Source of the DNA: a virus
IMG/VR virus record: IMGVR_UViG_3300025834_000005
Length of the DNA: 64,000 bases
Strand: one strand, 5' to 3'
The position numbers and the translations under genes were made by a program. Shown here in pieces: positions 1-64,000 of the stretch (positions within the stretch are counted from its first letter, which is position 1; each line of letters opens with the position of its first letter). The notes under the pieces are model-generated. The model saw nothing but the letters and a program-made list of their open reading frames with translations. It made no database searches and was not told the DNA's origin.

Positions 1-678
1 AGAGATACTGATCACGTTAAATTAATAGCTTGGAAGAACGAGACTGTGATGTATTCTAATAAAATGATACGTGACAGTTTATTTGGTGCTAATAGCGATA
101 TAGTTGAGATTAACGACCTTTTAATGGGCTATCGAAGTATTGGCGATAAAAGTCGGTTATATAATATTATTGAGAATTCGGCGGATTACAGAATTGTAAC
201 CAAATCTGATCTGGAACAAAGCGAATTGGATATATTCGGCTATTATGTCAAGCTACGTGAAAATACAGGCTTTGGAAGTTACACATTCCGAGACGTTTTC
301 ATTGTAGATACCAATGACGTGAGTAACATGCATTTATATGCTGAATATCATGACTTTTTCAGAGATATGGCAAGTAAAAATAAAAAACTATGGACTAAAT
401 ATTACGATTTTAGACGTAATAATATGATTCTACGCAACATCACTGAATTCAGAAATGGTACTTTACGTGGACGTAAGGATATTATTGTAAAAGATTTGGA
501 TTATGGATTTGCTATCACAGGTCATAAATCACAAGGTAGTACCTATAAGAATGTTTTCATTCTTGAGGATGATATTGACGAAAACTGGTCTATTAAAGAA
601 CGAAATCAGATAAAATACGTTGCTATGACACGACCATCGAAGTCTGCAACCATTTTAACATCAAATGCGATGGATTAA
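1..678 (+). CDS. SF1 Dda/RecD-like DNA helicase, C-terminal part (5' end outside window)
   Basis: Frame 1 is open from nt 1 (..LIAWKNETV.. precedes the listed Met at 46). C-terminal helicase motifs 'GFAITGHKSQGSTYKNVFI' and 'YVAMTRPSKSATIL' are typical of Dda/RecD (UvrD_C_2) helicases. Confidence 0.75.
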   Translation, partial: RDTDHVKLIAWKNETVMYSNKMIRDSLFGANSDIVEINDLLMGYRSIGDKSRLYNIIENSADYRIVTKSDLEQSELDIFGYYVKLRENTGFGSYTFRDVFIVDTNDVSNMHLYAEYHDFFRDMASKNKKLWTKYYDFRRNNMILRNITEFRNGTLRGRKDIIVKDLDYGFAITGHKSQGSTYKNVFILEDDIDENWSIKERNQIKYVAMTRPSKSATILTSNAMD

Positions 679-693
679 TATGAAATACTTCAA

Positions 694-701
694 TATTTTT
701 G
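694..701 (+). promoter_or_regulatory. candidate host-type -7 promoter element TATTTTTG (TAnnTTTG)
   Basis: Matches the Bacteroidota sigma-A -7 consensus TAnnTTTG. Lies in the 74-nt gap between the helicase and the HD gene, 51 nt upstream of the ATG at 753. Confidence 0.35.
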
Positions 702-752
702 TAACCTTTTGTATTAAATTACGTATAACATAGAAAATATAAAAATTTAAAC

Positions 753-1520
753 ATGGATTCACTAAAATATTGCGTGATTTGCGACAGATATCCTATTGAG
801 ATTGATTTGTGTAAAGAAGAGGCTGATATTAGGTGTTATGAACATCAAAACAAAACAGACTGTTTCACGCATTCATATGTCTCAATTCAGAACATAAGTT
901 CTCTCGGAGAATGTTTAATGAGTGAGATATATAAGATTAAAGCACGTTTAATCTTAAAACCTGAAAACATCGCAGAAGACCGAATTATAGCTGATTACGA
1001 TTTTTATTCACATATATTTGATGGTGAAGCAAGGCGTGGACACCCAGAGGGAGCTATTATTAATCATATTGTTGAAGTTTTTGATAATATTAACCTGTAC
1101 TCAGTCGGAAATGATGAAAGAAGATTATTGAGACTGATCGCACTAATTCATGATAGTTTCAAGTATAAAGTAGATCGAAGCAAACCGAGAGTCGATGAAA
1201 ACCATCATGGTGCTATCGCAAAAAACTTCGCTCTTAAGTATATCACTGGCTTAAGGACTTTGTTCGTAATTGAAGAACATGATGTAGCGTACAATGTGTG
1301 GCGTAGTGGCTCTAAAGGCGGCTGGGAACAAGCAACAAAAAGAGCAGTGGCGTTAATTAAAAAGCTTGACGCACTCGATGTGCTTGATCTGTATGTTAAA
1401 TTCTACCAATGTGATAATGAAACTGGTGATAAAACTCATGAATGTTTCGCATGGTTCTTAAATTTAGTTAATGAATATAAAAAAAGAAATAAAAATGAAA
1501 AAACAAATTTGTTCTATTAA
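753..1520 (+). CDS. HD-domain phosphohydrolase-like protein with N-terminal Cys/His cluster
   Basis: 'GHPEGAIINH' ... 'LIALIHDSFKYK' ... 'NHHG' ... 'EEHD' gives the H..HD..H..D spacing of the HD superfamily. The HPEG-x4-H / HDxxK pattern recalls HD domains attached to tRNA nucleotidyltransferases. The N-terminus has a CVIC..C..C.H cluster. Confidence 0.5.
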   Translation: MDSLKYCVICDRYPIEIDLCKEEADIRCYEHQNKTDCFTHSYVSIQNISSLGECLMSEIYKIKARLILKPENIAEDRIIADYDFYSHIFDGEARRGHPEGAIINHIVEVFDNINLYSVGNDERRLLRLIALIHDSFKYKVDRSKPRVDENHHGAIAKNFALKYITGLRTLFVIEEHDVAYNVWRSGSKGGWEQATKRAVALIKKLDALDVLDLYVKFYQCDNETGDKTHECFAWFLNLVNEYKKRNKNEKTNLFY

Positions 1521-1929
1521 GCATTTCGAAAGAATGCTTAAACAATTCGGGAAAAAAGCATGCACACAAATAATCAATAAGATTTTATTTGTTGATAAAA
1601 AATATCCTGATTCTGAATTTTTATCAATAAGTAATTTTCTCGGAGGATACACTGATTTTTGTGCCAACGATTTGGAATCACTATTTTTAAAATTACTAAA
1701 CGACCAATTCAAATCAAACACGTTTAAAACCAAATCAGGCGTTTCTATAGCGTATATTGATTCAGTGGTTGAGGTGAACTATACAGTTGAAGACGAGAAT
1801 CACAACAGATTAAAATCAATCGATAGTGAGGTATGGCCAGACAAAAAGTACATCACTTTTAGAATATATCGTAAAAAGACAAGAAAGAAACTATTGGTTA
1901 GATGGTCTGTCCCAATGACATGGATTTAA
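1471..1929 (+). CDS. hypothetical protein
   Basis: ORF with phage-like K/N/D/E-rich composition. Overlaps the previous gene by 50 nt, so the real start may be ATG 1495 (MKKQ..) or 1534. No motif recognised. Confidence 0.45.
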   Translation: MNIKKEIKMKKQICSIKHFERMLKQFGKKACTQIINKILFVDKKYPDSEFLSISNFLGGYTDFCANDLESLFLKLLNDQFKSNTFKTKSGVSIAYIDSVVEVNYTVEDENHNRLKSIDSEVWPDKKYITFRIYRKKTRKKLLVRWSVPMTWI

Positions 1930-1977
1930 GTATAATGTCCAAAATAAAGTTTTAAGTGTAAATTAAAAATAAAAAAA

Positions 1978-3345
1978 ATGAATGTTGATTTAAGTGTAAA
2001 CAAACTCGTGGTATATCAGTCAGCCACAAAAGAGTTTAAAGGGTTTCTAATAAAAACCGATGGCTTGTATAGTATTAAGGTGATCGAGTCAACAAAAGGC
2101 AAGATTAAGGTTGATAGCACATATAAGCTTAATAGTAATGAACTGGATTATCTGAACCAGTCCGAATACCCTAAACTGATGGCTGTAAGCATGAGGTCAT
2201 GGCATTATCATCTGGTAAAATATGTTCTGGGTAGCGGAGCACCAACGCCAGAAACAATGCGTAATGGCTGTCCATATTTCTGGCTGTTTATATTTTCACT
2301 ATTTGTATGCACATTTGTTTTCATCGGTAGCATGATCAAAAAGGTCGCAATGTTATTTGATAGCGGAATACAGAAATTTTTCGACGTATTGATCGACCAT
2401 TGGCTTTTAAATGTGGGTGAAAGTGAAATGTATGATTATGCACAGAATGATGGCGATTATTACAAGCCAAATTATTTTACGAAAGCCATTTCAGGTAATA
2501 AATATAATGTTTTTGATAAATTTGTGTTACTTAAATATGGTATAGATAAAAATACGGATTCAGCCTTATACATGCAAAAGAATAATGAGTTATTTGAAAA
2601 ATGGAAAGCATGGCGTAAAGAGGAGAATGAATATGCTGAAAAAAATAGAGCCGAATATCAGAAAAATCTTGCTAAAAAGAAGATTAAGGATGCCAAATGG
2701 GAAGCAAGAATGAAACCTATAAACAACGCATTTGCAAATGCCTCAAATAGCATGTCAAATTTCTTTAACAAAATTCACGATGCTTTCACTGTCAATGCTA
2801 ATATCATAAAAAATACCAAAAAGATTGTAGGATTTCTTGTAACTGTTTTCCTATTAGCAACTTCATTTATAGTCGCATCGATTATATCATATCTATTAGT
2901 CATGCTCTTTGAGGGTGCAGCAAATAATATCGGCACTATTTTAATGGTATTAGGTTATTCAGGTGTTTTTATAGCTTTAGTTCTCGTGTTACTATTCATT
3001 TATTTTGTTCTCGATGCTTTCGCTAAAGACTGTATGAAAAATAAAAATACATGGTATTCTAAATTCCTACGTTCAGCTATCTTTAGTCCTATCGCAATTG
3101 CTGGGATATTCATATTAAGAGTTATATACTATATTATAATACTACCTTTGAAATTCGTTGTATATGATTTTCTCTGGAAAATAGTATGTGTAGCGATCAT
3201 AGCTGGCTCAGCAGTGGGAATATTCAATCTGATATTAAACTCTGGAGGTATCTTCTCAGATTACTTTAAAGCAAGTTATAGTGATTACTGCCCTGGAATT
3301 GAGTGGATTGACACGGAAGACGAAGTAAAAAATAATAAAAAATAA
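1978..3345 (+). CDS. multi-pass membrane protein, unknown function
   Basis: Soluble N-terminal ~90 aa, then a hydrophobic helix (FWLFIFSLFVCTFVFIGS), a K/E-rich coiled-coil-like segment (EKWKAWRKEENEYAEKNRAEYQKNLAKKKIKDAKWE), and at least 5 further hydrophobic helices to the C-terminus. Confidence 0.6.
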   Translation: MNVDLSVNKLVVYQSATKEFKGFLIKTDGLYSIKVIESTKGKIKVDSTYKLNSNELDYLNQSEYPKLMAVSMRSWHYHLVKYVLGSGAPTPETMRNGCPYFWLFIFSLFVCTFVFIGSMIKKVAMLFDSGIQKFFDVLIDHWLLNVGESEMYDYAQNDGDYYKPNYFTKAISGNKYNVFDKFVLLKYGIDKNTDSALYMQKNNELFEKWKAWRKEENEYAEKNRAEYQKNLAKKKIKDAKWEARMKPINNAFANASNSMSNFFNKIHDAFTVNANIIKNTKKIVGFLVTVFLLATSFIVASIISYLLVMLFEGAANNIGTILMVLGYSGVFIALVLVLLFIYFVLDAFAKDCMKNKNTWYSKFLRSAIFSPIAIAGIFILRVIYYIIILPLKFVVYDFLWKIVCVAIIAGSAVGIFNLILNSGGIFSDYFKASYSDYCPGIEWIDTEDEVKNNKK

Positions 3346-3349
3346 AAAC

Positions 3350-3928
3350 ATGTATACATTTCTATTAGTATCATTAGTAACAATCATAGTCTCGGCATGC
3401 TTCTTCAAAGGAAGTATGTCATGGGACAAAAAATTTCTAATCATAGGTATAATTGCCTTCGTAACTATGGTATCATTCGTTGTGACAGATTTATCCACAA
3501 GGGATAAAAAGAAAACTGTAATTTCTTACAATTCTATTCACGAGTTATTTAGTATTAAATGCAAAACAGATAGTATAGACACTGTTAAGAATTTTGTTTT
3601 ATATACCAATTTAAATTCGGATTCGATTATATATAAAACGGCTGTAAACACACACATTGTTTTTGCACAGATAGGTAGCGATACAATGGTCTATTACATG
3701 AAAAACGATGGTAAGATCACATCTAAATATCTGAAGGATATTTATTTTAGAAAAGACACCACGAATAAAGCATATCACATGATAAAAACAGCGTTATATG
3801 ATCGTGAGTTGAATAACTGGTATAATCCATTCACATTGAACGCATACTTATCAGAGATCGTACTGGTATTACCATCAAATGAATTCGATATGATTCCAAA
3901 AAGTCTTATTAAACCAGAAAAATTTTAA
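3350..3928 (+). CDS. membrane-anchored protein, unknown function
   Basis: Two N-terminal hydrophobic helices (LLVSLVTIIVSACFF, LIIGIIAFVTMVSFVV) followed by a soluble domain. Starts 5 nt after the previous stop. Confidence 0.55.
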   Translation: MYTFLLVSLVTIIVSACFFKGSMSWDKKFLIIGIIAFVTMVSFVVTDLSTRDKKKTVISYNSIHELFSIKCKTDSIDTVKNFVLYTNLNSDSIIYKTAVNTHIVFAQIGSDTMVYYMKNDGKITSKYLKDIYFRKDTTNKAYHMIKTALYDRELNNWYNPFTLNAYLSEIVLVLPSNEFDMIPKSLIKPEKF

Positions 3929-3930
3929 AT

Positions 3931-4185
3931 ATGAAAACAAGTTTACTAAAAGTTGTTCTCTGCAAAGAGAGACTACATTGGAATAGGGTTATTGAGATAT
4001 ATGGTAAATTTGACAATATTCTCTCCAAAATGATAGCTGGTACGATTGTATCATTATTATTCACTGTAGGGCATTATTTTCATGTTGTGATGCATGTTTT
4101 ATACGAATTAGTTCTATATGTATTTTATCGTGATGCATTCAAGGGCAATTTGATCAAACTTGCCAATACCTGTAATACAAAATAA
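3931..4185 (+). CDS. small hypothetical membrane protein
   Basis: 84-aa ORF packed 3 nt after the previous stop. Central hydrophobic stretch (MIAGTIVSLLFTVGHYFHVVMHVLYELVLYVF). Confidence 0.45.
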   Translation: MKTSLLKVVLCKERLHWNRVIEIYGKFDNILSKMIAGTIVSLLFTVGHYFHVVMHVLYELVLYVFYRDAFKGNLIKLANTCNTK

Positions 4186-4208
4186 AATTGTCCATAATTA
4201 AAAATAAC

Positions 4209-4243
4209 GAAACGCTAATAGCTATAAAGGTTGTTAGCGTTTC
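4209..4243 (+). terminator. stem-loop (10-bp stem gaaacgctaa/ttagcgtttc, 15-nt loop), weak terminator candidate
   Basis: Perfect inverted repeat 4209-4218 / 4234-4243 in the 78-nt gap after the 3931-4185 ORF. No clear U-tract follows. Confidence 0.4.
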
Positions 4244-4263
4244 TCATAATACATAAATAAGCC

Positions 4264-4482
4264 ATGATTAAATCATTATTAACATATTTGTTTCTACTAT
4301 TCATTGAGTCGATAGTTATAGCCGCAATTATTTTTGTTATATCTTACTATCCATTACAAAATGAATTTGCTATTCACGTTAAATATATTAACTTTGTATA
4401 TTTAACGTTTGGATTTAAAATAATGTCAACAAATTTTATCGCTTTAATGAGTGCGATAGATGCACAAGAAAAACAAGAATAA
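4264..4482 (+). CDS. small hypothetical membrane protein
   Basis: 72-aa ORF with two hydrophobic segments (LLTYLFLLFIESIVIAAIIFVISYY; FVYLTFGFKIMSTNFIALMSAI). Confidence 0.5.
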   Translation: MIKSLLTYLFLLFIESIVIAAIIFVISYYPLQNEFAIHVKYINFVYLTFGFKIMSTNFIALMSAIDAQEKQE

Positions 4483-4484
4483 TT

Positions 4485-4700
4485 ATGAGATACAGTAAAG
4501 ACAGTTCAAGAATCACCGTCAAATATATTGACGCAAATACAGAGGATACGATATTCGAAATTCCTAATAGGAATCATACGAATATCGGTGAGCTATTTTC
4601 AGATTTCTATGCCAGTTCAATCATGGAAAACGAAATTAAGGATGGTAAATTTCCTAAAAAAATAATAATTTTAGCGGCAATCGAATTAACGCTCAACTAA
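4485..4700 (+). CDS. hypothetical protein
   Basis: 71-aa ORF packed 3 nt after the previous stop. No motif recognised. Confidence 0.45.
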   Translation: MRYSKDSSRITVKYIDANTEDTIFEIPNRNHTNIGELFSDFYASSIMENEIKDGKFPKKIIILAAIELTLN

Positions 4701-4701
4701 G

Positions 4702-5016
4702 ATGATAAATAAGCTAAATCGGTGTAGATTTAAGTCCTTTATGTCAGAGCACACTAAGGACGGAGGTAAAATTCCTCAAAAGTATGCTTTAACAGAGTTG
4801 GTCAAAGAATGTATAATATCCAAAGACTATAAGATATATTTTGGTGGCGGTTATGAATATGGGACGAAAAATGCCATAAATAAATATGATGTTGTTTGTT
4901 ACATCAACATGACTGGTGACCCATTCTTCATGGTATGTATGGATAATGAGGATGGCGATTTTTGCACATTGTTCTGCTGCAACTCAGATTGCGAATTTGA
5001 AAAAATAGAAATTTAA
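4702..5016 (+). CDS. hypothetical Cys-rich protein
   Basis: 104-aa ORF, tightly packed. C-terminal half has 8 Cys (..VVCYIN..MVCMDNEDGDFCTLFCCNSDCEF..). Confidence 0.45.
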   Translation: MINKLNRCRFKSFMSEHTKDGGKIPQKYALTELVKECIISKDYKIYFGGGYEYGTKNAINKYDVVCYINMTGDPFFMVCMDNEDGDFCTLFCCNSDCEFEKIEI

Positions 5017-5020
5017 ATAT

Positions 5021-5326
5021 ATGAGAACAAGATTAATAACAGGTCATGTTGAGCATTACTCACCTGACGAACCAAGCAAAGAACTTGGAATAATGATGAA
5101 TTATAATATCGACGGAAAATCAATCAGATTCGAATCGACGTTACCGTATATTTTCAAAAACGGTAATTATATCTTTTTTGAAACATTGTTAACAATGTTC
5201 GATTACTACTTAAACGGTAATGTTTATCTTAAACGTGCATATCTACCAGAAGCTGAATTTGACGCATATTTCGATGCGGAATTCATAGATGGATTATTTA
5301 AAGATAAACTCGAATGGATGGAATAA
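5021..5326 (+). CDS. hypothetical protein
   Basis: 101-aa ORF, last gene of the plus-strand block, followed directly by a strong terminator. Confidence 0.5.
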   Translation: MRTRLITGHVEHYSPDEPSKELGIMMNYNIDGKSIRFESTLPYIFKNGNYIFFETLLTMFDYYLNGNVYLKRAYLPEAEFDAYFDAEFIDGLFKDKLEWME

Positions 5327-5360
5327 AAAAAGGGAGCAAATTAATTTGCTCCCTTTTTTT
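5325..5360. terminator. bidirectional rho-independent terminator at the convergent strand switch
   Basis: aaaaaaa-GGGAGCAAA-ttaa-TTTGCTCCC-ttttttt. A 9-bp GC-containing stem (5332-5340 / 5345-5353) is flanked by an A-run and a T-run, between convergent genes ending at 5326 (+) and 5377 (-). Confidence 0.8.
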
Positions 5361-5376
5361 GTACAATGTCCTTTCA

Positions 5377-6126
5377 TTATATCATCCTGAGATCATTCAT
5401 TAATTGCATAGCAAGATTAACCTTTGTCATAGACTGCATAGAAGCCCAACTAATAACCTTATCATTATCAGCCTCAATATTTGCCCAATAAAACATAGAA
5501 GCGTCAACCTCATTAAAAATTTCAACAGTCTTCTTTAATCCTAAGAATTCGGATATTATCATTAAATTAGCGGATACAGCACCCCCAAATTTCCACACTT
5601 CCTCAACATCAACAATATTATCACCCTCCCAAGGTTTTGATGATAAAGACTCCTTCAAGATTGCTGGCAACTCAACAGGCTTACTAAATTTACTTCGGTT
5701 AACCATATACCTTTTAATTAAAAATGGTATTCTCATCTTTGATAAATTAAAGCCGCAAATTGCTGGAAACTTTGTGCCAGCTTCACCACATGAATTTAAG
5801 TAGTCAAAAAATGCTTCGATAACGATATCCTCATTAGGACTTGCAACCTTTTTAAAATTTCTTTTTACCTCACCGTTCACCATCGTCATAGTGCCATACG
5901 AAATCGACACTATTTTACACAACTCAGGGCATCTAACAGCGGCTCTCTCATAAGGCAGATTATAATCATCCCTATAATTAGTCCTGATCTCCATCCACTG
6001 GTCATACAAGCCTTTATTACCCTTCTCAAGTGCATCTAATGTCGGGTATTCCAATACACTATCTATCGATACAAATAGCATATTATAAATGCTTGCACGA
6101 TTAAAAACTGTCTTAAATAAGTCCAT
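5377..6126 (-). CDS. hypothetical protein; possible RNase H-fold / PolB-exonuclease-like layout without obvious catalytic residues
   Basis: Segment order ('LFVSIDSV', 'KIVSISYG', 'ICGFNLSKMRIPFLIKR', 'FLGLKK') resembles predicted PolB-related 3'-5' exonucleases. DxE / NxxxFD / YxxxD acidic residues are not evident. Confidence 0.3.
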   Translation of the reverse strand: MDLFKTVFNRASIYNMLFVSIDSVLEYPTLDALEKGNKGLYDQWMEIRTNYRDDYNLPYERAAVRCPELCKIVSISYGTMTMVNGEVKRNFKKVASPNEDIVIEAFFDYLNSCGEAGTKFPAICGFNLSKMRIPFLIKRYMVNRSKFSKPVELPAILKESLSSKPWEGDNIVDVEEVWKFGGAVSANLMIISEFLGLKKTVEIFNEVDASMFYWANIEADNDKVISWASMQSMTKVNLAMQLMNDLRMI

Positions 6127-6151
6127 ATTTATAATTAATTTTTTATTTTTA

Positions 6152-6159
6152 CAAAGATA
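6152..6159 (-). promoter_or_regulatory. candidate host-type -7 element TATCTTTG (TAnnTTTG)
   Basis: Reverse complement of caaagata, with 25 nt between the motif and the ATG at 6126. Confidence 0.4.
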
Positions 6160-6161
6160 AG

Positions 6162-6169
6162 GTATTTAT
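6162..6169 (+). promoter_or_regulatory. GTATTTAT motif in plus orientation, immediately upstream of the lone plus-strand ORF 6175-6639
   Basis: Same octamer as the minus-strand upstream motif, but only 5 nt from the ATG at 6175. Lies back-to-back with the TATCTTTG element of the divergent gene. Confidence 0.3.
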
Positions 6170-6174
6170 ATGAA

Positions 6175-6639
6175 ATGGACAAGAAAATTACACCCACATC
6201 TACAAATATTTCCAAAGGTTTTTGGAGTGATATTTTAACTGATAATAACTCATACAGATTTAGTATGACTAAAGTCGGCTCTCTTATTGGTCTGCTTATG
6301 ATGTTTATCGTAATCATGGCTTCCACAGTTATTATGGTTGATAAAAAGGAAATAGACCATGTGTTAATCGTAGAAATAATCGGTTTCACCTTAACAGCCA
6401 TTGGGTATAAAAATGGTTTCGGCTTTAATGTTAGTAACAAGATTGGGAGTATGGATGCTGAGACTATTAACTCCATAAACGCCATAAATAACAATAATAA
6501 TGGCGTCGCAGGTGTTAATAATGCTATGCCTAAAATGCCATCAATGCCAAATGTGACAGCAATGGCAAATATTCCGATTGTTATGAGTGATATGCCACCA
6601 GATGGCTCAAAAATAGAGGAATCTCAAACTAACCAATAA
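6175..6639 (+). CDS. small membrane protein with Asn-rich and Met/Pro-rich tail
   Basis: Two hydrophobic helices (VGSLIGLLMMFIVIMASTVIMV; VLIVEIIGFTLTAIGY). K/N/D-rich composition and codon pattern match neighbouring genes. Preferred over the antisense ORF 6135-6494, which is nearly devoid of charged residues. Confidence 0.5.
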   Translation: MDKKITPTSTNISKGFWSDILTDNNSYRFSMTKVGSLIGLLMMFIVIMASTVIMVDKKEIDHVLIVEIIGFTLTAIGYKNGFGFNVSNKIGSMDAETINSINAINNNNNGVAGVNNAMPKMPSMPNVTAMANIPIVMSDMPPDGSKIEESQTNQ

Positions 6640-7042
6640 TAAATTTGATTAGTTTGAGGATAAATGATTTGTTTTTCTCTTTCACACTCACATATATCTC
6701 ACTAATTTCAGCAAGATCATAGTTTAATAGACTATACTCCTGATAATCCTTCGAATGCTTTAATATATATTGAATACATTCAAGTCTTTTATCCTCTGAT
6801 AATTTTCTCTTTATTTCCATATTTTTCACATATGTGTCGCCAAAGCCTTCAATATCATTAGCAAACATTTTCATCGAGCGTTGATTCTCGCCCTTAATCT
6901 GCTTAATTTCGGCGGCATACATGCTCTTTGAGACTGGCTTATCAGCACCAATCTCAATAACTTCTTCTAATAATTCACGATCTTCATCGCTTAAATTTGA
7001 TTTAGGCTTTGGTATTTGATTTGGGTTCTGATTTTGTGTCAT
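6629..7042 (-). CDS. hypothetical protein
   Basis: 137-aa ORF overlapping the upstream gene by 41 nt (start may be further downstream). No motif recognised. Confidence 0.5.
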   Translation of the reverse strand: MTQNQNPNQIPKPKSNLSDEDRELLEEVIEIGADKPVSKSMYAAEIKQIKGENQRSMKMFANDIEGFGDTYVKNMEIKRKLSEDKRLECIQYILKHSKDYQEYSLLNYDLAEISEIYVSVKEKNKSFILKLIKFIIG

Positions 7043-7427
7043 CTACAATAGGTTTAAATGATGTTTCACGCATGTCATCGAGTTCCTTATAAAACTGATT
7101 AGCTTTATTCTCGAAGGTGCTTTTAAAGTTTTCCATTTTCTTTGCGAATAAGGCTTCCTTTTCAGCTATTTTTTTATTAGTGTTTATTAATAACTTCATA
7201 AAATCAACCAAAGTTCCAAGACCAACATCTGATTTCGCTGGTGCTAAGATCACAATCTTACCGTTTTCATCGTCGCTAACAATTTCACACGCCACAAACT
7301 GATTACCAGCAATAGCCCATTTAGCTGGTATACCAACTTCTAACTCATACCATCCGACTTCAGTATTACGTGTTATCGAGATTAAATAGCCATCTAATGG
7401 CTCTAACATTTTTTCTATTCTGTCCAT
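7002..7427 (-). CDS. hypothetical protein
   Basis: 141-aa ORF preceded by the GTATTTAT motif with 18-nt spacing. Confidence 0.55.
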   Translation of the reverse strand: MDRIEKMLEPLDGYLISITRNTEVGWYELEVGIPAKWAIAGNQFVACEIVSDDENGKIVILAPAKSDVGLGTLVDFMKLLINTNKKIAEKEALFAKKMENFKSTFENKANQFYKELDDMRETSFKPIVDDTKSEPKSNTKA

Positions 7428-7429
7428 AA

Positions 7430-7630
7430 TTATAATATAAAGCTAATAAATACGCCGATTGATATCCATAAAATCATTTTTTCAACACCAGTCATAACAA
7501 ACTTGGTATCGTTTCCGAAATATATTTTACTGTAAGCTTTAATTAAGATGTCGATAATAATATGTATAATATATATTATCGACATTATAAACATAAACTG
7601 GTAAATTTCTGCGAGAATTCCTATAATCAT
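7430..7630 (-). CDS. small hypothetical two-helix membrane protein
   Basis: 66 aa, two hydrophobic helices (IIGILAEIYQFMFIMSIIYIIHIIIDILI; MILWISIGVFISFIL). Confidence 0.45.
   Translation of the reverse strand: MIIGILAEIYQFMFIMSIIYIIHIIIDILIKAYSKIYFGNDTKFVMTGVEKMILWISIGVFISFIL
7446..7453 (-). promoter_or_regulatory. GTATTTAT upstream motif (candidate phage-specific promoter element)
   Basis: Plus strand reads ataaatac. Lies 18 nt upstream of the ATG at 7427 and overlaps the last codons of the preceding small ORF. Confidence 0.4.
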
Positions 7631-7642
7631 TTTTATTTGTTT

Positions 7643-7861
7643 TTATTTTTCTAAATCATTAGATACAACATCCTTAAAATAATGATCAACCATATCTATT
7701 TTTGAATTTATTAGTATAATTTCACCAAGAATTTCACTAATTTTATCGATTTTAGCACGATAGCCATGAGCCGATGAATTTATATAATCATGCAGTTCAA
7801 CCTCAGCCAGATATTTATCTGTTGATAGCTTACTCAATATATCATACTTAATATTAATCAT
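7643..7861 (-). CDS. hypothetical protein
   Basis: 72-aa ORF in the co-directional array. No motif recognised. Confidence 0.45.
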   Translation of the reverse strand: MINIKYDILSKLSTDKYLAEVELHDYINSSAHGYRAKIDKISEILGEIILINSKIDMVDHYFKDVVSNDLEK

Positions 7862-7906
7862 TTTTTTTGTAAAAGTATATAATATTTATCAATTATACAA
7901 GTACTT

Positions 7907-8338
7907 TCACACTTTTTCGAGTAATTTTTTTTTCAAAACCAATGACTTATCAAACTTAACATATACTTCGACAAGTAAATTCATATCATAACCCACTTTA
8001 TTAAACTTATAGTTGAAAATACTTCTCCAAAACTTATCAAGCTTATTAATATCTATTGAAGACTTATCTGTACAGGTATTAGAATTATAGATATGTAACT
8101 CATAAAACGAATAGAAATAAGTTCTAAGATCATCGTTATCGGCAAACATCATATTTTCCTTAGCGAATGACTTACACACCTCATTATAACACCAATTATA
8201 ATGATTGTATTTATCATTCTTATCATTTAACGTTTTAGAGTCTAAATAATAATCATAAATCTTATGCAATAAATTTATCGTAAAATCACGATAAAGTTCT
8301 ACTCTCATGATAACAATTTTTACTTTCTGTTCAGCCAT
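7907..8338 (-). CDS. hypothetical protein
   Basis: 143-aa ORF, first gene after a 172-nt intergenic region containing a terminator and a TAnnTTTG element. Confidence 0.55.
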   Translation of the reverse strand: MAEQKVKIVIMRVELYRDFTINLLHKIYDYYLDSKTLNDKNDKYNHYNWCYNEVCKSFAKENMMFADNDDLRTYFYSFYELHIYNSNTCTDKSSIDINKLDKFWRSIFNYKFNKVGYDMNLLVEVYVKFDKSLVLKKKLLEKV

Positions 8339-8372
8339 TATATATTTTTTTACTTTTGTCTTTTATTCGTGG

Positions 8373-8380
8373 CAAATATA
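8373..8380 (-). promoter_or_regulatory. candidate host-type -7 element TATATTTG (TAnnTTTG)
   Basis: Reverse complement of caaatata, with 34 nt between the motif and the ATG at 8338, downstream of the 8430-8473 terminator. Confidence 0.4.
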
Positions 8381-8429
8381 ATACAAAATATCCGAAATAC
8401 AACCATTACGAGTTAAAATATTTATAAAC

Positions 8430-8473
8430 AAAAAAAAGGATATTTAATTATAAATAGTTATAATTAAATATCC
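8430..8473 (-). terminator. rho-independent terminator
   Basis: 16-bp perfect stem ggatatttaattataa / ttataattaaatatcc (8438-8453 / 8458-8473) with a 4-nt loop. On the minus strand it is followed by 8 T (A-run 8430-8437). Lies 38 nt after the stop of the 8511-10328 gene. Confidence 0.75.
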
Positions 8474-8510
8474 CTGATAATTTGTTAGAATTATAGTCTG
8501 TATTCTGTTA

Positions 8511-10328
8511 TCAGATTCTTGTGTTATTTCTCATGTCCACAAAATCAGATGATTGATACTCAAATAAGTGTTTCATCTTATCTAAAGATTCGTTAACAAC
8601 TGCTTTTTCGGTGGTATTCTCGCTCAACATTTTACTTTTCTCAACAACGAAAATGTTTTTGGTAGCATCAACATAATAATCATATGATACGATTAGATCA
8701 GCAACGCCTTCATTAACGCCAATTTTACGAGTAGTTGAATCCAATTTATTTGTATACGTATTGCCTAATCCATTAAGATTTAATGCAAACCAATTAGATT
8801 CAGCCTTTTTTGCTTCATTGGCTTCATTTAACGTGAAGTCAATGATGTGTGACTTACCAAAGTCATCAAAATATTTACCGCTCATAAAAGACTCATTTAC
8901 TTTAGCCGTATTCGTAGGCTGTGAATCTTTGTTATACATAGGCTGATTATGACGCATGTCCAATTTCTTCAATCTCATTTCATAATTTTTATCGCCCATA
9001 TCCGTTTTCATACGGTCTTCGAACTTCTTATCAGGTTTAATCGAATAGTCCAAATCGCCAAGACCTAATCTATAGCTATCAACCTCTTCTTGTTCATCAG
9101 TGCTAAGATTTCGTTTTGGAATTTCGTTACCCTTTTCGTTAGCCGAATTACCAACATTTTCAAGAGCATTTCCCTTAGTTTTCTTAATAACATCCTTTTC
9201 AATATCGGAACTAAGTTTTTTAGGGTCTTTAATATCAGTTTGTTGATCTTTCCACTGTAATTCTTTCTCCACATTGATGATTTCTTTAGTACCACTATGC
9301 TGCATATCCTGTTTAAAGTTTTTAGCGTTGTCAGTACCCATTCTATCAACATTCACCAGCGATGGTGTTCTCTTATCTTCTGATATATTTTTTAAACCTG
9401 TTTGTTGTTCGCTTAACTGAGTTAGCTCTGCGTCTAATTCATTTAAAATATCGTTTTCGCTCATATCTTGTTTTGTTTTTTTATTTTCACTCATTGGTGC
9501 AGAAGCTCCGCCGCCATTCATACCTCTCTCAATACCGCCACCCTCTGTTCCGATAGGCTGTTTAGTTGCCATACTATCAGGATTGGTGTCGAGCATGGAA
9601 ACCTCACTAACTTTTTCTTTCTCGTCAACATTACCACCAATATTAGCAGTATCCCATTTATGTGTTTTCATTTGTTTGTTAATCACATTAAGGTCTGAAT
9701 TGCTCATATTTTTTGTCTCATTACCGTAAGCATCAGAATTGTTACCAATGCTCGCCAATGTACTTTCTCTGTTGAATTGCTCATCTAAAATATTGATATA
9801 ATCAGCAAATACAGACGCATTTATTAGATAATTCTCCTGTATAACAGTACCATTAGGAAAAATGGGTTTACGAACTGGTGATAATGACGAATTACCTAAT
9901 AAGTCGCCATTTGGTGACCAAGCCGAAGGGCTTGAGTATGCGCCAGAACTACTTGAGTCTGTTTCATCGATCTCTGTCGCTGTTTTACCAGCTTTATCAG
10001 CTATCTTTTCAATCGCATCGTTTTTTAGTTTATTAATTCCTGATTTATCACGTCTTTTCTTTTCTTTTGGAATAGCCATCTTATATTTCTGAAGAAATTT
10101 AGGACTATTTAGAATATAATCATTGAATATAATATTCATAATAGTTTCGTTATAATGATATCCGTACTTTTCTTCACCGTTTACAGACATATCGTCATAT
10201 ATGGAAGTCAACTTAGGATCAGAGAACACAAGTGTCTCCATTTTTCCAAGCGAAAATATCTTCTTTTTTAACGATTGTTCCTTTTCGTTTAATAAGTTGT
10301 CAATCTCATTTATGTTCATTTTGTTCAT
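8511..10328 (-). CDS. large hypothetical protein (605 aa), low-complexity N/S/K/D/E-rich
   Basis: Long uninterrupted ORF with no enzymatic motif recognised. Composition suggests a disordered or scaffold-like or internal virion protein (speculative). Confidence 0.55.
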   Translation of the reverse strand: MNKMNINEIDNLLNEKEQSLKKKIFSLGKMETLVFSDPKLTSIYDDMSVNGEEKYGYHYNETIMNIIFNDYILNSPKFLQKYKMAIPKEKKRRDKSGINKLKNDAIEKIADKAGKTATEIDETDSSSSGAYSSPSAWSPNGDLLGNSSLSPVRKPIFPNGTVIQENYLINASVFADYINILDEQFNRESTLASIGNNSDAYGNETKNMSNSDLNVINKQMKTHKWDTANIGGNVDEKEKVSEVSMLDTNPDSMATKQPIGTEGGGIERGMNGGGASAPMSENKKTKQDMSENDILNELDAELTQLSEQQTGLKNISEDKRTPSLVNVDRMGTDNAKNFKQDMQHSGTKEIINVEKELQWKDQQTDIKDPKKLSSDIEKDVIKKTKGNALENVGNSANEKGNEIPKRNLSTDEQEEVDSYRLGLGDLDYSIKPDKKFEDRMKTDMGDKNYEMRLKKLDMRHNQPMYNKDSQPTNTAKVNESFMSGKYFDDFGKSHIIDFTLNEANEAKKAESNWFALNLNGLGNTYTNKLDSTTRKIGVNEGVADLIVSYDYYVDATKNIFVVEKSKMLSENTTEKAVVNESLDKMKHLFEYQSSDFVDMRNNTRI

Positions 10329-10343
10329 ATTAGTTTAATATAA

Positions 10344-10556
10344 TTATTTAATGTCTGTCTTCCAAAAATCTTTTTTCTGCCATAATACTTTGAATATGGA
10401 TTCCATAGAATTTTTTATAGTTCTAATCATTTCGTCTCTGGCTGGGTTATTTTTCTTATTAAGTGCTTTACCAACCTCTTTATTCAGAGATTCATCAGAG
10501 AATTTACGCAATTCATCTTTTATAATTCTTTTTATGTCTTCCTCAGTAATTGCCAT
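10344..10556 (-). CDS. hypothetical protein (start revised to MAITEEDIK..)
   Basis: The listed start at 10586 would place the GTATTTAT motif (10577-10584) inside the ORF. The ATG at 10556 lies 20 nt downstream of the motif. Confidence 0.5.
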   Translation of the reverse strand: MAITEEDIKRIIKDELRKFSDESLNKEVGKALNKKNNPARDEMIRTIKNSMESIFKVLWQKKDFWKTDIK

Positions 10557-10572
10557 AATTTGTACGTATTCA

Positions 10573-10613
10573 ATATATAAATACATTAACTTTGAATAAA
10601 CGTATTTATATAT
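10573..10613. repeat. 12-bp perfect inverted repeat atatataaatac / gtatttatatat with 17-nt spacer
   Basis: Arms at 10573-10584 and 10602-10613. One arm is the GTATTTAT upstream motif. Lies in the gap between genes ending at 10636 and starting at 10556. Confidence 0.7.
10577..10584 (-). promoter_or_regulatory. GTATTTAT upstream motif
   Basis: 20 nt upstream of the ATG at 10556. Confidence 0.45.
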
Positions 10614-10635
10614 CGCATTTAAATGCTTAATGCCT

Positions 10636-11427
10636 TTACTTTAATGCTCTGCCTATAAAATATCCACCTACAAGTGCTGTTGGGGTTATAATTAGCATCT
10701 TATTCTTACCAATCGATATACCTGCTCGCTGTATGAAGTTCGGTTTAACGGTTTTCTTATCTAATTGAGGTATCGCATAACTAACAATATCAAATGTCTT
10801 AAAATACTTATTACTGTTCGATACGCTAAATGCCACAGGATTACCTTCCCTCACATTATCTTTCCATAGGAAGTCAATGTATTGAGTATTGATCAAATCG
10901 AACTGATTAAACCTAATTGCTGGCTTATTCGAGGCGTTTAAAGCCTTTACGTTCATAACATCAATGTTGTACTTGATATAGCTTGTACTATCCTTAAAAC
11001 CCACTCTATTATTCAATGAATCCACTGTTACCACTGGATTGCTAAGAGAATCAATTATCACATGTGTCTCGATCAACGCTGCTGCTATTACGGTGTAATC
11101 TTTCTCGGCTTTCTTCACTCTCGCAAGCAAATTCTTTTCATTTGATGTGAGATTATTGTTTTTATCTGTAAGCCCCTTAATTGTACCTTGTAGCGTTAAT
11201 TTTTCGGCAACAATCTCTTTATAAGAGTTTACATGAAATTGAATCGTATCGACCAAAGCATTCTTTAATTTTGTCTCTGTATCAAGCTTTTCCTTTAAAT
11301 TACCAACTCTATTTGAATAGAGCATCCATCCGCCGCCTATTAATACTATAAGAGCTATGACAATTATAATTATCTGCCCTACGTTAATCGTGACTACACG
11401 AGTTGTCTCTGTTGTTGATACTGCCAT
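10636..11427 (-). CDS. N-terminally membrane-anchored coiled-coil protein
   Basis: Single N-terminal TM (IIIIVIALIVLIGGGWMLY) followed by a K/E/L-rich heptad-like region, then a beta-rich C-terminal domain. Near the amidase-like gene, so a lysis accessory role is possible. Confidence 0.5.
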   Translation of the reverse strand: MAVSTTETTRVVTINVGQIIIIVIALIVLIGGGWMLYSNRVGNLKEKLDTETKLKNALVDTIQFHVNSYKEIVAEKLTLQGTIKGLTDKNNNLTSNEKNLLARVKKAEKDYTVIAAALIETHVIIDSLSNPVVTVDSLNNRVGFKDSTSYIKYNIDVMNVKALNASNKPAIRFNQFDLINTQYIDFLWKDNVREGNPVAFSVSNSNKYFKTFDIVSYAIPQLDKKTVKPNFIQRAGISIGKNKMLIITPTALVGGYFIGRALK

Positions 11428-11438
11428 AATATTACGTT

Positions 11439-11903
11439 TTATTGATTATTATTTGTGTCTCCTAAATTTTCAATCCAGTATTTATTAAACTTATCGTAAT
11501 TCGATTCAAGTCTACTGGTTATATCGGTATTAGCCTCATTGTCCTTGTTAAAGGCATCGGAATATTTAAATTCGACGCCAGTGGTATTTTCCACAGGCGG
11601 AACAGTGTACGTAAATTCGATCTCATTATTGATTACGCCACCCCAGAATACGAAATCGTCATAAACTTCAAGCTCATAATAATCAATTGAAACGTTAATA
11701 TCTTGGAATAATCCGTCGATAATATTCTGCTCTCTCTCCTGATCGCCCTGAGTAGCTTTATTCACTCTTTCAGCGTCAGCATTATCAATGGTGACATCCT
11801 CATTAAGTTTTCTGGTGATCTTTAACATGTCACGCATTGTCATGTCAATCTTTTCGCCTTTATTGAAGTGCTCCATTATCTTGGAAATTCTATTGATATT
11901 CAT
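11439..11903 (-). CDS. hypothetical acidic protein
   Basis: 154-aa ORF preceded by the GTATTTAT motif with 15-nt spacing. Confidence 0.5.
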   Translation of the reverse strand: MNINRISKIMEHFNKGEKIDMTMRDMLKITRKLNEDVTIDNADAERVNKATQGDQEREQNIIDGLFQDINVSIDYYELEVYDDFVFWGGVINNEIEFTYTVPPVENTTGVEFKYSDAFNKDNEANTDITSRLESNYDKFNKYWIENLGDTNNNQ

Positions 11904-11918
11904 AGTTAATAATTTATT

Positions 11919-11926
11919 ATAAATAC
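11919..11926 (-). promoter_or_regulatory. GTATTTAT upstream motif
   Basis: 15 nt upstream of the ATG at 11903, directly after the stop of the amidase-like gene. Confidence 0.45.
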
Positions 11927-12526
11927 TTATTTTCTTAATAGTTTAGTAAATTTAGGAATATCAAAATGCGGAATGCAATATGCATCAATATCAAAATAAT
12001 TACTTTTAAAAACAATACCTTTAGACTTATTAATATCCTTATGATAAAAGTCAAAAGAAATACACACAGGCTCGATGTTAAACTTATCGCATAAGTATAA
12101 TGATAATTCGGCTGTTGACTCCATTTGCTCTATGGTGATCTCTTCCCAATAATAATATCCATAATACTTCATTTCAACAATATTACCACCACAAATCTCA
12201 TTCAGATGATTATGCAACCCAAATTCATCCTTTATAAGAGCACCCATGTTTTCCATAACAATACTAATATTATTCTTATTACTGGATTCAATACCCAAGA
12301 ACTTGCTATAATACTTAGGATTATAATGCTCGTAAATCGTACCGTCTCGACCTACAGTATAGGTGTTCCATTCTTTACATACACCATTATCTTTATTAGC
12401 TAATCTAACCAATTGATTATGATCATTTCTATTAGATATGTCTAATATAATCTGATCCTTAGCCGTTTCGCTACTGATATAATTTTTACAAGTAGCTGGA
12501 AAATCTTCAATATTAATGTTAATCAT
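11927..12526 (-). CDS. PGRP / Amidase_2-like protein (possible N-acetylmuramoyl-L-alanine amidase endolysin)
   Basis: 'YTVGRDGTIYEHY', 'NNISIVMENMG', 'ITIEQMESTAELSLYLCDKFNI' and 'YCIPHFDIPKF' follow the order of T7-lysozyme/PGRP amidase blocks. The expected first Zn-ligand His appears as Asp (IILDIS). Confidence 0.45.
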   Translation of the reverse strand: MININIEDFPATCKNYISSETAKDQIILDISNRNDHNQLVRLANKDNGVCKEWNTYTVGRDGTIYEHYNPKYYSKFLGIESSNKNNISIVMENMGALIKDEFGLHNHLNEICGGNIVEMKYYGYYYWEEITIEQMESTAELSLYLCDKFNIEPVCISFDFYHKDINKSKGIVFKSNYFDIDAYCIPHFDIPKFTKLLRK

Positions 12527-12792
12527 ATTTTATATTTTTGTAAAATTTTTTCATACATTTCAAGAGTATCCCAGCCACCAGCAATCCATACAATATCCTC
12601 ATATTTAACCGAGTATTTTGTATGATCTGGTCTCTCTTTAACATCTAAAAGCATTCTTGCGCTTCCTGACATTAAATAGCTGGGTCTTTTTCTGCCTATT
12701 ACATACGTATCATCATCTATACTCTGAATATGTTTATCATGTAAGATTTCTATACCATCTATAACACCCAACCTCGGCTTATTTTTTACCAT
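12523..12792 (-). CDS. hypothetical protein
   Basis: 89-aa ORF coupled to its neighbours by a 1-nt overlap upstream and a 4-nt overlap downstream. Confidence 0.5.
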   Translation of the reverse strand: MVKNKPRLGVIDGIEILHDKHIQSIDDDTYVIGRKRPSYLMSGSARMLLDVKERPDHTKYSVKYEDIVWIAGGWDTLEMYEKILQKYKI

Positions 12793-15700
12793 TATAATGT
12801 GTTTATTGTTAATGTTGATATTTCATTCTCATCTAATTGAACATTGATTACATAATCAGGGTTAATCTCGTGATTATGCTCAATAACCAATACTTTTTGC
12901 ATGTTATCCTTAATTAATTGAAGGATTTCGTTAAATTCCTCGATACTATCGGCACTCAGTTTACCCATAACCTCATCAAGCATGAATATAGTTGGCTTTA
13001 CCTTAGCATTAATTTGATTTAAAGCGAATTTTAAAACAATAGCAGAAAATGTACGTTCCTTACCTGATGCGCTAATGCAGTCAATCACAGCTAACGGACG
13101 GCTATTATAAGCCAATTTAGGTCTAAGATCATCTAAGTCCAGCCATACTTTGAACGCCGACACAGATAAAATACTTGCAAGTGTGTTGTTAATTTTAGGT
13201 ATAATATAATTAACAAGCATCTGTCTTGGGATTCCGTCTCTATGAACACATTTAATGTATAAAGCATAAACATTATCAACATGTTCTTGTGCTTTGAATA
13301 ATTTTACAAGAGACTCTGTTTGAACTATCTTACTATTCGAATCGTTAATAGCTAAACGTTTATTATATATATTAGACTGTACAACCTTTAAATCGTCAGC
13401 ATATTTCTGTATTTTTGCGTCAGCCTGTTTAATACGTTCGCTTAGTTTCTTATTTTCATCAATCTGAATAATATTCTCACCATATCTTATGATTTTCTGA
13501 CCGATAATGTCAAGCTCAAGTTCATTAGTTCTGATATACAGCGGTATCCTTTCAAGCTCGTCAGCCAATTTCAAACGAAGCATATAATCATTCTTGTCGT
13601 TATTTAAAACACCTATCTCAGCAAGAACTCCAACCATTGTAAGACTAATAACTTCGATTTGTTCTTTAACAATATTGATTTCAGCATTTAGTCCGACTAT
13701 ACTATCTTTAAGAGCTATAATGTCTACACTCTCATAGTTTTTAATCGTGTCGGCAATTGAGAACATTTCTGTTTTTAGATCACTTATTTTTTGTTTTATA
13801 TGTTCATTATCCTGAGCAACACTCTGATGACATGTTGGACATGTGTGCTCCGTTGTTCCCTGTTTAAAGCCAATAAGTTCATTTTTAATCTTTAAACCGT
13901 CTCTCTTAAGATTTACAATTTTGCCGTTGATTATCTCAATTTCATGATCTTTTCTACTTATAGTACTTTCAAAATCCTTAATCTTTAATTTAAGGGCATA
14001 TTCTGAATTTCTATGTGTATCTTTTTGAGCAACTAATTCATTGTATCGTGCCTCATCATAAGTATTTTTCAACTCGGACATGCTTTTTTCGATAATTTCA
14101 ATACGCTTATAATAATCGCTAATAGTTATCTTGTATTTCTCAGCACTTCTATTAGCCTGTTCAATATCCATATTATAGATTTCATCATCTATTTTATGCA
14201 TATCTTTATGTAAGGTATCGACATATTTCCTACCGTTACTCATTGAGTTCTCAATTTCGACAACTGTAACCGATTCTAACTCCGTTAATTGTAACTCCAA
14301 TTCGGATATAGAATTTTTAAGTCTTAGAATTTCGTTATCAGAGTTCTCAACATTGCAGTTTATACGCCCCTTTTCGGCTAATCTTTTCTGATTCTTTTTA
14401 CATGCATCGAGTTTTTTATCAAATATGTCAAGTCCACTATCGAATAATAGCGAATCGATGAATGTTGACATATCGTTCGACAATATCTTATTAAGAGTAT
14501 CGGCAGTTGTAACAACAATACGCATAAAATTATCATAACTACCAATCAAAGACTCTATAATTTTCTGAGTCTTTATTCTCTGGTCACCGCTCATATTATC
14601 CAATGAGTTCTGATCATTCATTTCGTCATCAGGTGACGCCATCAGATAATAATTCAATGTTGTTGGAGCACCGTTTATAGCACCGTCCTTAGACCTTGTA
14701 ATGGTTGTCCTCTTTTTTATTCCATAATATTCAGAATTATAATCAAATACCATGTAAGCATCGCAAAAAGTAGCACCGTTTCTATTGTTAACATATCGTG
14801 AATCGCCGAATTTAACACGACCCTCAGTTTCGAGTGATTTGTTATATAGAATGTATGAGATTAATTTAATAAGAGTTGTCTTCCCAGCTGTATTCTTACC
14901 GACAATCTGAAATAAGCCGTTAAGTTCTCTCCAATCAATATCAATAGTCTCATAAGAGGCAAAGTTTCTGCCACCGAATTTAATGATATTGAAATTTCCG
15001 CCCACATCATCAGTATGATCGATTTCGCCTGAAATAATATCATCAAGATCAATAACATCTTTAATTGTTGCAGCCTCAATACCCATAGCATCTAAATGCT
15101 CTGTGAATATCGCTTGTTGGACTGTGGTTTCGTTAATACTTACAAGCGTAACGTCTTCGCTTACAACAATTTTATTATCAATAATGAAGTCGCTTTTATT
15201 AGATACAGACGTAATATTGGGGTATTTGCCTTTAATATAAGCCACCAGCTTATTCTCATTGATCGAAGTTCTAACATATGGTAATGTTTTCCATATAAAT
15301 CTGACCTTCATAAAGGTTGTAGGCTCGTCAATTTCAATGTCAATATCATCAAAATCAACATATGATGATATGATAATGTTTTTAAATGAATAATCGTTAG
15401 CTATAGGCTTTTCAATTACGGTAGATTTTTCTACATTCCATAATAAATAGCCATGAAAATTATCGTCACCCTCACCAAAATCCTGTGCAATAAGCGATGA
15501 CGGATATGACCCGAATAATGCGTTATTTTTATAAAAATATTGCTTTTTGTGAATATCACCAAGAAATAATAGGTCACCATTAAAATCGCCCAAGTTCCTT
15601 AATGTCTTTTTTGTCATTTCAAAACCTGTTACTGTTTGACAGCCGTTTATAGGGTCATGAAATAAGTCAATATACACTCTATTAGGGTCTTTATTGGCGA

Positions 15701-16142
15701 CAAGTTCTATACCAGTTTTAGTAGTCCAAGGTGAGTTTGAAGATGAACCATGATGCCATACGCACCATGTAATATTTTCATCGTCAATAAAGCCTGTTGT
15801 ATCGTAATAAATAATGTTCTTATTATGTAATGTGTCTACGATGGCTTTAACAGAATCCACTCTTTGAGGATTAATTCTTTTAAAGTCGTGATTACCACGC
15901 ACAATTCGAACTGGTGCAATTAATGCTAACTGATCTAAAAGATCAGATGCAAGTATAAGCTGTTCGCCCTCAAGATGTAGATAATCGTGAACAAGGTCAC
16001 CGTTTATCATGATACGAGAAGGTTTATCCTTTCTTAATGATTTATATAAATTTGCAAAAACAGATGCATACTCTACGTTTCTCGTTGGTATGTTCCTAAG
16101 ATGTATATCAGCTATTTGCGCTACCGTTATTATTTGTCCCAT
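12792..16142 (-). CDS. fused Mre11/SbcD-like nuclease and Rad50/SbcC-like ATPase (single 1116-aa polypeptide)
   Basis: N-terminal calcineurin-type phosphoesterase motifs 'ADIHLRN', 'NGDLVHD', 'RGNHD', 'LGDIH'. These are followed by Walker A 'GKNTAGKTT', a long coiled coil with Zn-hook 'CPTCHQ', signature-like 'SASGKERT', Walker B 'IFMLDEVMGKL' and H-loop 'VIEHNHE'. Confidence 0.85.
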   Translation of the reverse strand: MGQIITVAQIADIHLRNIPTRNVEYASVFANLYKSLRKDKPSRIMINGDLVHDYLHLEGEQLILASDLLDQLALIAPVRIVRGNHDFKRINPQRVDSVKAIVDTLHNKNIIYYDTTGFIDDENITWCVWHHGSSSNSPWTTKTGIELVANKDPNRVYIDLFHDPINGCQTVTGFEMTKKTLRNLGDFNGDLLFLGDIHKKQYFYKNNALFGSYPSSLIAQDFGEGDDNFHGYLLWNVEKSTVIEKPIANDYSFKNIIISSYVDFDDIDIEIDEPTTFMKVRFIWKTLPYVRTSINENKLVAYIKGKYPNITSVSNKSDFIIDNKIVVSEDVTLVSINETTVQQAIFTEHLDAMGIEAATIKDVIDLDDIISGEIDHTDDVGGNFNIIKFGGRNFASYETIDIDWRELNGLFQIVGKNTAGKTTLIKLISYILYNKSLETEGRVKFGDSRYVNNRNGATFCDAYMVFDYNSEYYGIKKRTTITRSKDGAINGAPTTLNYYLMASPDDEMNDQNSLDNMSGDQRIKTQKIIESLIGSYDNFMRIVVTTADTLNKILSNDMSTFIDSLLFDSGLDIFDKKLDACKKNQKRLAEKGRINCNVENSDNEILRLKNSISELELQLTELESVTVVEIENSMSNGRKYVDTLHKDMHKIDDEIYNMDIEQANRSAEKYKITISDYYKRIEIIEKSMSELKNTYDEARYNELVAQKDTHRNSEYALKLKIKDFESTISRKDHEIEIINGKIVNLKRDGLKIKNELIGFKQGTTEHTCPTCHQSVAQDNEHIKQKISDLKTEMFSIADTIKNYESVDIIALKDSIVGLNAEINIVKEQIEVISLTMVGVLAEIGVLNNDKNDYMLRLKLADELERIPLYIRTNELELDIIGQKIIRYGENIIQIDENKKLSERIKQADAKIQKYADDLKVVQSNIYNKRLAINDSNSKIVQTESLVKLFKAQEHVDNVYALYIKCVHRDGIPRQMLVNYIIPKINNTLASILSVSAFKVWLDLDDLRPKLAYNSRPLAVIDCISASGKERTFSAIVLKFALNQINAKVKPTIFMLDEVMGKLSADSIEEFNEILQLIKDNMQKVLVIEHNHEINPDYVINVQLDENEISTLTINTL

Positions 16143-16160
16143 TATTAATTATATATTTTG

Positions 16161-16168
16161 CAAATGTA
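16161..16168 (-). promoter_or_regulatory. candidate host-type -7 element TACATTTG (TAnnTTTG)
   Basis: Reverse complement of caaatgta, with 18 nt between the motif and the ATG at 16142, in the 61-nt gap after the sigma-factor gene. Confidence 0.4.
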
Positions 16169-16203
16169 TGTATTATTTATGATACCCACAACAATATTTC
16201 GTG

Positions 16204-16755
16204 TTAATCGAGAATCAAATGCTTATTAGCCTTATGATTTTTCAACACGGTCTTAATATAGTTAATTTTATTAGCTATACACGTGCTTGTTGTGTTAAAT
16301 TCTTTGCCTATCTCATGGTAATTATATCCGTCAAGATATTTCATACTTAACATAGTGTAATCATCATTTGAGATTTGCTTCGAAATGAAATCTAAGCTAT
16401 TATTTGTCTCATATTCAATATAATCATTAGTACTTGTTGTTGTTCTTAAATTCCTACAAATTGCTCTTCGAACATTATTATCTCTAACGATATTTCTCAT
16501 ATGATTATTAGTTATAGTAAAAACCCATGTTCTAAAATCAGATTTCTTCTCGTCGTATTTAGCTAAATTTGAGAAAATTTTAATCATAATATCCGCAACA
16601 TAATCATCGATACAATCTTCCATTTGATTGTACTTATCATATTTAGCGTGAATAAACTGTTTTATCTGTTTTTTATATTTGAAGTAAATGAGTTGTTCGG
16701 AATTTTTATTCCCTTTTAAAATATTTTGTATATGGATCGTATCTTTCTGATTCAT
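16204..16755 (-). CDS. sigma-70 family (ECF-like) RNA polymerase sigma factor
   Basis: Region 2-like 'DDYVADIMIKIFSNLAKYDEKKSDFRTWVFTITNNHMRNIVRD' and region 4.2 HTH-like 'LSMKYLDGYNYHEIGKEFNTTSTCIANKINYIKTVLK'. 183 aa is typical of the two-domain ECF type. Confidence 0.7.
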   Translation of the reverse strand: MNQKDTIHIQNILKGNKNSEQLIYFKYKKQIKQFIHAKYDKYNQMEDCIDDYVADIMIKIFSNLAKYDEKKSDFRTWVFTITNNHMRNIVRDNNVRRAICRNLRTTTSTNDYIEYETNNSLDFISKQISNDDYTMLSMKYLDGYNYHEIGKEFNTTSTCIANKINYIKTVLKNHKANKHLILD

Positions 16756-17749
16756 GCATTTTTGTTATAAAATAATCATTTATTGTCAGCGACCTCAAAC
16801 TATACAAAGCTTCGGCAACCCTCTCGTCGCCCTGAAAACGTCTCATTTCATCTAAGTCGTCATTATTTGGCAATGCGATTAATTTTACTTTATCCTCACA
16901 ATCAATATATATTGTATGAAGTTTGTAAAATAATTCAACACTGTTTTTATAAGCATCAGGGTCTAATAATATTACAATATTGGGTTTCAGTTCTTTAATT
17001 TTCATAAATAATGCATCGGATATGGTTTTACCGAGCATTGGTGTTGTATTAATTGGGAGTGTAAGCATTTCAAAAGCACCTTCAACAACATATAATGTCA
17101 TATCCCAATTTATCATACCCTCATTGAATATGATTCTTGATTTGTCGGACTTGGGATTATCATACGGTTTGATCTTGAATTTGCCATTACCTTTATCGTA
17201 ATTTCTGGCTACAAAATAGTTGACGATACCATTTTTATCATAAGATGGAATTATGATTCGTTTTTTATATTTACCCTCAATACAAAATCCGATGCCAAAT
17301 TTAATTAAAAGACTTCTATCGATTTTACGCTCATTAATCATATAATTATACGCTTCAAAATGAGCAACATTCGAGGCATCCATTTTTGAAAATGGAATCA
17401 TTTCCTCTGGAAGTTCCACAGGAACATATTCAACTTCTTCTTCCTCATAATCATCATACCCAGCATATGAAGCATTATATATTTTATATAGGTCATAATC
17501 GATTTTAGAGCCATATAAATGAACAAGTTTTCCTAAGCTACCGCTGAACTTAGGGTCGTCACACTTCCAGCATCTAAACATTCGCCTTGCGGTGTTTATT
17601 TCGAGATTTGTTTTACCATCGGAAAATGCTAAGCCTTCATTCTCCTGACATCTTGGGCAATTGACCTGAACCTGTTCAGATACATTTAAGCCCTTGGCGT
17701 CTGGAAACATGCCTTGTATTATACTATGAAATTCTTGCCCTCTAATCAT
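16706..17749 (-). CDS. DNA primase (Zn-ribbon + TOPRIM)
   Basis: Zn ribbon 'CPRCQ..x21..RCWKCD'; TOPRIM 'YVVEGAFEMLTL' (Glu) and 'VILLDPDA' (DxD). The 3' end overlaps the sigma-factor ORF by 50 nt. Confidence 0.8.
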   Translation of the reverse strand: MIRGQEFHSIIQGMFPDAKGLNVSEQVQVNCPRCQENEGLAFSDGKTNLEINTARRMFRCWKCDDPKFSGSLGKLVHLYGSKIDYDLYKIYNASYAGYDDYEEEEVEYVPVELPEEMIPFSKMDASNVAHFEAYNYMINERKIDRSLLIKFGIGFCIEGKYKKRIIIPSYDKNGIVNYFVARNYDKGNGKFKIKPYDNPKSDKSRIIFNEGMINWDMTLYVVEGAFEMLTLPINTTPMLGKTISDALFMKIKELKPNIVILLDPDAYKNSVELFYKLHTIYIDCEDKVKLIALPNNDDLDEMRRFQGDERVAEALYSLRSLTINDYFITKMHESERYDPYTKYFKRE

Positions 17750-17764
17750 GCAACAAAAATAAGT

Positions 17765-17805
17765 AAAAAATACCTGAAATCAAAATCATTTCAGGTATTT
17801 TTTTT
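17765..17805. terminator. rho-independent terminator (bidirectional form)
   Basis: aaaaaa-TACCTGAAA-tcaaaatca-TTTCAGGTA-tttttttt. Stem at 17771-17779 / 17789-17797. Lies 4 nt after the stop of the 17809-18408 gene (minus strand). Confidence 0.75.
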
Positions 17806-17808
17806 ACA

Positions 17809-18408
17809 CTAATATTGTTCGTCAGTAAAAGTCTTATAGTCTTTAAGGTATGGAAACATTTCGATCAACCTATTCATAAAGCCTCTGGGATTAATGATAA
17901 AATTCGTACCCCATTTATGATGCATATCCTGTAATTCGGTAAATAGATCAACAGTTTTCTGTTTCAAAATATCCTCATCACCCAACGAATCATAATTATT
18001 ATAAGTAACTCCGTCATCTGTTGGCTGAACATAAACGCCGTTAGTTGCCTTTGCTAATTGAATTCTAAGCTGTTCAGACTCTTCGGTAAGCCTTTCAACC
18101 TGTTCCTCAAGCCACAATCTATTATCATCATTCTTATTAATATATTTTGTAGCATCTGTTTGTATTGTGACAGGTTCAACCTTTTTTGTGCTCAGATCAA
18201 CATCCAAACATAAGCTATTAACCAATTCTTTAGCTTTTCTTGCACGTTCAGCCTCAGCATCAACTGGTTTTACAATTTCAGCTGGTTTAACTTCGGGGTT
18301 TTTAACTGCTTTTTGAACTGGTTTTGGTGTTGGCTTGCTCTCAGCTTTGGGTTTACTTGTTCCTTTTGCTAATTTAAGTAAGCCTTTATTAGAAGTAATA
18401 TCTTTCAT
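17809..18408 (-). CDS. hypothetical protein with Lys/Pro-rich N-terminus
   Basis: 199-aa ORF. N-terminal 'KPKAESKPTPKPVQKAVKNPEVKPAEIVKP' low-complexity segment and a central coiled-coil-like 'LWLEEQVERLTEESEQLRIQL'. Preceded by GTATTTAT with 18-nt spacing. Confidence 0.55.
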   Translation of the reverse strand: MKDITSNKGLLKLAKGTSKPKAESKPTPKPVQKAVKNPEVKPAEIVKPVDAEAERARKAKELVNSLCLDVDLSTKKVEPVTIQTDATKYINKNDDNRLWLEEQVERLTEESEQLRIQLAKATNGVYVQPTDDGVTYNNYDSLGDEDILKQKTVDLFTELQDMHHKWGTNFIINPRGFMNRLIEMFPYLKDYKTFTDEQY

Positions 18409-18426
18409 TTTTTATATAATTTTATA

Positions 18427-18434
18427 ATAAATAC
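18427..18434 (-). promoter_or_regulatory. GTATTTAT upstream motif
   Basis: 18 nt upstream of the ATG at 18408, downstream of the 18466-18503 terminator. Confidence 0.45.
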
Positions 18435-18465
18435 TATAAAAGTATAAATAAGTATACTAAGTAAT

Positions 18466-18503
18466 AAAAAAAACCCATTAAATATTTCTACTTAATGGGT
18501 TTT
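18466..18503 (-). terminator. rho-independent terminator
   Basis: Stem acccattaa / ttaatgggt (18473-18481 / 18492-18500) with a 10-nt loop. The A-run 18466-18472 becomes the U-tract on the minus strand. Lies 29 nt after the stop at 18532. Confidence 0.7.
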
Positions 18504-18531
18504 AGATCATAAACAACTCTATGTTAAGAAT

Positions 18532-20070
18532 TTATTCAGGTATATTTGAATTTAAATGCGCAACTAATCCGAGTTTATCATTCCATATGAAAGCATCGGC
18601 GGCTTTAACTGCTCCAATGAAACCTTTCTTATGATGCCATTCCTCAGTACCTGTTAATGATGATAAGTAACGTATAATAACGCCTTGTTCCTCATTAATA
18701 ACAGTGTCTCTGTTGAAATCAACGCCATGTCTGTAAGTTTTCTTTCTATGTTGGTGACCTAAATGCCATTCATGAAATCTTGTCTCACTCCACATTTTCT
18801 TAGATTCAATATCATTTGCCATAATTAATGGTAATGATGCTTCTTTTTCTTCGCTACCATGAGTAAAACCAAGTAATACTTCATGATATTTATAATATTT
18901 ACGTGGCGATGCACCGTTATCAATTGTCACCTGTGTGTCGTTATTAAACCATGCTTTTAGAACCGAGCCAAGATAAAAACTTCTTTCAAAGTCGTGATTT
19001 CCAGGGATTACAAGGACATCAATCGGAACTCCTTGTTCTTTCAACAAATAAATTGCGTCAGCTAATAAGGTAACTCCAACCTCAAATGTTTTCTGCCAGC
19101 GTAAATCTTCGTCCTGTTGTGTACCATGAGTTGTTGTATTGTTCATGTTATCACTATTGAAAAAGTCATTGCCGATAGGAAATAGAATACGTTCGTATTT
19201 GAATGTAGAGGCGTGTTTAAGCAACTTATTAATAGCATACATAAAACGTTCACGTGCTATCTTTGTATCGTAATTTTCACCTGTTTCGCCGTTCCAACCT
19301 AATTTTCCAATGTGAAGGTCGAATAAAGATATTTCCAACAAGTTGTGATCCTCATTAGGGTCGTTTGATATTGTTTTTACGTCTACTTGGGGTACGGTGT
19401 ATTTGCTAATTACGCCTTCAATTATTTCACCGACATTAATGGCTTTGAAAAGAGGCATGTTTCTTTCAAGTCTTGCTTTAACTTGAAAATTCTGAGCAGT
19501 AACTGGCGTCATTGTTTTAAATGATGTTACATCCCATTTATTAACAGTATAATCTTTAACAGCCCACATTTCCATATCAACCTCTGCGGCTTTCAATAGT
19601 TCGTCAAGTGTTTTAATATGTCCATTGGGATAGTTACTGCCATTTTTCCAGTCAATATCAGCGACATTCCCCTGTACTTCGAATTTAAGCTGTTCATTAG
19701 TGGCGACAGGTAAATCTGTTGGTTTAGATTGCTTCACATCCTTGTTAAGCGTAATTACTGGACTATATTGTCCAGATGGAACGCCATTAGGACAATATGA
19801 ATTATCTCCATATACAGGCATATTATTCGTAGTAATAGTGGCTTCGATTTTACAGACCTTTTCTAAATATTCATCATACTTATCCATGAATAGTTTATAA
19901 TCTTGCAGTGCTATTGTTTTTTTATTGAATTTATCGATAACCTTACGTTTCACATTTTTAACATATGTATCAGCGTATCCTGATTTGATCGATGCTGTGG
20001 TAAGTGATATGTTATTATTGATTGCGGAATCAATAACCTCAATTCCTTTTAATATTCTATCTCTAATCAT
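18532..20070 (-). CDS. calcineurin-like metallophosphoesterase with ~230-aa N-terminal extension
   Basis: C-terminal half has the full motif set 'LFDLHIGK' (DxH), 'GNDFFNSD' (GDxxD-type), 'IPGNHDFE' (GNHD/E), 'GFTHGSEE' (H), 'HLGHQH' (GHxH). The N-terminal region is unassigned. Confidence 0.75.
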   Translation of the reverse strand: MIRDRILKGIEVIDSAINNNISLTTASIKSGYADTYVKNVKRKVIDKFNKKTIALQDYKLFMDKYDEYLEKVCKIEATITTNNMPVYGDNSYCPNGVPSGQYSPVITLNKDVKQSKPTDLPVATNEQLKFEVQGNVADIDWKNGSNYPNGHIKTLDELLKAAEVDMEMWAVKDYTVNKWDVTSFKTMTPVTAQNFQVKARLERNMPLFKAINVGEIIEGVISKYTVPQVDVKTISNDPNEDHNLLEISLFDLHIGKLGWNGETGENYDTKIARERFMYAINKLLKHASTFKYERILFPIGNDFFNSDNMNNTTTHGTQQDEDLRWQKTFEVGVTLLADAIYLLKEQGVPIDVLVIPGNHDFERSFYLGSVLKAWFNNDTQVTIDNGASPRKYYKYHEVLLGFTHGSEEKEASLPLIMANDIESKKMWSETRFHEWHLGHQHRKKTYRHGVDFNRDTVINEEQGVIIRYLSSLTGTEEWHHKKGFIGAVKAADAFIWNDKLGLVAHLNSNIPE

Positions 20071-20087
20071 TATTTATTAATTTTGTG

Positions 20088-20095
20088 CAAAAATA
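20088..20095 (-). promoter_or_regulatory. candidate host-type -7 element TATTTTTG (TAnnTTTG)
   Basis: Reverse complement of caaaaata, with 17 nt between the motif and the ATG at 20070, in a 62-nt gap. Confidence 0.4.
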
Positions 20096-20132
20096 ATTTA
20101 TTTATTCGTATAAAACAAGTAAAATTATAAAT

Positions 20133-20438
20133 CTATATGAATGTATTACCCATTAAGCGTAAATTTTTTATAGATTCATCGATAATTTTACAGTTCTTTA
20201 TGAAGTCAACTTCCTCAGATATAGATAAATCAAACCACTCGCCATTTTGCCGAGCATGCATATATTTATTATGCAACCCAGCTTCTATTAATGATGCGTT
20301 TGATGACTCATATGATTCAATCATCCTTAGTTTCTCTGGGTTGCCAGTGTTTAGTTGATCAATTCTTTTATTAGGGTTAATAGATATTCCTATCTTATAC
20401 TTTCCGTCATTAGACCTAATCAAATATACTTTTTTCAT
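20133..20438 (-). CDS. T5orf172 / MUG113-type GIY-YIG superfamily domain protein
   Basis: 'VYLIRSNDGKYKIGISINPNKRIDQLNTGNPEKL...EAGLHNKYMHARQNGEWFDL' matches the YKIG-x-T/S...R...L...P......E..lH..f......EWF pattern of T5orf172 domains. Confidence 0.7.
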   Translation of the reverse strand: MKKVYLIRSNDGKYKIGISINPNKRIDQLNTGNPEKLRMIESYESSNASLIEAGLHNKYMHARQNGEWFDLSISEEVDFIKNCKIIDESIKNLRLMGNTFI

Positions 20439-21047
20439 TTATTTTATTATTCCAATTATTTTCAATCCAGCATATCCAACACAATATGAGTCACTCATAT
20501 CATAATTAATATCCTTTATTTTACCGTTCTTATCAAGTATCCACTCGATATGAGGCTCTAATCTCGCAACTTTTTGACGAATATATTCTTTTTTCTGATC
20601 CTTCCAAGCAGCTGGGAACGATAATACTTCGACAATAATACCTTTTTTCTTCTCAGAGTGTACGAATTCAGATAAGAAAAGTTTCCTACTATCAGCAACG
20701 GATATCTTCATGGCATACACATCAAATACTTCATGTAGAATATAACGACACATACCATTGAAACTGTGTAGCAAAGCAACTGTAAAAGCGTTATTACTTC
20801 CGCCGATAGGTTCTTCGATCACAATATTGACAATAGTTCCATTTAATTCAGTCTCAATCCTTTTTTTATAGGCTATACAATAATTTTTGAAATTATTAGC
20901 CTTGTGAATATCTCTGGTTTCTTTCGGGACGGACTTTTCGACATTCAATATTAAATGCTTCATTTCGATCAGCTTACCTTCCGAATTCCATAATGCAGAC
21001 CCAACATTAGTTGTTGATAAATCTAACGACCATATATATTTTTCCAT
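20439..21047 (-). CDS. RuvC-like Holliday junction resolvase
   Basis: Candidate catalytic tetrad in RuvC order: 'WSLDLSTTNVG' (D), 'VIEEPIGG' (E), 'YDMSDSYCVGYAG' (DxxD). Confidence 0.6.
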   Translation of the reverse strand: MEKYIWSLDLSTTNVGSALWNSEGKLIEMKHLILNVEKSVPKETRDIHKANNFKNYCIAYKKRIETELNGTIVNIVIEEPIGGSNNAFTVALLHSFNGMCRYILHEVFDVYAMKISVADSRKLFLSEFVHSEKKKGIIVEVLSFPAAWKDQKKEYIRQKVARLEPHIEWILDKNGKIKDINYDMSDSYCVGYAGLKIIGIIK

Positions 21048-21049
21048 TT

Positions 21050-21250
21050 TTAGATTTTTTTAGATTTATCAAGTTCTTCAGTTAATTCATTACATTGCTT
21101 AGGATTATAAAGGTATAAAGCGATTAAATCACTCACTACCGATCCGATTTTCAAACCCCTACCCATACAATAAAGCTTCAATTTACCATGAAGTTTTCCA
21201 TCAATTATAATTGATTTTTGTTTATTTTTATCATCTTTTATAGTATTCAT
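21050..21250 (-). CDS. hypothetical protein
   Basis: 66-aa ORF preceded by GTATTTAT with 15-nt spacing. Confidence 0.45.
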   Translation of the reverse strand: MNTIKDDKNKQKSIIIDGKLHGKLKLYCMGRGLKIGSVVSDLIALYLYNPKQCNELTEELDKSKKI

Positions 21251-21265
21251 TATATATATTTAAAA

Positions 21266-21273
21266 ATAAATAC
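21266..21273 (-). promoter_or_regulatory. GTATTTAT upstream motif
   Basis: 15 nt upstream of the ATG at 21250, in a 56-nt gap. Confidence 0.45.
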
Positions 21274-21306
21274 TTGTAATTTATAAAAAAATATAAAAAT
21301 TTACAC

Positions 21307-21855
21307 TTATTTATGAAATAGTATGTTTTTTAATTCACTCTCAATGCTATTCGCTCTTTTAAACGCATCCATTTCATATTCACGGTTTTCATAAGGAACT
21401 TCGAATAAATGTATAGTATCGTTCATCCATATGTTATACTTATCTGATACTGATGGCGATGGCACTATTAAAAAGCCTTTTTCCATCTGGTCAAAATGAA
21501 CCAACTCATGTGATAGTAACGAGTATATATTATATTCTTTATATTTTGATGATATGTATATGTTGTAAGTATGGTTAACATACTCAACTTTGGTGATGAA
21601 GCCATATATTTGAATATTGTCACCGTTAAATACCTTTGGCATGTAAAATACATTAAAAGTAGCTGTATCATACTTCAATATCTTATTAACGATGGTCATG
21701 ATAATAGTATCGGCTAACTTAGCATCAGTATAATTATTTATAACGATTGCCGTTGGGAATTGAAGAACTGCTCTCTTTTTAGGCTTGCTTGTGAAGATTA
21801 TAATAGCGATTATTATTAAGATTATCGCTATTATTAAGTACCAAATTTTTTTCAT
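21307..21855 (-). CDS. membrane-anchored protein with HExxH motif (putative Zn metallopeptidase)
   Basis: N-terminal TM 'IWYLIIAIILIIIAIIIF' and 'LLSHELVHFDQ' (HExxH). Confidence 0.4.
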   Translation of the reverse strand: MKKIWYLIIAIILIIIAIIIFTSKPKKRAVLQFPTAIVINNYTDAKLADTIIMTIVNKILKYDTATFNVFYMPKVFNGDNIQIYGFITKVEYVNHTYNIYISSKYKEYNIYSLLSHELVHFDQMEKGFLIVPSPSVSDKYNIWMNDTIHLFEVPYENREYEMDAFKRANSIESELKNILFHK

Positions 21856-21866
21856 ATGTAATTTAA

Positions 21867-22589
21867 TTAAAAGTCTATTCCAAATACAAGTGTTCTTGCT
21901 ATTGATGAATCTTTAGAAACTGGATAATTTAACTTAGCTATTGCTACAAGCTCTTTGTCAGAATTATATATGCCCACTTCGGATATCATTAACGTAGATA
22001 ATCCATCCCATGTTTTATTAGTTGTTATATTAAATTCATTCAAAGGCAAATGTATATCTATCTCAGTGCAATGTGCAATCGCTTCAATATGCGTCTTAAC
22101 ATTACCAAAGAAAATTTCCTCGTCGCCAAAATTCAAAGTGCTACCATTAATAAAAGGTGTTGAATAGTCAATATAGCCTAAATCATAGTAGTCAGCCTCA
22201 GTGTATCTATTTAAAGATATTTTAAAAATGGTTTGAATTAAATTAACAGCTAAAATATCGTCCCCAGCGGTATAAAATTTAATCTGATCTGTAACAGGAT
22301 ATATTCTCCACTCTTTTGAGTCGGCGATAACATCATTCAAGCTATTGAATGATGAATTATCAACAACCTGAATAAGAATCTCCATTTGTTTAGCTCTATA
22401 GCCTATAACGCCACTACTATCGGTTAGAAATTTAAAGTCATTAATATCCTCGAAATACAAACTAACATCCTTATTAAAAGGAGTGTCAATCTGCATTTTA
22501 TTTATATAGTTACAGTGAATCGCATCACCGTAACCATATTTAACGTCTGTTAAGAATCTATAAGAAAAAAATACTGTATGTCCTGTCAT
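21867..22589 (-). CDS. hypothetical structural-module protein
   Basis: 240-aa ORF directly downstream of the fibre-like gene. No motif recognised. Confidence 0.45.
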   Translation of the reverse strand: MTGHTVFFSYRFLTDVKYGYGDAIHCNYINKMQIDTPFNKDVSLYFEDINDFKFLTDSSGVIGYRAKQMEILIQVVDNSSFNSLNDVIADSKEWRIYPVTDQIKFYTAGDDILAVNLIQTIFKISLNRYTEADYYDLGYIDYSTPFINGSTLNFGDEEIFFGNVKTHIEAIAHCTEIDIHLPLNEFNITTNKTWDGLSTLMISEVGIYNSDKELVAIAKLNYPVSKDSSIARTLVFGIDF

Positions 22590-22605
22590 TTTATATTTGT
22601 TTTAT

Positions 22606-25029
22606 TTATGCTGGTGGGCAACTAAATGGATCGCCAGAAACTCTTGTAACGCTTATGTTTGTACCCAACATTGGGTCGAAGAGATATCCGCTTGTTACAA
22701 CGTAAAATACGCCTGTCGCTCCCTCAACCCTCATACCATCGCTTAGATCATTCGTTGGTCGAGGCCCTGTGTAATAGGTAGTACCGTTTGGAATACATTT
22801 TGATAACGCATGCCAATATTGCCGAGGCGCAGCCGTAGTTGTGGGTGCTAATGTTGTTGTAGTTATCGGCGTTGTTGTACAATCAACATAAGCACCATCA
22901 ATACAATTTTTACCCCAGATATCACTACATATAATAGATGTTGCACCAAAATCAACTATGGCTGAGACTATTGTTACAATTGCTGAGCCTGATTTTGCAT
23001 TTAAACCGCCAACACAATCAATCTGAGCATCAACTTTAATCATGCTGATGTTCGTAATACCTGTGATAACAATACTTCCAGATGATGTTTGCACATCAGA
23101 CTGTTCAGTAGGAAAATTACCGCCGCTTACAGTTGCTGTAACAGTGTCTCGTTCAATCCAATTAACGCCATTATCGATGCTATATAACATTCTTGTGGTC
23201 GCCTGATTAGCGTCAGCACCGCTTGTGCCCACATTATCACACGATGCATCAATCACGTAATCCAACGTCACTGTAAATGTTTGACCAAGCGAATTTAACT
23301 CTTCGATAACACCGCCAGAATTAAAGAAATGTATTCGACTTACTGGTGCTACCGTTGTAGGTGCTAACGTGGTTGTAGGTGCTACAGTTGTGGTTGCAGG
23401 TGACAATGTTGTGGTTGCAGGTGGCAATGTTGTCGTTGTGGTTGTTGTGGTTGGCGGCAATGTTGTCGTTGTGGTAACTGGTTGAATTATTGTAACAGTG
23501 TTACCAGTTACTTTACAATCATGTACGCCAAGATCATATAAATATGACGAATATACACCACCTGTCAAATTTGTTAAAGTAATACCAGAAGCTAAAATAG
23601 GCTGGAAGTAAATTCTATTAGAACCCTCATAAACTTCAAGTAATAAGGTTGAATCCGATACATTCTGTATATTATATACACTTAACGTACCGTCACCGTA
23701 TATAGTTGGTGTATTGCCGCTAACCTCGAAAGATGCTTGACATGATGGACAGTTACTTATAACGCTGTTAAGTCCAACACGATAATCAGGTAGAGTCCAT
23801 GATCTATTTGCCTTGTAAGACATTGCAAATAATAATTCCTGATCTTCAATTACGAATAGTTTTAAATTATTCAATATTTTGCCAACGATATTATTATTAT
23901 CATCGGCTAAGTCATAATATGCTGTATTTAAGCCATCAAGTTTTTTTGACGCTCCAAATGCTTTTAAATTAACACCAAGGGTTGTACCACTGGCTTTATG
24001 CCACATTATTGTTGGAATATATAATTCAGGTGTGTTTCTGTAAAAACCCTCACCATATTGATTTGACGGCGAAGAATTTGTATAATGAATAACACCCATT
24101 TTTCTTATAATAGCACTCTGATTCTGAATATATGAGACAAAACCAGCATATTCAGAGGTTTTAAATTCTGGATATTTAGTAGTTCCAGTTATAGCACCAG
24201 CAATATTTTCAGTGTATAAGATAGACATTTTCCAATAAGGAAATGCAGGCATATCGCACTGAGCATTACTATAAAAAGACAAAACAGCATCTGATAGGTA
24301 ATCAACAGAGTCGTAAATCGTTGAGCCGCTATATGAATTATAGAATACTATTACACCTGCATAGCTGCCAACGCCATCATTAATATAACTCGGTAACGAT
24401 CTATCGACAGTAACCTCCAAATCATCACCACTCAATGTACCACTTATTACATCTTCAATTTTATAGAATAGATACGGCTTAGGATTTGTTATTTCGACAG
24501 TATTATTTAAAGTGTCACCATTATGGTTATTCATTTTTATCATAACCATATCACCAATGGATGGTTCAGGAGAACCCACTACATAGTTTACAGATTTATA
24601 TAGCTTTAATGTATTACTACCTATTAATTCGCTTAATAATACTTTAGCATTAGGCTGTTTAACATATTCAGTGCTCGTTTTAATGGTTACTGTCCCACCG
24701 CTATCAATATTAAAAAATCCCACTGAATCAATAGTATTCTCAACGATCATCGGATATGACGGTACACTTGTTATAGCATTGAATTCAGTGCTTCCACTTG
24801 TATTTGTGATAAATGATATTAAATCAGGATTCTTATCGGCTGGTCTTAAAATAGAAGGCGAATATGTCGGGTCAAATACCGTCGAAGCTTTAATTAGATT
24901 ATAATCAATCTCACTATCGCCAACAGCAAAATAATCAAAAGTTAACTTACCTTTTGATAGTAATTCTCTCCCTTTTGTTGTTAATTTTATACTTAATACT
25001 GTGGGATCATTTTTTTCAATAAATGCCAT
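22606..25029 (-). CDS. tail fibre / receptor-binding-type structural protein with Thr/Pro-rich linkers
   Basis: 807 aa, beta-rich and S/T/G/N-rich. Two linkers ('TTTTTLPPTTTTTTTTLPPATTTLSPATTTVAPTTTLAPTTVAP' and 'TTTPITTTTLAPTTTAAP') separate C-terminal modules. Located in the baseplate/fibre gene block. Confidence 0.55.
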   Translation of the reverse strand: MAFIEKNDPTVLSIKLTTKGRELLSKGKLTFDYFAVGDSEIDYNLIKASTVFDPTYSPSILRPADKNPDLISFITNTSGSTEFNAITSVPSYPMIVENTIDSVGFFNIDSGGTVTIKTSTEYVKQPNAKVLLSELIGSNTLKLYKSVNYVVGSPEPSIGDMVMIKMNNHNGDTLNNTVEITNPKPYLFYKIEDVISGTLSGDDLEVTVDRSLPSYINDGVGSYAGVIVFYNSYSGSTIYDSVDYLSDAVLSFYSNAQCDMPAFPYWKMSILYTENIAGAITGTTKYPEFKTSEYAGFVSYIQNQSAIIRKMGVIHYTNSSPSNQYGEGFYRNTPELYIPTIMWHKASGTTLGVNLKAFGASKKLDGLNTAYYDLADDNNNIVGKILNNLKLFVIEDQELLFAMSYKANRSWTLPDYRVGLNSVISNCPSCQASFEVSGNTPTIYGDGTLSVYNIQNVSDSTLLLEVYEGSNRIYFQPILASGITLTNLTGGVYSSYLYDLGVHDCKVTGNTVTIIQPVTTTTTLPPTTTTTTTTLPPATTTLSPATTTVAPTTTLAPTTVAPVSRIHFFNSGGVIEELNSLGQTFTVTLDYVIDASCDNVGTSGADANQATTRMLYSIDNGVNWIERDTVTATVSGGNFPTEQSDVQTSSGSIVITGITNISMIKVDAQIDCVGGLNAKSGSAIVTIVSAIVDFGATSIICSDIWGKNCIDGAYVDCTTTPITTTTLAPTTTAAPRQYWHALSKCIPNGTTYYTGPRPTNDLSDGMRVEGATGVFYVVTSGYLFDPMLGTNISVTRVSGDPFSCPPA
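22826..22877 (-). repeat. coding Thr/Pro/Ala linker (low-complexity codon repeat)
   Basis: Encodes TTTPITTTTLAPTTTAAP. Confidence 0.8.
23344..23478 (-). repeat. coding Thr/Pro linker with imperfect tandem DNA repeats
   Basis: Repeated gttgtggttgcaggtg / ggcaatgttgtcgttgtgg units encoding TTTLPP/ATTTxxP repeats. Confidence 0.8.
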
Positions 25030-25044
25030 ATATTCTATTTTTTA

Positions 25045-25052
25045 ATAAATAC
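25045..25052 (-). promoter_or_regulatory. GTATTTAT upstream motif
   Basis: 15 nt upstream of the ATG at 25029 (807-aa fibre-like gene). Confidence 0.45.
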
Positions 25053-25067
25053 TATAAACTTTAATAG

Positions 25068-25322
25068 TTATGTGATTGAATCTGCCAAAAGACTATCAAT
25101 ATCCTTTTTTGATTCAACTCCAACGTAATTTAAAAAATTAAGTACACGAAATTCATAGTCTGCATCTGAAAGAGCAGCCGCACTATCCATTGTTAATGCT
25201 ATAAACGTTACATTATCAAATACAAAAGCACCCATTAAATCATACGAGCTGGAAGTATACTTTCCGCCAATACAATGACTTCTCAAATCTGTTAACGTTA
25301 ATAAATATTTTCGATTACCCAT
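25068..25322 (-). CDS. hypothetical protein
   Basis: 84-aa ORF between the GT-A-like gene and the fibre gene. Confidence 0.45.
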   Translation of the reverse strand: MGNRKYLLTLTDLRSHCIGGKYTSSSYDLMGAFVFDNVTFIALTMDSAAALSDADYEFRVLNFLNYVGVESKKDIDSLLADSIT

Positions 25323-25327
25323 ATAGT

Positions 25328-26248
25328 TTAAAATATTAAATTTTTAAAGTTTATCTCAGTTTCTTTAATCTCTTTCACGTAATTGTATGAACAGTGTTTC
25401 TCGCTACAGCTAATACTCTTATTAAAAGGAGATAATTGGTGAGCTGTTTTCATAAATAGCACACCATTATTCTCGGTAACGCCAGCATTATGAAATATCT
25501 GGCATTCATACCATCTATGAATACCGTCAGTAGCCCATGCAAAATCAAGACCTTTATCAATTTTAACCTCGTGATTAAAATATATTGCATTCCATAAAAC
25601 AGCCCACATATCAGCAGTCCAAGCCTGTATAGGATAATTTGGTGAATATATTTTAGACGTTGACACCATATATTCGTACAATGTCTCGGAATCTCTTTCA
25701 CATTTTCTCCAAAATTCAGCATCAACATTTTTTATCATATATTGTGCACCGCCAGCATTTTTATCATTACTCTCAATAACAGATGGCGATACGCCAACAA
25801 TATCACACATACCCTTAAATAACTCAACGCTTTTACTTTTTATATAATTACTATCAATGTATGAACGTGTATCACTAAGATACCATATATTATCATGATC
25901 ATACTTACTTAAGTCCATTTTCTCAGTAAATATAACATCAGGGTCTGTAAAGAAAAATGTCTCTTTATTTAAAAATGGAAACATTTCAAAGAATTGAGCT
26001 AATATATTATGCCTAAATGATACACCGTATTTAGTATTTTTACGCTGATCTTCATAGAAATGAAAGTTACATTTGATTGAACTATCAGCAGCTATTTTCA
26101 ACATATTGTTGTTATACTTAGCTCCCTTGTGCTTTCCTACAACGTATATAACATCTTGCTCAATCCCTAATTTTCTAAAATTATTTATCTGAACCAAAAT
26201 CTGCCATACATAGTAATTATTATCTGGTAATGCTATTAATATCTTCAT
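25328..26248 (-). CDS. putative GT-A-type glycosyltransferase (weak)
   Basis: Rossmann-like N-terminus 'MKILIALPDNNYYVWQ..' and a DxD-like 'FFFTDPDVIF'. Assignment rests on motif resemblance only. Confidence 0.35.
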   Translation of the reverse strand: MKILIALPDNNYYVWQILVQINNFRKLGIEQDVIYVVGKHKGAKYNNNMLKIAADSSIKCNFHFYEDQRKNTKYGVSFRHNILAQFFEMFPFLNKETFFFTDPDVIFTEKMDLSKYDHDNIWYLSDTRSYIDSNYIKSKSVELFKGMCDIVGVSPSVIESNDKNAGGAQYMIKNVDAEFWRKCERDSETLYEYMVSTSKIYSPNYPIQAWTADMWAVLWNAIYFNHEVKIDKGLDFAWATDGIHRWYECQIFHNAGVTENNGVLFMKTAHQLSPFNKSISCSEKHCSYNYVKEIKETEINFKNLIF

Positions 26249-26258
26249 AAATTAATTT

Positions 26259-29200
26259 TTATACTGATGGTGTTAATGTGTCATTGCCGTTTATGTATCC
26301 TAAACCTGTTGAAATCGTGTATGTTAATGTTGCAACACGATCACCACTACTAAGTGCTTTAACAGGATAACCTGTAGAAAGCACAACTGTTGAGGTTGAA
26401 TCGATATTATACGTACTTGTATATCCAGTATTTATAAAATTATATCCAGTACCCGTATCAGCCTGTCTAATCATTGTACCGCCTTTATATAAGGATGCTG
26501 CGACATTTACGGCTGTAGTGCCACTCACGCCATACCAAAATGCTCTCGCATCGACTACAATTGTATCTTCTAACGGATACAATGTTTTAAAATTTATTAA
26601 ATCGATTTTTACAGCCTCAAAACCAATACCCATATTATCGCCACCCCATGTTAGAATTGGAATTCCTGTTGAGGGATAAATAGTCCTTCCTGACCCAGAT
26701 GACCCAGATGGAACGCCCCATCCAAGATAATCTTGCTGAGTTGATTGTCCAATATTAGGACTAACAATTCGAGTCCTTGTATCTAAATCACTACCATCGG
26801 TAAATTGATAGGTTAATACCATATAATCAGCATCAAATACAAATGCGCCAACTATTGTTGAACCTGTTACTGAGCATCCCATACTATCAGTAACCATAAT
26901 CATAATTTCTGATCCACCTGATAAGCCTGTAGATGTGTTAGTTGCCGATGAACTATTTAAAGTATACTGACCAACACTCCAAACATAATCATATGGAGAT
27001 GATCCTCCAACAACTGCTACGGTTGCCGTTCCGTCAGAAGCACCAACAGTGGTTGGGTTTGTTGATGTGAACGATATAGTCATAGGATTACTCACACATG
27101 GCGATACTGTTGTGGTGGTTGTGGTGGTTGTGGTGGTTACAACATCGTCAAGCCATTCGTATAACGGCATAGGCTGTAATTTTTTTATAATACTGCCATC
27201 ATCGCCAAGATATTTGAAATTGTAATCAGTATTAAAAACCGTAGCATTTTCAGTATCGCCAGATAATGCGATCATGCCCATATAAGCACCTCTACGATAA
27301 GCGAATTTCTGTTTCGTAAACATACTGTTTCGAACAATCATGCCACTTTTTCTTAATATAATTGTCGGTGATAATAATTTGTCAACGAATTTATGAAAGA
27401 AAGCATTATATTTGTTAAGGAATGCATATAGATTTGAAAAAGTATAGCCATTGGAGTGATTCAGATCATCAACCTGCGATAGTCCATTTTTTAAATAATC
27501 CAAATAAACTTTCAGCAAAGATGGATACCATCCGCCTTTGCCGTCTGTAATTGTTTTACGATTCTTAGCATTAATTAAATTTTTCTGAGTCTGATCAATA
27601 AAATCCATGAATGATAATTGTGTTATATTATCAATACCGTATACCTTATAGGTATTTAAATAATAAACACTAAAAACGGTATAATGTGCGATTGGTTGTG
27701 TTAACACAATCTTATAAGGATTAGATATATCCATATAATAATCACTATTAACGGCAAGACCAATACCGTTCATCAATATTTTTATATCACTTGGCTTATT
27801 TACCCTGTAATTAATCATTAAAACATACTTACCAATGGTGGTATCGAAGAATACTTTACTATTATCACTTGAGTTATAGTAAAGTATTTCATTATCCATA
27901 TTGACTGTATTATTTGAAACTATCACAAATGTAACCTGAACAATAGGGTCTATAATAAGGTAATCAGTAAAGAATGAATTCAGTATCAGTATCTGCGTAG
28001 GGTCACTCGGATTAATCTTATAATCACCATCAATTCCTGTTCCAGTTCCAGCATTTATCAATTCAATACCGTTAATTGTTAGCTGAACCTTTCCATTAGG
28101 TTCTGATGGTAGTTGTAGAATTGTTCCCACAGCATTTGCAGATACTCTTGTTGAAATATATCTAACAAGTGTATCATTGGCTACCAAACTATTTTTATAG
28201 ATGTATGTTATCTCAACAACATCATCACTTCCAGATACAGGATTGTTTAAAGTAACGACATTTCCAGATAATGAATAGTCAATGTCATATGATGTAGTGC
28301 CAGTATTTCCACTTCTATTGGTACTTAATAGAATACCGTTAAATCTAACCTCAACATCACCCTCTGGCATATAAGGCAACGTAAATACAGTGTCGCTATT
28401 ACTATGATCTAATGATAAATTTATAAAAAAATTAGAATCTGGAATAGCATTTGTTTTAGCATATGAAAACATATCATACTCAATACCTCTGGCAACGTCT
28501 AATCCGACATCGACTTCTTTGGTATTTAAAACAAGTCTACTATCTTCCTGATAATATTGAGGAGTTGACTGATGTGAACGAATTGTCTCGCCAGACTGTA
28601 CCCATGATTTTTTATTATCAATTGTCTGATAAAGATCAAAGCCAGCTTTTCTAAAAACATTCATATAATCCTGTCCACTATCCGTATTACCAGACACCTG
28701 AAAATAGAAGTCATTAGTTTCCAAAGGCGCAACAGGATATCCGTTAACATCAAATGGTAATGAATTCGTAGGATAATTCTGTTTTATTCTTAATGGTGAA
28801 TTTTCTGCGGGGTTAATTTTACCATCAACAGTATAAACATATTCAGTTATATTAATAAATGGCTCAGGAATACCTATAAGTAAAAATATAGACTTGATAG
28901 CATCCCTTGTGCCTTTTGATTTCCAATAATAGTTGGTGTTAATTAAAATTCGTCTCCAAACCTCGATATCTATTTCAAGAGGCAATAAATCGGAATTTAA
29001 ATTTCTTTCCTTATCATCAACAGATAATAAGCTATTCATTAAATCAACCTCATTGGTAATTGGGAAATAATCCCAGCCAAATGTTTGAGCTAAATTTGAA
29101 ACGAATGCATCAGGAACATTGTCCTTCTTATCATATGACACACGATTAACATACTGTAACGAATCCACAAATATTCTGAGTTGATCAAACTCATAGCCAT

Positions 29201-30257
29201 AAGTCCTTAATAATTTAGTGATTTTATTATTATCAGTTAAATCATAAGCTTTTAGTGATGATGTTGTCAAAAATCTGGCAATTAAGTCAGTTTTTATAGC
29301 ATCAAATTTACCGCCAATATTTAATAATGCCTCTAAAAATTGCTTATAAGGCATATTATTTATGTCTATATTATAGCCATCAATGGTAGGCCATATCAAG
29401 TTACTGTTAATATATTCAATCTCGCCATCATCATTTATTGATGGATTATTTACAGTGAATGAAAAACCTTTATCAACCCTCTCTGATAACATATATCTCT
29501 CATAATCCTTCAAGCCAAGTCTATATTCATCGAATACATTAACATTTGGCTTTATATGGAAGTCAAACTTACCATAAGCTGAATTATTTGTAAACTCAAA
29601 AGGATTGCCTTCTGCTGTGATAATTATAAAATCGTTTACAGAATCGTATCCTGTAAAACTTGTTATCTTATATGAATTTTCGGAATTGAATGTAGACCAT
29701 ATTGCGTATTTCTCAAATGATATGCAAACATTACTTAATTCAGTACCTGTATAGTGTGTGCTAAAGTCACTGTTATATGTTAAATTAAATTTACTATCTA
29801 TAACAGATACAGGCACTTTGAAGGTTGAGGTATTGCTTATTGGGTCGAATAAATAATCATAATATGTTACGATTTGACTCCTATCCTTCTGTGAATTAGA
29901 GAACAAGCTACCTGGGAAATTACTGATTATGTTTTGCACAGCAAATCTAAAATACTCATAAGCAGAGCCAAATCTAATATATTTATTTATGTCAGATTTT
30001 TCTAAATTTAATTTTATCTCATTGGTGTTAGAGAAAATTAAATCGGATTGTGTTTTGGTAACGCCGAGGGTCTCCAATGTGATAGGCTTTACGAATCCGC
30101 TCAGCTTATTACTATGATTGACAGTTCTTTTGTTATCGAAATTTGAAGTAACTCTAAACTTACCGAATGAAAAAATGGTTTCAGATGTAATGTTATTAAA
30201 GTTTCCACCATTGACATTCTGATCCTGATTATATGTTAAAACTCTTTTTATAGCCAC
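26259..30257 (-). CDS. giant (1332 aa) baseplate/fibre-associated structural protein with poly-Thr linker and SprB-type repeat; GTG start
   Basis: Uninterrupted 4-kb ORF with start codon GTG (cac at 30255-30257). Has a 10xThr linker, then 'TNPTTVGASDGTATVAVVGGSSPYDYVWS' (SprB-repeat pattern G.sDG..tV.v.GG..PY.Y.WS), then a C-terminal 'DLDTRT...TWGGDN' beta-domain. Confidence 0.6.
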   Translation of the reverse strand: MAIKRVLTYNQDQNVNGGNFNNITSETIFSFGKFRVTSNFDNKRTVNHSNKLSGFVKPITLETLGVTKTQSDLIFSNTNEIKLNLEKSDINKYIRFGSAYEYFRFAVQNIISNFPGSLFSNSQKDRSQIVTYYDYLFDPISNTSTFKVPVSVIDSKFNLTYNSDFSTHYTGTELSNVCISFEKYAIWSTFNSENSYKITSFTGYDSVNDFIIITAEGNPFEFTNNSAYGKFDFHIKPNVNVFDEYRLGLKDYERYMLSERVDKGFSFTVNNPSINDDGEIEYINSNLIWPTIDGYNIDINNMPYKQFLEALLNIGGKFDAIKTDLIARFLTTSSLKAYDLTDNNKITKLLRTYGYEFDQLRIFVDSLQYVNRVSYDKKDNVPDAFVSNLAQTFGWDYFPITNEVDLMNSLLSVDDKERNLNSDLLPLEIDIEVWRRILINTNYYWKSKGTRDAIKSIFLLIGIPEPFINITEYVYTVDGKINPAENSPLRIKQNYPTNSLPFDVNGYPVAPLETNDFYFQVSGNTDSGQDYMNVFRKAGFDLYQTIDNKKSWVQSGETIRSHQSTPQYYQEDSRLVLNTKEVDVGLDVARGIEYDMFSYAKTNAIPDSNFFINLSLDHSNSDTVFTLPYMPEGDVEVRFNGILLSTNRSGNTGTTSYDIDYSLSGNVVTLNNPVSGSDDVVEITYIYKNSLVANDTLVRYISTRVSANAVGTILQLPSEPNGKVQLTINGIELINAGTGTGIDGDYKINPSDPTQILILNSFFTDYLIIDPIVQVTFVIVSNNTVNMDNEILYYNSSDNSKVFFDTTIGKYVLMINYRVNKPSDIKILMNGIGLAVNSDYYMDISNPYKIVLTQPIAHYTVFSVYYLNTYKVYGIDNITQLSFMDFIDQTQKNLINAKNRKTITDGKGGWYPSLLKVYLDYLKNGLSQVDDLNHSNGYTFSNLYAFLNKYNAFFHKFVDKLLSPTIILRKSGMIVRNSMFTKQKFAYRRGAYMGMIALSGDTENATVFNTDYNFKYLGDDGSIIKKLQPMPLYEWLDDVVTTTTTTTTTTVSPCVSNPMTISFTSTNPTTVGASDGTATVAVVGGSSPYDYVWSVGQYTLNSSSATNTSTGLSGGSEIMIMVTDSMGCSVTGSTIVGAFVFDADYMVLTYQFTDGSDLDTRTRIVSPNIGQSTQQDYLGWGVPSGSSGSGRTIYPSTGIPILTWGGDNMGIGFEAVKIDLINFKTLYPLEDTIVVDARAFWYGVSGTTAVNVAASLYKGGTMIRQADTGTGYNFINTGYTSTYNIDSTSTVVLSTGYPVKALSSGDRVATLTYTISTGLGYINGNDTLTPSV
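26975..27100 (-). other. SprB-type repeat unit within the 1332-aa protein
   Basis: The GxSDGxxTVxVxGGxxPYxYxWS pattern is characteristic of the Flavobacterium SprB gliding-adhesin repeat. Confidence 0.55.
27108..27137 (-). repeat. 10 consecutive Thr codons; (tgtggtggt)x3 at 27111-27137
   Basis: ACC ACC ACA repeated on the coding strand. Confidence 0.9.
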
Positions 30258-30296
30258 AGTTTTGCTTTTTTAATAAATACATAAAAAAGCAAAACT
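30258..30296 (-). terminator. 14-bp stem hairpin (agttttgctttttt / aaaaaagcaaaact) enclosing the GTATTTAT motif in its loop
   Basis: Arms at 30258-30271 / 30283-30296 with an 11-nt loop containing the motif. Lies between the stop at 30311 and the GTG start at 30257. Candidate terminator/attenuator or palindromic operator. Confidence 0.5.
30273..30280 (-). promoter_or_regulatory. GTATTTAT upstream motif
   Basis: 15 nt upstream of the GTG at 30257. Confidence 0.45.
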
Positions 30297-30310
30297 TAAT
30301 GGCGTGAAAA

Positions 30311-31213
30311 TTATATACCTTCAGGTATTATCTGGGTGGCATCAATGTTATCAACTCGTTTTCTTTTTGCTTCTAACGATACAGATTTTGTAATATCATC
30401 CTCATAGGTTAATAAGTCATACTGAGTCCTAATAATACCCTCACCATCGTATAACGTTAATATACCATTATCAACATCCTTTAGTTGATTTCCAAGTAAC
30501 ACATCCGATAAGGTCTGGACTGTATTTTCAACAAATTCAACCTCAATTGACACTGGCGTAAAATTTGTATTAGATAGGATTATATATTGCGATGGTATGC
30601 CTATAAATGGTAATACATTAGGCTTGATCTCTGAAGGACTACTTGGCGTCAACTGAAGAAATATAAGTGTACCAGAGTCGTCTAATCGATATCTGATAGC
30701 TTTTTGTGATGTTGAGCCTACATTCTCCTGAACAGGCACAACCTTATTTGAGGTTACAACAGTTCTTGTGACGTTTCTAAGTTTTGTGAGGTCTTGATTG
30801 ATATACTCAATTCTATAACCCTGTAAAGCATTATTCGATTTTAAAGCCGATGATGTTAATAATGTTGAATCAATTATAATACCTTTAGTTGTTGGCATTG
30901 CTGATAATACACCGCAATCCAATATAGGTATAATGTAAGATTTAGGCTTTAAATATATTGTATATATCCCCTTTTGATTAAAAATAGATGCTGGTAATTT
31001 TAGATTATACATTCCCTCTATAAGATTTTCCATACCAGATACATATTCGCTATCAGTGGTTGAGATCGTACAGTACTCTAAAACAGATGCTGAGGGAACG
31101 GATACCATTAAAGTATTGCTTGTTTCTCTATTTGATACGAAATTATAATAAACGCTAATATCATCAATACTAACATCGGATGATCTTATTGCGCCAGTTA
31201 CACCTATACTCAT
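30311..31213 (-). CDS. hypothetical structural-module protein
   Basis: 300-aa ORF between baseplate genes and the giant fibre gene, preceded by GTATTTAT with 16-nt spacing. Confidence 0.5.
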   Translation of the reverse strand: MSIGVTGAIRSSDVSIDDISVYYNFVSNRETSNTLMVSVPSASVLEYCTISTTDSEYVSGMENLIEGMYNLKLPASIFNQKGIYTIYLKPKSYIIPILDCGVLSAMPTTKGIIIDSTLLTSSALKSNNALQGYRIEYINQDLTKLRNVTRTVVTSNKVVPVQENVGSTSQKAIRYRLDDSGTLIFLQLTPSSPSEIKPNVLPFIGIPSQYIILSNTNFTPVSIEVEFVENTVQTLSDVLLGNQLKDVDNGILTLYDGEGIIRTQYDLLTYEDDITKSVSLEAKRKRVDNIDATQIIPEGI

Positions 31214-31229
31214 AAACTATTATTTGTTA

Positions 31230-31237
31230 ATAAATAC
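31230..31237 (-). promoter_or_regulatory. GTATTTAT upstream motif
   Basis: 16 nt upstream of the ATG at 31213, in the 32-nt gap. Confidence 0.45.
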
Positions 31238-31245
31238 GACAATTA

Positions 31246-31917
31246 TTATATATTATTAATGATATTAAAAAATCCACCACCCACATATGTCTCAAGCTGT
31301 AATATGCTATCAATATGCTCAAGTCTATAGACAGAGTCGAAAACGCTAATATTTTGACGATCAATAAACACATCACTAATAATATTGGGTTCTGTAGCCA
31401 AACCAACAATTAAATCATCGGTATAAATAATCTCATCGTTAACAACCATTATTCCCATCGTTAATCGCTGATTCATAGCATTACTAAGAGACTCAGCGAA
31501 ATCAGGCGATGTATATCCCATACCCTGAAAATTAGCCACCGTAACATTATTAAGTTTGTTATCGATATATTGGATATTATCAATATAATAAACGATATGA
31601 GTGCCGTCATCTGATACCACGCCAGTACCACCTGTTATCGGTCTGATAATGTAATAGTCACTTAATGTAGCCGCTGTTGCTGGAGCATATTTAGTTAATT
31701 CTGAAAGTCTTGACTGAACAGTAGCTCCCGATATAAAGCATGTTGTACCAGAAAATGATGTTGTGGCTGATAAGGGCGGCTCATTATAAACCAAATCTGT
31801 TGTTAAGCATATATTAAAGCTATAAACAGCATCTAAATCATCAACAAATTTAAAAGTACCGTCGTTATTAAACTCCTGTTTTACTTTCCACAATATTTTC
31901 TTCTTAATCAATTCCAT
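31246..31917 (-). CDS. hypothetical structural-module protein
   Basis: 223-aa ORF with a 1-nt overlap with the Baseplate_J-like gene. Confidence 0.5.
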   Translation of the reverse strand: MELIKKKILWKVKQEFNNDGTFKFVDDLDAVYSFNICLTTDLVYNEPPLSATTSFSGTTCFISGATVQSRLSELTKYAPATAATLSDYYIIRPITGGTGVVSDDGTHIVYYIDNIQYIDNKLNNVTVANFQGMGYTSPDFAESLSNAMNQRLTMGIMVVNDEIIYTDDLIVGLATEPNIISDVFIDRQNISVFDSVYRLEHIDSILQLETYVGGGFFNIINNI

Positions 31918-33752
31918 TAAATATCAGTTCTTTTTCTTAAATACACTCTAATATCCTTTTCAGGGTATTTTATTTCGAACATTGAGTCAGGGTCAGAATA
32001 AATAGCATTGTTAATGATCGTTATTTCGCCTGTAGAGGTGTTAGTAATTGCTTGTGAAACTGGATTTACAGAATAAACTCCGCCAACCTTATTATAAATT
32101 TTCATACTTATAACATTGTTAACGCCGCTAATATTATTTATAGTGTTGTTTAGTTTACCTAAGAATATATCCTCATTCATTTCATGATCATTTATATTAA
32201 AATATGTTGTAACTGCGTTAATAATATTGTTAGCGATCTGATTATCTGATAACGTATTAACGTAAACATCAATATCAATAGCTAAATTGTATATTCTGCC
32301 ATCCTTTATCTCAACATAATCGTTAACCATTCTAAACCCACTTAAATACTCAGCAATATTCTCCTTTAAGATGGTGTTACTGGTGTTAGATAATTTACCG
32401 TCAGAACCAATTCCGATCATACTTGCAACAACCTTATTATTTAATTCATAAACATTTACCCTAAATGGTGAACCGAATTTTCCAGACATCTTATATAATT
32501 GAACAGCATAATCGGATAATCCGACACATCTATTCTGACCTGAATAATTATATCTTACAAGTTCCCTTATCTGTTCTATCGATAATCCGTCATTACCGCC
32601 TATGGCTGCTATTGGGTTATTAACCTTTAAGCTCTTTGAAACAGCTGTATTAAAGTCTTGACGTGATCCATTTGATTTTAAATTGTATGAGCCAAGCTGA
32701 TTTAAAGCACTTGCACCAATATTCGTATCTGAACCACCGCCTGATCTAAACTTAACATATAATGTGTAGTTTTCTTTTAGTTTATCGCCAAGAGCTGTGT
32801 TGTTGAGGAAATTATCGAGAAAACTCTTATTAGTAACGCCATTTTTTATGAATCCATTTTTAAATGTATCGACGTCGCTATCACCAGAACCGAAAATAAT
32901 TCTGCAATAGCCGTCAGATGTAAATTCCTTAATAAATTTCTTATTAATGTCAATCCACATTCCATTCTTTATATCGCCAGTAGATATACTACTATTCTCA
33001 ACAAATATTTTTGGCTGGGCTAAATACTCAACTTCATAATATCTAAATAAGCCAATTGCATCGCCGCTATTAAACTCGTCATTTGTTGGGTTGCTTGGGT
33101 TTGACGTTCCTTCCTTTAATATTATGCTCTCAATTTCGATAATGTCTCTATCAGGTAATGTTACACTGAAAAATGGCACAACGTCAGAGCTATTTATAAC
33201 CCTTTTAAACACTGTTGTTGATCCGTTGATGACTATCTCCCTTTTTGTAATGTTGTAGCTAATTATATTGCCATTTGTGTCGTAATTAGGTATGATCGAT
33301 CTATTAGGGTCACCTAAATTGCTAATTGGCGAACTCCAATCAATAACATCCTGTGTTTCGAATATCTTACCGCCACCCATAATTTGAGCACCTATAGCCA
33401 GAGTTGGGTAATACGATGCATCGGGTTTATCACCCAATACAGGGACATCAACCGAAAAATCGACAATGGTGACTGATGGTCTTTTATTTGGAATATTAAA
33501 TCCCATATTTTTAGCGATATCAATCATAGATTTTCTCAACTGTGCATTCTCAAGAGTAGTTTCCTGATATGCCCTATCAATGTTCATCGATAGGTTATTA
33601 TTAACACCAGCATTAATATCTATAAGCATTGCGCCAACACTCGAATCCATAAAATCACTAAGCACTTCGGGATATTGTTGTTTTATGTATGCTATTAAAT
33701 CGGTTTTGATATCGCCAAATGTTTTACTTGAATATCTTATAATATTTGTCAT
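31917..33752 (-). CDS. baseplate wedge protein, Baseplate_J (T4 gp6 / P2 gpJ)-like
   Basis: N-terminal 'FGDIKTDLIAYIKQQYPEVLSDFMDSSVGAMLIDINAG...LENAQLRKSMIDIAKNMGF' layout resembles Baseplate_J. Sits immediately downstream of the gp25-like gene, the canonical order. Confidence 0.5.
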   Translation of the reverse strand: MTNIIRYSSKTFGDIKTDLIAYIKQQYPEVLSDFMDSSVGAMLIDINAGVNNNLSMNIDRAYQETTLENAQLRKSMIDIAKNMGFNIPNKRPSVTIVDFSVDVPVLGDKPDASYYPTLAIGAQIMGGGKIFETQDVIDWSSPISNLGDPNRSIIPNYDTNGNIISYNITKREIVINGSTTVFKRVINSSDVVPFFSVTLPDRDIIEIESIILKEGTSNPSNPTNDEFNSGDAIGLFRYYEVEYLAQPKIFVENSSISTGDIKNGMWIDINKKFIKEFTSDGYCRIIFGSGDSDVDTFKNGFIKNGVTNKSFLDNFLNNTALGDKLKENYTLYVKFRSGGGSDTNIGASALNQLGSYNLKSNGSRQDFNTAVSKSLKVNNPIAAIGGNDGLSIEQIRELVRYNYSGQNRCVGLSDYAVQLYKMSGKFGSPFRVNVYELNNKVVASMIGIGSDGKLSNTSNTILKENIAEYLSGFRMVNDYVEIKDGRIYNLAIDIDVYVNTLSDNQIANNIINAVTTYFNINDHEMNEDIFLGKLNNTINNISGVNNVISMKIYNKVGGVYSVNPVSQAITNTSTGEITIINNAIYSDPDSMFEIKYPEKDIRVYLRKRTDI

Positions 33753-33766
33753 TGTATATTTTTATA

Positions 33767-34159
33767 TTAAAATTTTAATGTTAGGGTATCGGGTTCTGAA
33801 AATGTATCGTCCATATACACGAAGCTGATATTAACAACTATCTGGTCATCGCTGAGAGAATTATCTGTGTCTGATCTTGAAAATGTCACACTCTTAATTG
33901 TTATATTCGGCATGTATTTGGATACAGTCCTTTTTATTTCCTCCAGAATATCTGTCGCTGTTGTGTCGTCATTAGGCTCAAACAAATATTTTTCTAAGTT
34001 TGTGCCATAGTCTGAATCATAATATCTCTCGCCTTTTTGGGTTAACAGTAATAACATTAAATCGGAAGTATACGCATCCTTTGTCACTCTGTTTAATTCA
34101 AAAAAGGTATTAGTAATATTATTATCAATAATTGGAAATTTTATGTTATATGCACCCAT
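33767..34159 (-). CDS. baseplate wedge protein, GPW/gp25-like
   Basis: 'LMLLLLTQKGERYYDSDYGTNLEKYLFEPNDDTTATDILEEIKRTVSKYMPNITI' matches the gp25 family pattern T.kGER...p.fG..l..llFeP........i...i...l..yeP.i. Size of 130 aa is typical. Confidence 0.7.
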   Translation of the reverse strand: MGAYNIKFPIIDNNITNTFFELNRVTKDAYTSDLMLLLLTQKGERYYDSDYGTNLEKYLFEPNDDTTATDILEEIKRTVSKYMPNITIKSVTFSRSDTDNSLSDDQIVVNISFVYMDDTFSEPDTLTLKF

Positions 34160-34173
34160 TCAATAGTTTTTAT

Positions 34174-34181
34174 ATAAATAC
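34174..34181 (-). promoter_or_regulatory. GTATTTAT upstream motif
   Basis: 14 nt upstream of the ATG at 34159, directly downstream of the 34186-34216 terminator. Confidence 0.5.
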
Positions 34182-34185
34182 AAAC

Positions 34186-34216
34186 AAAAAAAAATCCTAA
34201 TTCATTGAATTAGGAT
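34186..34216 (-). terminator. rho-independent terminator
   Basis: Stem atcctaattc / gaattaggat (34194-34203 / 34207-34216) with a 3-nt loop. The 9-A run 34186-34194 gives the U-tract on the minus strand. Lies 28 nt after the stop at 34244. Confidence 0.75.
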
Positions 34217-34243
34217 TTTTCGATATTTTTAAACTATTTACGA

Positions 34244-34708
34244 TCAAGCTTTTGGTTTACGACCACGTTTAATGCCCTTTTCGGCTTTTAACTGTGTTTC
34301 TTCGTCACGAATTTTATCATAAACGCTTTTTACAGACTCTTTGAATGTGATAACCTTGTCGTCACCAAATTTCTTTAAGACACCTGTAAATGTGGTAAAG
34401 TCTGGTTTGTTAAGCGAAACAGCGTCAGTGTCGGATACTGATACACCTGCCAAGCATTCATGCAATGCGATTTTCTGAAATTCAGGAGTTAACATATCAA
34501 ATGCTTTTTCGTTAATAACGATAGCAAAATCGACGCCCTCTGATAACAATACTACTAAATCATTATTTCTAACGATTTTGGTAAGTTCTTTCTGAGTTAC
34601 ATTACAAAGTAACTTAAACACTAACCAACTTGGTAAAGAAGTTTCCTCAACCACCGAATCGAACAATTGTTCTAATTCATCACTTGCTTTTTCAAAATGT
34701 GTTGCCAT
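34244..34708 (-). CDS. hypothetical protein with basic C-terminal tail
   Basis: 154 aa ending 'KGIKRGRKPKA' (AT-hook-like). 'IALHECLAG' is not an intact HExxH. Confidence 0.45.
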   Translation of the reverse strand: MATHFEKASDELEQLFDSVVEETSLPSWLVFKLLCNVTQKELTKIVRNNDLVVLLSEGVDFAIVINEKAFDMLTPEFQKIALHECLAGVSVSDTDAVSLNKPDFTTFTGVLKKFGDDKVITFKESVKSVYDKIRDEETQLKAEKGIKRGRKPKA

Positions 34709-34741
34709 ACAAATATATATAATTATTAAAATTTAACGATA

Positions 34742-34749
34742 CAAAAGTA
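34742..34749 (-). promoter_or_regulatory. candidate host-type -7 element TACTTTTG (TAnnTTTG)
   Basis: Reverse complement of caaaagta, with 33 nt between the motif and the ATG at 34708. The same TATACTTTTGTA context occurs at 52055 and 55002. Confidence 0.4.
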
Positions 34750-34767
34750 TAATAAATTTATCTCAAA

Positions 34768-35217
34768 TCAAAGCATTTTTTCATATTTATCTTTAATTTC
34801 AAGTAAAGATGTTTGAAACTCTTTGCCACCATTCTCTAAATCAGGTGTTAACGACTCAATATAAGCTAATATATTTTTTACCATTTCAATGACATTGGCT
34901 TTGGCTAAGTCAATCGCAGCGATTTCCTGTGTAAGATCATCGTCCATTTGAAATGCCTGAGCAAGTCTTGACAACGCAGCATCAGCATCCTGTAATTTCT
35001 TAATCTCTGCCTCATATGATACGCTTGCGGCATTAGCCGTAGCAGCATCCACTGCTGGTAGATTTTTCTGAATAGTTTCAAGCTTCTCTTTAATCTGCTC
35101 AAGATTGCCTAATTTACTCTCCGACAACTCAGCTATTTTATTTATATTCGCTGCTGATTTCGAATTGAAATCACCCTTTTCTAAGGACTCTTTCAAATTA
35201 TCTAAAAAATAACTCAT
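34768..35217 (-). CDS. hypothetical coiled-coil protein
   Basis: 149 aa, A/E/K/L-rich heptad-like sequence throughout. Confidence 0.5.
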   Translation of the reverse strand: MSYFLDNLKESLEKGDFNSKSAANINKIAELSESKLGNLEQIKEKLETIQKNLPAVDAATANAASVSYEAEIKKLQDADAALSRLAQAFQMDDDLTQEIAAIDLAKANVIEMVKNILAYIESLTPDLENGGKEFQTSLLEIKDKYEKML

Positions 35218-35658
35218 TTATTTTAAAAAGTTTTTTACTAATTTATATGCGTCATAATCGAAATCAACATTAGGGCATTGATTCAAATCTATTAATTTAA
35301 CATTCATATCACACTCAAGTTCCATAAATGTTGTATAGTCCGCATATAAATCCGTATGCTTTTTCTTATCCTCTTCGGACAAATTTTCAAAACCTAAACG
35401 GAATCGTGCCTCAATTGATTTATCAATCGTATCTAATTCTTTTCCGATATTTTCATCAGCAAACTTAAAAATTGCCTTTTCAAGGTTTTTCAATTCTGGC
35501 GATATACTTTTCTCGATAGACGCAATCTCCTTTGATATAATCTCTTCTATTTCATTCAATTTTTTACTGTAATAGGTGTTTGAAATTTTATTCACCCTAC
35601 CATAAGCGATTAATTTACTAAAATCATCGCTAAGCGTTTTCACATCATTATATTTCAT
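35218..35658 (-). CDS. hypothetical protein
   Basis: 146-aa ORF abutting its neighbours (0-1 nt spacers). Confidence 0.5.
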   Translation of the reverse strand: MKYNDVKTLSDDFSKLIAYGRVNKISNTYYSKKLNEIEEIISKEIASIEKSISPELKNLEKAIFKFADENIGKELDTIDKSIEARFRLGFENLSEEDKKKHTDLYADYTTFMELECDMNVKLIDLNQCPNVDFDYDAYKLVKNFLK

Positions 35659-35659
35659 A

Positions 35660-36598
35660 TTATCTTACCTCTTTTATTTCTTTTACCATGAACTTAAACA
35701 CATCATAAATGTTATCGTCATTCTTATCTTTAGTTGTGATTCTCTTTACAAAGCTATGGATTTTATAGCCTATAAGTTTACCATAAGTATCCTTTACAAA
35801 CACTTGATCAATATTTATAAGGTCTTTAACTATTTTAGAGTCATCAGCAAGTTTAATCGAGCCGTATTTAGCTGGTATGAAAAATTCAAGCCTAAGCAAT
35901 TCGCTCCCAATTGTTTTCACATGCATAATCTCTGTCAGCTGTTCAATCTTATTCAATGTTTCGGTTTCCCTGAGACATTTTATAGGGAATTCAAGTTGTT
36001 TGGATAATGTTGGGGCGTCATTTAGGATGAATTTATCAGCTTCAACTTCTGTCATAATATCCACAGATTTTGAGAATCCGATTTCAAACGGAGTATTATT
36101 ATAAATATACTCAATCTGATATTCATCGTCATCTGTTCGTCTATCATTATACTCGCCGTTTATAACCTCTTCAAGGGTTTTGCCTGAATTCTTGTTTTTT
36201 TCATCGAAAAAACCAAAATGTTCATATCTACGACCCCATTTATCCTTTTTACCGAAATTCATACCATGACGGTCAGTTGCCGCTGCAACCTGAAAAGGTG
36301 TGGATTTCTTTCTAAATTCATCGCTTTTCTTTAGAATCTCGTAGTACTCTTTAGTGTATTTCTCGTCCTCAGTACCATTATAGAACGATTCAAGTGTGTT
36401 ATTTCTATGACGATGTCTTTGTATCTTTTTATAACCCTCAGATACAGCGTGATCGATTGGTTTAAAAATTAGCTCATCGGCATAGCTTAATGCCATGCCG
36501 ATTCTAATTGCTATACTGTAAAATATATTTCTAATCCAATTAATCATTTTTTGTTGCGATTTTTTTATAAATCTCGACTCGTTTATTTGTAACGTCAA
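35660..36598 (-). CDS. hypothetical protein
   Basis: 312-aa ORF. The listed start overlaps the GT gene by 59 nt. The alternative ATG at 36547 gives an 8-nt ATGATTAA overlap. Confidence 0.5.
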   Translation of the reverse strand: MTLQINESRFIKKSQQKMINWIRNIFYSIAIRIGMALSYADELIFKPIDHAVSEGYKKIQRHRHRNNTLESFYNGTEDEKYTKEYYEILKKSDEFRKKSTPFQVAAATDRHGMNFGKKDKWGRRYEHFGFFDEKNKNSGKTLEEVINGEYNDRRTDDDEYQIEYIYNNTPFEIGFSKSVDIMTEVEADKFILNDAPTLSKQLEFPIKCLRETETLNKIEQLTEIMHVKTIGSELLRLEFFIPAKYGSIKLADDSKIVKDLINIDQVFVKDTYGKLIGYKIHSFVKRITTKDKNDDNIYDVFKFMVKEIKEVR

Positions 36599-37910
36599 TC
36601 AAATTGAAAGCAGTTTTAAAGTCGTTATGCAGTTGAGTTCCTAACTTCTCTCTAAGGTCTTTATCGAGAATAAGTCTCTTTAAATACTTAGCCCAAAATT
36701 TATTTGAGTTCTTTTGCGATGGAATCAAAATACAATTCTCCATATGTCTGCCATCAACATTATATGTTGGAATATCACTACATACAATTGGTAAACCCCT
36801 TGTCCAACACTCAACCTGTTTAAGATTCGATTTCATTCTGTTAAACAGGTTATCGGCTAATGGTGCTATAACAATATCTGTCTCATTTAACACATTTGCA
36901 TAAACATTAACCTTTTGAGTCCATCTTCTTGCATAATTACCCTCATTAGGATAGGTGTGATTCCTATCATATTTTTTCAAAAATGATAGATATTCCTTAT
37001 CCTTAATAATTCTATTATTATCTGTCAATATTTCCTCATAAAGATAATACGATGATTCTTGAGGTGTGATAGGTCTTTCTGTTTTCACAAAAACATTTTC
37101 AGGATACTTATCCCTTAATTCTTGTGGTAACTCATTAATATCAGAAATATCACCCTTATTAGCATTAATAAGCTTAATAATCTTATTATTATATAATTTA
37201 CGTTCTTGAAGTTCTTTACCGAATTCCTGATTGAATTTAATATCGGTTTGATTGCCATTAATGTCCCAGCCAGCCAAAATGATCTTAAACTTATCCTTTG
37301 TCAAGGAATCAGCATTTAAAATGTTTACCACGCCATTTAATTGAGTTAAATCGCCATGATGTGAAGAGCCACCCATATAAGTTATTCTGATTTTACCATC
37401 AGGGTCGGGTGTCCTGTTATTAACAAATTGATCCATAGATGTTGGGTCAACTGAATTAGGAATCACAAATACATTATCCTTTCCACTTAATTTTCGCAAT
37501 TCGACAGCGAATAATTCAGTTGTCGTTGTGACATAATCAGCATTCTTTACAGCAAGTTCGATATACTGTTGAAGTCTGTTATGTATATAAAAGTCATGCA
37601 AAGGATGTGATTCGGGTAATTGCCAGAAGTCATCAACGTCTAATATAAGTACAGTACCAGCTTCTTTTAAAGCCTTACGGAAACTTGGGTATTTTCTTGG
37701 GTTATATAATTCTTTATGATAATGAATTATATCAAACGACGTAAGATAATCTATAATGTTTGGTTCTTCAAAATTAATATTAGGATTAATTTCTACTATA
37801 AACTCATCACTATGATTTCTATCAACCTCCATTGCTGGGGTCAGGGTTCTATAATAATTAATGCCTGCGACATCGGTATTATAAAACAGTATTTTTAGCT
37901 TTTTTTCCAT
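36540..37910 (-). CDS. GT-B fold (group-1-like) glycosyltransferase
   Basis: N-terminal 'KILFYNTDVAGINYYR', central 'ITYMGGSSHHGDL', and C-terminal 'IAPLADNLFNRMKSNLKQVECWTRGLPIVCSDIPTY' resembling the GT1 E/K-x7-E-type donor-binding helix and G-x-P-v-i-x-s block. Confidence 0.5.
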   Translation of the reverse strand: MEKKLKILFYNTDVAGINYYRTLTPAMEVDRNHSDEFIVEINPNINFEEPNIIDYLTSFDIIHYHKELYNPRKYPSFRKALKEAGTVLILDVDDFWQLPESHPLHDFYIHNRLQQYIELAVKNADYVTTTTELFAVELRKLSGKDNVFVIPNSVDPTSMDQFVNNRTPDPDGKIRITYMGGSSHHGDLTQLNGVVNILNADSLTKDKFKIILAGWDINGNQTDIKFNQEFGKELQERKLYNNKIIKLINANKGDISDINELPQELRDKYPENVFVKTERPITPQESSYYLYEEILTDNNRIIKDKEYLSFLKKYDRNHTYPNEGNYARRWTQKVNVYANVLNETDIVIAPLADNLFNRMKSNLKQVECWTRGLPIVCSDIPTYNVDGRHMENCILIPSQKNSNKFWAKYLKRLILDKDLREKLGTQLHNDFKTAFNLIDVTNKRVEIYKKIATKND

Positions 37911-37991
37911 AATTAAATAATATTGTATCTTTATTGCAAAGTAACAATATTATTTTGACATAACAAAGCGTTTTCTAAAGAAATATAATAA

Positions 37992-38306
37992 TTATCGTAT
38001 TTTTTTAGTTATTGATGGTTTTTCAACAACCACAGGCTCCACAGGTACTAACTGTTTATAAACAGTACTAACATTTGATAACATTTCAGACCTACTGGCT
38101 TCGGATACAGATATCATATTCTTAGCTCTTAGCTTATGAATTGATATGGGTAATGCGCTTATTTCAATAAATAATGTTTCGCCAGCATTTAATGGTTTAC
38201 TCTGTTTCTCCATGTTATTCACATAATCAATTAATACAAGACTATTAAATCCTTGCTGTCTCTTATCAATTTTATTCGTTGTATTTGTAATTTTATATAT
38301 TCCCAT
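37992..38306 (-). CDS. hypothetical protein
   Basis: 104-aa ORF downstream of the ParB-like gene. Confidence 0.45.
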   Translation of the reverse strand: MGIYKITNTTNKIDKRQQGFNSLVLIDYVNNMEKQSKPLNAGETLFIEISALPISIHKLRAKNMISVSEASRSEMLSNVSTVYKQLVPVEPVVVEKPSITKKIR

Positions 38307-38317
38307 AGCTTTTTTTT

Positions 38318-39112
38318 TTAAAATCCTTGTATTAATATTTCACCGTATTTGATTCCATCAAATCCATATTTTTTAGCCTTTTCAGCGATTGCTTTACATT
38401 TCAAATTAAACTCACTAATATTATTCTCTTGTGAAATAGCATTAAAGTTTACATGAGGAAACCATATCCTCGCTAATACATCCACAGGATTCTGACTGCT
38501 TTTATAAGAGACACCCAATTTATCAGTATCTAAAATATTGTCGAACTCAATTTCATATTTTTTCATACCCTCTTTAGGTGATAATGTGAAAAAATTGCCG
38601 TTAGTTGAATTATCCTTAAAATTATCTTTACGATAACCTATAAGTTTAACAACGTTCATCGAATCGCCGTCAATATCAGCCTCCTCAATAGTACCCTCAA
38701 TAGAATCTAAAAAACTATTCGGAACATTGCTATTCTCAGCTTCCTTTTGTTGATCGTAATCATATATATCCTGTATTTTATTTAAAAGTCTACAAGCATT
38801 TTTATGATCAAGGTCTACAAGTACGGCTTTAATAGTTTTCTTACCAGCATATAGCGACTTAACAAGTCTATGATGACCATCGAGAACGAATAATTCATTA
38901 TTAATCCAAATAGGATTTTCATCGTCATCGATATTTGCATCATCAACCTCATGTGAAAAAGTAATACCCTGTAAAGCTTTTAATATTGAAGGATTGATGT
39001 CAATAATTCTACCGTTCACCCCTTCAGCACCAAGTTTATCGATAACGATATCAAATGGAGCATTTACTTGAGGTAAATACGATGGTCTATGTTGCATGTC
39101 TATTGTACTCAT
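38318..39112 (-). CDS. ParB/sulfiredoxin-like N-terminal domain protein with C-terminal half resembling the ART-like module of the neighbouring giant protein
   Basis: 'FVLDGHHRLVKSLYAGKKTIKAVLVDL' is the DGxHR core of ParB-like nuclease domains. C-terminal 'GNFFTLSPKEGMKKY' and 'KKYGFDGIKYGE' parallel 'GIYFTESEEEAHMYG' and 'SKLGFDGQLINKEYGG' in ORF 39138-43361. Confidence 0.55.
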   Translation of the reverse strand: MSTIDMQHRPSYLPQVNAPFDIVIDKLGAEGVNGRIIDINPSILKALQGITFSHEVDDANIDDDENPIWINNELFVLDGHHRLVKSLYAGKKTIKAVLVDLDHKNACRLLNKIQDIYDYDQQKEAENSNVPNSFLDSIEGTIEEADIDGDSMNVVKLIGYRKDNFKDNSTNGNFFTLSPKEGMKKYEIEFDNILDTDKLGVSYKSSQNPVDVLARIWFPHVNFNAISQENNISEFNLKCKAIAEKAKKYGFDGIKYGEILIQGF

Positions 39113-39137
39113 GATTATAAATAGTTACTTTTTAAAT

Positions 39138-42100
39138 TTAAACTGGTACTTCCGTAACACGTCCTATTAGAAATAGAGGTTTACGATAAGGTATCCATTT
39201 TTTCAGATCATTTGACATTTTCGCAGTTGCCCCATTATTATCGTTTACAGCAAGAGTTATATGTCTATTATCATTAATAGACCCGAATCCAGAGACGCCA
39301 ACAGCCATAACATTTTCATCAATGGCATAACTCTCGACCTTTAATCTAAGTGTATATCCTAAATATTTCTCATAAAAACTGTCAATCTCTCCGAAATTAA
39401 TTGTCATATGATCACATATAAGTTCAGTGCCACCAGAGGCATTTGTTCTATATTGATTATAATCATCTGGAATCAAATCAGCGAAAGCGTTGCGTAATTT
39501 ATTGATTGATTTATCATCAAGAACAACGGCTGAATATTTTACAAGCTTTTTCTTACTCATTGGGTTTACGGAACTTAGTTCATTAACAGACTCCTCAACA
39601 AATTTATCGTTGGGTTTTACAAATTTATAAAAATCTGGATAATAATTATATTGAGGATTTCTTTTTTTAAAATTTCTTAAATTAGCTATTAACGAGCCAT
39701 CATTCTCATACTCATCATTCATTATCTCATATTGAGCATCACCTAAGCCAAATCCATTGGTTAGACCGATCCTATGCATCAACGTGTATTTTTTTAAGTT
39801 CTCTGTTGAGTAAATCTCGTTACCGCTTGTAAACAATCCAATATTCTCAGCCATTCTTGAATGCGTAAAATATTTATCCTGTAGAGCAACGTAAATGTTA
39901 CCGCTTGGGTCACCAATTGCTCGAACGTCAGCATCAAAATTAGCCAATGATCGTGGATTCTTATATATCGCAATACGATCACTTTTAGTGTCTAAAACAT
40001 ATGCCATAGGCTTTTCTTCCTGTGTCTGCAAATGTGTTTTATACTCTTTTTCAAATTCATCATCCTGATCAGGAATTCCGAATTTATTTGCAGCATATTT
40101 ATCGCCAACGCCTTCTTGGGTAATCTTGGTATCGTTAATTGGTTTATTATCGCTCTTAATATCTAAAAAATATCTATCATAATACCTAAACTGTGAGTTT
40201 TTTTGAATCAGTTTTTTAAATATCTTCAACATAACTATTCTACGATCACTTTCGTCAGCATTTACATAACTACTGGTTGTATCGCTAAGTCCGAATGTAT
40301 TAGTATTACCAACACGATTAAGAAGTAAAAATCGATCAAGATTATCATAAAAACTATCATCGGTAACAGCAAATTTTAAAGCTACCGCCATTTCGCCATG
40401 AATGAAATTACCATTCTTCTGAGCAACATAAATATTACCATAAACATCAGCAATGGCACGTGTAGATTGATCAAAATTACTTAAAGATTGCGGATTTTTA
40501 TATATCCCCACATTTTCACGTATATTATTTACATTATCATAATTTTTAACATATGCTACAGGTTTTTCAGACATTAGTAGGTTATGAAGCTTATAATCCT
40601 TTTCAAACTCGTCATCAGGGTCTGGGATACCAAATTTCTTTTCAGCGTATTTATCTCCGACGCCCTCTTGTTCAAGAGATTCCTGTAAGTTAAAGTTTTC
40701 GCTTGTAGCGTCAGGAACTTTACTAACCATATTTGTAATAGTAATTATAGCTGGATTATACGCTATAATATGTCTAACGCCACCATATTCCTTATTAATT
40801 AGTTGTCCATCAAAACCCAGCTTTGACATGCCTTGAATAAATAATCTGGGCTGATGTCTAAAAAAATCAACCCATATTTGTTGGTATAAATCCTTCTCGT
40901 TATCAGCGTACTCTGACATCATTGAAATCGCTTTAGCAAGTCCTCTGTTTGGGTTTATATCATAATTCTGAGCATCTTCCTTCCATTGAGGAGACATTTT
41001 AATTAAAGATGACATCATAGAGACCGATACAACCTTCTTATTTGCTGCGTTCGTCATCTTACGAGGTCTTAATACAACAGAATAAATATATTCACCATAC
41101 ATATGAGCCTCTTCTTCGGATTCGGTGAAGTAAATTCCAGGGCCTTCTTGATCGGTTGCATTTTCCTTACCGACAAATTCATCAGTAAACTTATCAAATT
41201 TATGCTTACTACCATGATACATAACATATTCGCCACCTTTTATAGTTTCATTTAAAGGTTCATCAGTACCATCTGGTGTGGGTTTATTATCAGAACTAAT
41301 GTATTTTAAAATATCCTCACGATTATTTTTCAGCTTATCAGTGTATATCTTCAATAAAATTTCCTTAAATTTATTCTTTATTTGTTCACCCCTAAAACCA
41401 AGATTCATAAGATCATTACCGTTTACAGGTAAATCTGCATTTGACTTTGGATACTTACCTGACAATAATTCGTCGCAAGCCATTTTTATAGACTTAGGTA
41501 TTATGTTTGACTTTAAAGACTCTGGATATGTTGCGTACATATTATAAGCAATTGATCTGGCTTTATATATGTTTACAGTATTGCCCTCTGAATCGAATGC
41601 AAACTTCAATGCTTTTATTTCCTTATAGGTGTTTATCTCACCACGCAATTTAGTTTTATAGAATTCATCGGGAGCATCTATAGTGTCGCCAATTAACAGG
41701 TAAATAAATTCGCCCATTGTTTTAGCATTCCTAAATAACTCAGCCTTAGAATTGAAATCAACCATTGGGTTAACTCCGAATAATTGTTTGTATATACCTG
41801 TCTCAACCAAAAGATTTGCACCGATTAAATGATCGCCCTTTTGGACTATTTTATCGAATTCAGTTAATATTCTCTCTGATGGTATTTCTCTTATCTTCGA
41901 AACGCTACCCTGAATAGCTTTCATGGTTTCAGGTTCGATTGTAAAACCAAATCTTGAAGCCATCTGAACAGCACGAAGCATACGCAAAGGGTCTTCGGTA
42001 AAAGCCGAAGGATCGACCATTCGAATAATTTTATTACGAATATCATCAACACCGCCAAAAGGGTCAATAACATTACCCTCAATATCGTTAGCTATCGCAT

Positions 42101-43361
42101 TGATTGTTAGGTCACGTCTACGTAAATCATCCTCAATTGGTAATGCATGATCTGATTTTGTCTCAATGCCCTTATGACCACCAGCACCTGTTGCTGTGTC
42201 GGTTCGTGGTATAGCAACATCAATATCCTCTGTACTACCAGTTGGTTTGAATTTCAGAACTCCAAATGATTTGCCCACAAGGTTTACTTGTCCATATTTA
42301 CCAAGTATCTGTTCAAGAGTGTCCATAGGAACGCCTGTGATCATAATATCAAGGTCTTTAGACTCTTTACCTAAATATTTATCACGCACAGCACCGCCAA
42401 CAGAGTATATCTTTCCGCCGAGCTTATTAATCTCAGCAGTGAAAGGTATTTGATCTAAACTATATATTTCGGCTTCATTCAAACTATTACCACTGGTTAT
42501 ATGCGCTTCCAATTCTTTTTTTAGCTCATCAAAATAAAAATCAATGCTTTCACCATCAAGGTCTGTGAAATTACCGTTAACGTCTCTGGCGATTCCGCCA
42601 TTATCATCCCTTTTAAAATATTTATGAATCCAGCCTTGCTGAGACATCATTCCTAAATGATTAACCTTCTGCTGTATTTCGTCAACATAATCGGATAATA
42701 CCATATTACCATTTCTATAGCCAAATTCACGAATAGCTTTAATATCTTTAGCCATTTCTATTTTAAAAGCAGGTAAATCCCTGTTTTTCACGGCAATCTC
42801 CAAAGGCTCTAACAATTTTAAAACCATTTCACTGAATTCGCTATCGCTTGGGTCTACAGATTCGTCAATCGGATTCTTTTTAAAACGAGACTTAATATAA
42901 TTGTTAATAGATTTATCGGTATAGCCAAGTAATTTACCCACTTCCACAGCCTCTTCTGGTGTTGTATCAGCAGCATAGCCATTATGAGCATTCATGTGAT
43001 CACGAAGCTTTAACGCATTTGCCTTATTAGTATAAATAATAAATGATTTTGTACCGTCCTTTCTAATGATAGGAATCGCATTAATGTTATGCATTGATAA
43101 ATTATTCCTAACATCAGCATCAAGATTATTCATAAGTAATAATCCCACGTCTCGTTTACCGTTTATTAATGTATTTACAGTTCCATCAGCACCGTAAGCC
43201 TCACTTGCATCAATTTCCTCATTAACAATTGAACTAATTTTCAGATTGTTCATATCACCCTGATTACATGCGGCAGATTTACCGTTAAGTTTCCCTAACT
43301 TGCATTTATCTTTAACCTCAACTGTTGAGCTATTTTTCATCCAAGATATAATTCTTTTCAT
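39138..43361 (-). CDS. 1407-aa multi-domain 'polyvalent' protein: unknown N-domain + class-II tRNA nucleotidyltransferase + ART-like module + 2 x unknown repeat domain + 2H phosphoesterase
   Basis: Single uninterrupted ORF. Domain motifs are listed in the sub-features below. Confidence 0.8.
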   Translation of the reverse strand: MKRIISWMKNSSTVEVKDKCKLGKLNGKSAACNQGDMNNLKISSIVNEEIDASEAYGADGTVNTLINGKRDVGLLLMNNLDADVRNNLSMHNINAIPIIRKDGTKSFIIYTNKANALKLRDHMNAHNGYAADTTPEEAVEVGKLLGYTDKSINNYIKSRFKKNPIDESVDPSDSEFSEMVLKLLEPLEIAVKNRDLPAFKIEMAKDIKAIREFGYRNGNMVLSDYVDEIQQKVNHLGMMSQQGWIHKYFKRDDNGGIARDVNGNFTDLDGESIDFYFDELKKELEAHITSGNSLNEAEIYSLDQIPFTAEINKLGGKIYSVGGAVRDKYLGKESKDLDIMITGVPMDTLEQILGKYGQVNLVGKSFGVLKFKPTGSTEDIDVAIPRTDTATGAGGHKGIETKSDHALPIEDDLRRRDLTINAIANDIEGNVIDPFGGVDDIRNKIIRMVDPSAFTEDPLRMLRAVQMASRFGFTIEPETMKAIQGSVSKIREIPSERILTEFDKIVQKGDHLIGANLLVETGIYKQLFGVNPMVDFNSKAELFRNAKTMGEFIYLLIGDTIDAPDEFYKTKLRGEINTYKEIKALKFAFDSEGNTVNIYKARSIAYNMYATYPESLKSNIIPKSIKMACDELLSGKYPKSNADLPVNGNDLMNLGFRGEQIKNKFKEILLKIYTDKLKNNREDILKYISSDNKPTPDGTDEPLNETIKGGEYVMYHGSKHKFDKFTDEFVGKENATDQEGPGIYFTESEEEAHMYGEYIYSVVLRPRKMTNAANKKVVSVSMMSSLIKMSPQWKEDAQNYDINPNRGLAKAISMMSEYADNEKDLYQQIWVDFFRHQPRLFIQGMSKLGFDGQLINKEYGGVRHIIAYNPAIITITNMVSKVPDATSENFNLQESLEQEGVGDKYAEKKFGIPDPDDEFEKDYKLHNLLMSEKPVAYVKNYDNVNNIRENVGIYKNPQSLSNFDQSTRAIADVYGNIYVAQKNGNFIHGEMAVALKFAVTDDSFYDNLDRFLLLNRVGNTNTFGLSDTTSSYVNADESDRRIVMLKIFKKLIQKNSQFRYYDRYFLDIKSDNKPINDTKITQEGVGDKYAANKFGIPDQDDEFEKEYKTHLQTQEEKPMAYVLDTKSDRIAIYKNPRSLANFDADVRAIGDPSGNIYVALQDKYFTHSRMAENIGLFTSGNEIYSTENLKKYTLMHRIGLTNGFGLGDAQYEIMNDEYENDGSLIANLRNFKKRNPQYNYYPDFYKFVKPNDKFVEESVNELSSVNPMSKKKLVKYSAVVLDDKSINKLRNAFADLIPDDYNQYRTNASGGTELICDHMTINFGEIDSFYEKYLGYTLRLKVESYAIDENVMAVGVSGFGSINDNRHITLAVNDNNGATAKMSNDLKKWIPYRKPLFLIGRVTEVPV
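39141..39548 (-). other. domain: 2H phosphoesterase-like (two HxT motifs), aa ~1272-1407
   Basis: 'LICDHMTINFG' and 'DNRHITLAVND' are spaced ~49 aa apart in a ~135-aa C-terminal domain, the H-x-T/S-x duplication that defines LigT/CPDase/Acb1-type 2H enzymes. Confidence 0.6.
39627..40118 (-). repeat. internal protein-domain duplication, copy B (aa ~1082-1245)
   Basis: 'EGVGDKYAANKFGIPDQDDEFEKEYKTH..EKPMAYV..IYKNPRSLANFDADVRAIGDPSGNIYVA..'. Period ~183 aa relative to copy A. Confidence 0.8.
40164..40670 (-). repeat. internal protein-domain duplication, copy A (aa ~898-1066)
   Basis: 'EGVGDKYAEKKFGIPDPDDEFEKDYKLH..EKPVAYV..IYKNPQSLSNFDQSTRAIADVYGNIYVA..'. Confidence 0.8.
40752..41234 (-). other. 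domain: ART-like (polyvalent-protein ADP-ribosyltransferase-type) module, aa ~710-870
   Basis: 'VMYHGSKHKFDKFTDEF..GPGIYFTESEEEAHMYGEYIYSV' and the distal 'GFDGQLI..GGVRHIIAYNP' fit my recollection of the H-G-S/T ... G-x-Y-F-T ... pattern of ART domains found in phage polyvalent proteins. Confidence 0.4.
41292..42462 (-). other. domain: complete class-II nucleotidyltransferase (CCA-adding enzyme / poly(A) polymerase family), aa ~300-690
   Basis: 'GGAVRDKYLGKESKDLDIMITG' (GGxVRD...DxD), 'RRDLTINAIA', 'EDPLRMLRAVQMASRFGF', and tail-domain-like 'LPVNGNDLMNLGFRGEQIKNKFKEILLKIYTDKLKNNREDILKYI'. Confidence 0.8.
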
Positions 43362-43379
43362 GTAATTAGATTGTATTTG

Positions 43380-44015
43380 TTATTTTAATTCTGCCGCAGC
43401 TTTTGCCTTTGCCTTCTGATTTGTTTGAATTTCCTGAATAATATCGATTACCATTCTACGAAGAACCTCACGACTATCGACCAAGCCTTGTTTAATTCTC
43501 TCAGCACTATACATTTCAAGTAAAGTCGAGTTTACAGTATTTTCCATTATTGCACCTAAATTAACTGTAAGGTATTCATTTACAAGTTGTTCAATATTAC
43601 CAGAATTAGTCGGGTTATTCTGAATTTTCGACTTAATCTCTGGCGATGCAAACTCGCTAATACTTTCAGCTAAAGTCCTATTTTTCTTGCCAAAGGATTC
43701 AAATAACTGTTCATCCCTATCAGCAGTTGTATTGTTATTTGGTCTCCTGACAGGAGACTGGATATTATCAGGAGTCTCTGTTAATATTTTTTTATATTCA
43801 TTTTTCAATGTGTCAGGGTCTTTTTTCTCAGCCAGTAATTCAATTACCTTTGTGGCGTGAGACGGACGACCAGTTTCACGTGATTTCAAAAGACCATTAA
43901 GGAAAAAATCCTTAGCTGTACCCTTTTCAGTCATACCCATTTCAGTATTTCTGGCTACTTGTCTTTCGTCAATTTCTTTTCGCAAACCGTTTAAATCAAT
44001 GTTGCTTTTTGTCAT
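43380..44015 (-). CDS. hypothetical protein
   Basis: 211-aa ORF immediately upstream of the giant gene. No motif recognised. Confidence 0.5.
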   Translation of the reverse strand: MTKSNIDLNGLRKEIDERQVARNTEMGMTEKGTAKDFFLNGLLKSRETGRPSHATKVIELLAEKKDPDTLKNEYKKILTETPDNIQSPVRRPNNNTTADRDEQLFESFGKKNRTLAESISEFASPEIKSKIQNNPTNSGNIEQLVNEYLTVNLGAIMENTVNSTLLEMYSAERIKQGLVDSREVLRRMVIDIIQEIQTNQKAKAKAAAELK

Positions 44016-44048
44016 AAAATATTTAATTTAATTTAAGCTATCATCAAT

Positions 44049-44909
44049 TTATTTAGATTTGAGACTATCGAAATATTTGACAGCTTTGTTATGTATATCG
44101 TTACGAAAGGTTTTATTATTTATTACTTTCGGCACATTTAATTTCAGATAGAGGTCGTTAAGATTACCTATAATGGATTCTTTAGGAACTCTTGTATCAT
44201 TCGCATTTCGCAAAGATACACCTTTTTTATCAGATACTACTATAAAATTCCTCGCTGGCTTATGTTTTACTTTGGTAACCACATTAAAAAAGTCTTTAAT
44301 ATCATTTGGGGTGGCTTCCTTTCGAATCATATCCAATGGCTCTTCAGCACCTTGAACAGGTTTAATAGGCTCGATCTTAGTAATTTCGCTGCCATTATCT
44401 GTTTCAGTATCCTCAATATCATTGCCATTACCTACATTTACAGATGCCATTATTCCGCCTGTCATTTGCTTATCGTCAGCATTATATTTATTAGGAATAT
44501 CCTCTGGAGCAACACTAAAATGTTTACCAGTGGGTAAAGCGGATGTTATATATTCCAGCTTAAACAATCTCCATGCAGGCTTACTGCTTGTCTTATTAGT
44601 CTCCCTGTTTGTATGATTCTGGTATTCATGATCAATTCTACGATTAGGGTCTCCAAAAGAGTCACTTGAACCGCTTTCTTGCCACGCCCTTACAGCGAGA
44701 CTACCATCGGACAATGTACCTAAAACGAAAGGTTTGATAATACGATACCCTTTCATCGCTGTATCAGGCGACGCATAGTAAATGTATAAGTACTTATTAT
44801 TCTCAATAGCTTCGAGAAAAATATTTGCACTCACACCCTCATTCAGCATGCCTCTAAAAGTCTGAATGTTTTCAAAAAGTATATTTAATTCATTTAATAC
44901 CATATACAT
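44049..44909 (-). CDS. hypothetical protein
   Basis: 286-aa ORF. 'GYRIIKPFVLGTLSDGSLAVRAWQ...WRLFKLEYI' is only vaguely WYL/SH3-barrel-like. Confidence 0.45.
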   Translation of the reverse strand: MYMVLNELNILFENIQTFRGMLNEGVSANIFLEAIENNKYLYIYYASPDTAMKGYRIIKPFVLGTLSDGSLAVRAWQESGSSDSFGDPNRRIDHEYQNHTNRETNKTSSKPAWRLFKLEYITSALPTGKHFSVAPEDIPNKYNADDKQMTGGIMASVNVGNGNDIEDTETDNGSEITKIEPIKPVQGAEEPLDMIRKEATPNDIKDFFNVVTKVKHKPARNFIVVSDKKGVSLRNANDTRVPKESIIGNLNDLYLKLNVPKVINNKTFRNDIHNKAVKYFDSLKSK

Positions 44910-45151
44910 TACGCATTTGATGAATTATATTCACCAGTGCCAGAACTATATTTATTTTTAGCTAATGCACCCTTTCTTTTATCGATATCGGTTTTACTTC
45001 CGATTGATTTATTAAGTTCACCTTTACCGTGATCGTCGCCGTCAGATAATGCACGTGAATTAGTTTGATCATATTCTTTAGACTTTGAGAATGTGCTAAA
45101 TTTTAAATTTGCTTCTCTAAATTCTTTGCTAATTTCTTCTAATCTGCTCAT
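44909..45151 (-). CDS. hypothetical protein
   Basis: 80-aa ORF with a 1-nt overlap with the downstream gene. Confidence 0.45.
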   Translation of the reverse strand: MSRLEEISKEFREANLKFSTFSKSKEYDQTNSRALSDGDDHGKGELNKSIGSKTDIDKRKGALAKNKYSSGTGEYNSSNA

Positions 45152-45169
45152 AATTAATATTTTATTTGT

Positions 45170-45871
45170 TTATTTATAATTTGTAAAACATATTGATATA
45201 TACTCAATTAAATTTGGAACAGTCTCCATTTTTTGTATCTCTTGCATTGTATACCATCCATATGCTGTATGTTCGCCATTTAATTTAACATCCGAATCAT
45301 CGCCATTAAAACGATCAGCGAATATATGCTCGACATTTAACACATCGTCATATGTTCTTTCAATTGTTAATCTTTTTATAATATTGTCAAGTTTAATTCC
45401 AGTTTCCTCATAAACCTCACGTTTACATGCATCCTCTGGTGATTCATCATCCTCTATTTTACCGCCAGCCAAACCATATTTACCAGCAGCCCAACAGTTC
45501 TCGCCTCTTTTTAAAAGCAGAAATTTATTATCCTTATTGGCGATAACACCGAGTGCATTCTCCTGTTTGTTTAAGTTTTCAGATTCATTTAAAGCACCTA
45601 TATTAATCTTTCTTGCTGAATTTAGACTATTATCAACATATTTTTGCATGTCAACGCCACCAGCTAATAAATATTGAACATCATTAGCACCCATTCCAGC
45701 CATATCATGTTTGAGCCTTTTTAATGCTTGGTATGTTAATGTCCTATTTTTTAGAATATACTTAGCCCTACGAATCCCATCGCTGTCAGGATATCTTGTA
45801 ATCGCAGCACTGATGATATTTAAAACATCTTTAGGTACTACGAAATTTTTGCCGTATAGTTCACTATTCAT
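45170..45871 (-). CDS. Nudix hydrolase with ~100-aa N-terminal extension
   Basis: Nudix box 'GGKIEDDESPEDACKREVYEETGI' (Gx5Ex7REUxEExGU). Confidence 0.8.
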   Translation of the reverse strand: MNSELYGKNFVVPKDVLNIISAAITRYPDSDGIRRAKYILKNRTLTYQALKRLKHDMAGMGANDVQYLLAGGVDMQKYVDNSLNSARKINIGALNESENLNKQENALGVIANKDNKFLLLKRGENCWAAGKYGLAGGKIEDDESPEDACKREVYEETGIKLDNIIKRLTIERTYDDVLNVEHIFADRFNGDDSDVKLNGEHTAYGWYTMQEIQKMETVPNLIEYISICFTNYK

Positions 45872-46464
45872 TTAGCCTCTATTAAGTTTTTTAGTTTATC
45901 TTTTGATTTGTTATCTAATCTATTAATCAGTCCAGCTAATTTTGAAACGCTTTTGTCTGACATATCATGATCATTAGTCTTTGCTGATAGAAAATTTTCA
46001 GGTTTTTTTTCGATAATAATATCCTCGTCAACAACTGATTCGTCAACACTCTTTGGCTTACTTTCGAATTTTTTTACAATCTCTTTAGCATACACCTCAA
46101 AATATTTTACAACATCCTTGGAGATCGTTTCCTTTTCAGTATAAATTCTATAGTCATTTTTCAGATTATTTGGATTTTTATAGTAGTATTTCATGATTTC
46201 TTCATAGAATTTACGAAGAATATCTAAAGTATCTGTCAAGTCTTTATTCTTCTCGTCAGAACCCTCGCCCTCAAAGAATGGTAGCATGACAGAACCAAAA
46301 TATCCCATCATGCTATCACCAAACGGCTGATGTCCCACAGCCATATTATAATCTGTAATTTTTTTCGATACAGTGCTCATATTAGAACCTGTTTTTGGCG
46401 TGTTATCGTTGCCTATCAGACTCCCATCGCTATCTATAACCTCATTTATAAGACTAACTTTCAT
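45868..46464 (-). CDS. hypothetical protein
   Basis: 198-aa ORF with a 4-nt overlap with the Nudix gene, preceded by GTATTTAT with 19-nt spacing. Confidence 0.5.
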   Translation of the reverse strand: MKVSLINEVIDSDGSLIGNDNTPKTGSNMSTVSKKITDYNMAVGHQPFGDSMMGYFGSVMLPFFEGEGSDEKNKDLTDTLDILRKFYEEIMKYYYKNPNNLKNDYRIYTEKETISKDVVKYFEVYAKEIVKKFESKPKSVDESVVDEDIIIEKKPENFLSAKTNDHDMSDKSVSKLAGLINRLDNKSKDKLKNLIEAK

Positions 46465-46483
46465 GATTATTAAGTAATTTAAT

Positions 46484-46491
46484 ATAAATAC
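46484..46491 (-). promoter_or_regulatory. GTATTTAT upstream motif
   Basis: 19 nt upstream of the ATG at 46464, in the 49-nt gap after the polymerase gene. Confidence 0.45.
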
Positions 46492-46513
46492 TTAATTCTT
46501 AATAATAATTCAT

Positions 46514-49500
46514 TTAAAATGAATCCACATCAATCACATCAGTATCATCAGGTCGAGCATCAGCCTCTATGCCCTCAATAAAGGTGTCAAGCATTGATAA
46601 ACCTTCGTCACCATAAGCTACAACAAACTCCTCAAGTTTCTTAAACTCTAAACTGAACTGCTTCTTAAATTTAGCATAATATCGAACTCTTTTATTGTTC
46701 TTATTCTCTATAAATAATTCCTTATCAGTTTTCTCACTTATTGAAGCCTTTAAATTCTTTAACTTATCTTCGACTGATTTACGCTTCTCTTCGATCATCA
46801 ATTCGGTTTCTGATTTAGGAACGTCCTTAACCTCTTTAACCATTTTTATATAAGAACCGTTATGAAATCCTACCCAATACTGTAAGTTATTCTTTATTAG
46901 TATGTAATCGCCTTTAACATGTTTTTCGTTAATAGATTTAATCAAAGGCTTCCCAGCATCAATCATTTTCTGATTAACAAATTTCAATGCACTCTCATAA
47001 ACATCAAAGTATACCATATTTTCAGGAGTAACATGAAAGCCATCCCAAATCAATCGTGGGTCATAGCCAGTTTTATTCCAGAATATTGCCTCACGATCTT
47101 CAAGCTGTAACGATTCTTCGATACTATCCAAAGGATAACTATCGAGAGTTAACTCATGATCCATGAATACATTCTTTTTCAATTCCTCAATAACAACACT
47201 TTTACCAAATGTGTCTTTGGTTTTTTTCTTAACGATCTTCGCAAGAATCTGTCCAGATATTTCGGGATTAAATCCAGCTAACAGGATAGCAACCCTTTTA
47301 TTAAAAGCGGCTAAGTATTTCTGAACGTTATAGTCACCTGTCATATTAGGATTCATCGCTAAATCAGATGCATGTATAAGCTTTGAGTATAACTCACCAG
47401 TCTTTTCATCCCTACCCGAACTACTATCAGCAACCTTTTTGCCTGTATTAATCTGATAGACAACGCTATCAATCTCAGGCTCTGGTGGCATATAATTAGA
47501 TATTAACTTCATTTTCTGTTCGATTGACCAGCCTTTAGCAGAATTATCGAGATTTAACTCGTCAAAATGCTCATTAAAAAGTTCAGAGGCAATATGGTTA
47601 CGTTCCTCAATTAAGAGTTCCATATGAGCTTGTTTAGGCTTTTTAGAACCATTTTTAGTATTACCTCTATTAATGTACTGGTCTAATTTAACCTTAACCT
47701 TATTCTTACTCGCAATCTTTTTCATTGGGATTTGTTGATAATATAATTGATCAACATAATCATAATAGTAGTTTACAAAATCAACACCCCTACCGTGAAG
47801 AACCATATCAAGTCCTTTATCTATGAATTCCTCAATATACTCGGACATTACCTTTGATTTAATAGTAACGCCGACCATCTTGATTTTCTCCTTCATCTTA
47901 CCAGATTTCTTATCCTTTGATTCGGACATGATGGCATAGTTATTTCTCGATAAATTCAAGCATGATATAAATTCACCATCATTATCAACACTGATATAAC
48001 TTTGTTTTTCACGAATTTTTGCAGCAATTTGTTCCTGATCATTATATTTATCGATCAAGGCAGTGATACCAGTTTTACCCTTGAATTTCCATGCTTCCTC
48101 AATAGGAATAGGAACTTCAACCATATAATCCAAAACATCAACATTATCGCCGATAATTATATTAGTGGTATCAGGTATTTGAAAGTTCACACCGTCAGTA
48201 ATAGCTAACAAAGGAACGCACTTATAATCACTAAACCACGCAATAGCATGTCTAAGATGAAGCCTACCAGTACATGTGATACGTGCAGCACAGATATTAT
48301 CTGACCAGTTAAATGATACACCTGAACCTAAAGCACCGAATAATGAGTTATTTAAAATCTTGATAGGTAATTGCTTAATCTTAAACATTTTTCTATCCTC
48401 AGTCGTAAGAGTCTGATTAGTATACTTATGATAAGTATCATGGTCGATCTGACTTAAGATATATACCTCTTCTTCGTTAATTTCATCACTATTCGCCAGT
48501 TTTTTATAGATATTTCTGGTTGTAGTTAAATAAAATAGCATCTTTTTAATAACGCCAGTAATGTCAAAGATCGGAAAGATATCATCGGTTAACTGAATCA
48601 TAGGATACAGTGAAGCGTAGTCAATTTTCACCCATCTTCTGGTAAAACCAGTTCTAAAACACCTTGAAAGTCCGCCTGAAAACCCTTCCTTCTTTTCAGA
48701 ATATGGTATAGCAACACCATTATCATAACTCCATGCTGTCAACAGTAAGTTCCAGATTGATGCAGTTCCCATAGTACAAACACGCTGATATGTGGTTGGC
48801 ACAATTTTAGCAAGCATGAACGATGATTGATTATACAATTCATCGACTTGTTCGGTTTCCCATAAGTCATCAAGAAGATACTGCTTGATAATACTCTGAC
48901 CATCAATAAGCTTAAACATCTTACGAGGAATAGCCTCAGCTTTAAGCCATACTACGAATTCTTTATTATCAGCAAACAGCTTCTTTTTAGCGTCATTATA
49001 TTGATCATCGGTATAATTACCCCTATTAAGCTGTAAACTATATAATTCGCCTCCAACTTCCTGTAATTCAGCTGGAATTTCAATATAAGCATTATTATCA
49101 TCAATGAAAAAAAGTTTATTATCGTAATAAAAATCAGATATAACATCACCCTCAACATACATTCTATTCGCTTTAGCAATGCCCTCATGTTTTGATATAT
49201 ATTTCAGCTTTGTGTTCTTAATTTCAGTATTAACAGCCGCTGTCCTTTTTGCCGCATGCATAATATCGATAATCGAATAACCCCACATTTCAGTAGCAAC
49301 ATATTTATCAGATACGTTACCGTATTTTACTGAGACATTAGGTCTTCTTTTGATAGGCGTACTACGTTTATCAACAGCCATTGGGATTCCAGATAAATCC
49401 ATGTTTAATATCTCGGCTCTTCCTAATATAAAGTCAAAGTCAAAGTTTTCAGAATTATAGCCACATATAACAGCTGGCTGTAGATACATTAAAAGGTTGA

Positions 49501-50203
49501 AAAAATCCTGAATAAGGTTTCGCTCTTCTTGGTCATCATCCTTTTTCTTAGCTTCAAGAATGATCTCAAAGCCACGATTATCACGAACACCGATAGCGAA
49601 CATTCGTTTCAACTGATATTTTAAACCAGTTGTCTCGATATCGAAGACTACTTTATGAACGTCCTTATATTCCTCAAATCCTTTGAATAGTCTTGATTTT
49701 GTGGACATAAAAAACTGTTCGGTAGTTCTCGGAGAAAAGAAAAGATCACGGTATAAGTAAACTGGTTCATCCCTCTCATCTTTAATAACCCTACCACGCT
49801 CATCTTTCAATTTTTCATATGGATTAACATTCGCATCCTTTAAGAAATTAACAATTGAGTTGTATGACTTGTTACTCGTAAGCTTATAGCAATAGCCATC
49901 AATTAGTCGTCGCTGATTACCTGTCTCAAGTTTAGTGATCTCAACGCCATATTGAGCCAGCTTATTCTCAAGCAAATCAGGCATTTGGCTAAATAAATTA
50001 ACACCATTTTTCTCCAAATCCTTACAAAACATAAACGGTTGGTATTGTATTTTCGCAATCCTCGGTTTTGTGTTCGGCTCATGTATTACACATTCAGCGT
50101 AGTTGAAATTAGGGTTTGTCTCAACGTTTACAATATATTTTAAATCGTCATTATAGCCCTCAAGAAAGCCTTTTATCTCGCTTAAAACAGCTGCTTTATC
50201 CAT
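46514..50203 (-). CDS. family B DNA polymerase (1229 aa) with 3'-5' exonuclease domain
   Basis: ExoI 'VFDIETTG', ExoII 'GYNSENFDFDFI', ExoIII 'YLLDDLWE', motif A 'IDYASLYPM', motif B 'KILNNSLFGALG', motif C position 'LLAITDGVNF'. Confidence 0.9.
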   Translation of the reverse strand: MDKAAVLSEIKGFLEGYNDDLKYIVNVETNPNFNYAECVIHEPNTKPRIAKIQYQPFMFCKDLEKNGVNLFSQMPDLLENKLAQYGVEITKLETGNQRRLIDGYCYKLTSNKSYNSIVNFLKDANVNPYEKLKDERGRVIKDERDEPVYLYRDLFFSPRTTEQFFMSTKSRLFKGFEEYKDVHKVVFDIETTGLKYQLKRMFAIGVRDNRGFEIILEAKKKDDDQEERNLIQDFFNLLMYLQPAVICGYNSENFDFDFILGRAEILNMDLSGIPMAVDKRSTPIKRRPNVSVKYGNVSDKYVATEMWGYSIIDIMHAAKRTAAVNTEIKNTKLKYISKHEGIAKANRMYVEGDVISDFYYDNKLFFIDDNNAYIEIPAELQEVGGELYSLQLNRGNYTDDQYNDAKKKLFADNKEFVVWLKAEAIPRKMFKLIDGQSIIKQYLLDDLWETEQVDELYNQSSFMLAKIVPTTYQRVCTMGTASIWNLLLTAWSYDNGVAIPYSEKKEGFSGGLSRCFRTGFTRRWVKIDYASLYPMIQLTDDIFPIFDITGVIKKMLFYLTTTRNIYKKLANSDEINEEEVYILSQIDHDTYHKYTNQTLTTEDRKMFKIKQLPIKILNNSLFGALGSGVSFNWSDNICAARITCTGRLHLRHAIAWFSDYKCVPLLAITDGVNFQIPDTTNIIIGDNVDVLDYMVEVPIPIEEAWKFKGKTGITALIDKYNDQEQIAAKIREKQSYISVDNDGEFISCLNLSRNNYAIMSESKDKKSGKMKEKIKMVGVTIKSKVMSEYIEEFIDKGLDMVLHGRGVDFVNYYYDYVDQLYYQQIPMKKIASKNKVKVKLDQYINRGNTKNGSKKPKQAHMELLIEERNHIASELFNEHFDELNLDNSAKGWSIEQKMKLISNYMPPEPEIDSVVYQINTGKKVADSSSGRDEKTGELYSKLIHASDLAMNPNMTGDYNVQKYLAAFNKRVAILLAGFNPEISGQILAKIVKKKTKDTFGKSVVIEELKKNVFMDHELTLDSYPLDSIEESLQLEDREAIFWNKTGYDPRLIWDGFHVTPENMVYFDVYESALKFVNQKMIDAGKPLIKSINEKHVKGDYILIKNNLQYWVGFHNGSYIKMVKEVKDVPKSETELMIEEKRKSVEDKLKNLKASISEKTDKELFIENKNNKRVRYYAKFKKQFSLEFKKLEEFVVAYGDEGLSMLDTFIEGIEADARPDDTDVIDVDSF

Positions 50204-50240
50204 TTATTCTTTTATTAGTTAATTTTACACTTATCATCGC

Positions 50241-52031
50241 TCACAAATATTTATTTTTAATTCTATTAATAACATCGCTAAAAACCGATTCGGTTGCCTT
50301 GGATTCATATATCTCATTATCCATAACAATCGTTATCTCCCTTCTCTTACCCTCAATAGCGTCATAAACATATTCATCAATACTATCACGAACAATCGTT
50401 GGGTATATATTGACAACGTCTTTTTGACCAATTCTGTGACATCTATCGGCAACCTGATCATACTCGCCCACAGAATAGGGAAGAGACATTATAATCATTT
50501 TACTCGCTGCTGTGAGTGTTAATCCATAATTAGCTGTTTGTATTGTAGCTAAAAATATTTTTATATCACTCTGAGGGTCTTGAAATTGCTTTTTAAATTC
50601 CTCTCTTTCCTCTACAGTTTGATCACCTGTGTGCAGCACTGCAATATTACCATAAATTTTCTTAAACTCATGCAAACTTTCCTTAAAATAATCAACAATA
50701 ATTACCTTCTCGCCTGTTTCAAGTATAGAGTCGACAATTTCTGTGACAGATTTAATCTTAAAGCCAGCTGTTAATTGTCTAAGCCTAAGCATTGTAGTTA
50801 GGTGATTTTTTGCTGGGTTTGCGAAAATTTCGGTTGCGACATTTTTTTCAACATCCTCATAAATTTTCATTTCAGCATCACTAAGCTCGAATATCGTCTT
50901 CTGATAAATCTTATCGGGTAAGTCTTTTAATACCTCTGATTTTCGTTTCCTATGAGTGTACGGTGAAATTTTATAATATAATTCTTCAAGTCTTTTTTCT
51001 CCATCGGTATCAGTTTTCCATCCGAAACCGCCGATCTCATATGTCATCCCACAATAATACTCATAGAAATGCTTCTTAGTAGCAAAATCGAGAGGAGATA
51101 TTTGATTTAAAACGGAATACAACTCATATGCCCTGTTTGGTGCTGGAGTACCAGATAAATAAATCTTACTCGGTTTATTATCTGTAAAGATTTTTTCATT
51201 AAAAATCCTCTTATAATTCTGGTACGTGTTTGTATCTGTGTTTTTAAGCTTCTGGCATTCGTCGCATATCACAGCATTAATACTACCTATTTTTAATTTC
51301 TCCCACTTATGTAACATCTTTGTTTTATCACTTGGGTTGAAGAAATCATAATTAGTAATTATATATTTTGCCTCATCTATCGTACATGTGTTTCTCTTCC
51401 AATTAACAATATATGCTTTACTATTAGTAAAGTTCGTAACCTCATTATAGTAATTGAATTTAAGTGAGTTTGGAGTTACAACGATTACCTTTTTAAACTT
51501 ATTCATTTCAACGTAAAGTATTGAGCTTAATGTCTTACCTAAACCCATTTCATGCGAAATTAAAGCACTTCTCGTTTCATTCATAAACATAGCAGCGATG
51601 ATCTGATGTGGATACAGCTTAATAGGTATTTTTATCAATGCATGCATTTGCTCCGAATAATTCACATAAGTTGTCTCAAGCTCAATTTTAAACTTATCCC
51701 ATATGATTTTTTTAGCCTCAAGATCAGCAATAAGACTCAATTTATCAACCTCAATCTTCTCATGTTTCTTATACATATCGATGAAAACCTTACGGCTGTC
51801 CATAGAACCAAAATCGAAATGAATATACTCAGAACCTTTAAAACCTTTTATTAATGTGATTAGTCCGTCAACACTTACGTCCCAACATACTTTAGCTGGA
51901 TTCCATTTACGATCACTCGCATCAAGTTCTTTAATTTTATCTTTCAACTCCTCATTGTACATGAATTTAACGTAATACCATGATCTTCTGGGTATACGTT
52001 CGCAAAATACAATTAATTTAAAATCTGACAT
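50241..52031 (-). CDS. SNF2-family helicase/ATPase (start revised to MSDFKLIVF..)
   Basis: Motif I 'HEMGLGKT', II 'VICDECQKLKN', III 'LSGTPAPNR', VI 'QVADRCHRIGQ'. The ATG at 52031 is used because the 18-codon extension to 52085 would cover a terminator and a promoter-like element. Confidence 0.85.
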   Translation of the reverse strand: MSDFKLIVFCERIPRRSWYYVKFMYNEELKDKIKELDASDRKWNPAKVCWDVSVDGLITLIKGFKGSEYIHFDFGSMDSRKVFIDMYKKHEKIEVDKLSLIADLEAKKIIWDKFKIELETTYVNYSEQMHALIKIPIKLYPHQIIAAMFMNETRSALISHEMGLGKTLSSILYVEMNKFKKVIVVTPNSLKFNYYNEVTNFTNSKAYIVNWKRNTCTIDEAKYIITNYDFFNPSDKTKMLHKWEKLKIGSINAVICDECQKLKNTDTNTYQNYKRIFNEKIFTDNKPSKIYLSGTPAPNRAYELYSVLNQISPLDFATKKHFYEYYCGMTYEIGGFGWKTDTDGEKRLEELYYKISPYTHRKRKSEVLKDLPDKIYQKTIFELSDAEMKIYEDVEKNVATEIFANPAKNHLTTMLRLRQLTAGFKIKSVTEIVDSILETGEKVIIVDYFKESLHEFKKIYGNIAVLHTGDQTVEEREEFKKQFQDPQSDIKIFLATIQTANYGLTLTAASKMIIMSLPYSVGEYDQVADRCHRIGQKDVVNIYPTIVRDSIDEYVYDAIEGKRREITIVMDNEIYESKATESVFSDVINRIKNKYL

Positions 52032-52054
52032 GAATGTGTGAATATGTGTGGGTA

Positions 52055-52062
52055 CAAAAGTA
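52055..52062 (-). promoter_or_regulatory. candidate host-type -7 element TACTTTTG (TAnnTTTG)
   Basis: Reverse complement of caaaagta, with 23 nt between the motif and the ATG at 52031, immediately after the 52066-52094 terminator. Confidence 0.45.
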
Positions 52063-52065
52063 TAC

Positions 52066-52094
52066 AAAAAAAACGTAAACCACAACAGTTTACG
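52066..52094 (-). terminator. rho-independent terminator
   Basis: Minus strand reads CGTAAAC-tgttgtg-GTTTACG-tttttttt (stem 52074-52080 / 52088-52094, A-run 52066-52073). Lies 25 nt after the stop at 52119. Confidence 0.75.
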
Positions 52095-52118
52095 TTTTTC
52101 ATTGTCAAATATATTTTA

Positions 52119-52508
52119 TTAAATCACAGTTGTCTTTGTGATGGAATCAAAAACAGTAATTTTAATAACACCGCTATTCGGAATAGATATTTTCATAGGA
52201 AAATCCACGTTTAAAAAATCTAATTTAAACTCTCCGATAAAATTTCCTGTTTTAGCTGTATCATCCAAAGTAAAATTATACTCAATCGAATACTTTGGAA
52301 CAGCCAGATAATCATTATCATTTCGAAATTTAATACAGCCACTAACATTTGCTATTGCAAATTCATCAGTATCCTCATCATACATTGAGAATGTGACAGC
52401 TGCATTATTTATGTCATCATCAGAAATGCCATATTTATCTAAAAATTCCTGATCTACGGCGTACTTTAAGGTCGGAAGAGTACTATCCTTTTTTATAAAA
52501 AAATTCAT
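52119..52508 (-). CDS. hypothetical protein (start revised to MNFFIKKD..)
   Basis: The ATG at 52508 lies 17 nt downstream of GTATTTAT. The listed start at 52535 would include the motif in the ORF. Confidence 0.5.
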   Translation of the reverse strand: MNFFIKKDSTLPTLKYAVDQEFLDKYGISDDDINNAAVTFSMYDEDTDEFAIANVSGCIKFRNDNDYLAVPKYSIEYNFTLDDTAKTGNFIGEFKLDFLNVDFPMKISIPNSGVIKITVFDSITKTTVI

Positions 52509-52525
52509 AATATAAGTTCTTTTAT

Positions 52526-52533
52526 ATAAATAC
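52526..52533 (-). promoter_or_regulatory. GTATTTAT upstream motif
   Basis: 17 nt upstream of the ATG at 52508. Confidence 0.45.
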
Positions 52534-52538
52534 AAACA

Positions 52539-54326
52539 TTATACGTTTTTAGGGTCTATACCGCCTTTTATTACATTCTGTGTTTGTCTCGATTGCATCA
52601 AAAAAGCGTTTACATCGTCTTTTGTATTCTCAGACATATGCTTATCATTAAGATTAATAGTCTCTTGCTTTATTTCAGGTATCTCGACACTATTTACATT
52701 AATTTCAATCGTTGTGCTTATTCTTGCAGCGATCTCACTTGTAATACTTCGATCAGGCGGAATCTTATCATCCACAGGATCTGCTTCGATAAACGTTAAA
52801 CCCTCTTCTGGTATAGGTGTCACAACTAAAGGCTTTGGACTGTCGAGAACATTTGTGAGACCGTCATGTTCAAAATCATGTTCCATTTCAGTACCTGTTT
52901 TATTTTTAAAACTCTCAAACTTGTCATTTGTGGCATCAATTTTACTCTCTGTCAGTTTTAAACTTCTACTATATTTGTACATATAGTCTTCATCATTAAT
53001 AACAATATTCATTTTATCGTTATCAAAGATACAATCTTTAAATGTTTGACCATCCTTTGCGAATCTCGCCTTGATAATTCGAATGTTAGCCAAATTAGCA
53101 TCTTTAGATGCTGGTGGCTTAGCTACCGACATGAAAAAGTGTGCTTTCTGTAAACGTTTAATACTTCCGCCAGCTTGACTTGCTTCAACAAACTCGCTAT
53201 CTAAGCCAGCACGTGAACTCTGAATAGCAGACCACGCAGGTATATCTAAGTCAGCAGCAAGTGCTAAAAAAGATTTAACAATTTGCAACTCAGCTTCCGT
53301 TCTATCAGCAGATTTTTTATTAGGTTCAAGACAATCTAAATAGTCTAATACTAATAAGTCGAATTTTATGCCAGTTTTTTTCTCGTAACGTGTGATGAAA
53401 TTTTTCACGTCGTTCATAGTGGTATTTTCCTGACTCATTCGTTTTATAACGATTTTACCGCCAGTCTTTTTTGACACATATTCATAACACTTCTGTCGAA
53501 CCTCAACATTTCTATCATCCATTTCGCTCAATCCGATCTTAGACCATATAGCATAATGTTTTCTCTTTATCTGTGCCTCTGTATCCTCAAAAATAATTTG
53601 TAATACGTTTTTATCGACATCATATCCAGTATTTGCAATCTTCGTAAGCAAAGTACTCTTACCAACACCCGATGGTGTTAAAATTAAGCCTATTTCGCCC
53701 TTACCAAGTCCGCCACCAGTCAAAGCATCCAATACAACAACACCTGTTGGAATTACCTCTCTAAACTCTTTGCTTAGTACGTCATCTATATCTTCAAGAA
53801 CTTCAGTTCCATAATCCTCAACGTCGCCGATTTCAGATATTAAACGTATTTTCTCCTCAATAGCCGCTAATGTTTCCTTTTTACGGATTTCGCCATTTTT
53901 GGTTTTGTCGAGAATGAACTCACCGAGTTTCCTATATTCCTGTTGTTTAATGAAAAATGTGGTCTCTAATTGGATGGCTTCTCCATTGTGATCTATATCA
54001 CGGTTTAGAACTCTATCATTCCAATTTTGAATTCTTTTAATATTGGCGAATAATAACTCCTCTTCGATTAGATTGTTAGGAGTTTTAAACTTATTTATAG
54101 CAAATATTATACTATCATTTTGAAGATTTGGTGCTTTGGCGAACTCATTATAATAGTTAGTCATTATAATGAATAATCGCTTCATAGTGGGATCATCAAA
54201 ATACATTGCACTTAATCTTGGGAGTGTTCTGATGGCAAATTCAGGTTCTACCATTAATTGCCACATTAAATGCTGTTGAAATTCAGGCCCTAAGTATTTC
54301 GTCAGGGTATTTTCAATTTGTTCCAT
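52539..54326 (-). CDS. DnaB-like replicative DNA helicase with C-terminal extension
   Basis: RecA-type core with Walker A 'GLILTPSGVGKSTLL', Walker B 'FDLLVLDYLDCL' and 'WSAIQSSR'. Has a helical N-terminal domain and a ~150-aa extra C-terminal tail. Confidence 0.7.
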   Translation of the reverse strand: MEQIENTLTKYLGPEFQQHLMWQLMVEPEFAIRTLPRLSAMYFDDPTMKRLFIIMTNYYNEFAKAPNLQNDSIIFAINKFKTPNNLIEEELLFANIKRIQNWNDRVLNRDIDHNGEAIQLETTFFIKQQEYRKLGEFILDKTKNGEIRKKETLAAIEEKIRLISEIGDVEDYGTEVLEDIDDVLSKEFREVIPTGVVVLDALTGGGLGKGEIGLILTPSGVGKSTLLTKIANTGYDVDKNVLQIIFEDTEAQIKRKHYAIWSKIGLSEMDDRNVEVRQKCYEYVSKKTGGKIVIKRMSQENTTMNDVKNFITRYEKKTGIKFDLLVLDYLDCLEPNKKSADRTEAELQIVKSFLALAADLDIPAWSAIQSSRAGLDSEFVEASQAGGSIKRLQKAHFFMSVAKPPASKDANLANIRIIKARFAKDGQTFKDCIFDNDKMNIVINDEDYMYKYSRSLKLTESKIDATNDKFESFKNKTGTEMEHDFEHDGLTNVLDSPKPLVVTPIPEEGLTFIEADPVDDKIPPDRSITSEIAARISTTIEINVNSVEIPEIKQETINLNDKHMSENTKDDVNAFLMQSRQTQNVIKGGIDPKNV

Positions 54327-54355
54327 TATAAGTTATTGTGAAAGTAATATGTTAT

Positions 54356-54396
54356 AAAAAATCTGGCAACCGCTTATTGAATAAACAATTGCCAGA
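54356..54396 (-). terminator. candidate rho-independent terminator
   Basis: Stem tctggcaa / ttgccaga (54362-54369 / 54389-54396) with a 19-nt loop. The A-run 54356-54361 gives a U-tract on the minus strand. Lies after the stop at 54425. Confidence 0.5.
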
Positions 54397-54424
54397 ATTT
54401 TATATGTTTATGACCTTCTGTTAA

Positions 54425-54973
54425 TTAAATTGAGGCGTATTCCATTGCCTCGAAATTTTCCGAAATAAATACCATATCACATTTTTTTATATGATTGTAA
54501 ATTTCGTTTGTGACCGTTTTAACAGCATCTACGATATCAGTAGAATACCTACAGGTCGGGTTAAAACCATTAACATAAAATGTTCTTTCTACAATTGTTT
54601 TACCGTTTACATAAAAACCGATAGAACATGGCACACCTTTAATAGTTTTACCTTCAATCTGATAGGTTACTATAGAAGGATCATAGATAAGATCATTACG
54701 AATATCATCCTCATAAGAGTCAATTATGTCATTAGCATAATTGAAAAGATCATAATGTTTTTCTTCGCCAGTATATGCAAAAGTTTCATAATATCTTTTC
54801 GATAAAGCTTTTTGGAAAAGACCAATAGCTTTAGGTAGAATGTGACGAATGTTAATCGGATATCTAACCTCTGGTGAAAAGTCCGAAGCATCAATCATTT
54901 TTTCGCAAAGTAATATGTCACCCTGAAAAAGTGAAAACTTAAAAATCTTACTAAACTCGTTATCGTTACTCAT
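54425..54973 (-). CDS. hypothetical protein
   Basis: 182-aa ORF preceded by a TACTTTTG element. Confidence 0.5.
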   Translation of the reverse strand: MSNDNEFSKIFKFSLFQGDILLCEKMIDASDFSPEVRYPINIRHILPKAIGLFQKALSKRYYETFAYTGEEKHYDLFNYANDIIDSYEDDIRNDLIYDPSIVTYQIEGKTIKGVPCSIGFYVNGKTIVERTFYVNGFNPTCRYSTDIVDAVKTVTNEIYNHIKKCDMVFISENFEAMEYASI

Positions 54974-55001
54974 TATTTATATATTTAGAATTATTACGCT
55001 A

Positions 55002-55009
55002 CAAAAGTA
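55002..55009 (-). promoter_or_regulatory. candidate host-type -7 element TACTTTTG (TAnnTTTG)
   Basis: Reverse complement of caaaagta, with 28 nt between the motif and the ATG at 54973. Context TTTTGTATACTTTTGTA is near-identical to the site at 52055. Confidence 0.45.
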
Positions 55010-55038
55010 TACAAAAGAAATTAGAAATGAAAGTCTTT

Positions 55039-56091
55039 TTACTTTTTTCTTTGAGAATTTGTATAATTAGTTAAAAGTTGCTTCTCAAACATAACAACTG
55101 TATAAAAAGGCTCAAGATAATTAACAAAATTTCCGCCTGTGAATATCGTTAAAAAACCATCTTCTATCATCAACTTATACAGGTTCTTACTACCTCTATT
55201 AACAGGTGATAAGGGCATATCTAATTGAGCCAACTCTTCCTTTGCTTGATCGTTTAGAAATGGCTCAGATAGATTCGTAAGCAAATAATTAAGTTTAAGT
55301 CTATCAATGTTATTCAACAGATTCTCAAATATTTTTAAAGGCTTCTGCTTATTGATGATACGTTCTTCGTTAATCACTTTAGCACGTTGGCATATCTCAC
55401 GAACCGTTAATTTTCTGAATTTAATATCTGGAAAATGTTTTATTAATGCACCTTCTTTAATCCCTGCAATCCCTTGAATATTATCGGCAACATCGCCACC
55501 AATGATTTTCATAATCAAGCCATTAGAATAATGGTAATCAAAATCATAATGAAAATTAAGTTTAGTTGTCGGGTGAGGTAGATTCCCGAAAATGATAGTT
55601 ATATTATACTCAAGCAATTGGACAAAATCCCTATCATTTGTGAATAAGAATATTATCTCTTTTTTCGAGTTATACATACAATATGCTGCAATTAAATCAT
55701 CAGCCTCAATTTCATCAACCTCAATTTGACGTATAAATAGTTCCTCAATGTATTGTTGAATACGCTTTTTATTTTTTAAGATTGATTCGTCCTTAGCTTG
55801 TTCTCGTTTTATTTCAGCATCAGTTAACTCTATTTTTGTGTGCCACGATTTATCCTTACGATTAGCCTTATAAGCTCTATCGAGTCTATAACGATCAATA
55901 CCGCCGTTTTCACCGTCCCAACATACAACAACTTTATTTATCTGATGTTCTTTTATTAGCTTTCGAATTGTTGTTAGAAAACCATATAAACCACCAATTG
56001 ATCCAAAAGACGCTGTGTAAGCGTCTTTTGCACCAAAGTATGATCTTTTTAGAAGATAATTACCATCAACCAATAAAGTTCTAATTTCCAT
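55039..56091 (-). CDS. 5'-3' exonuclease / flap endonuclease (T4 RNase H-like, PIN + H3TH)
   Basis: 'LLVDGNYLLKRSYF', 'VVCWDGENGGIDRYRLDRAYKANR', 'IEADDLIAAY', 'TNDRDFVQL', 'GDVADNIQGIAGI'. Confidence 0.85.
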   Translation of the reverse strand: MEIRTLLVDGNYLLKRSYFGAKDAYTASFGSIGGLYGFLTTIRKLIKEHQINKVVVCWDGENGGIDRYRLDRAYKANRKDKSWHTKIELTDAEIKREQAKDESILKNKKRIQQYIEELFIRQIEVDEIEADDLIAAYCMYNSKKEIIFLFTNDRDFVQLLEYNITIIFGNLPHPTTKLNFHYDFDYHYSNGLIMKIIGGDVADNIQGIAGIKEGALIKHFPDIKFRKLTVREICQRAKVINEERIINKQKPLKIFENLLNNIDRLKLNYLLTNLSEPFLNDQAKEELAQLDMPLSPVNRGSKNLYKLMIEDGFLTIFTGGNFVNYLEPFYTVVMFEKQLLTNYTNSQRKK

Positions 56092-57179
56092 TAATCCTCT
56101 GTTGATATATCGTTAATCTCTTTTGATTCGAATGTGATATCGTCAGCTGTCATTGAATCGTCATTAAAGATATTCCTGAAATATAGAATATTTTTCTTCT
56201 TATACGCTTCAACGCCATCCTTGTAGATAAATCCATGAGGGGTTGAAATTACTTTCCCTTCCATAGAAATGCCACCCAAATCTCCGTCGACGTGATTTTT
56301 TGCAACGTTTACTCTCGCCTCAATACCATAATGGATTGTACGACCCTTGCTAATCGCTGAAATCTTACTTGTTCCGTGAGCAGCGATACCACCGAAGTGA
56401 TAAATAAGCCTTGAACCGAAATAAAATGTTTCTCCGCCTTTATGTTTAACGCCTCCGCCATTCATATTATCAATCCAAATTTTCTGGATAGCGATAACAG
56501 TGTTTGTGAATTCTTTATCAACCTTCCTACTATTTGGAATAGTATTGTTCAAGAAAGATAAGAAACTCTTTTCATAAGCATTAGCATTCCACATATTATT
56601 CTGTGAAGTTTCTTTAACCTGTGCATTAATCGTAGCATTACAGTTAAGCGTTCCGATTGAGTCGATAGCAAATACTATGTTACGTGGTAACAAGCCAGCT
56701 TCCTGATCATCAACGAATGAATACATACATTTAGCTAAGTCTTCAATTGAAGCCTCTCTACGGTCTTTATCTTGTTTCTTACCAAAGTTTTCAAGTAAAT
56801 ATTCATTATCAATTAAGATAAATTCGCCATCTAAGTCAAAACCCATTTTTGCGAGTCTTTCCATACCCATGTTATTCTCAGTATCGATAATAATTACCAA
56901 ATCACCGTCTTTTTGGGCTGAAACAATACCTTCGCATAATGCTGTAGACTTGCCTGTATTCGAAAATCCCCTACAAAGATTAACATAACCTTTCGCAAAT
57001 CCTGGCAATCCTGTCGCAGTTTCTAAGGCTGCTGACGATTTAATCCAGTATAAAGGCTTATCTGGAACATCTTCACATCCCTTTTTCTTTTTGAAATCAT
57101 TCAGCGAAAAATCTTTTTTTGCCGTAGGTTTTCTCACCGCTATATTAGGCGGTACTACATTTGCATCCTTCTCTTTCAT
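56091..57179 (-). CDS. RecA-family recombinase (UvsX/RecA-like)
   Basis: Walker A 'GFSNTGKSTAL', 'VIIIDTEN', Walker B-like 'IVFAIDSIGTL', 'GGETFYFGSRLIYHF'. 362 aa, located between FEN and SSB. Confidence 0.6.
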   Translation of the reverse strand: MKEKDANVVPPNIAVRKPTAKKDFSLNDFKKKKGCEDVPDKPLYWIKSSAALETATGLPGFAKGYVNLCRGFSNTGKSTALCEGIVSAQKDGDLVIIIDTENNMGMERLAKMGFDLDGEFILIDNEYLLENFGKKQDKDRREASIEDLAKCMYSFVDDQEAGLLPRNIVFAIDSIGTLNCNATINAQVKETSQNNMWNANAYEKSFLSFLNNTIPNSRKVDKEFTNTVIAIQKIWIDNMNGGGVKHKGGETFYFGSRLIYHFGGIAAHGTSKISAISKGRTIHYGIEARVNVAKNHVDGDLGGISMEGKVISTPHGFIYKDGVEAYKKKNILYFRNIFNDDSMTADDITFESKEINDISTED

Positions 57180-57202
57180 ATTATATATTATTTGTGTTTA
57201 AT

Positions 57203-57231
57203 AACATGGGATATTATTAGTATCCCATGTT
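57203..57231 (-). terminator. 11-bp stem hairpin (aacatgggata / tatcccatgtt), weak terminator
   Basis: Perfect inverted repeat with a 7-nt loop, 9 nt after the SSB stop. Lacks a clean U-tract. Confidence 0.4.
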
Positions 57232-57239
57232 ATATTTTA

Positions 57240-58487
57240 TTAAAACGGAAGTCCGTTCATTTCATCGTCATCGCCTTGGTCGTTTTCAGATGATTCCTGT
57301 TCATTTTTTACAACTGTGTTAGCTGAGGGGATAACTGAGGGAATAACTGAGGGAATAACTTCGGCTAATTTTTCAGCTTTAGGCTGTGTTGCTTCCTGTT
57401 CTTTAATCAAAGCAGCGGCAACATCTAAAGAGTTGTCAACATATGTGCCAACATCTTGTTTTGTTACGTTGCTAATGTTTACGCCATCCTCAATATCAGA
57501 AGCGTGTTGGAAGTTTTCGTCATCCGAATCATCGCTAAGTTTTCTTGTATTAGCCAATACCTCAAGATCAGGATGATTAGGGAATACCCAATGTTTATGT
57601 TCAGGGTCAGTATCTTCCCAATATGGACTGTTTCCCTCAACAATAAGTTCTAAGAACTGTGCAGCTGTAATTGCTGGTGCATTTTTAGGTTTAAATACTT
57701 CTCTCCATGTGATCGTATCGTCGAGCCATTGCTGTGCTACAATAGGGTCTGCATGTAAAGGAGATTTACCTTTTGTGGTGATAGCTGATACAGCTTTATA
57801 GGTGATACCCATAAATACGCTTTCGCCCATAGTGATTGAAATATCTGTACCGACATTTTCATCAGCGAAATGTACTTTATGCTGCTCACAGAAATCTTCA
57901 AGAGGTGGCATTAATTTGTCAAGAACGCCCTGATTCTTAAAGTTAAACTTAAATCTCCAGAATTTTACGCCATCTTTTTCCTGACCTTTGTCAATACCAC
58001 GAATAATATAAAATTGTTTCGCCTGCCATTGGGTCATTTCTTTGTAGAACTTGTCGTTAACCTCTCTGATGGCTGTTTGAGCAGGTGTCATGTTCTCCTT
58101 TTTAACGTATTTAATGGATTTATCCATTTTAGCCTCAGCTTTCTTAGCTTGATCACATAGAGGACAATAAGCTGGAATCATAACAGGATTACCGTTAAGG
58201 TCTAATACTGGATTACCATCTTTACCGATTTTCGGAACTGCTGGGTCATTGTGAGCTGGACAGTAAATAGTGCTGGTTTTCTTCAAGCCACCTTTAATGT
58301 TTACTGGAACTACGTGGAAGAATGCCGTTGCATAGAATAATTTACCTTTATAAGGTAAAATTCTAAAAATTTCTTTAGGCTTTCTTGGGACAAAATACTT
58401 GGCAAGTATTTCTTCTGCGGTTTTCTTTTTGTTCGTGCCTTGATTTTTTTGGTAATCAGCGAACATTTGTTTCAAATCATTTTCCAT
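57240..58487 (-). CDS. single-stranded DNA-binding protein, T4 gp32-like
   Basis: Zn-site-like 'CPAHND..x24..CPLCDQ', an OB-like core, and a long acidic C-terminal tail ending 'DDDEMNGLPF' (compare the bacterial SSB tip DDDIPF). Sits among replication/recombination genes. Confidence 0.6.
   Translation of the reverse strand: MENDLKQMFADYQKNQGTNKKKTAEEILAKYFVPRKPKEIFRILPYKGKLFYATAFFHVVPVNIKGGLKKTSTIYCPAHNDPAVPKIGKDGNPVLDLNGNPVMIPAYCPLCDQAKKAEAKMDKSIKYVKKENMTPAQTAIREVNDKFYKEMTQWQAKQFYIIRGIDKGQEKDGVKFWRFKFNFKNQGVLDKLMPPLEDFCEQHKVHFADENVGTDISITMGESVFMGITYKAVSAITTKGKSPLHADPIVAQQWLDDTITWREVFKPKNAPAITAAQFLELIVEGNSPYWEDTDPEHKHWVFPNHPDLEVLANTRKLSDDSDDENFQHASDIEDGVNISNVTKQDVGTYVDNSLDVAAALIKEQEATQPKAEKLAEVIPSVIPSVIPSANTVVKNEQESSENDQGDDDEMNGLPF
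57323..57358 (-). repeat. 12-bp tandem repeat x3 encoding (VIPS)x3 in the SSB tail
   Basis: ctgaggggataa ctgagggaataa ctgagggaataa on the plus strand. Confidence 0.9.
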
Positions 58488-58519
58488 TTTTTTGATATTA
58501 CAATTTATTACTTATTTTT

Positions 58520-58543
58520 CAATTTTTGTTACAATTTTTGTTT
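58520..58543. repeat. 12-bp tandem direct repeat caatttttgtta / caatttttgttt in the SSB leader region
   Basis: Two adjacent copies, plus a related 'ttacaattt' at 58498-58506, in the 145-nt gap upstream of the SSB gene. Confidence 0.7.
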
Positions 58544-58590
58544 CAGTACTTGTTTACTTTATACAAAAAATAAACTTATTTGAATTGATA

Positions 58591-58598
58591 CAAAGGTA
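58591..58598 (-). promoter_or_regulatory. candidate host-type -7 element TACCTTTG (TAnnTTTG)
   Basis: Reverse complement of caaaggta, with 103 nt between the motif and the SSB ATG at 58487 (long AT-rich leader). Confidence 0.35.
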
Positions 58599-58632
58599 AT
58601 ACTTTTTTATCAATTAGCAACTAATTTATTTT

Positions 58633-59988
58633 TTATTTCTTAATAATTCTAAATTTAACAACATTTTTTACAACGCTATTATTTCCAGATATTTGTTTAA
58701 TCTTTAAATAATAATCTTGAGGTATTAACCATGAGGTATTTAAATCAATCGAAAATTCGCTACCGATTTTATTCACCTTTGTGAATGGTATTATTTCAAG
58801 TTGTGCGTCCACACCTATTTGGGTGAATATGCCATACTCGAATTTTAAATCAGTCTTTTTCGACGGATAAAGGTCTCTCGTTTGTAATACAACATGTCTA
58901 AGATCGCCCTGTGTTATAACCTCATTTTCAAGAAGTCCATTGATACTAACGTAATAGTTATCGATATTCACAGTACTCTGATATAAATACTCAGAAAAAG
59001 ATTTTAAGTAGAATTTATTCTTAATTTTACTTGATTTTCCATTAATAATTACATTCCATTCATCATGAAATATAACGGCATCAGGGTAGTTAGTTGAACT
59101 CACAGCAATGTCAATTTTATATAAACCTTTGGTGATTGTTGTCACATTAGTACCAGATATATTATTGATTAATACGTTCTGGTAATCGTAAATATTTACG
59201 CTATCTATTGTAACACTATCACTTATATTTCTAAGGTCTAAATATAATGAATTATTCTTATCAAGATAGAAAGAGCTACGATCATCATCAACAAGATAGT
59301 TGAATTTAGTCTCAACATAAGGTACGTAATATGTGTTAGTGTCTTTGGCGTGAAATGCCACTGACTGCATATTAGTGGTAGTTCCAGTTTCGATAACATC
59401 CGAATATTTAATACCTAATCCGTATGAAACATCGGTATTATCAATAATTGAGTTAACATAATCTGTGATATCAATATCAATATCCTCAGTTCCGTTATCA
59501 AAGTCTTGATAGCCTATAACATCGCTACTATTACCGCTAAATGATCCACTGTTATTCCAAGGCTCTCCATTTTTTGCATTATTCCAATTACAAAGTTCAT
59601 CATTTGGTTTTAATTGATTTAAAATATCGAGGTTAAAATCATATTTATTTCCATCAAACCAATCCTGATTAATCTTGAAGAATTCAAGTCTAAAGCTTGA
59701 TGAACGCTGCATATCCAGTAAATATGTTCTTTTGCCTGCGTATTGTGCTGCATTTCTTATCGTATTTGTTAAATGCAAAGTATGACTCGAAATATCGCTT
59801 CTTATGTATGTGCCATCGCTAATTGACGATAATAAGTTGGTAAGGTCAATACTAAAAACGAAACGTGTAATCATGTTATTAACTCCGCCATGAATTAACT
59901 CAGTCACAGGGTTTTTGGCATTATTACTGTTATTAACATTAATTAATGTATCATTCTTACTAAAATATGATCTAAATTTTGCGGACAT
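58633..59988 (-). CDS. hypothetical protein (451 aa), beta-rich, possibly structural
   Basis: Long ORF, N/S/T/D/Y-rich. No enzymatic motif recognised. Confidence 0.5.
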   Translation of the reverse strand: MSAKFRSYFSKNDTLINVNNSNNAKNPVTELIHGGVNNMITRFVFSIDLTNLLSSISDGTYIRSDISSHTLHLTNTIRNAAQYAGKRTYLLDMQRSSSFRLEFFKINQDWFDGNKYDFNLDILNQLKPNDELCNWNNAKNGEPWNNSGSFSGNSSDVIGYQDFDNGTEDIDIDITDYVNSIIDNTDVSYGLGIKYSDVIETGTTTNMQSVAFHAKDTNTYYVPYVETKFNYLVDDDRSSFYLDKNNSLYLDLRNISDSVTIDSVNIYDYQNVLINNISGTNVTTITKGLYKIDIAVSSTNYPDAVIFHDEWNVIINGKSSKIKNKFYLKSFSEYLYQSTVNIDNYYVSINGLLENEVITQGDLRHVVLQTRDLYPSKKTDLKFEYGIFTQIGVDAQLEIIPFTKVNKIGSEFSIDLNTSWLIPQDYYLKIKQISGNNSVVKNVVKFRIIKK

Positions 59989-60012
59989 TCTTTTTATATT
60001 AATTTAAAATGC

Positions 60013-60438
60013 TTATTTTAAAGGGAAATTGCTGCCGAGTTTATTAGACTTAAATCCTAACAATACATCAGTTAACTGATCATCGTCAGATTTTTCAACC
60101 TCTTCAGGCTTATTAGTGTCAACCATTGCTTGACACTGAGCCATTTCTTCGGGATTCTCATCCGTACCATAGTATTTAGGGTCTTCTGTTAAATGATCAA
60201 ACACAATATCCAATGCAACCATAGGGTCTGAGGCATGTTCTCTTTCAACTGAAAGACCTTTTTTTATCTGATCTCTACTGAATTTAGATATATCAGCATT
60301 ATCGCCTTTTCCGCCATGAATCTCATCGCCAATAGCCTCTTTATCATCAATGATAGAATCAACTGTTTCTTCCTTGAGTGGCATACCAGCGACTTTATTC
60401 ATCATTTCCATTAAGGTATATCTTTTTATATTACTCAT
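60013..60438 (-). CDS. conserved hypothetical protein (DUF5661-like pattern)
   Basis: 'GGKGDNADISKFSRDQIKKGLSVEREHASDPMVALDIVFDHLTEDPKYY' fits the GG.ad....f....l..G..vE.EH......a..Ia.DHL.E.p.YY pattern, recalled from memory. Confidence 0.4.
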   Translation of the reverse strand: MSNIKRYTLMEMMNKVAGMPLKEETVDSIIDDKEAIGDEIHGGKGDNADISKFSRDQIKKGLSVEREHASDPMVALDIVFDHLTEDPKYYGTDENPEEMAQCQAMVDTNKPEEVEKSDDDQLTDVLLGFKSNKLGSNFPLK

Positions 60439-60850
60439 AAATTTCGTCGTTTATCTTACCAAATTCTCTTAATAATACGCCAGCTGTGGCATTTGCATCG
60501 TTTTCCTCATCACTACCTGTTTCGCCAGACTGTGCATTAATCTTACCTTGAAGATTTTGCTCGTGATGCGTTAATTCATGTCCTAACGTTCTTAAAATAT
60601 CAGCCAAGTTCCTATTTGCGCCAACAATACTGATAGTCATATCATAAGGAGAGTATCCACCAAACGAATGCATTTTTTTAGCTTCACCATCAGCATAAGT
60701 AATTTCGATTTTAGGTATGTTACCGCCTAAACCCAATCTCTTATCGGCAAAGGTAATAAATTCTTTGATTATTACATCCCTTTTATCCTGATCGCTATCT
60801 AATTTAATATTATTAACTTTTTCGAATATTTCAAATAGTTTATTCTTCAT
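60431..60850 (-). CDS. putative zincin-like metallopeptidase (HExxH)
   Basis: 'TLGHELTHHEQN' HExxH motif in a 139-aa protein. 8-nt overlap with the downstream gene. Confidence 0.45.
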   Translation of the reverse strand: MKNKLFEIFEKVNNIKLDSDQDKRDVIIKEFITFADKRLGLGGNIPKIEITYADGEAKKMHSFGGYSPYDMTISIVGANRNLADILRTLGHELTHHEQNLQGKINAQSGETGSDEENDANATAGVLLREFGKINDEIYE

Positions 60851-60853
60851 TTT

Positions 60854-61522
60854 TTACGTTAATCTATTGAAACTGTCTTTTATGTCATCGCTTTCAGGGA
60901 GATCATCAAAATTAGCTGCAAATGTACCATCCTCAAGCTCTTTAATACCTTTATCCTGATTATTTCTATCGAACCACGAATCAGACCAAAAGTCATTTAA
61001 ATTGAAGTAATAAGGGTATGAAACTTTAGATTTACTCATAAGTTTCTCAGAATTTGTAGGTTCTCTAACTTCCTCAACATCTGTATTTAAAACATCGAGT
61101 TTACCATTGATTTGATTAACAAAATTACTAAGGCTCTCCATTTGGTCATGGATTGATTTCATAGCAATTATATTACTTTTTATAATCTCATTCTGTAAAG
61201 AATTAACATCAGCCACAGGCTCTTGCGATACTGGCGGCATTGCCATTGGCTCAGGTGTTACCTGATCTTCTGGAGCTACTTGCTCAGGTTGTTCAGCTGG
61301 AGCACCTTCTGCTGGTGGTAGTTCTTCGGCTGGTGGCATATCAGGTTTTAAACCTTTTTGTGCTTCTTCACCTTCTTCATTAGATTCCTCATATAATTCA
61401 TCTGGTAAATTGTCAAACTCGTCATCATTACCCATTACCGATTTATATCTCGGAGATTCGCTTACGACATAAGTCATCTTATGGATCATTTTATCCAAAT
61501 TAGTAATAAGTTGTTTTTTCAT
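60854..61522 (-). CDS. hypothetical protein with Pro/Glu/Ala-rich central segment
   Basis: 222 aa. 'PDMPPAEELPPAEGAPAEQPEQVAPEDQVTPEPMAMPPVSQEP' low-complexity linker. Confidence 0.5.
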   Translation of the reverse strand: MKKQLITNLDKMIHKMTYVVSESPRYKSVMGNDDEFDNLPDELYEESNEEGEEAQKGLKPDMPPAEELPPAEGAPAEQPEQVAPEDQVTPEPMAMPPVSQEPVADVNSLQNEIIKSNIIAMKSIHDQMESLSNFVNQINGKLDVLNTDVEEVREPTNSEKLMSKSKVSYPYYFNLNDFWSDSWFDRNNQDKGIKELEDGTFAANFDDLPESDDIKDSFNRLT

Positions 61523-61532
61523 ATCTCGACTA

Positions 61533-61709
61533 TTAGTATTGTTCTCTCAATAATTGACGTCCATCTTCAACAAGGTACACTTTATCAACTCTTTCGATAA
61601 TTGAAAAGTTATTCTGAAGTATTACTTCTTTTTTGTTTTTCTTTTGAAGTTCTGTCATGCTTTCGTCTTCCATGAAGTTATCTAAAGCATTTCCTAAATC
61701 TTTATTCAT
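61533..61709 (-). CDS. small hypothetical protein (start revised to MNKDLGN..)
   Basis: The ATG at 61709 lies 16 nt downstream of GTATTTAT. The listed start at 61754 overlaps the upstream gene and includes the motif. Confidence 0.4.
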   Translation of the reverse strand: MNKDLGNALDNFMEDESMTELQKKNKKEVILQNNFSIIERVDKVYLVEDGRQLLREQY

Positions 61710-61725
61710 AGCAATATATTTTAAT

Positions 61726-61733
61726 ATAAATAC
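61726..61733 (-). promoter_or_regulatory. GTATTTAT upstream motif
   Basis: 16 nt upstream of the ATG at 61709. Confidence 0.45.
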
Positions 61734-61743
61734 TACAAGATAT

Positions 61744-62373
61744 TTATTTGGCAATTATGGTGACAATAAATCTTTTAAGTAAGTCGAATCCGTTGTATAT
61801 CTTATAATAACTCATATAAATATTTCCGTCAAAATCATCAATATATTCGTCACATCTATTTAATAGTTCAATACTAAATATGTCGAGATCAAATTTCAAA
61901 TAATTAAGTAGTTTTAAATTAACGCCAATAATCTCATTTTCGATTACCATATATAAACACTCATTTTTATATTTATAAATTCTATCGATTTTGTTAGGTA
62001 AAACGGATAAAAAATCATTAACGTTATGAATATTAAGGTATGTTGGGTCAAAATTAGTATAATTGAATCTTGAGGAGAAATATAATTCAGGTGCTTTATC
62101 AACAAAACCATTTACGCCAATAATACTCATAGACTTATACTCATTAAATGAAAATTCCCAATATAATTTATTAGGGATAATGCATTTACTTAAAATATCT
62201 GCGTTTATAATTATGTTATCATCATTACATGATTTCATAAATTTCCAGCCAACATATAATGTGGGTAAAGTTCTGTCAATATCTGTGTAACTAACAGGCT
62301 TCTGAATATAGTTTATATACTCAACTTGTGTGTGGTTCACAAGATTCTCGTAAACCACATTTGCGATTTTCAT
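61744..62373 (-). CDS. hypothetical protein
   Basis: 209-aa ORF downstream of the GT2 gene. Confidence 0.5.
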   Translation of the reverse strand: MKIANVVYENLVNHTQVEYINYIQKPVSYTDIDRTLPTLYVGWKFMKSCNDDNIIINADILSKCIIPNKLYWEFSFNEYKSMSIIGVNGFVDKAPELYFSSRFNYTNFDPTYLNIHNVNDFLSVLPNKIDRIYKYKNECLYMVIENEIIGVNLKLLNYLKFDLDIFSIELLNRCDEYIDDFDGNIYMSYYKIYNGFDLLKRFIVTIIAK

Positions 62374-62391
62374 AAATTCATTACTAAAAGG

Positions 62392-63894
62392 TTAAACAAC
62401 ATTGAAAAACTCGCCCAATATAAGTTTATTTTCGTTATAAAAAGGAACGAGGGTATTATAATAATCCTTATTCAAATTTTTTAATTTATTCTCGTTTTTA
62501 TTTCGTGATACAGACTCAAGATGATATGCCACAGAATCGCATGCTGTTATATTTTTCAAGCCACTTATTAAGCATTTAAAGTTTAGTTCAACATCCTCAA
62601 AACATTCAATATAGTTTTCATTAAATTGTCCGAGAAAATTAAAAAGCTTTTTATTTATCATTAAAAACGCACCTGTATTACCAATCGATCTATAATTTAC
62701 ATGTGTTGAGTAATCATTTGTTTTATTCAAATCAACATGGGTGAGTCCTATATTGCCATTTTTATCTAATCTGGCATCGATTCCACAATGCTGGACAGAG
62801 CCATTTTCATAATGAAGTCTGATTCCAATAGTGCCTATAGCTCTACAATCTTCAAGATAAATTTGAACGCATCGACTTAATGCATCATTAAGCAGTTCAA
62901 TATCGTCATTACAAAATACAATAAGTTCTGTATCTTCTGATACATGATTCGTAACAACATCGTTATTAATCTTTGCAAAATTATAATAGTCGTATTTTAT
63001 AACACTAACATTATTAGTAATAAAATTGGTGTATTTATCGATTATTTCCTGATCACTACCTGTGTCAGCAATAATGATATTATAATTAAGGTAAAGAACA
63101 TTAAATTGCCATGACAATATATTATTTTTTAAGATTTCATAATTATTTTTTGTTGGTATAATTACGGTTACTTTAGGGTCTGTGTCTTTAGGTTTTATAT
63201 TTAAATCATCATACGATGGAGTAATTGACAAAGGTAGATCATCACCATATAACTTCACGAACTTCATTCTATTCTCGTCCCATTTAGGACTTGTCTGTCC
63301 CACAGATTTGTGAAGTATTCGTATTGTGGTAATAACGCCTATTTCAACATCGTTTAAATAGTTATCCAAACTGAATGAAATATCATAAAAATGAAACCCA
63401 TCAAATGTCTCGTTAAATCCTACGGTTTTGGATGGATCAACAGCCATAAAAACGCCATCAACTATAACAACATCCTGAATATTTTTAATAGGTGGTGAGA
63501 AATTACTAACCCATGTGTTAATTTCATCCGTATGTTCAACAATACCGAACATCGTATGTTTATCTTCCCACCATATACCAGACTTGGGCATTGACGTTGT
63601 TCCAGCTAAGCCTATAATACCGTAACCAGTGGTATTAAATTTAGCAAGCAATATTCGACCCCAATTGAGTGTCTTAAAAACAATGTCATTATGAATGAAG
63701 CATAAAATAGCATCTTTTGAGTTCGTCTCATCTAAAGCCCTATTATATAGTGACGTTAGTGAAAACTCATTAAAATTAGGAAAACATAATATTTCATGCT
63801 TTGAGCCTATCGTATTTTTAATATGCTGATCAAATGATCTATTAGTTGCATCATCATAATGCGATGAATATACCACAATAATTTTAGTCTTCAT
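62392..63894 (-). CDS. two-domain family-2-like glycosyltransferase
   Basis: Second half: 'KVTVIIPTKNNYEILKNNILS', 'IIIADTGSD', 'VFCNDDIEL' (DxD), typical of GT2. First half: 'KIIVVYSSHYDD...CFIHNDIVF', a second GT-A-like unit. Confidence 0.65.
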   Translation of the reverse strand: MKTKIIVVYSSHYDDATNRSFDQHIKNTIGSKHEILCFPNFNEFSLTSLYNRALDETNSKDAILCFIHNDIVFKTLNWGRILLAKFNTTGYGIIGLAGTTSMPKSGIWWEDKHTMFGIVEHTDEINTWVSNFSPPIKNIQDVVIVDGVFMAVDPSKTVGFNETFDGFHFYDISFSLDNYLNDVEIGVITTIRILHKSVGQTSPKWDENRMKFVKLYGDDLPLSITPSYDDLNIKPKDTDPKVTVIIPTKNNYEILKNNILSWQFNVLYLNYNIIIADTGSDQEIIDKYTNFITNNVSVIKYDYYNFAKINNDVVTNHVSEDTELIVFCNDDIELLNDALSRCVQIYLEDCRAIGTIGIRLHYENGSVQHCGIDARLDKNGNIGLTHVDLNKTNDYSTHVNYRSIGNTGAFLMINKKLFNFLGQFNENYIECFEDVELNFKCLISGLKNITACDSVAYHLESVSRNKNENKLKNLNKDYYNTLVPFYNENKLILGEFFNVV

Positions 63895-63907
63895 TCTATT
63901 ATCTTTA

Positions 63908-63915
63908 AGAAATAC
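63908..63915 (-). promoter_or_regulatory. one-mismatch variant of the upstream motif (GTATTTCT)
   Basis: 13 nt upstream of the ATG at 63894. Confidence 0.25.
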
Positions 63916-64000
63916 AAAATAAGACTAAATATTTCACATATGCAAGTAATTTATCTATTATTTATAATAAATTGTTCATAGTCCGCTTTTGCTTTAGATA

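Follow-up and report, generated by a model that had tools for sequence, protein, structure and literature searches.

The open reading frame at positions 39138-43361 of the 64-kb stretch of DNA analysed here (the window) is best explained as a gene of a huge phage, with at least 328 kb of DNA, whose product is a polyvalent protein uniting several enzymes. The protein includes a CCA-adding-type nucleotidyltransferase, and we think, with modest confidence, that this enzyme and a 2H phosphoesterase domain of the CPD type in cis form the constant core of the protein, which probably heals and rebuilds tRNA 3' ends. Hosts often halt phages by damaging their own tRNAs, against which phages are known to use spare tRNAs and the ligase-based repair of cut anticodon loops. 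The giant protein family described here suggests a third route, in which the acceptor 3' end would be healed and rebuilt.

The window covers about 19% of the 328,453-bp phage contig ERZ27245488:k141_1156773, and the coordinates of all features are summarized in Table 1. The public gene call for this reading frame (P0001) starts at Met8 and comprises 1400 aa. When the gene was first noticed, it was taken for that of a giant phage protein, and the phage origin was borne out by gp25, baseplate-wedge genes, PolB and the relatives in IMG/VR. Near-identical DNA to the window was absent from GenBank phages, and a promoter and terminator scan of this AT-rich DNA yielded no information. That the long reading frame might result from mis-assembly, from a chimeric contig or from a decaying pseudogene is a possibility we consider negligible. 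The identical protein was found on seven contigs from different assemblies, an orthologous reading frame of 1289 aa was present in IMG/VR relatives, and a relative with 90% identity in the CCA part has kept the frame. Moreover, at least 120 giant homologues share the domain order and four domains have kept their catalytic residues; no support for an artefact was found.

Table 1. Features of the giant phage protein and of its locus (positions refer to the window)
Feature	Residues (aa)	Nucleotides	Strand	Motifs and remarks
Polyvalent protein ORF		39138..43361	-	1407 aa, 1407 codons without interruption
Small conserved module	1-50	43212..43361	-	Two invariant Cys, KC.LGG.G.TS.ACNQGD at aa 19-36
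NleE-like (cysteine methyltransferase fold) module	45-175	42837..43229	-	AF2 model, Foldseek, profile alignment
Linker/insert, mostly helical	176-299	42465..42836	-	Missing from close relative L002/P0002 and most homologues
Class II CCA-adding-type nucleotidyltransferase (head, neck, body, tail)	300-692	41286..42464	-	Profile matches, motifs, alignments
CCA motif A	322-339			GGAVRDKYLGKESKDLDI; GGxVRD...DxD, two catalytic carboxylates; aligned with 1MIV and E. coli Cca, columns invariant
CCA flexible loop	385-413			Between motifs A and B
CCA motif B	415-424			RRDLTINAIA (RRD)
CCA motif C	433-441			DPxGG..D; here DPFGG..D
CCA motif D	456-466			EDPLRMLRAVQ; EDxxR nucleotide template, nucleotide-selecting
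CCA motif E	495-505			ER...E
CCA tail	644-688			LPVNGNDLMNLGF...ILKYI
ART-PolyVal ADP-ribosyltransferase (H-Y-D type)	709-871	40749..41237	-	H716 in YHGS, Y744 in GIYFT, D851 in GFDGQ
Repeat module copy 1	886-1072	40146..40706	-	EGVGDKYAEKKFGIP... YKNPQSL... H... R; uncharacterised ~180-aa domain
Repeat module copy 2	1073-1255	39597..40145	-	
2H phosphoesterase	1256-1407	39141..39596	-	HxT motifs H1318-M-T1320 and H1367-I-T1369; apparently nearest to the tRNA-ligase CPD domain
NUDIX hydrolase gene, separate, three genes upstream		45170..45871	-	Syntenic in relatives

Class II CCA-adding enzymes rebuild the 3'-terminal CCA of tRNAs and tRNA-like RNAs in a template-free manner. The corresponding domain of the window protein was recognized by the Pfam models PolyA_pol (head, E 5.5e-24) and PolyA_pol_RNAbd (E 2.7e-14, 53 bits), by the PHROG tRNA nucleotidyltransferase family (E 4.5e-63) and by the CCA-adding enzyme of PDB entry 1MIV (E 1e-27, 101 bits). 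The NCBIfam model PRK13299 (CCA tRNA nucleotidyltransferase) aligned from aa 308 to aa 692 with positions 13-394 of its 396 positions (E 3.1e-48). The tail family tRNA_NucTran2_2 gave a weak match in the window protein (17 bits) and exceeded its cut-off in the relative P0010 (30.4 bits). All CCA motifs were present, with a conservation of at least 80-95% among 120 homologues. In CC-adding enzymes, a deletion has removed the flexible loop that separates motif A from motif B. Here, we found no deletion of this type, and in a residue-by-residue alignment the loop differed by one residue from that of the experimentally established E. coli Cca; CC-adding structures (3WFO-3WFS) reached only about 33 bits. 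With motifs A-E, the flexible loop, body and tail intact, the sequence data confirmed a whole CCA-type enzyme and not a remnant.

This is what the initial annotation had claimed for an enzyme of about 390 aa, and the head motifs and the tail string quoted there were all recovered from the translation. The alignment to CCA-adding and poly(A) enzymes, which it had suggested as a check, showed the flexible loop and the EDxxR motif D to be intact and the catalytic DxD to be kept. Its coordinates (41292-42462) were right to a few bases, but position 42462 is out of frame and the in-frame limits are 41286-42464. The likeness to Firmicute-type enzymes that it had noted holds for body and tail, where the match to PRK13299 runs from end to end; the loop, however, is of the E. 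coli type. The domain scored below the NCBIfam equivalog cut-off (164.8 bits vs 290 for NF009814) and below those of the other CCA equivalogs, and thus it represents a divergent lineage, which is orthologous to no curated bacterial group.

Three kinds of known CCA enzymes are instructive for comparison. E. coli Cca is annotated in RefSeq (b3056) as 'fused CCA tRNA nucleotidyltransferase/phosphohydrolase', and the NCBIfam model of this enzyme type (NF008137) is called 'multifunctional CCA addition/repair protein'. It shares with the phage domain the class II head with motifs A-E and the loop type (ALARTERKSGS-GYTGF in E. coli vs AIPRTDTATGAGGHKGI in the phage protein). In both proteins a phosphoesterase is present in cis with the nucleotidyltransferase, and by analogy the logic of end healing and CCA rebuilding may be common to them. 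In contrast, the phage 2H domain lies about 560 residues downstream, whereas E. coli Cca carries an HD domain within its body; the phage body and tail resemble the Firmicute type (PRK13299), the identity is only 27%, and the 1407-aa phage protein combines the enzyme with three or four domain types unrelated to it. Firmicute-type enzymes (Geobacillus stearothermophilus 1MIV; PRK13299) are collinear with the phage domain from end to end and likewise lack an HD domain, and 1MIV is about 42% identical to it over head and neck. However, these enzymes are stand-alone proteins, their loop between motifs A and B reads YEDYRRPESV, and the phage domain, which is embedded, scores 165 bits vs an equivalog cut-off of 290. 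The best protein match among GenBank phages was a stand-alone CCA enzyme, a 388-aa reading frame of a 636-kb uncultured phage (LR756504.1), which has 40% identity and shares the GHKGF loop and the tail with the phage domain; PHROG 2244 is a further example of such stand-alone phage enzymes. Those proteins have a single domain, whereas here and in at least 120 giant relatives a multi-enzyme protein is built around the CCA enzyme.

The initial annotation had also proposed a repair-type or tailing role. A tailing enzyme would act as poly(A) or oligonucleotide-tailing polymerase on host or phage mRNAs, for instance to mark them for decay. The sequence of the head domain separates class II CCA enzymes poorly from bacterial poly(A) polymerases; E. 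coli PAP structures reached 89-91 bits as compared with 101 bits for 1MIV, and the pcnB model TIGR01942 matched the domain with 127.6 bits. This score is far below the cut-off of that model (305.65) and lower than those of the CCA models, and the PAP models covered head and neck only (aa 310-529), whereas PRK13299 extended from end to end including the tail. The loop and the strand after motif A also resemble E. coli Cca and not PAP I (LVGKSFGVLKF here vs LVGRRFRLAHV in E. coli PAP). Martin and Keller reportedly defined in 2004 a PAP signature of the form [LIV][LIV]G[RK][RK]Fx[LIV]h[HQL][LIV], from which LVGKSFGVLKF deviates at three constrained positions. We found no positive evidence for tailing and consider this role very improbable. 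The repair part of the proposal fared better: the fusion context points to repair, since the C-terminal 2H domain appears nearest to CPD, HAD_SAK_1 phosphatases are associated with relatives and a Ro60/TROVE protein is encoded on the same contig.

The homologue set comprised at least 120 giant proteins of 826-2405 aa, and the CCA domain was present in 120/120. When the window protein was compared with its close relative L002, the CCA domains were 90% identical and the other domains about 55-64%. In this family, the CCA enzyme stands out as invariant and as the part under the tightest constraint. Close relatives exchange domain cassettes, and GNAT, NUDIX, a second 2H type and kinase-like repeats also occur among the relatives.

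Both HxT motifs of the C-terminal 2H domain are ordered and spaced as in the 2H superfamily, and 24 aligned members show no substitution at any of the four residues. Judged from its sequence, it appears closest to the CPD domain of tRNA ligases: Pfam tRNA_lig_CPD (PF08302) matched 23 of the 24 family members (best E 1.7e-8), with the window protein itself at 20.8 bits, below the cut-off of 23. Sequence and profile searches of the domain against the PDB returned spurious matches only, and an hhalign comparison with E. coli ThpR was not significant (prob 2.9%). A 2H domain was found in 87/120 homologues and was not detectable in the remaining 33, which means that the coupling of CCA enzyme and 2H domain is frequent, not obligatory. 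The CPD-type domain was located downstream of the CCA domain in 63/63 homologues and at the C-terminus in 50 of them.

The second (type-2) 2H domains of relatives matched PF13563 and the anti-CBASS Acb1 family PF23474, and so 2H domains may target nucleotide signals instead of RNA ends. One could then regard the protein as an array of effectors directed against host defences in general, in which the 2H domain would degrade immune nucleotide signals of the host (Acb1-like or 2'-5' oligoadenylate-type) and the CCA domain would serve a purpose other than repair. A NUDIX hydrolase is linked to the locus, and 2H domains of polyvalent proteins were proposed to counter nucleotide signalling or to act as RNases (PMC5512222), because the 2H domains described there are unlinked to RNA ligases. 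We nevertheless consider this explanation improbable. The 2H domain of the window protein belongs to the other subtype, in which Acb1 was never matched, the Acb1 matches of the type-2 domains are at or under the Pfam cut-off (27.2 and 25.2 bits vs 27), and the invariant CCA domain would be left without a role.

The repair reading, which we prefer, can be put as a sequence of four steps. An RNase of the host or of a competitor would trim or cut tRNA 3' ends and leave a 2',3'-cyclic phosphate. The 2H domain, if it follows the chemistry of its family, would open the cyclic phosphate to a 3'-OH. In relatives, a HAD_SAK_1 ('Swiss Army Knife RNA repair') phosphatase may then clear the leftover phosphate; its gene is fused to that of the giant protein in four homologues and adjoins it as a separate gene in two other loci (L017, L018), and was not found in the 64-kb window. 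Finally, the CCA domain would re-add C, C and A, so that the tRNA could be charged again. The fungal and plant tRNA ligase Trl1 and the 'Swiss Army Knife' proteins resemble this arrangement in that a CPD-like 2H domain is fused to an enzyme that joins or extends RNA ends, and in some giant relatives the HAD_SAK_1 phosphatase belongs to the same polypeptide as well. In contrast to them, the end-restoring enzyme of the phage is a CCA-adding nucleotidyltransferase and not an RNA ligase; a polynucleotide kinase domain was not detected. Two further finds on the same contig also count for repair, the gene of the TROVE/Ro60 protein and a tRNA-like RNA in which CCA is not encoded, and stand-alone CCA-adding enzymes have been listed among the RNA-repair components of jumbo phages (PMC7824862).

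A more ambitious version of the repair reading includes the ADP-ribosyltransferase that adjoins the CCA domain. Tpt1 removes the 2'-phosphate after tRNA ligation. By this version, the CPD-type 2H domain would convert the 2',3'-cyclic phosphate into a 3'-OH/2'-phosphate end, the CCA domain would extend such ends, and the H-Y-D ART would strip the then internal 2'-phosphate with NAD+ in a Tpt1-like reaction. The three enzymes would form a self-contained tRNA 3'-end repair pathway, which might travel ready-made in the capsid and be injected along with the DNA, as in the case of T4 Alt. We consider this quite improbable. If true, it would be the first RNA-directed activity in the ART-PolyVal clade and the first, previously undescribed, repair pathway based on CCA addition and not on ligation.

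The absence of tRNA genes from the window, which the initial annotation had reported, held up in ARAGORN and in Rfam at gathering thresholds. As an argument for a special role of the CCA enzyme it is weak, because the scan covered only 84 kb of the 328-kb contig (the window and 10 kb beyond each end). Moreover, some 5 kb beyond the window the Rfam tRNA model matched a sequence in which CGA follows the discriminator A and no CCA is encoded. Both observations are also compatible with a housekeeping function, in which the enzyme would mature phage tRNAs or tRNA-like RNAs lacking an encoded CCA and the fusion would serve co-expression or co-delivery only, with no pathway shared by the domains. Polyvalent proteins have classically been viewed in this way, as 'independent effectors'. 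Many tRNAs, often about 18-22, are common in jumbo phages (PMC7824862), and the variable position of the ART among the homologues, its lack of a link to the CPD-type 2H domain (p = 0.33) and the 33 homologues without 2H domain fit such a function as well. We consider housekeeping maturation rather unlikely. Arguing against it are the fixed domain order and the high frequency of 2H domains described above, the repeated recruitment of the RNA-repair phosphatase to the same protein or to the next gene, and the finding that 13/14 related loci were free of tRNA genes within 10 kb on either side of the gene.

Large domains flank the CCA enzyme on both sides, as the initial annotation had stated, with the NleE-like module upstream and ART-PolyVal, the repeats and the 2H domain downstream. 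The identities of ART-PolyVal, 2H and NleE-like domains had been missed, and it is these that place the protein among the polyvalent phage proteins. The small N-terminal module was found in 113/120 homologues. For the NleE-like module, the AF2 model was confident (pLDDT >90 over aa 50-165) and Foldseek retrieved 4R29 (E 1.6e-4, prob 1.00, TM 0.47). A profile alignment, at an E of only 0.077, paired R70, E137 and Y155 with R107, E191 and Y212, the SAM-binding residues of NleE (PMC4239114), and the Pfam NleE model matched the homologous module of P0052 with 27.3 bits (cut-off 27). The ART-PolyVal model PF18760 matched with 33.9 bits (Pfam cut-off 31.2), and its triad, as defined in PMC5512222, is conserved in 19 homologues. 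As a Tpt1-like partner of the CPD-type 2H domain, the ART was rejected, since no association was seen (12/19 vs 51/101, p = 0.33). The AF2 model of the repeat module was confident (pLDDT 89), and Foldseek returned no neighbour for aa 886-1255 in PDB or BFVD at E <= 0.001; short proteins bearing this module gave no hint of its function. Most likely, the ART-PolyVal, NleE-like and repeat modules are independent host-modifying or counter-defence effectors, which are swapped between related phages.

With five domain types and a duplicated module in a phage context, the window protein falls under the multi-domain description of polyvalent proteins (Iyer et al. 2017, PMC5512222). Common to both are the many unrelated enzymatic domains per giant polypeptide, their fast shuffling and a repertoire of 2H phosphoesterase, GNAT and kinase-like domains together with ART-PolyVal (H-Y-D), a hallmark that bears the name of the class. 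In contrast to those proteins, neither a zincin MPTase hub nor a MuF domain was detected by Pfam in the window protein. The term 'CCA' is absent throughout that paper, in which the Pol-beta NTases are minimal, MNT-like and from conjugative elements, with a predicted role in protein modification, and we found no description of a CCA-adding domain in polyvalent proteins in the searchable literature. The polyvalent repertoire gains two domain types, the CCA-adding enzyme and the predicted NleE-like methyltransferase. The domain set is compact, and its substrates are open to direct in vitro testing.

The locus lies between PolB/NUDIX and baseplate genes, and this position was kept in three other phage genomes of 326-357 kb. 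The putative third route seems to be hard-wired in a fast-evolving multi-enzyme protein, whose gene occupies the same position in at least four of the phage contigs sampled (about 326-357 kb). The placement between replication and baseplate genes is not decisive for packaging into the virion. The reading frames upstream of the gene were considered as split-off pieces of the N-terminal extension of relatives, which was ruled out as no homology was found. The separate NUDIX gene of the locus is homologous to the NUDIX domains that are fused into two of the giant proteins (P0009, P0017).

An open reading frame of 1407 codons occupies the minus strand at 39138..43361, and all motif strings quoted in the initial annotation were found in it. 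The CCA-type region had been placed at 41292-42462, which proved essentially right (in-frame limits in the table). Here, we found matches to the Pfam models PolyA_pol (head, E 5.5e-24) and PolyA_pol_RNAbd (E 2.7e-14), to PHROG 2244 (tRNA nucleotidyltransferase, E 4.5e-63), to the CCA-adding enzyme of PDB entry 1MIV (E 1e-27) and to NCBIfam PRK13299 (Bacillus-type CCA enzyme, E 3.1e-48), the latter covering model positions 13-394 of 396. When the domain was aligned with G. stearothermophilus CCA (1MIV), E. coli Cca (b3056) and one stand-alone phage homologue, motif A with its DxD carboxylates, motif B (RRD), motif C (DPFGG..D), motif D (the EDxxR nucleotide template) and motif E were all in place, and these positions were conserved to at least 80-95% among the best 120 of 367 homologues. 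The loop between motifs A and B is undeleted, unlike in CC-adding enzymes. With the loop, EDxxR and the other motifs retained over a nearly complete model, the proposal of a full-length CCA-type enzyme held up. The idea that the motif A-B segment (PRT..TG.GGHKGF) is family-specific was dropped because it aligns with the loop ARTERKSGS-GYTGF of E. coli Cca, a proven CCA-adding enzyme. Since every CCA equivalog score was below the NCBI cut-off, sequence comparison assigns the domain to a class II lineage that is divergent and specific to phages; phage LR756504.1 (636 kb) carries a stand-alone 388-aa member of this lineage with the same loop. A different role, either repair or tailing, had been suggested for the enzyme. 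For a poly(A) or tailing function we obtained no positive support: poly(A) polymerase models matched the head and neck only and scored below the CCA models, and the loop matches that of E. coli Cca. The repair part of the suggestion was retained.

The large domains noted on either side of the CCA enzyme could be assigned, with an NleE-like module on the N-terminal side and ART-PolyVal, repeat modules and a probable 2H phosphoesterase domain downstream. NleE is a type III effector that acts as SAM-dependent cysteine methyltransferase. The AF2 model of the NleE-like stretch reached a pLDDT >90, and its sole significant PDB neighbour was NleE (4R29, E 1.6e-4, prob 1.00), which was also top-ranked by sequence in the profile search of the NleE-like family. 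The homologous module of P0052, a related giant protein, was matched by the Pfam NleE model. In the profile alignment, conserved R70, E137 and Y155 were paired with R107, E191 and Y212 of NleE, which are SAM-binding residues (PMC4239114). These data suggest that the module shares the NleE fold with conserved equivalents of the SAM-binding Arg/Glu/Tyr. In the literature searched, an NleE-like domain in phage proteins is not described. The ART-PolyVal domain contains the H-Y-D triad that defines this type of ADP-ribosyltransferase (Iyer et al., 2017, PMC5512222). For the repeat module (confident AF2 model, pLDDT 89), a model search found no structural neighbour in PDB or BFVD, and a profile search yielded 779 representative clusters, which include many stand-alone proteins of 170-210 aa and tandem arrays of up to about six copies. 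Of the 24 members of the family to which the C-terminal domain belongs, 23 matched the Pfam model tRNA_lig_CPD, which describes the cyclic phosphodiesterase (2H) domain found in fungal tRNA ligase.

Modules of the window protein, their occurrence among the best 120 of 367 homologues, and genes nearby
Feature	aa	nt	Strand	Evidence or motif	Homologues
Small two-cysteine module	1-50	Cys motif 43254-43307	-	KC.LGG.G.TS.ACNQGD	113/120
NleE-like module	45-175	42837-43229	-	AF2 model, structural neighbour	82-115/120, search-dependent; invariably upstream of CCA
CCA-type region, in frame	300-692	41286-42464	-	domain and profile matches	120/120
ART-PolyVal	709-871		-	score above Pfam cut-off	19/120; either side of CCA
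Repeat module, two copies of ~180 aa	886-1255	39597-40706	-	EGVGDKYAEK.FGIP ... KNPxSL ... invariant H + R	55/120
2H domain	C-terminal 150 aa		-	two invariant HxT motifs	87/120 (any 2H)
CPD-type 2H					63/120; invariably downstream of CCA, 50 C-terminal
PF13563/Acb1-like 2H					39/120
Both 2H types together					15/120
GNAT					28/120
HAD_SAK_1 phosphatase, fused					4/120
NUDIX, fused					2/120
N-terminal kinase-like extension (PHROG 4301)				absent from window protein	92/120
NUDIX hydrolase gene		45170-45871; relatives' loci L016 6636-7421, L017 7274-8056, L018 7233-8009	- (window)		
TROVE/Ro60-like gene (477 aa) and 720-nt non-coding gap after it		L021 (contig flank) 2316-4467, 5-7 kb before window position 1			

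Searching 5.8 billion proteins gave 367 matches, and the best 120, all of them giants of 826-2405 aa, were taken for local domain mapping. Among these, ART and the CPD domain were not associated (p = 0.33). The PHROG 4301 extension may be the counterpart of kinase domains described in polyvalent proteins; judged by eye (P0065, aa 1-830; P0030, aa 1-630), it has 2-3 repeats in which a glycine loop and a lysine resemble those of kinases (RIGSGSGRIVFDI..KVFKLAK). In a close relative (locus L002, 9467-13336), the CCA part is 90% identical to that of the window protein, whereas the other domains reach 55-64%; the ART slot is filled by a third repeat module, and a 125-aa helical insert ahead of the CCA domain is missing. 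The two proteins differ by cassette-like exchange of domains within one gene. Thus, the CCA enzyme is the constant, most constrained hub, and the peripheral domains are shuffled. An assembly artefact is excluded by this relative and by the presence of the identical protein on 7 contigs from different assemblies. The identical protein is located on a metagenomic contig of 328,453 bp, in which the window (G+C ~32%) spans positions of roughly 66-130 kb.

These findings are most economically read as those of a polyvalent protein of a phage, organized around a tRNA 3'-end repair module. Domain identities, conservation of catalytic residues, fixed domain order and repeated recruitment of RNA-repair phosphoesterases were observed; from these we infer substrates and domain coupling. 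Toxins that cleave the acceptor ends of tRNAs, or block them, are candidates for the host attack, such as HEPN/HepT-type RNases, CdiA-CT-type tRNases, MenT/AbiEii nucleotidyltransferases and CapRel-type pyrophosphokinases. Metal-independent RNases would leave 2',3'-cyclic phosphate ends, which the CPD-like 2H domain would open; in some relatives a HAD phosphatase would strip the leftover phosphate, and the CCA domain would rebuild the acceptor end. E. coli Cca, annotated as an HD phosphohydrolase fused to a nucleotidyltransferase, is parallel in logic, and Yakunin and colleagues reportedly found in 2004 that its HD domain has 2',3'-cyclic phosphodiesterase, 2'-nucleotidase and phosphatase activities. 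The repair mechanism that we infer is yet directly testable. For ART, the NleE-like module and the repeat modules, a separate role as effectors in host modification or counter-defence is the preferred reading. The second 2H subtype of the relatives, which gave Acb1 matches, may plausibly have an anti-signalling role, as argued for 2H domains in PMC5512222; such a role fits the CPD-type domain of the window less well.

As initially noted, there is no tRNA gene in the 64-kb window, on which ARAGORN and Rfam agree. Routine maturation of phage tRNAs is a possible function of the CCA domain, since the tRNA scan covered only 84 of the 328 kb of the contig and a tRNA-model match that has no CCA encoded is located 5 kb beyond the window. 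This Rfam match (L021 4158-4281, 42.6 bits) is located in the gap after the TROVE gene and has a 64-nt insertion in place of the anticodon arm. Visual inspection of the gap also showed roughly five occurrences of a motif resembling GGCGTTCG...GTTACTTC. Gene and gap may represent a Ro/Y-RNA module of the phage, and a substrate on which the CCA enzyme could act.

Stand-alone CCA-adding enzymes of jumbo phages are known and were placed under RNA repair (PMC7824862; PMC7162821), and ART, GNAT, kinase and 2H domains have been described in polyvalent proteins (PMC5512222). That 2017 survey nowhere mentions CCA, and the Pol-beta nucleotidyltransferases it covers belong to conjugative elements and are minimal domains predicted to modify proteins. 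A CCA-adding enzyme as hub of a polyvalent family is not described in the literature searched, with Burroughs and Aravind (2016) outside that search.

Upstream of the giant gene we found DnaB, an SNF2 helicase, PolB and a NUDIX gene, and downstream a glycosyltransferase, gp25 and baseplate wedge genes. This order is shared with the homologue loci of three other phages, the longest contigs of which measure 326-357 kb. In all four phages examined, the NUDIX gene has a fixed place four genes (three in the window) upstream of the giant gene, and it is homologous to the NUDIX domains fused N-terminally in the giants P0009 and P0017. Constant position and homology suggest a functional link with the giant protein. 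HAD_SAK_1 is encoded separately, directly downstream of the giant gene, in two relatives (L017, L018). At L017 (15654-17127), it is accompanied by a LAGLIDADG homing endonuclease gene; at L018 (39-2882 and 15110-18185), an ArdC-N protein is encoded alongside it and the SNF2 gene carries a LAGLIDADG insertion. The region directly downstream is variable, and the locus behaves as a hot spot of accessory or counter-defence genes would. Downstream of the baseplate genes, a 1332-aa open reading frame (26259-30257, minus strand) gave a weak SprB-repeat match below the Pfam cut-off; it may encode a fibre or adhesin, and the match hints at a Bacteroidota host.
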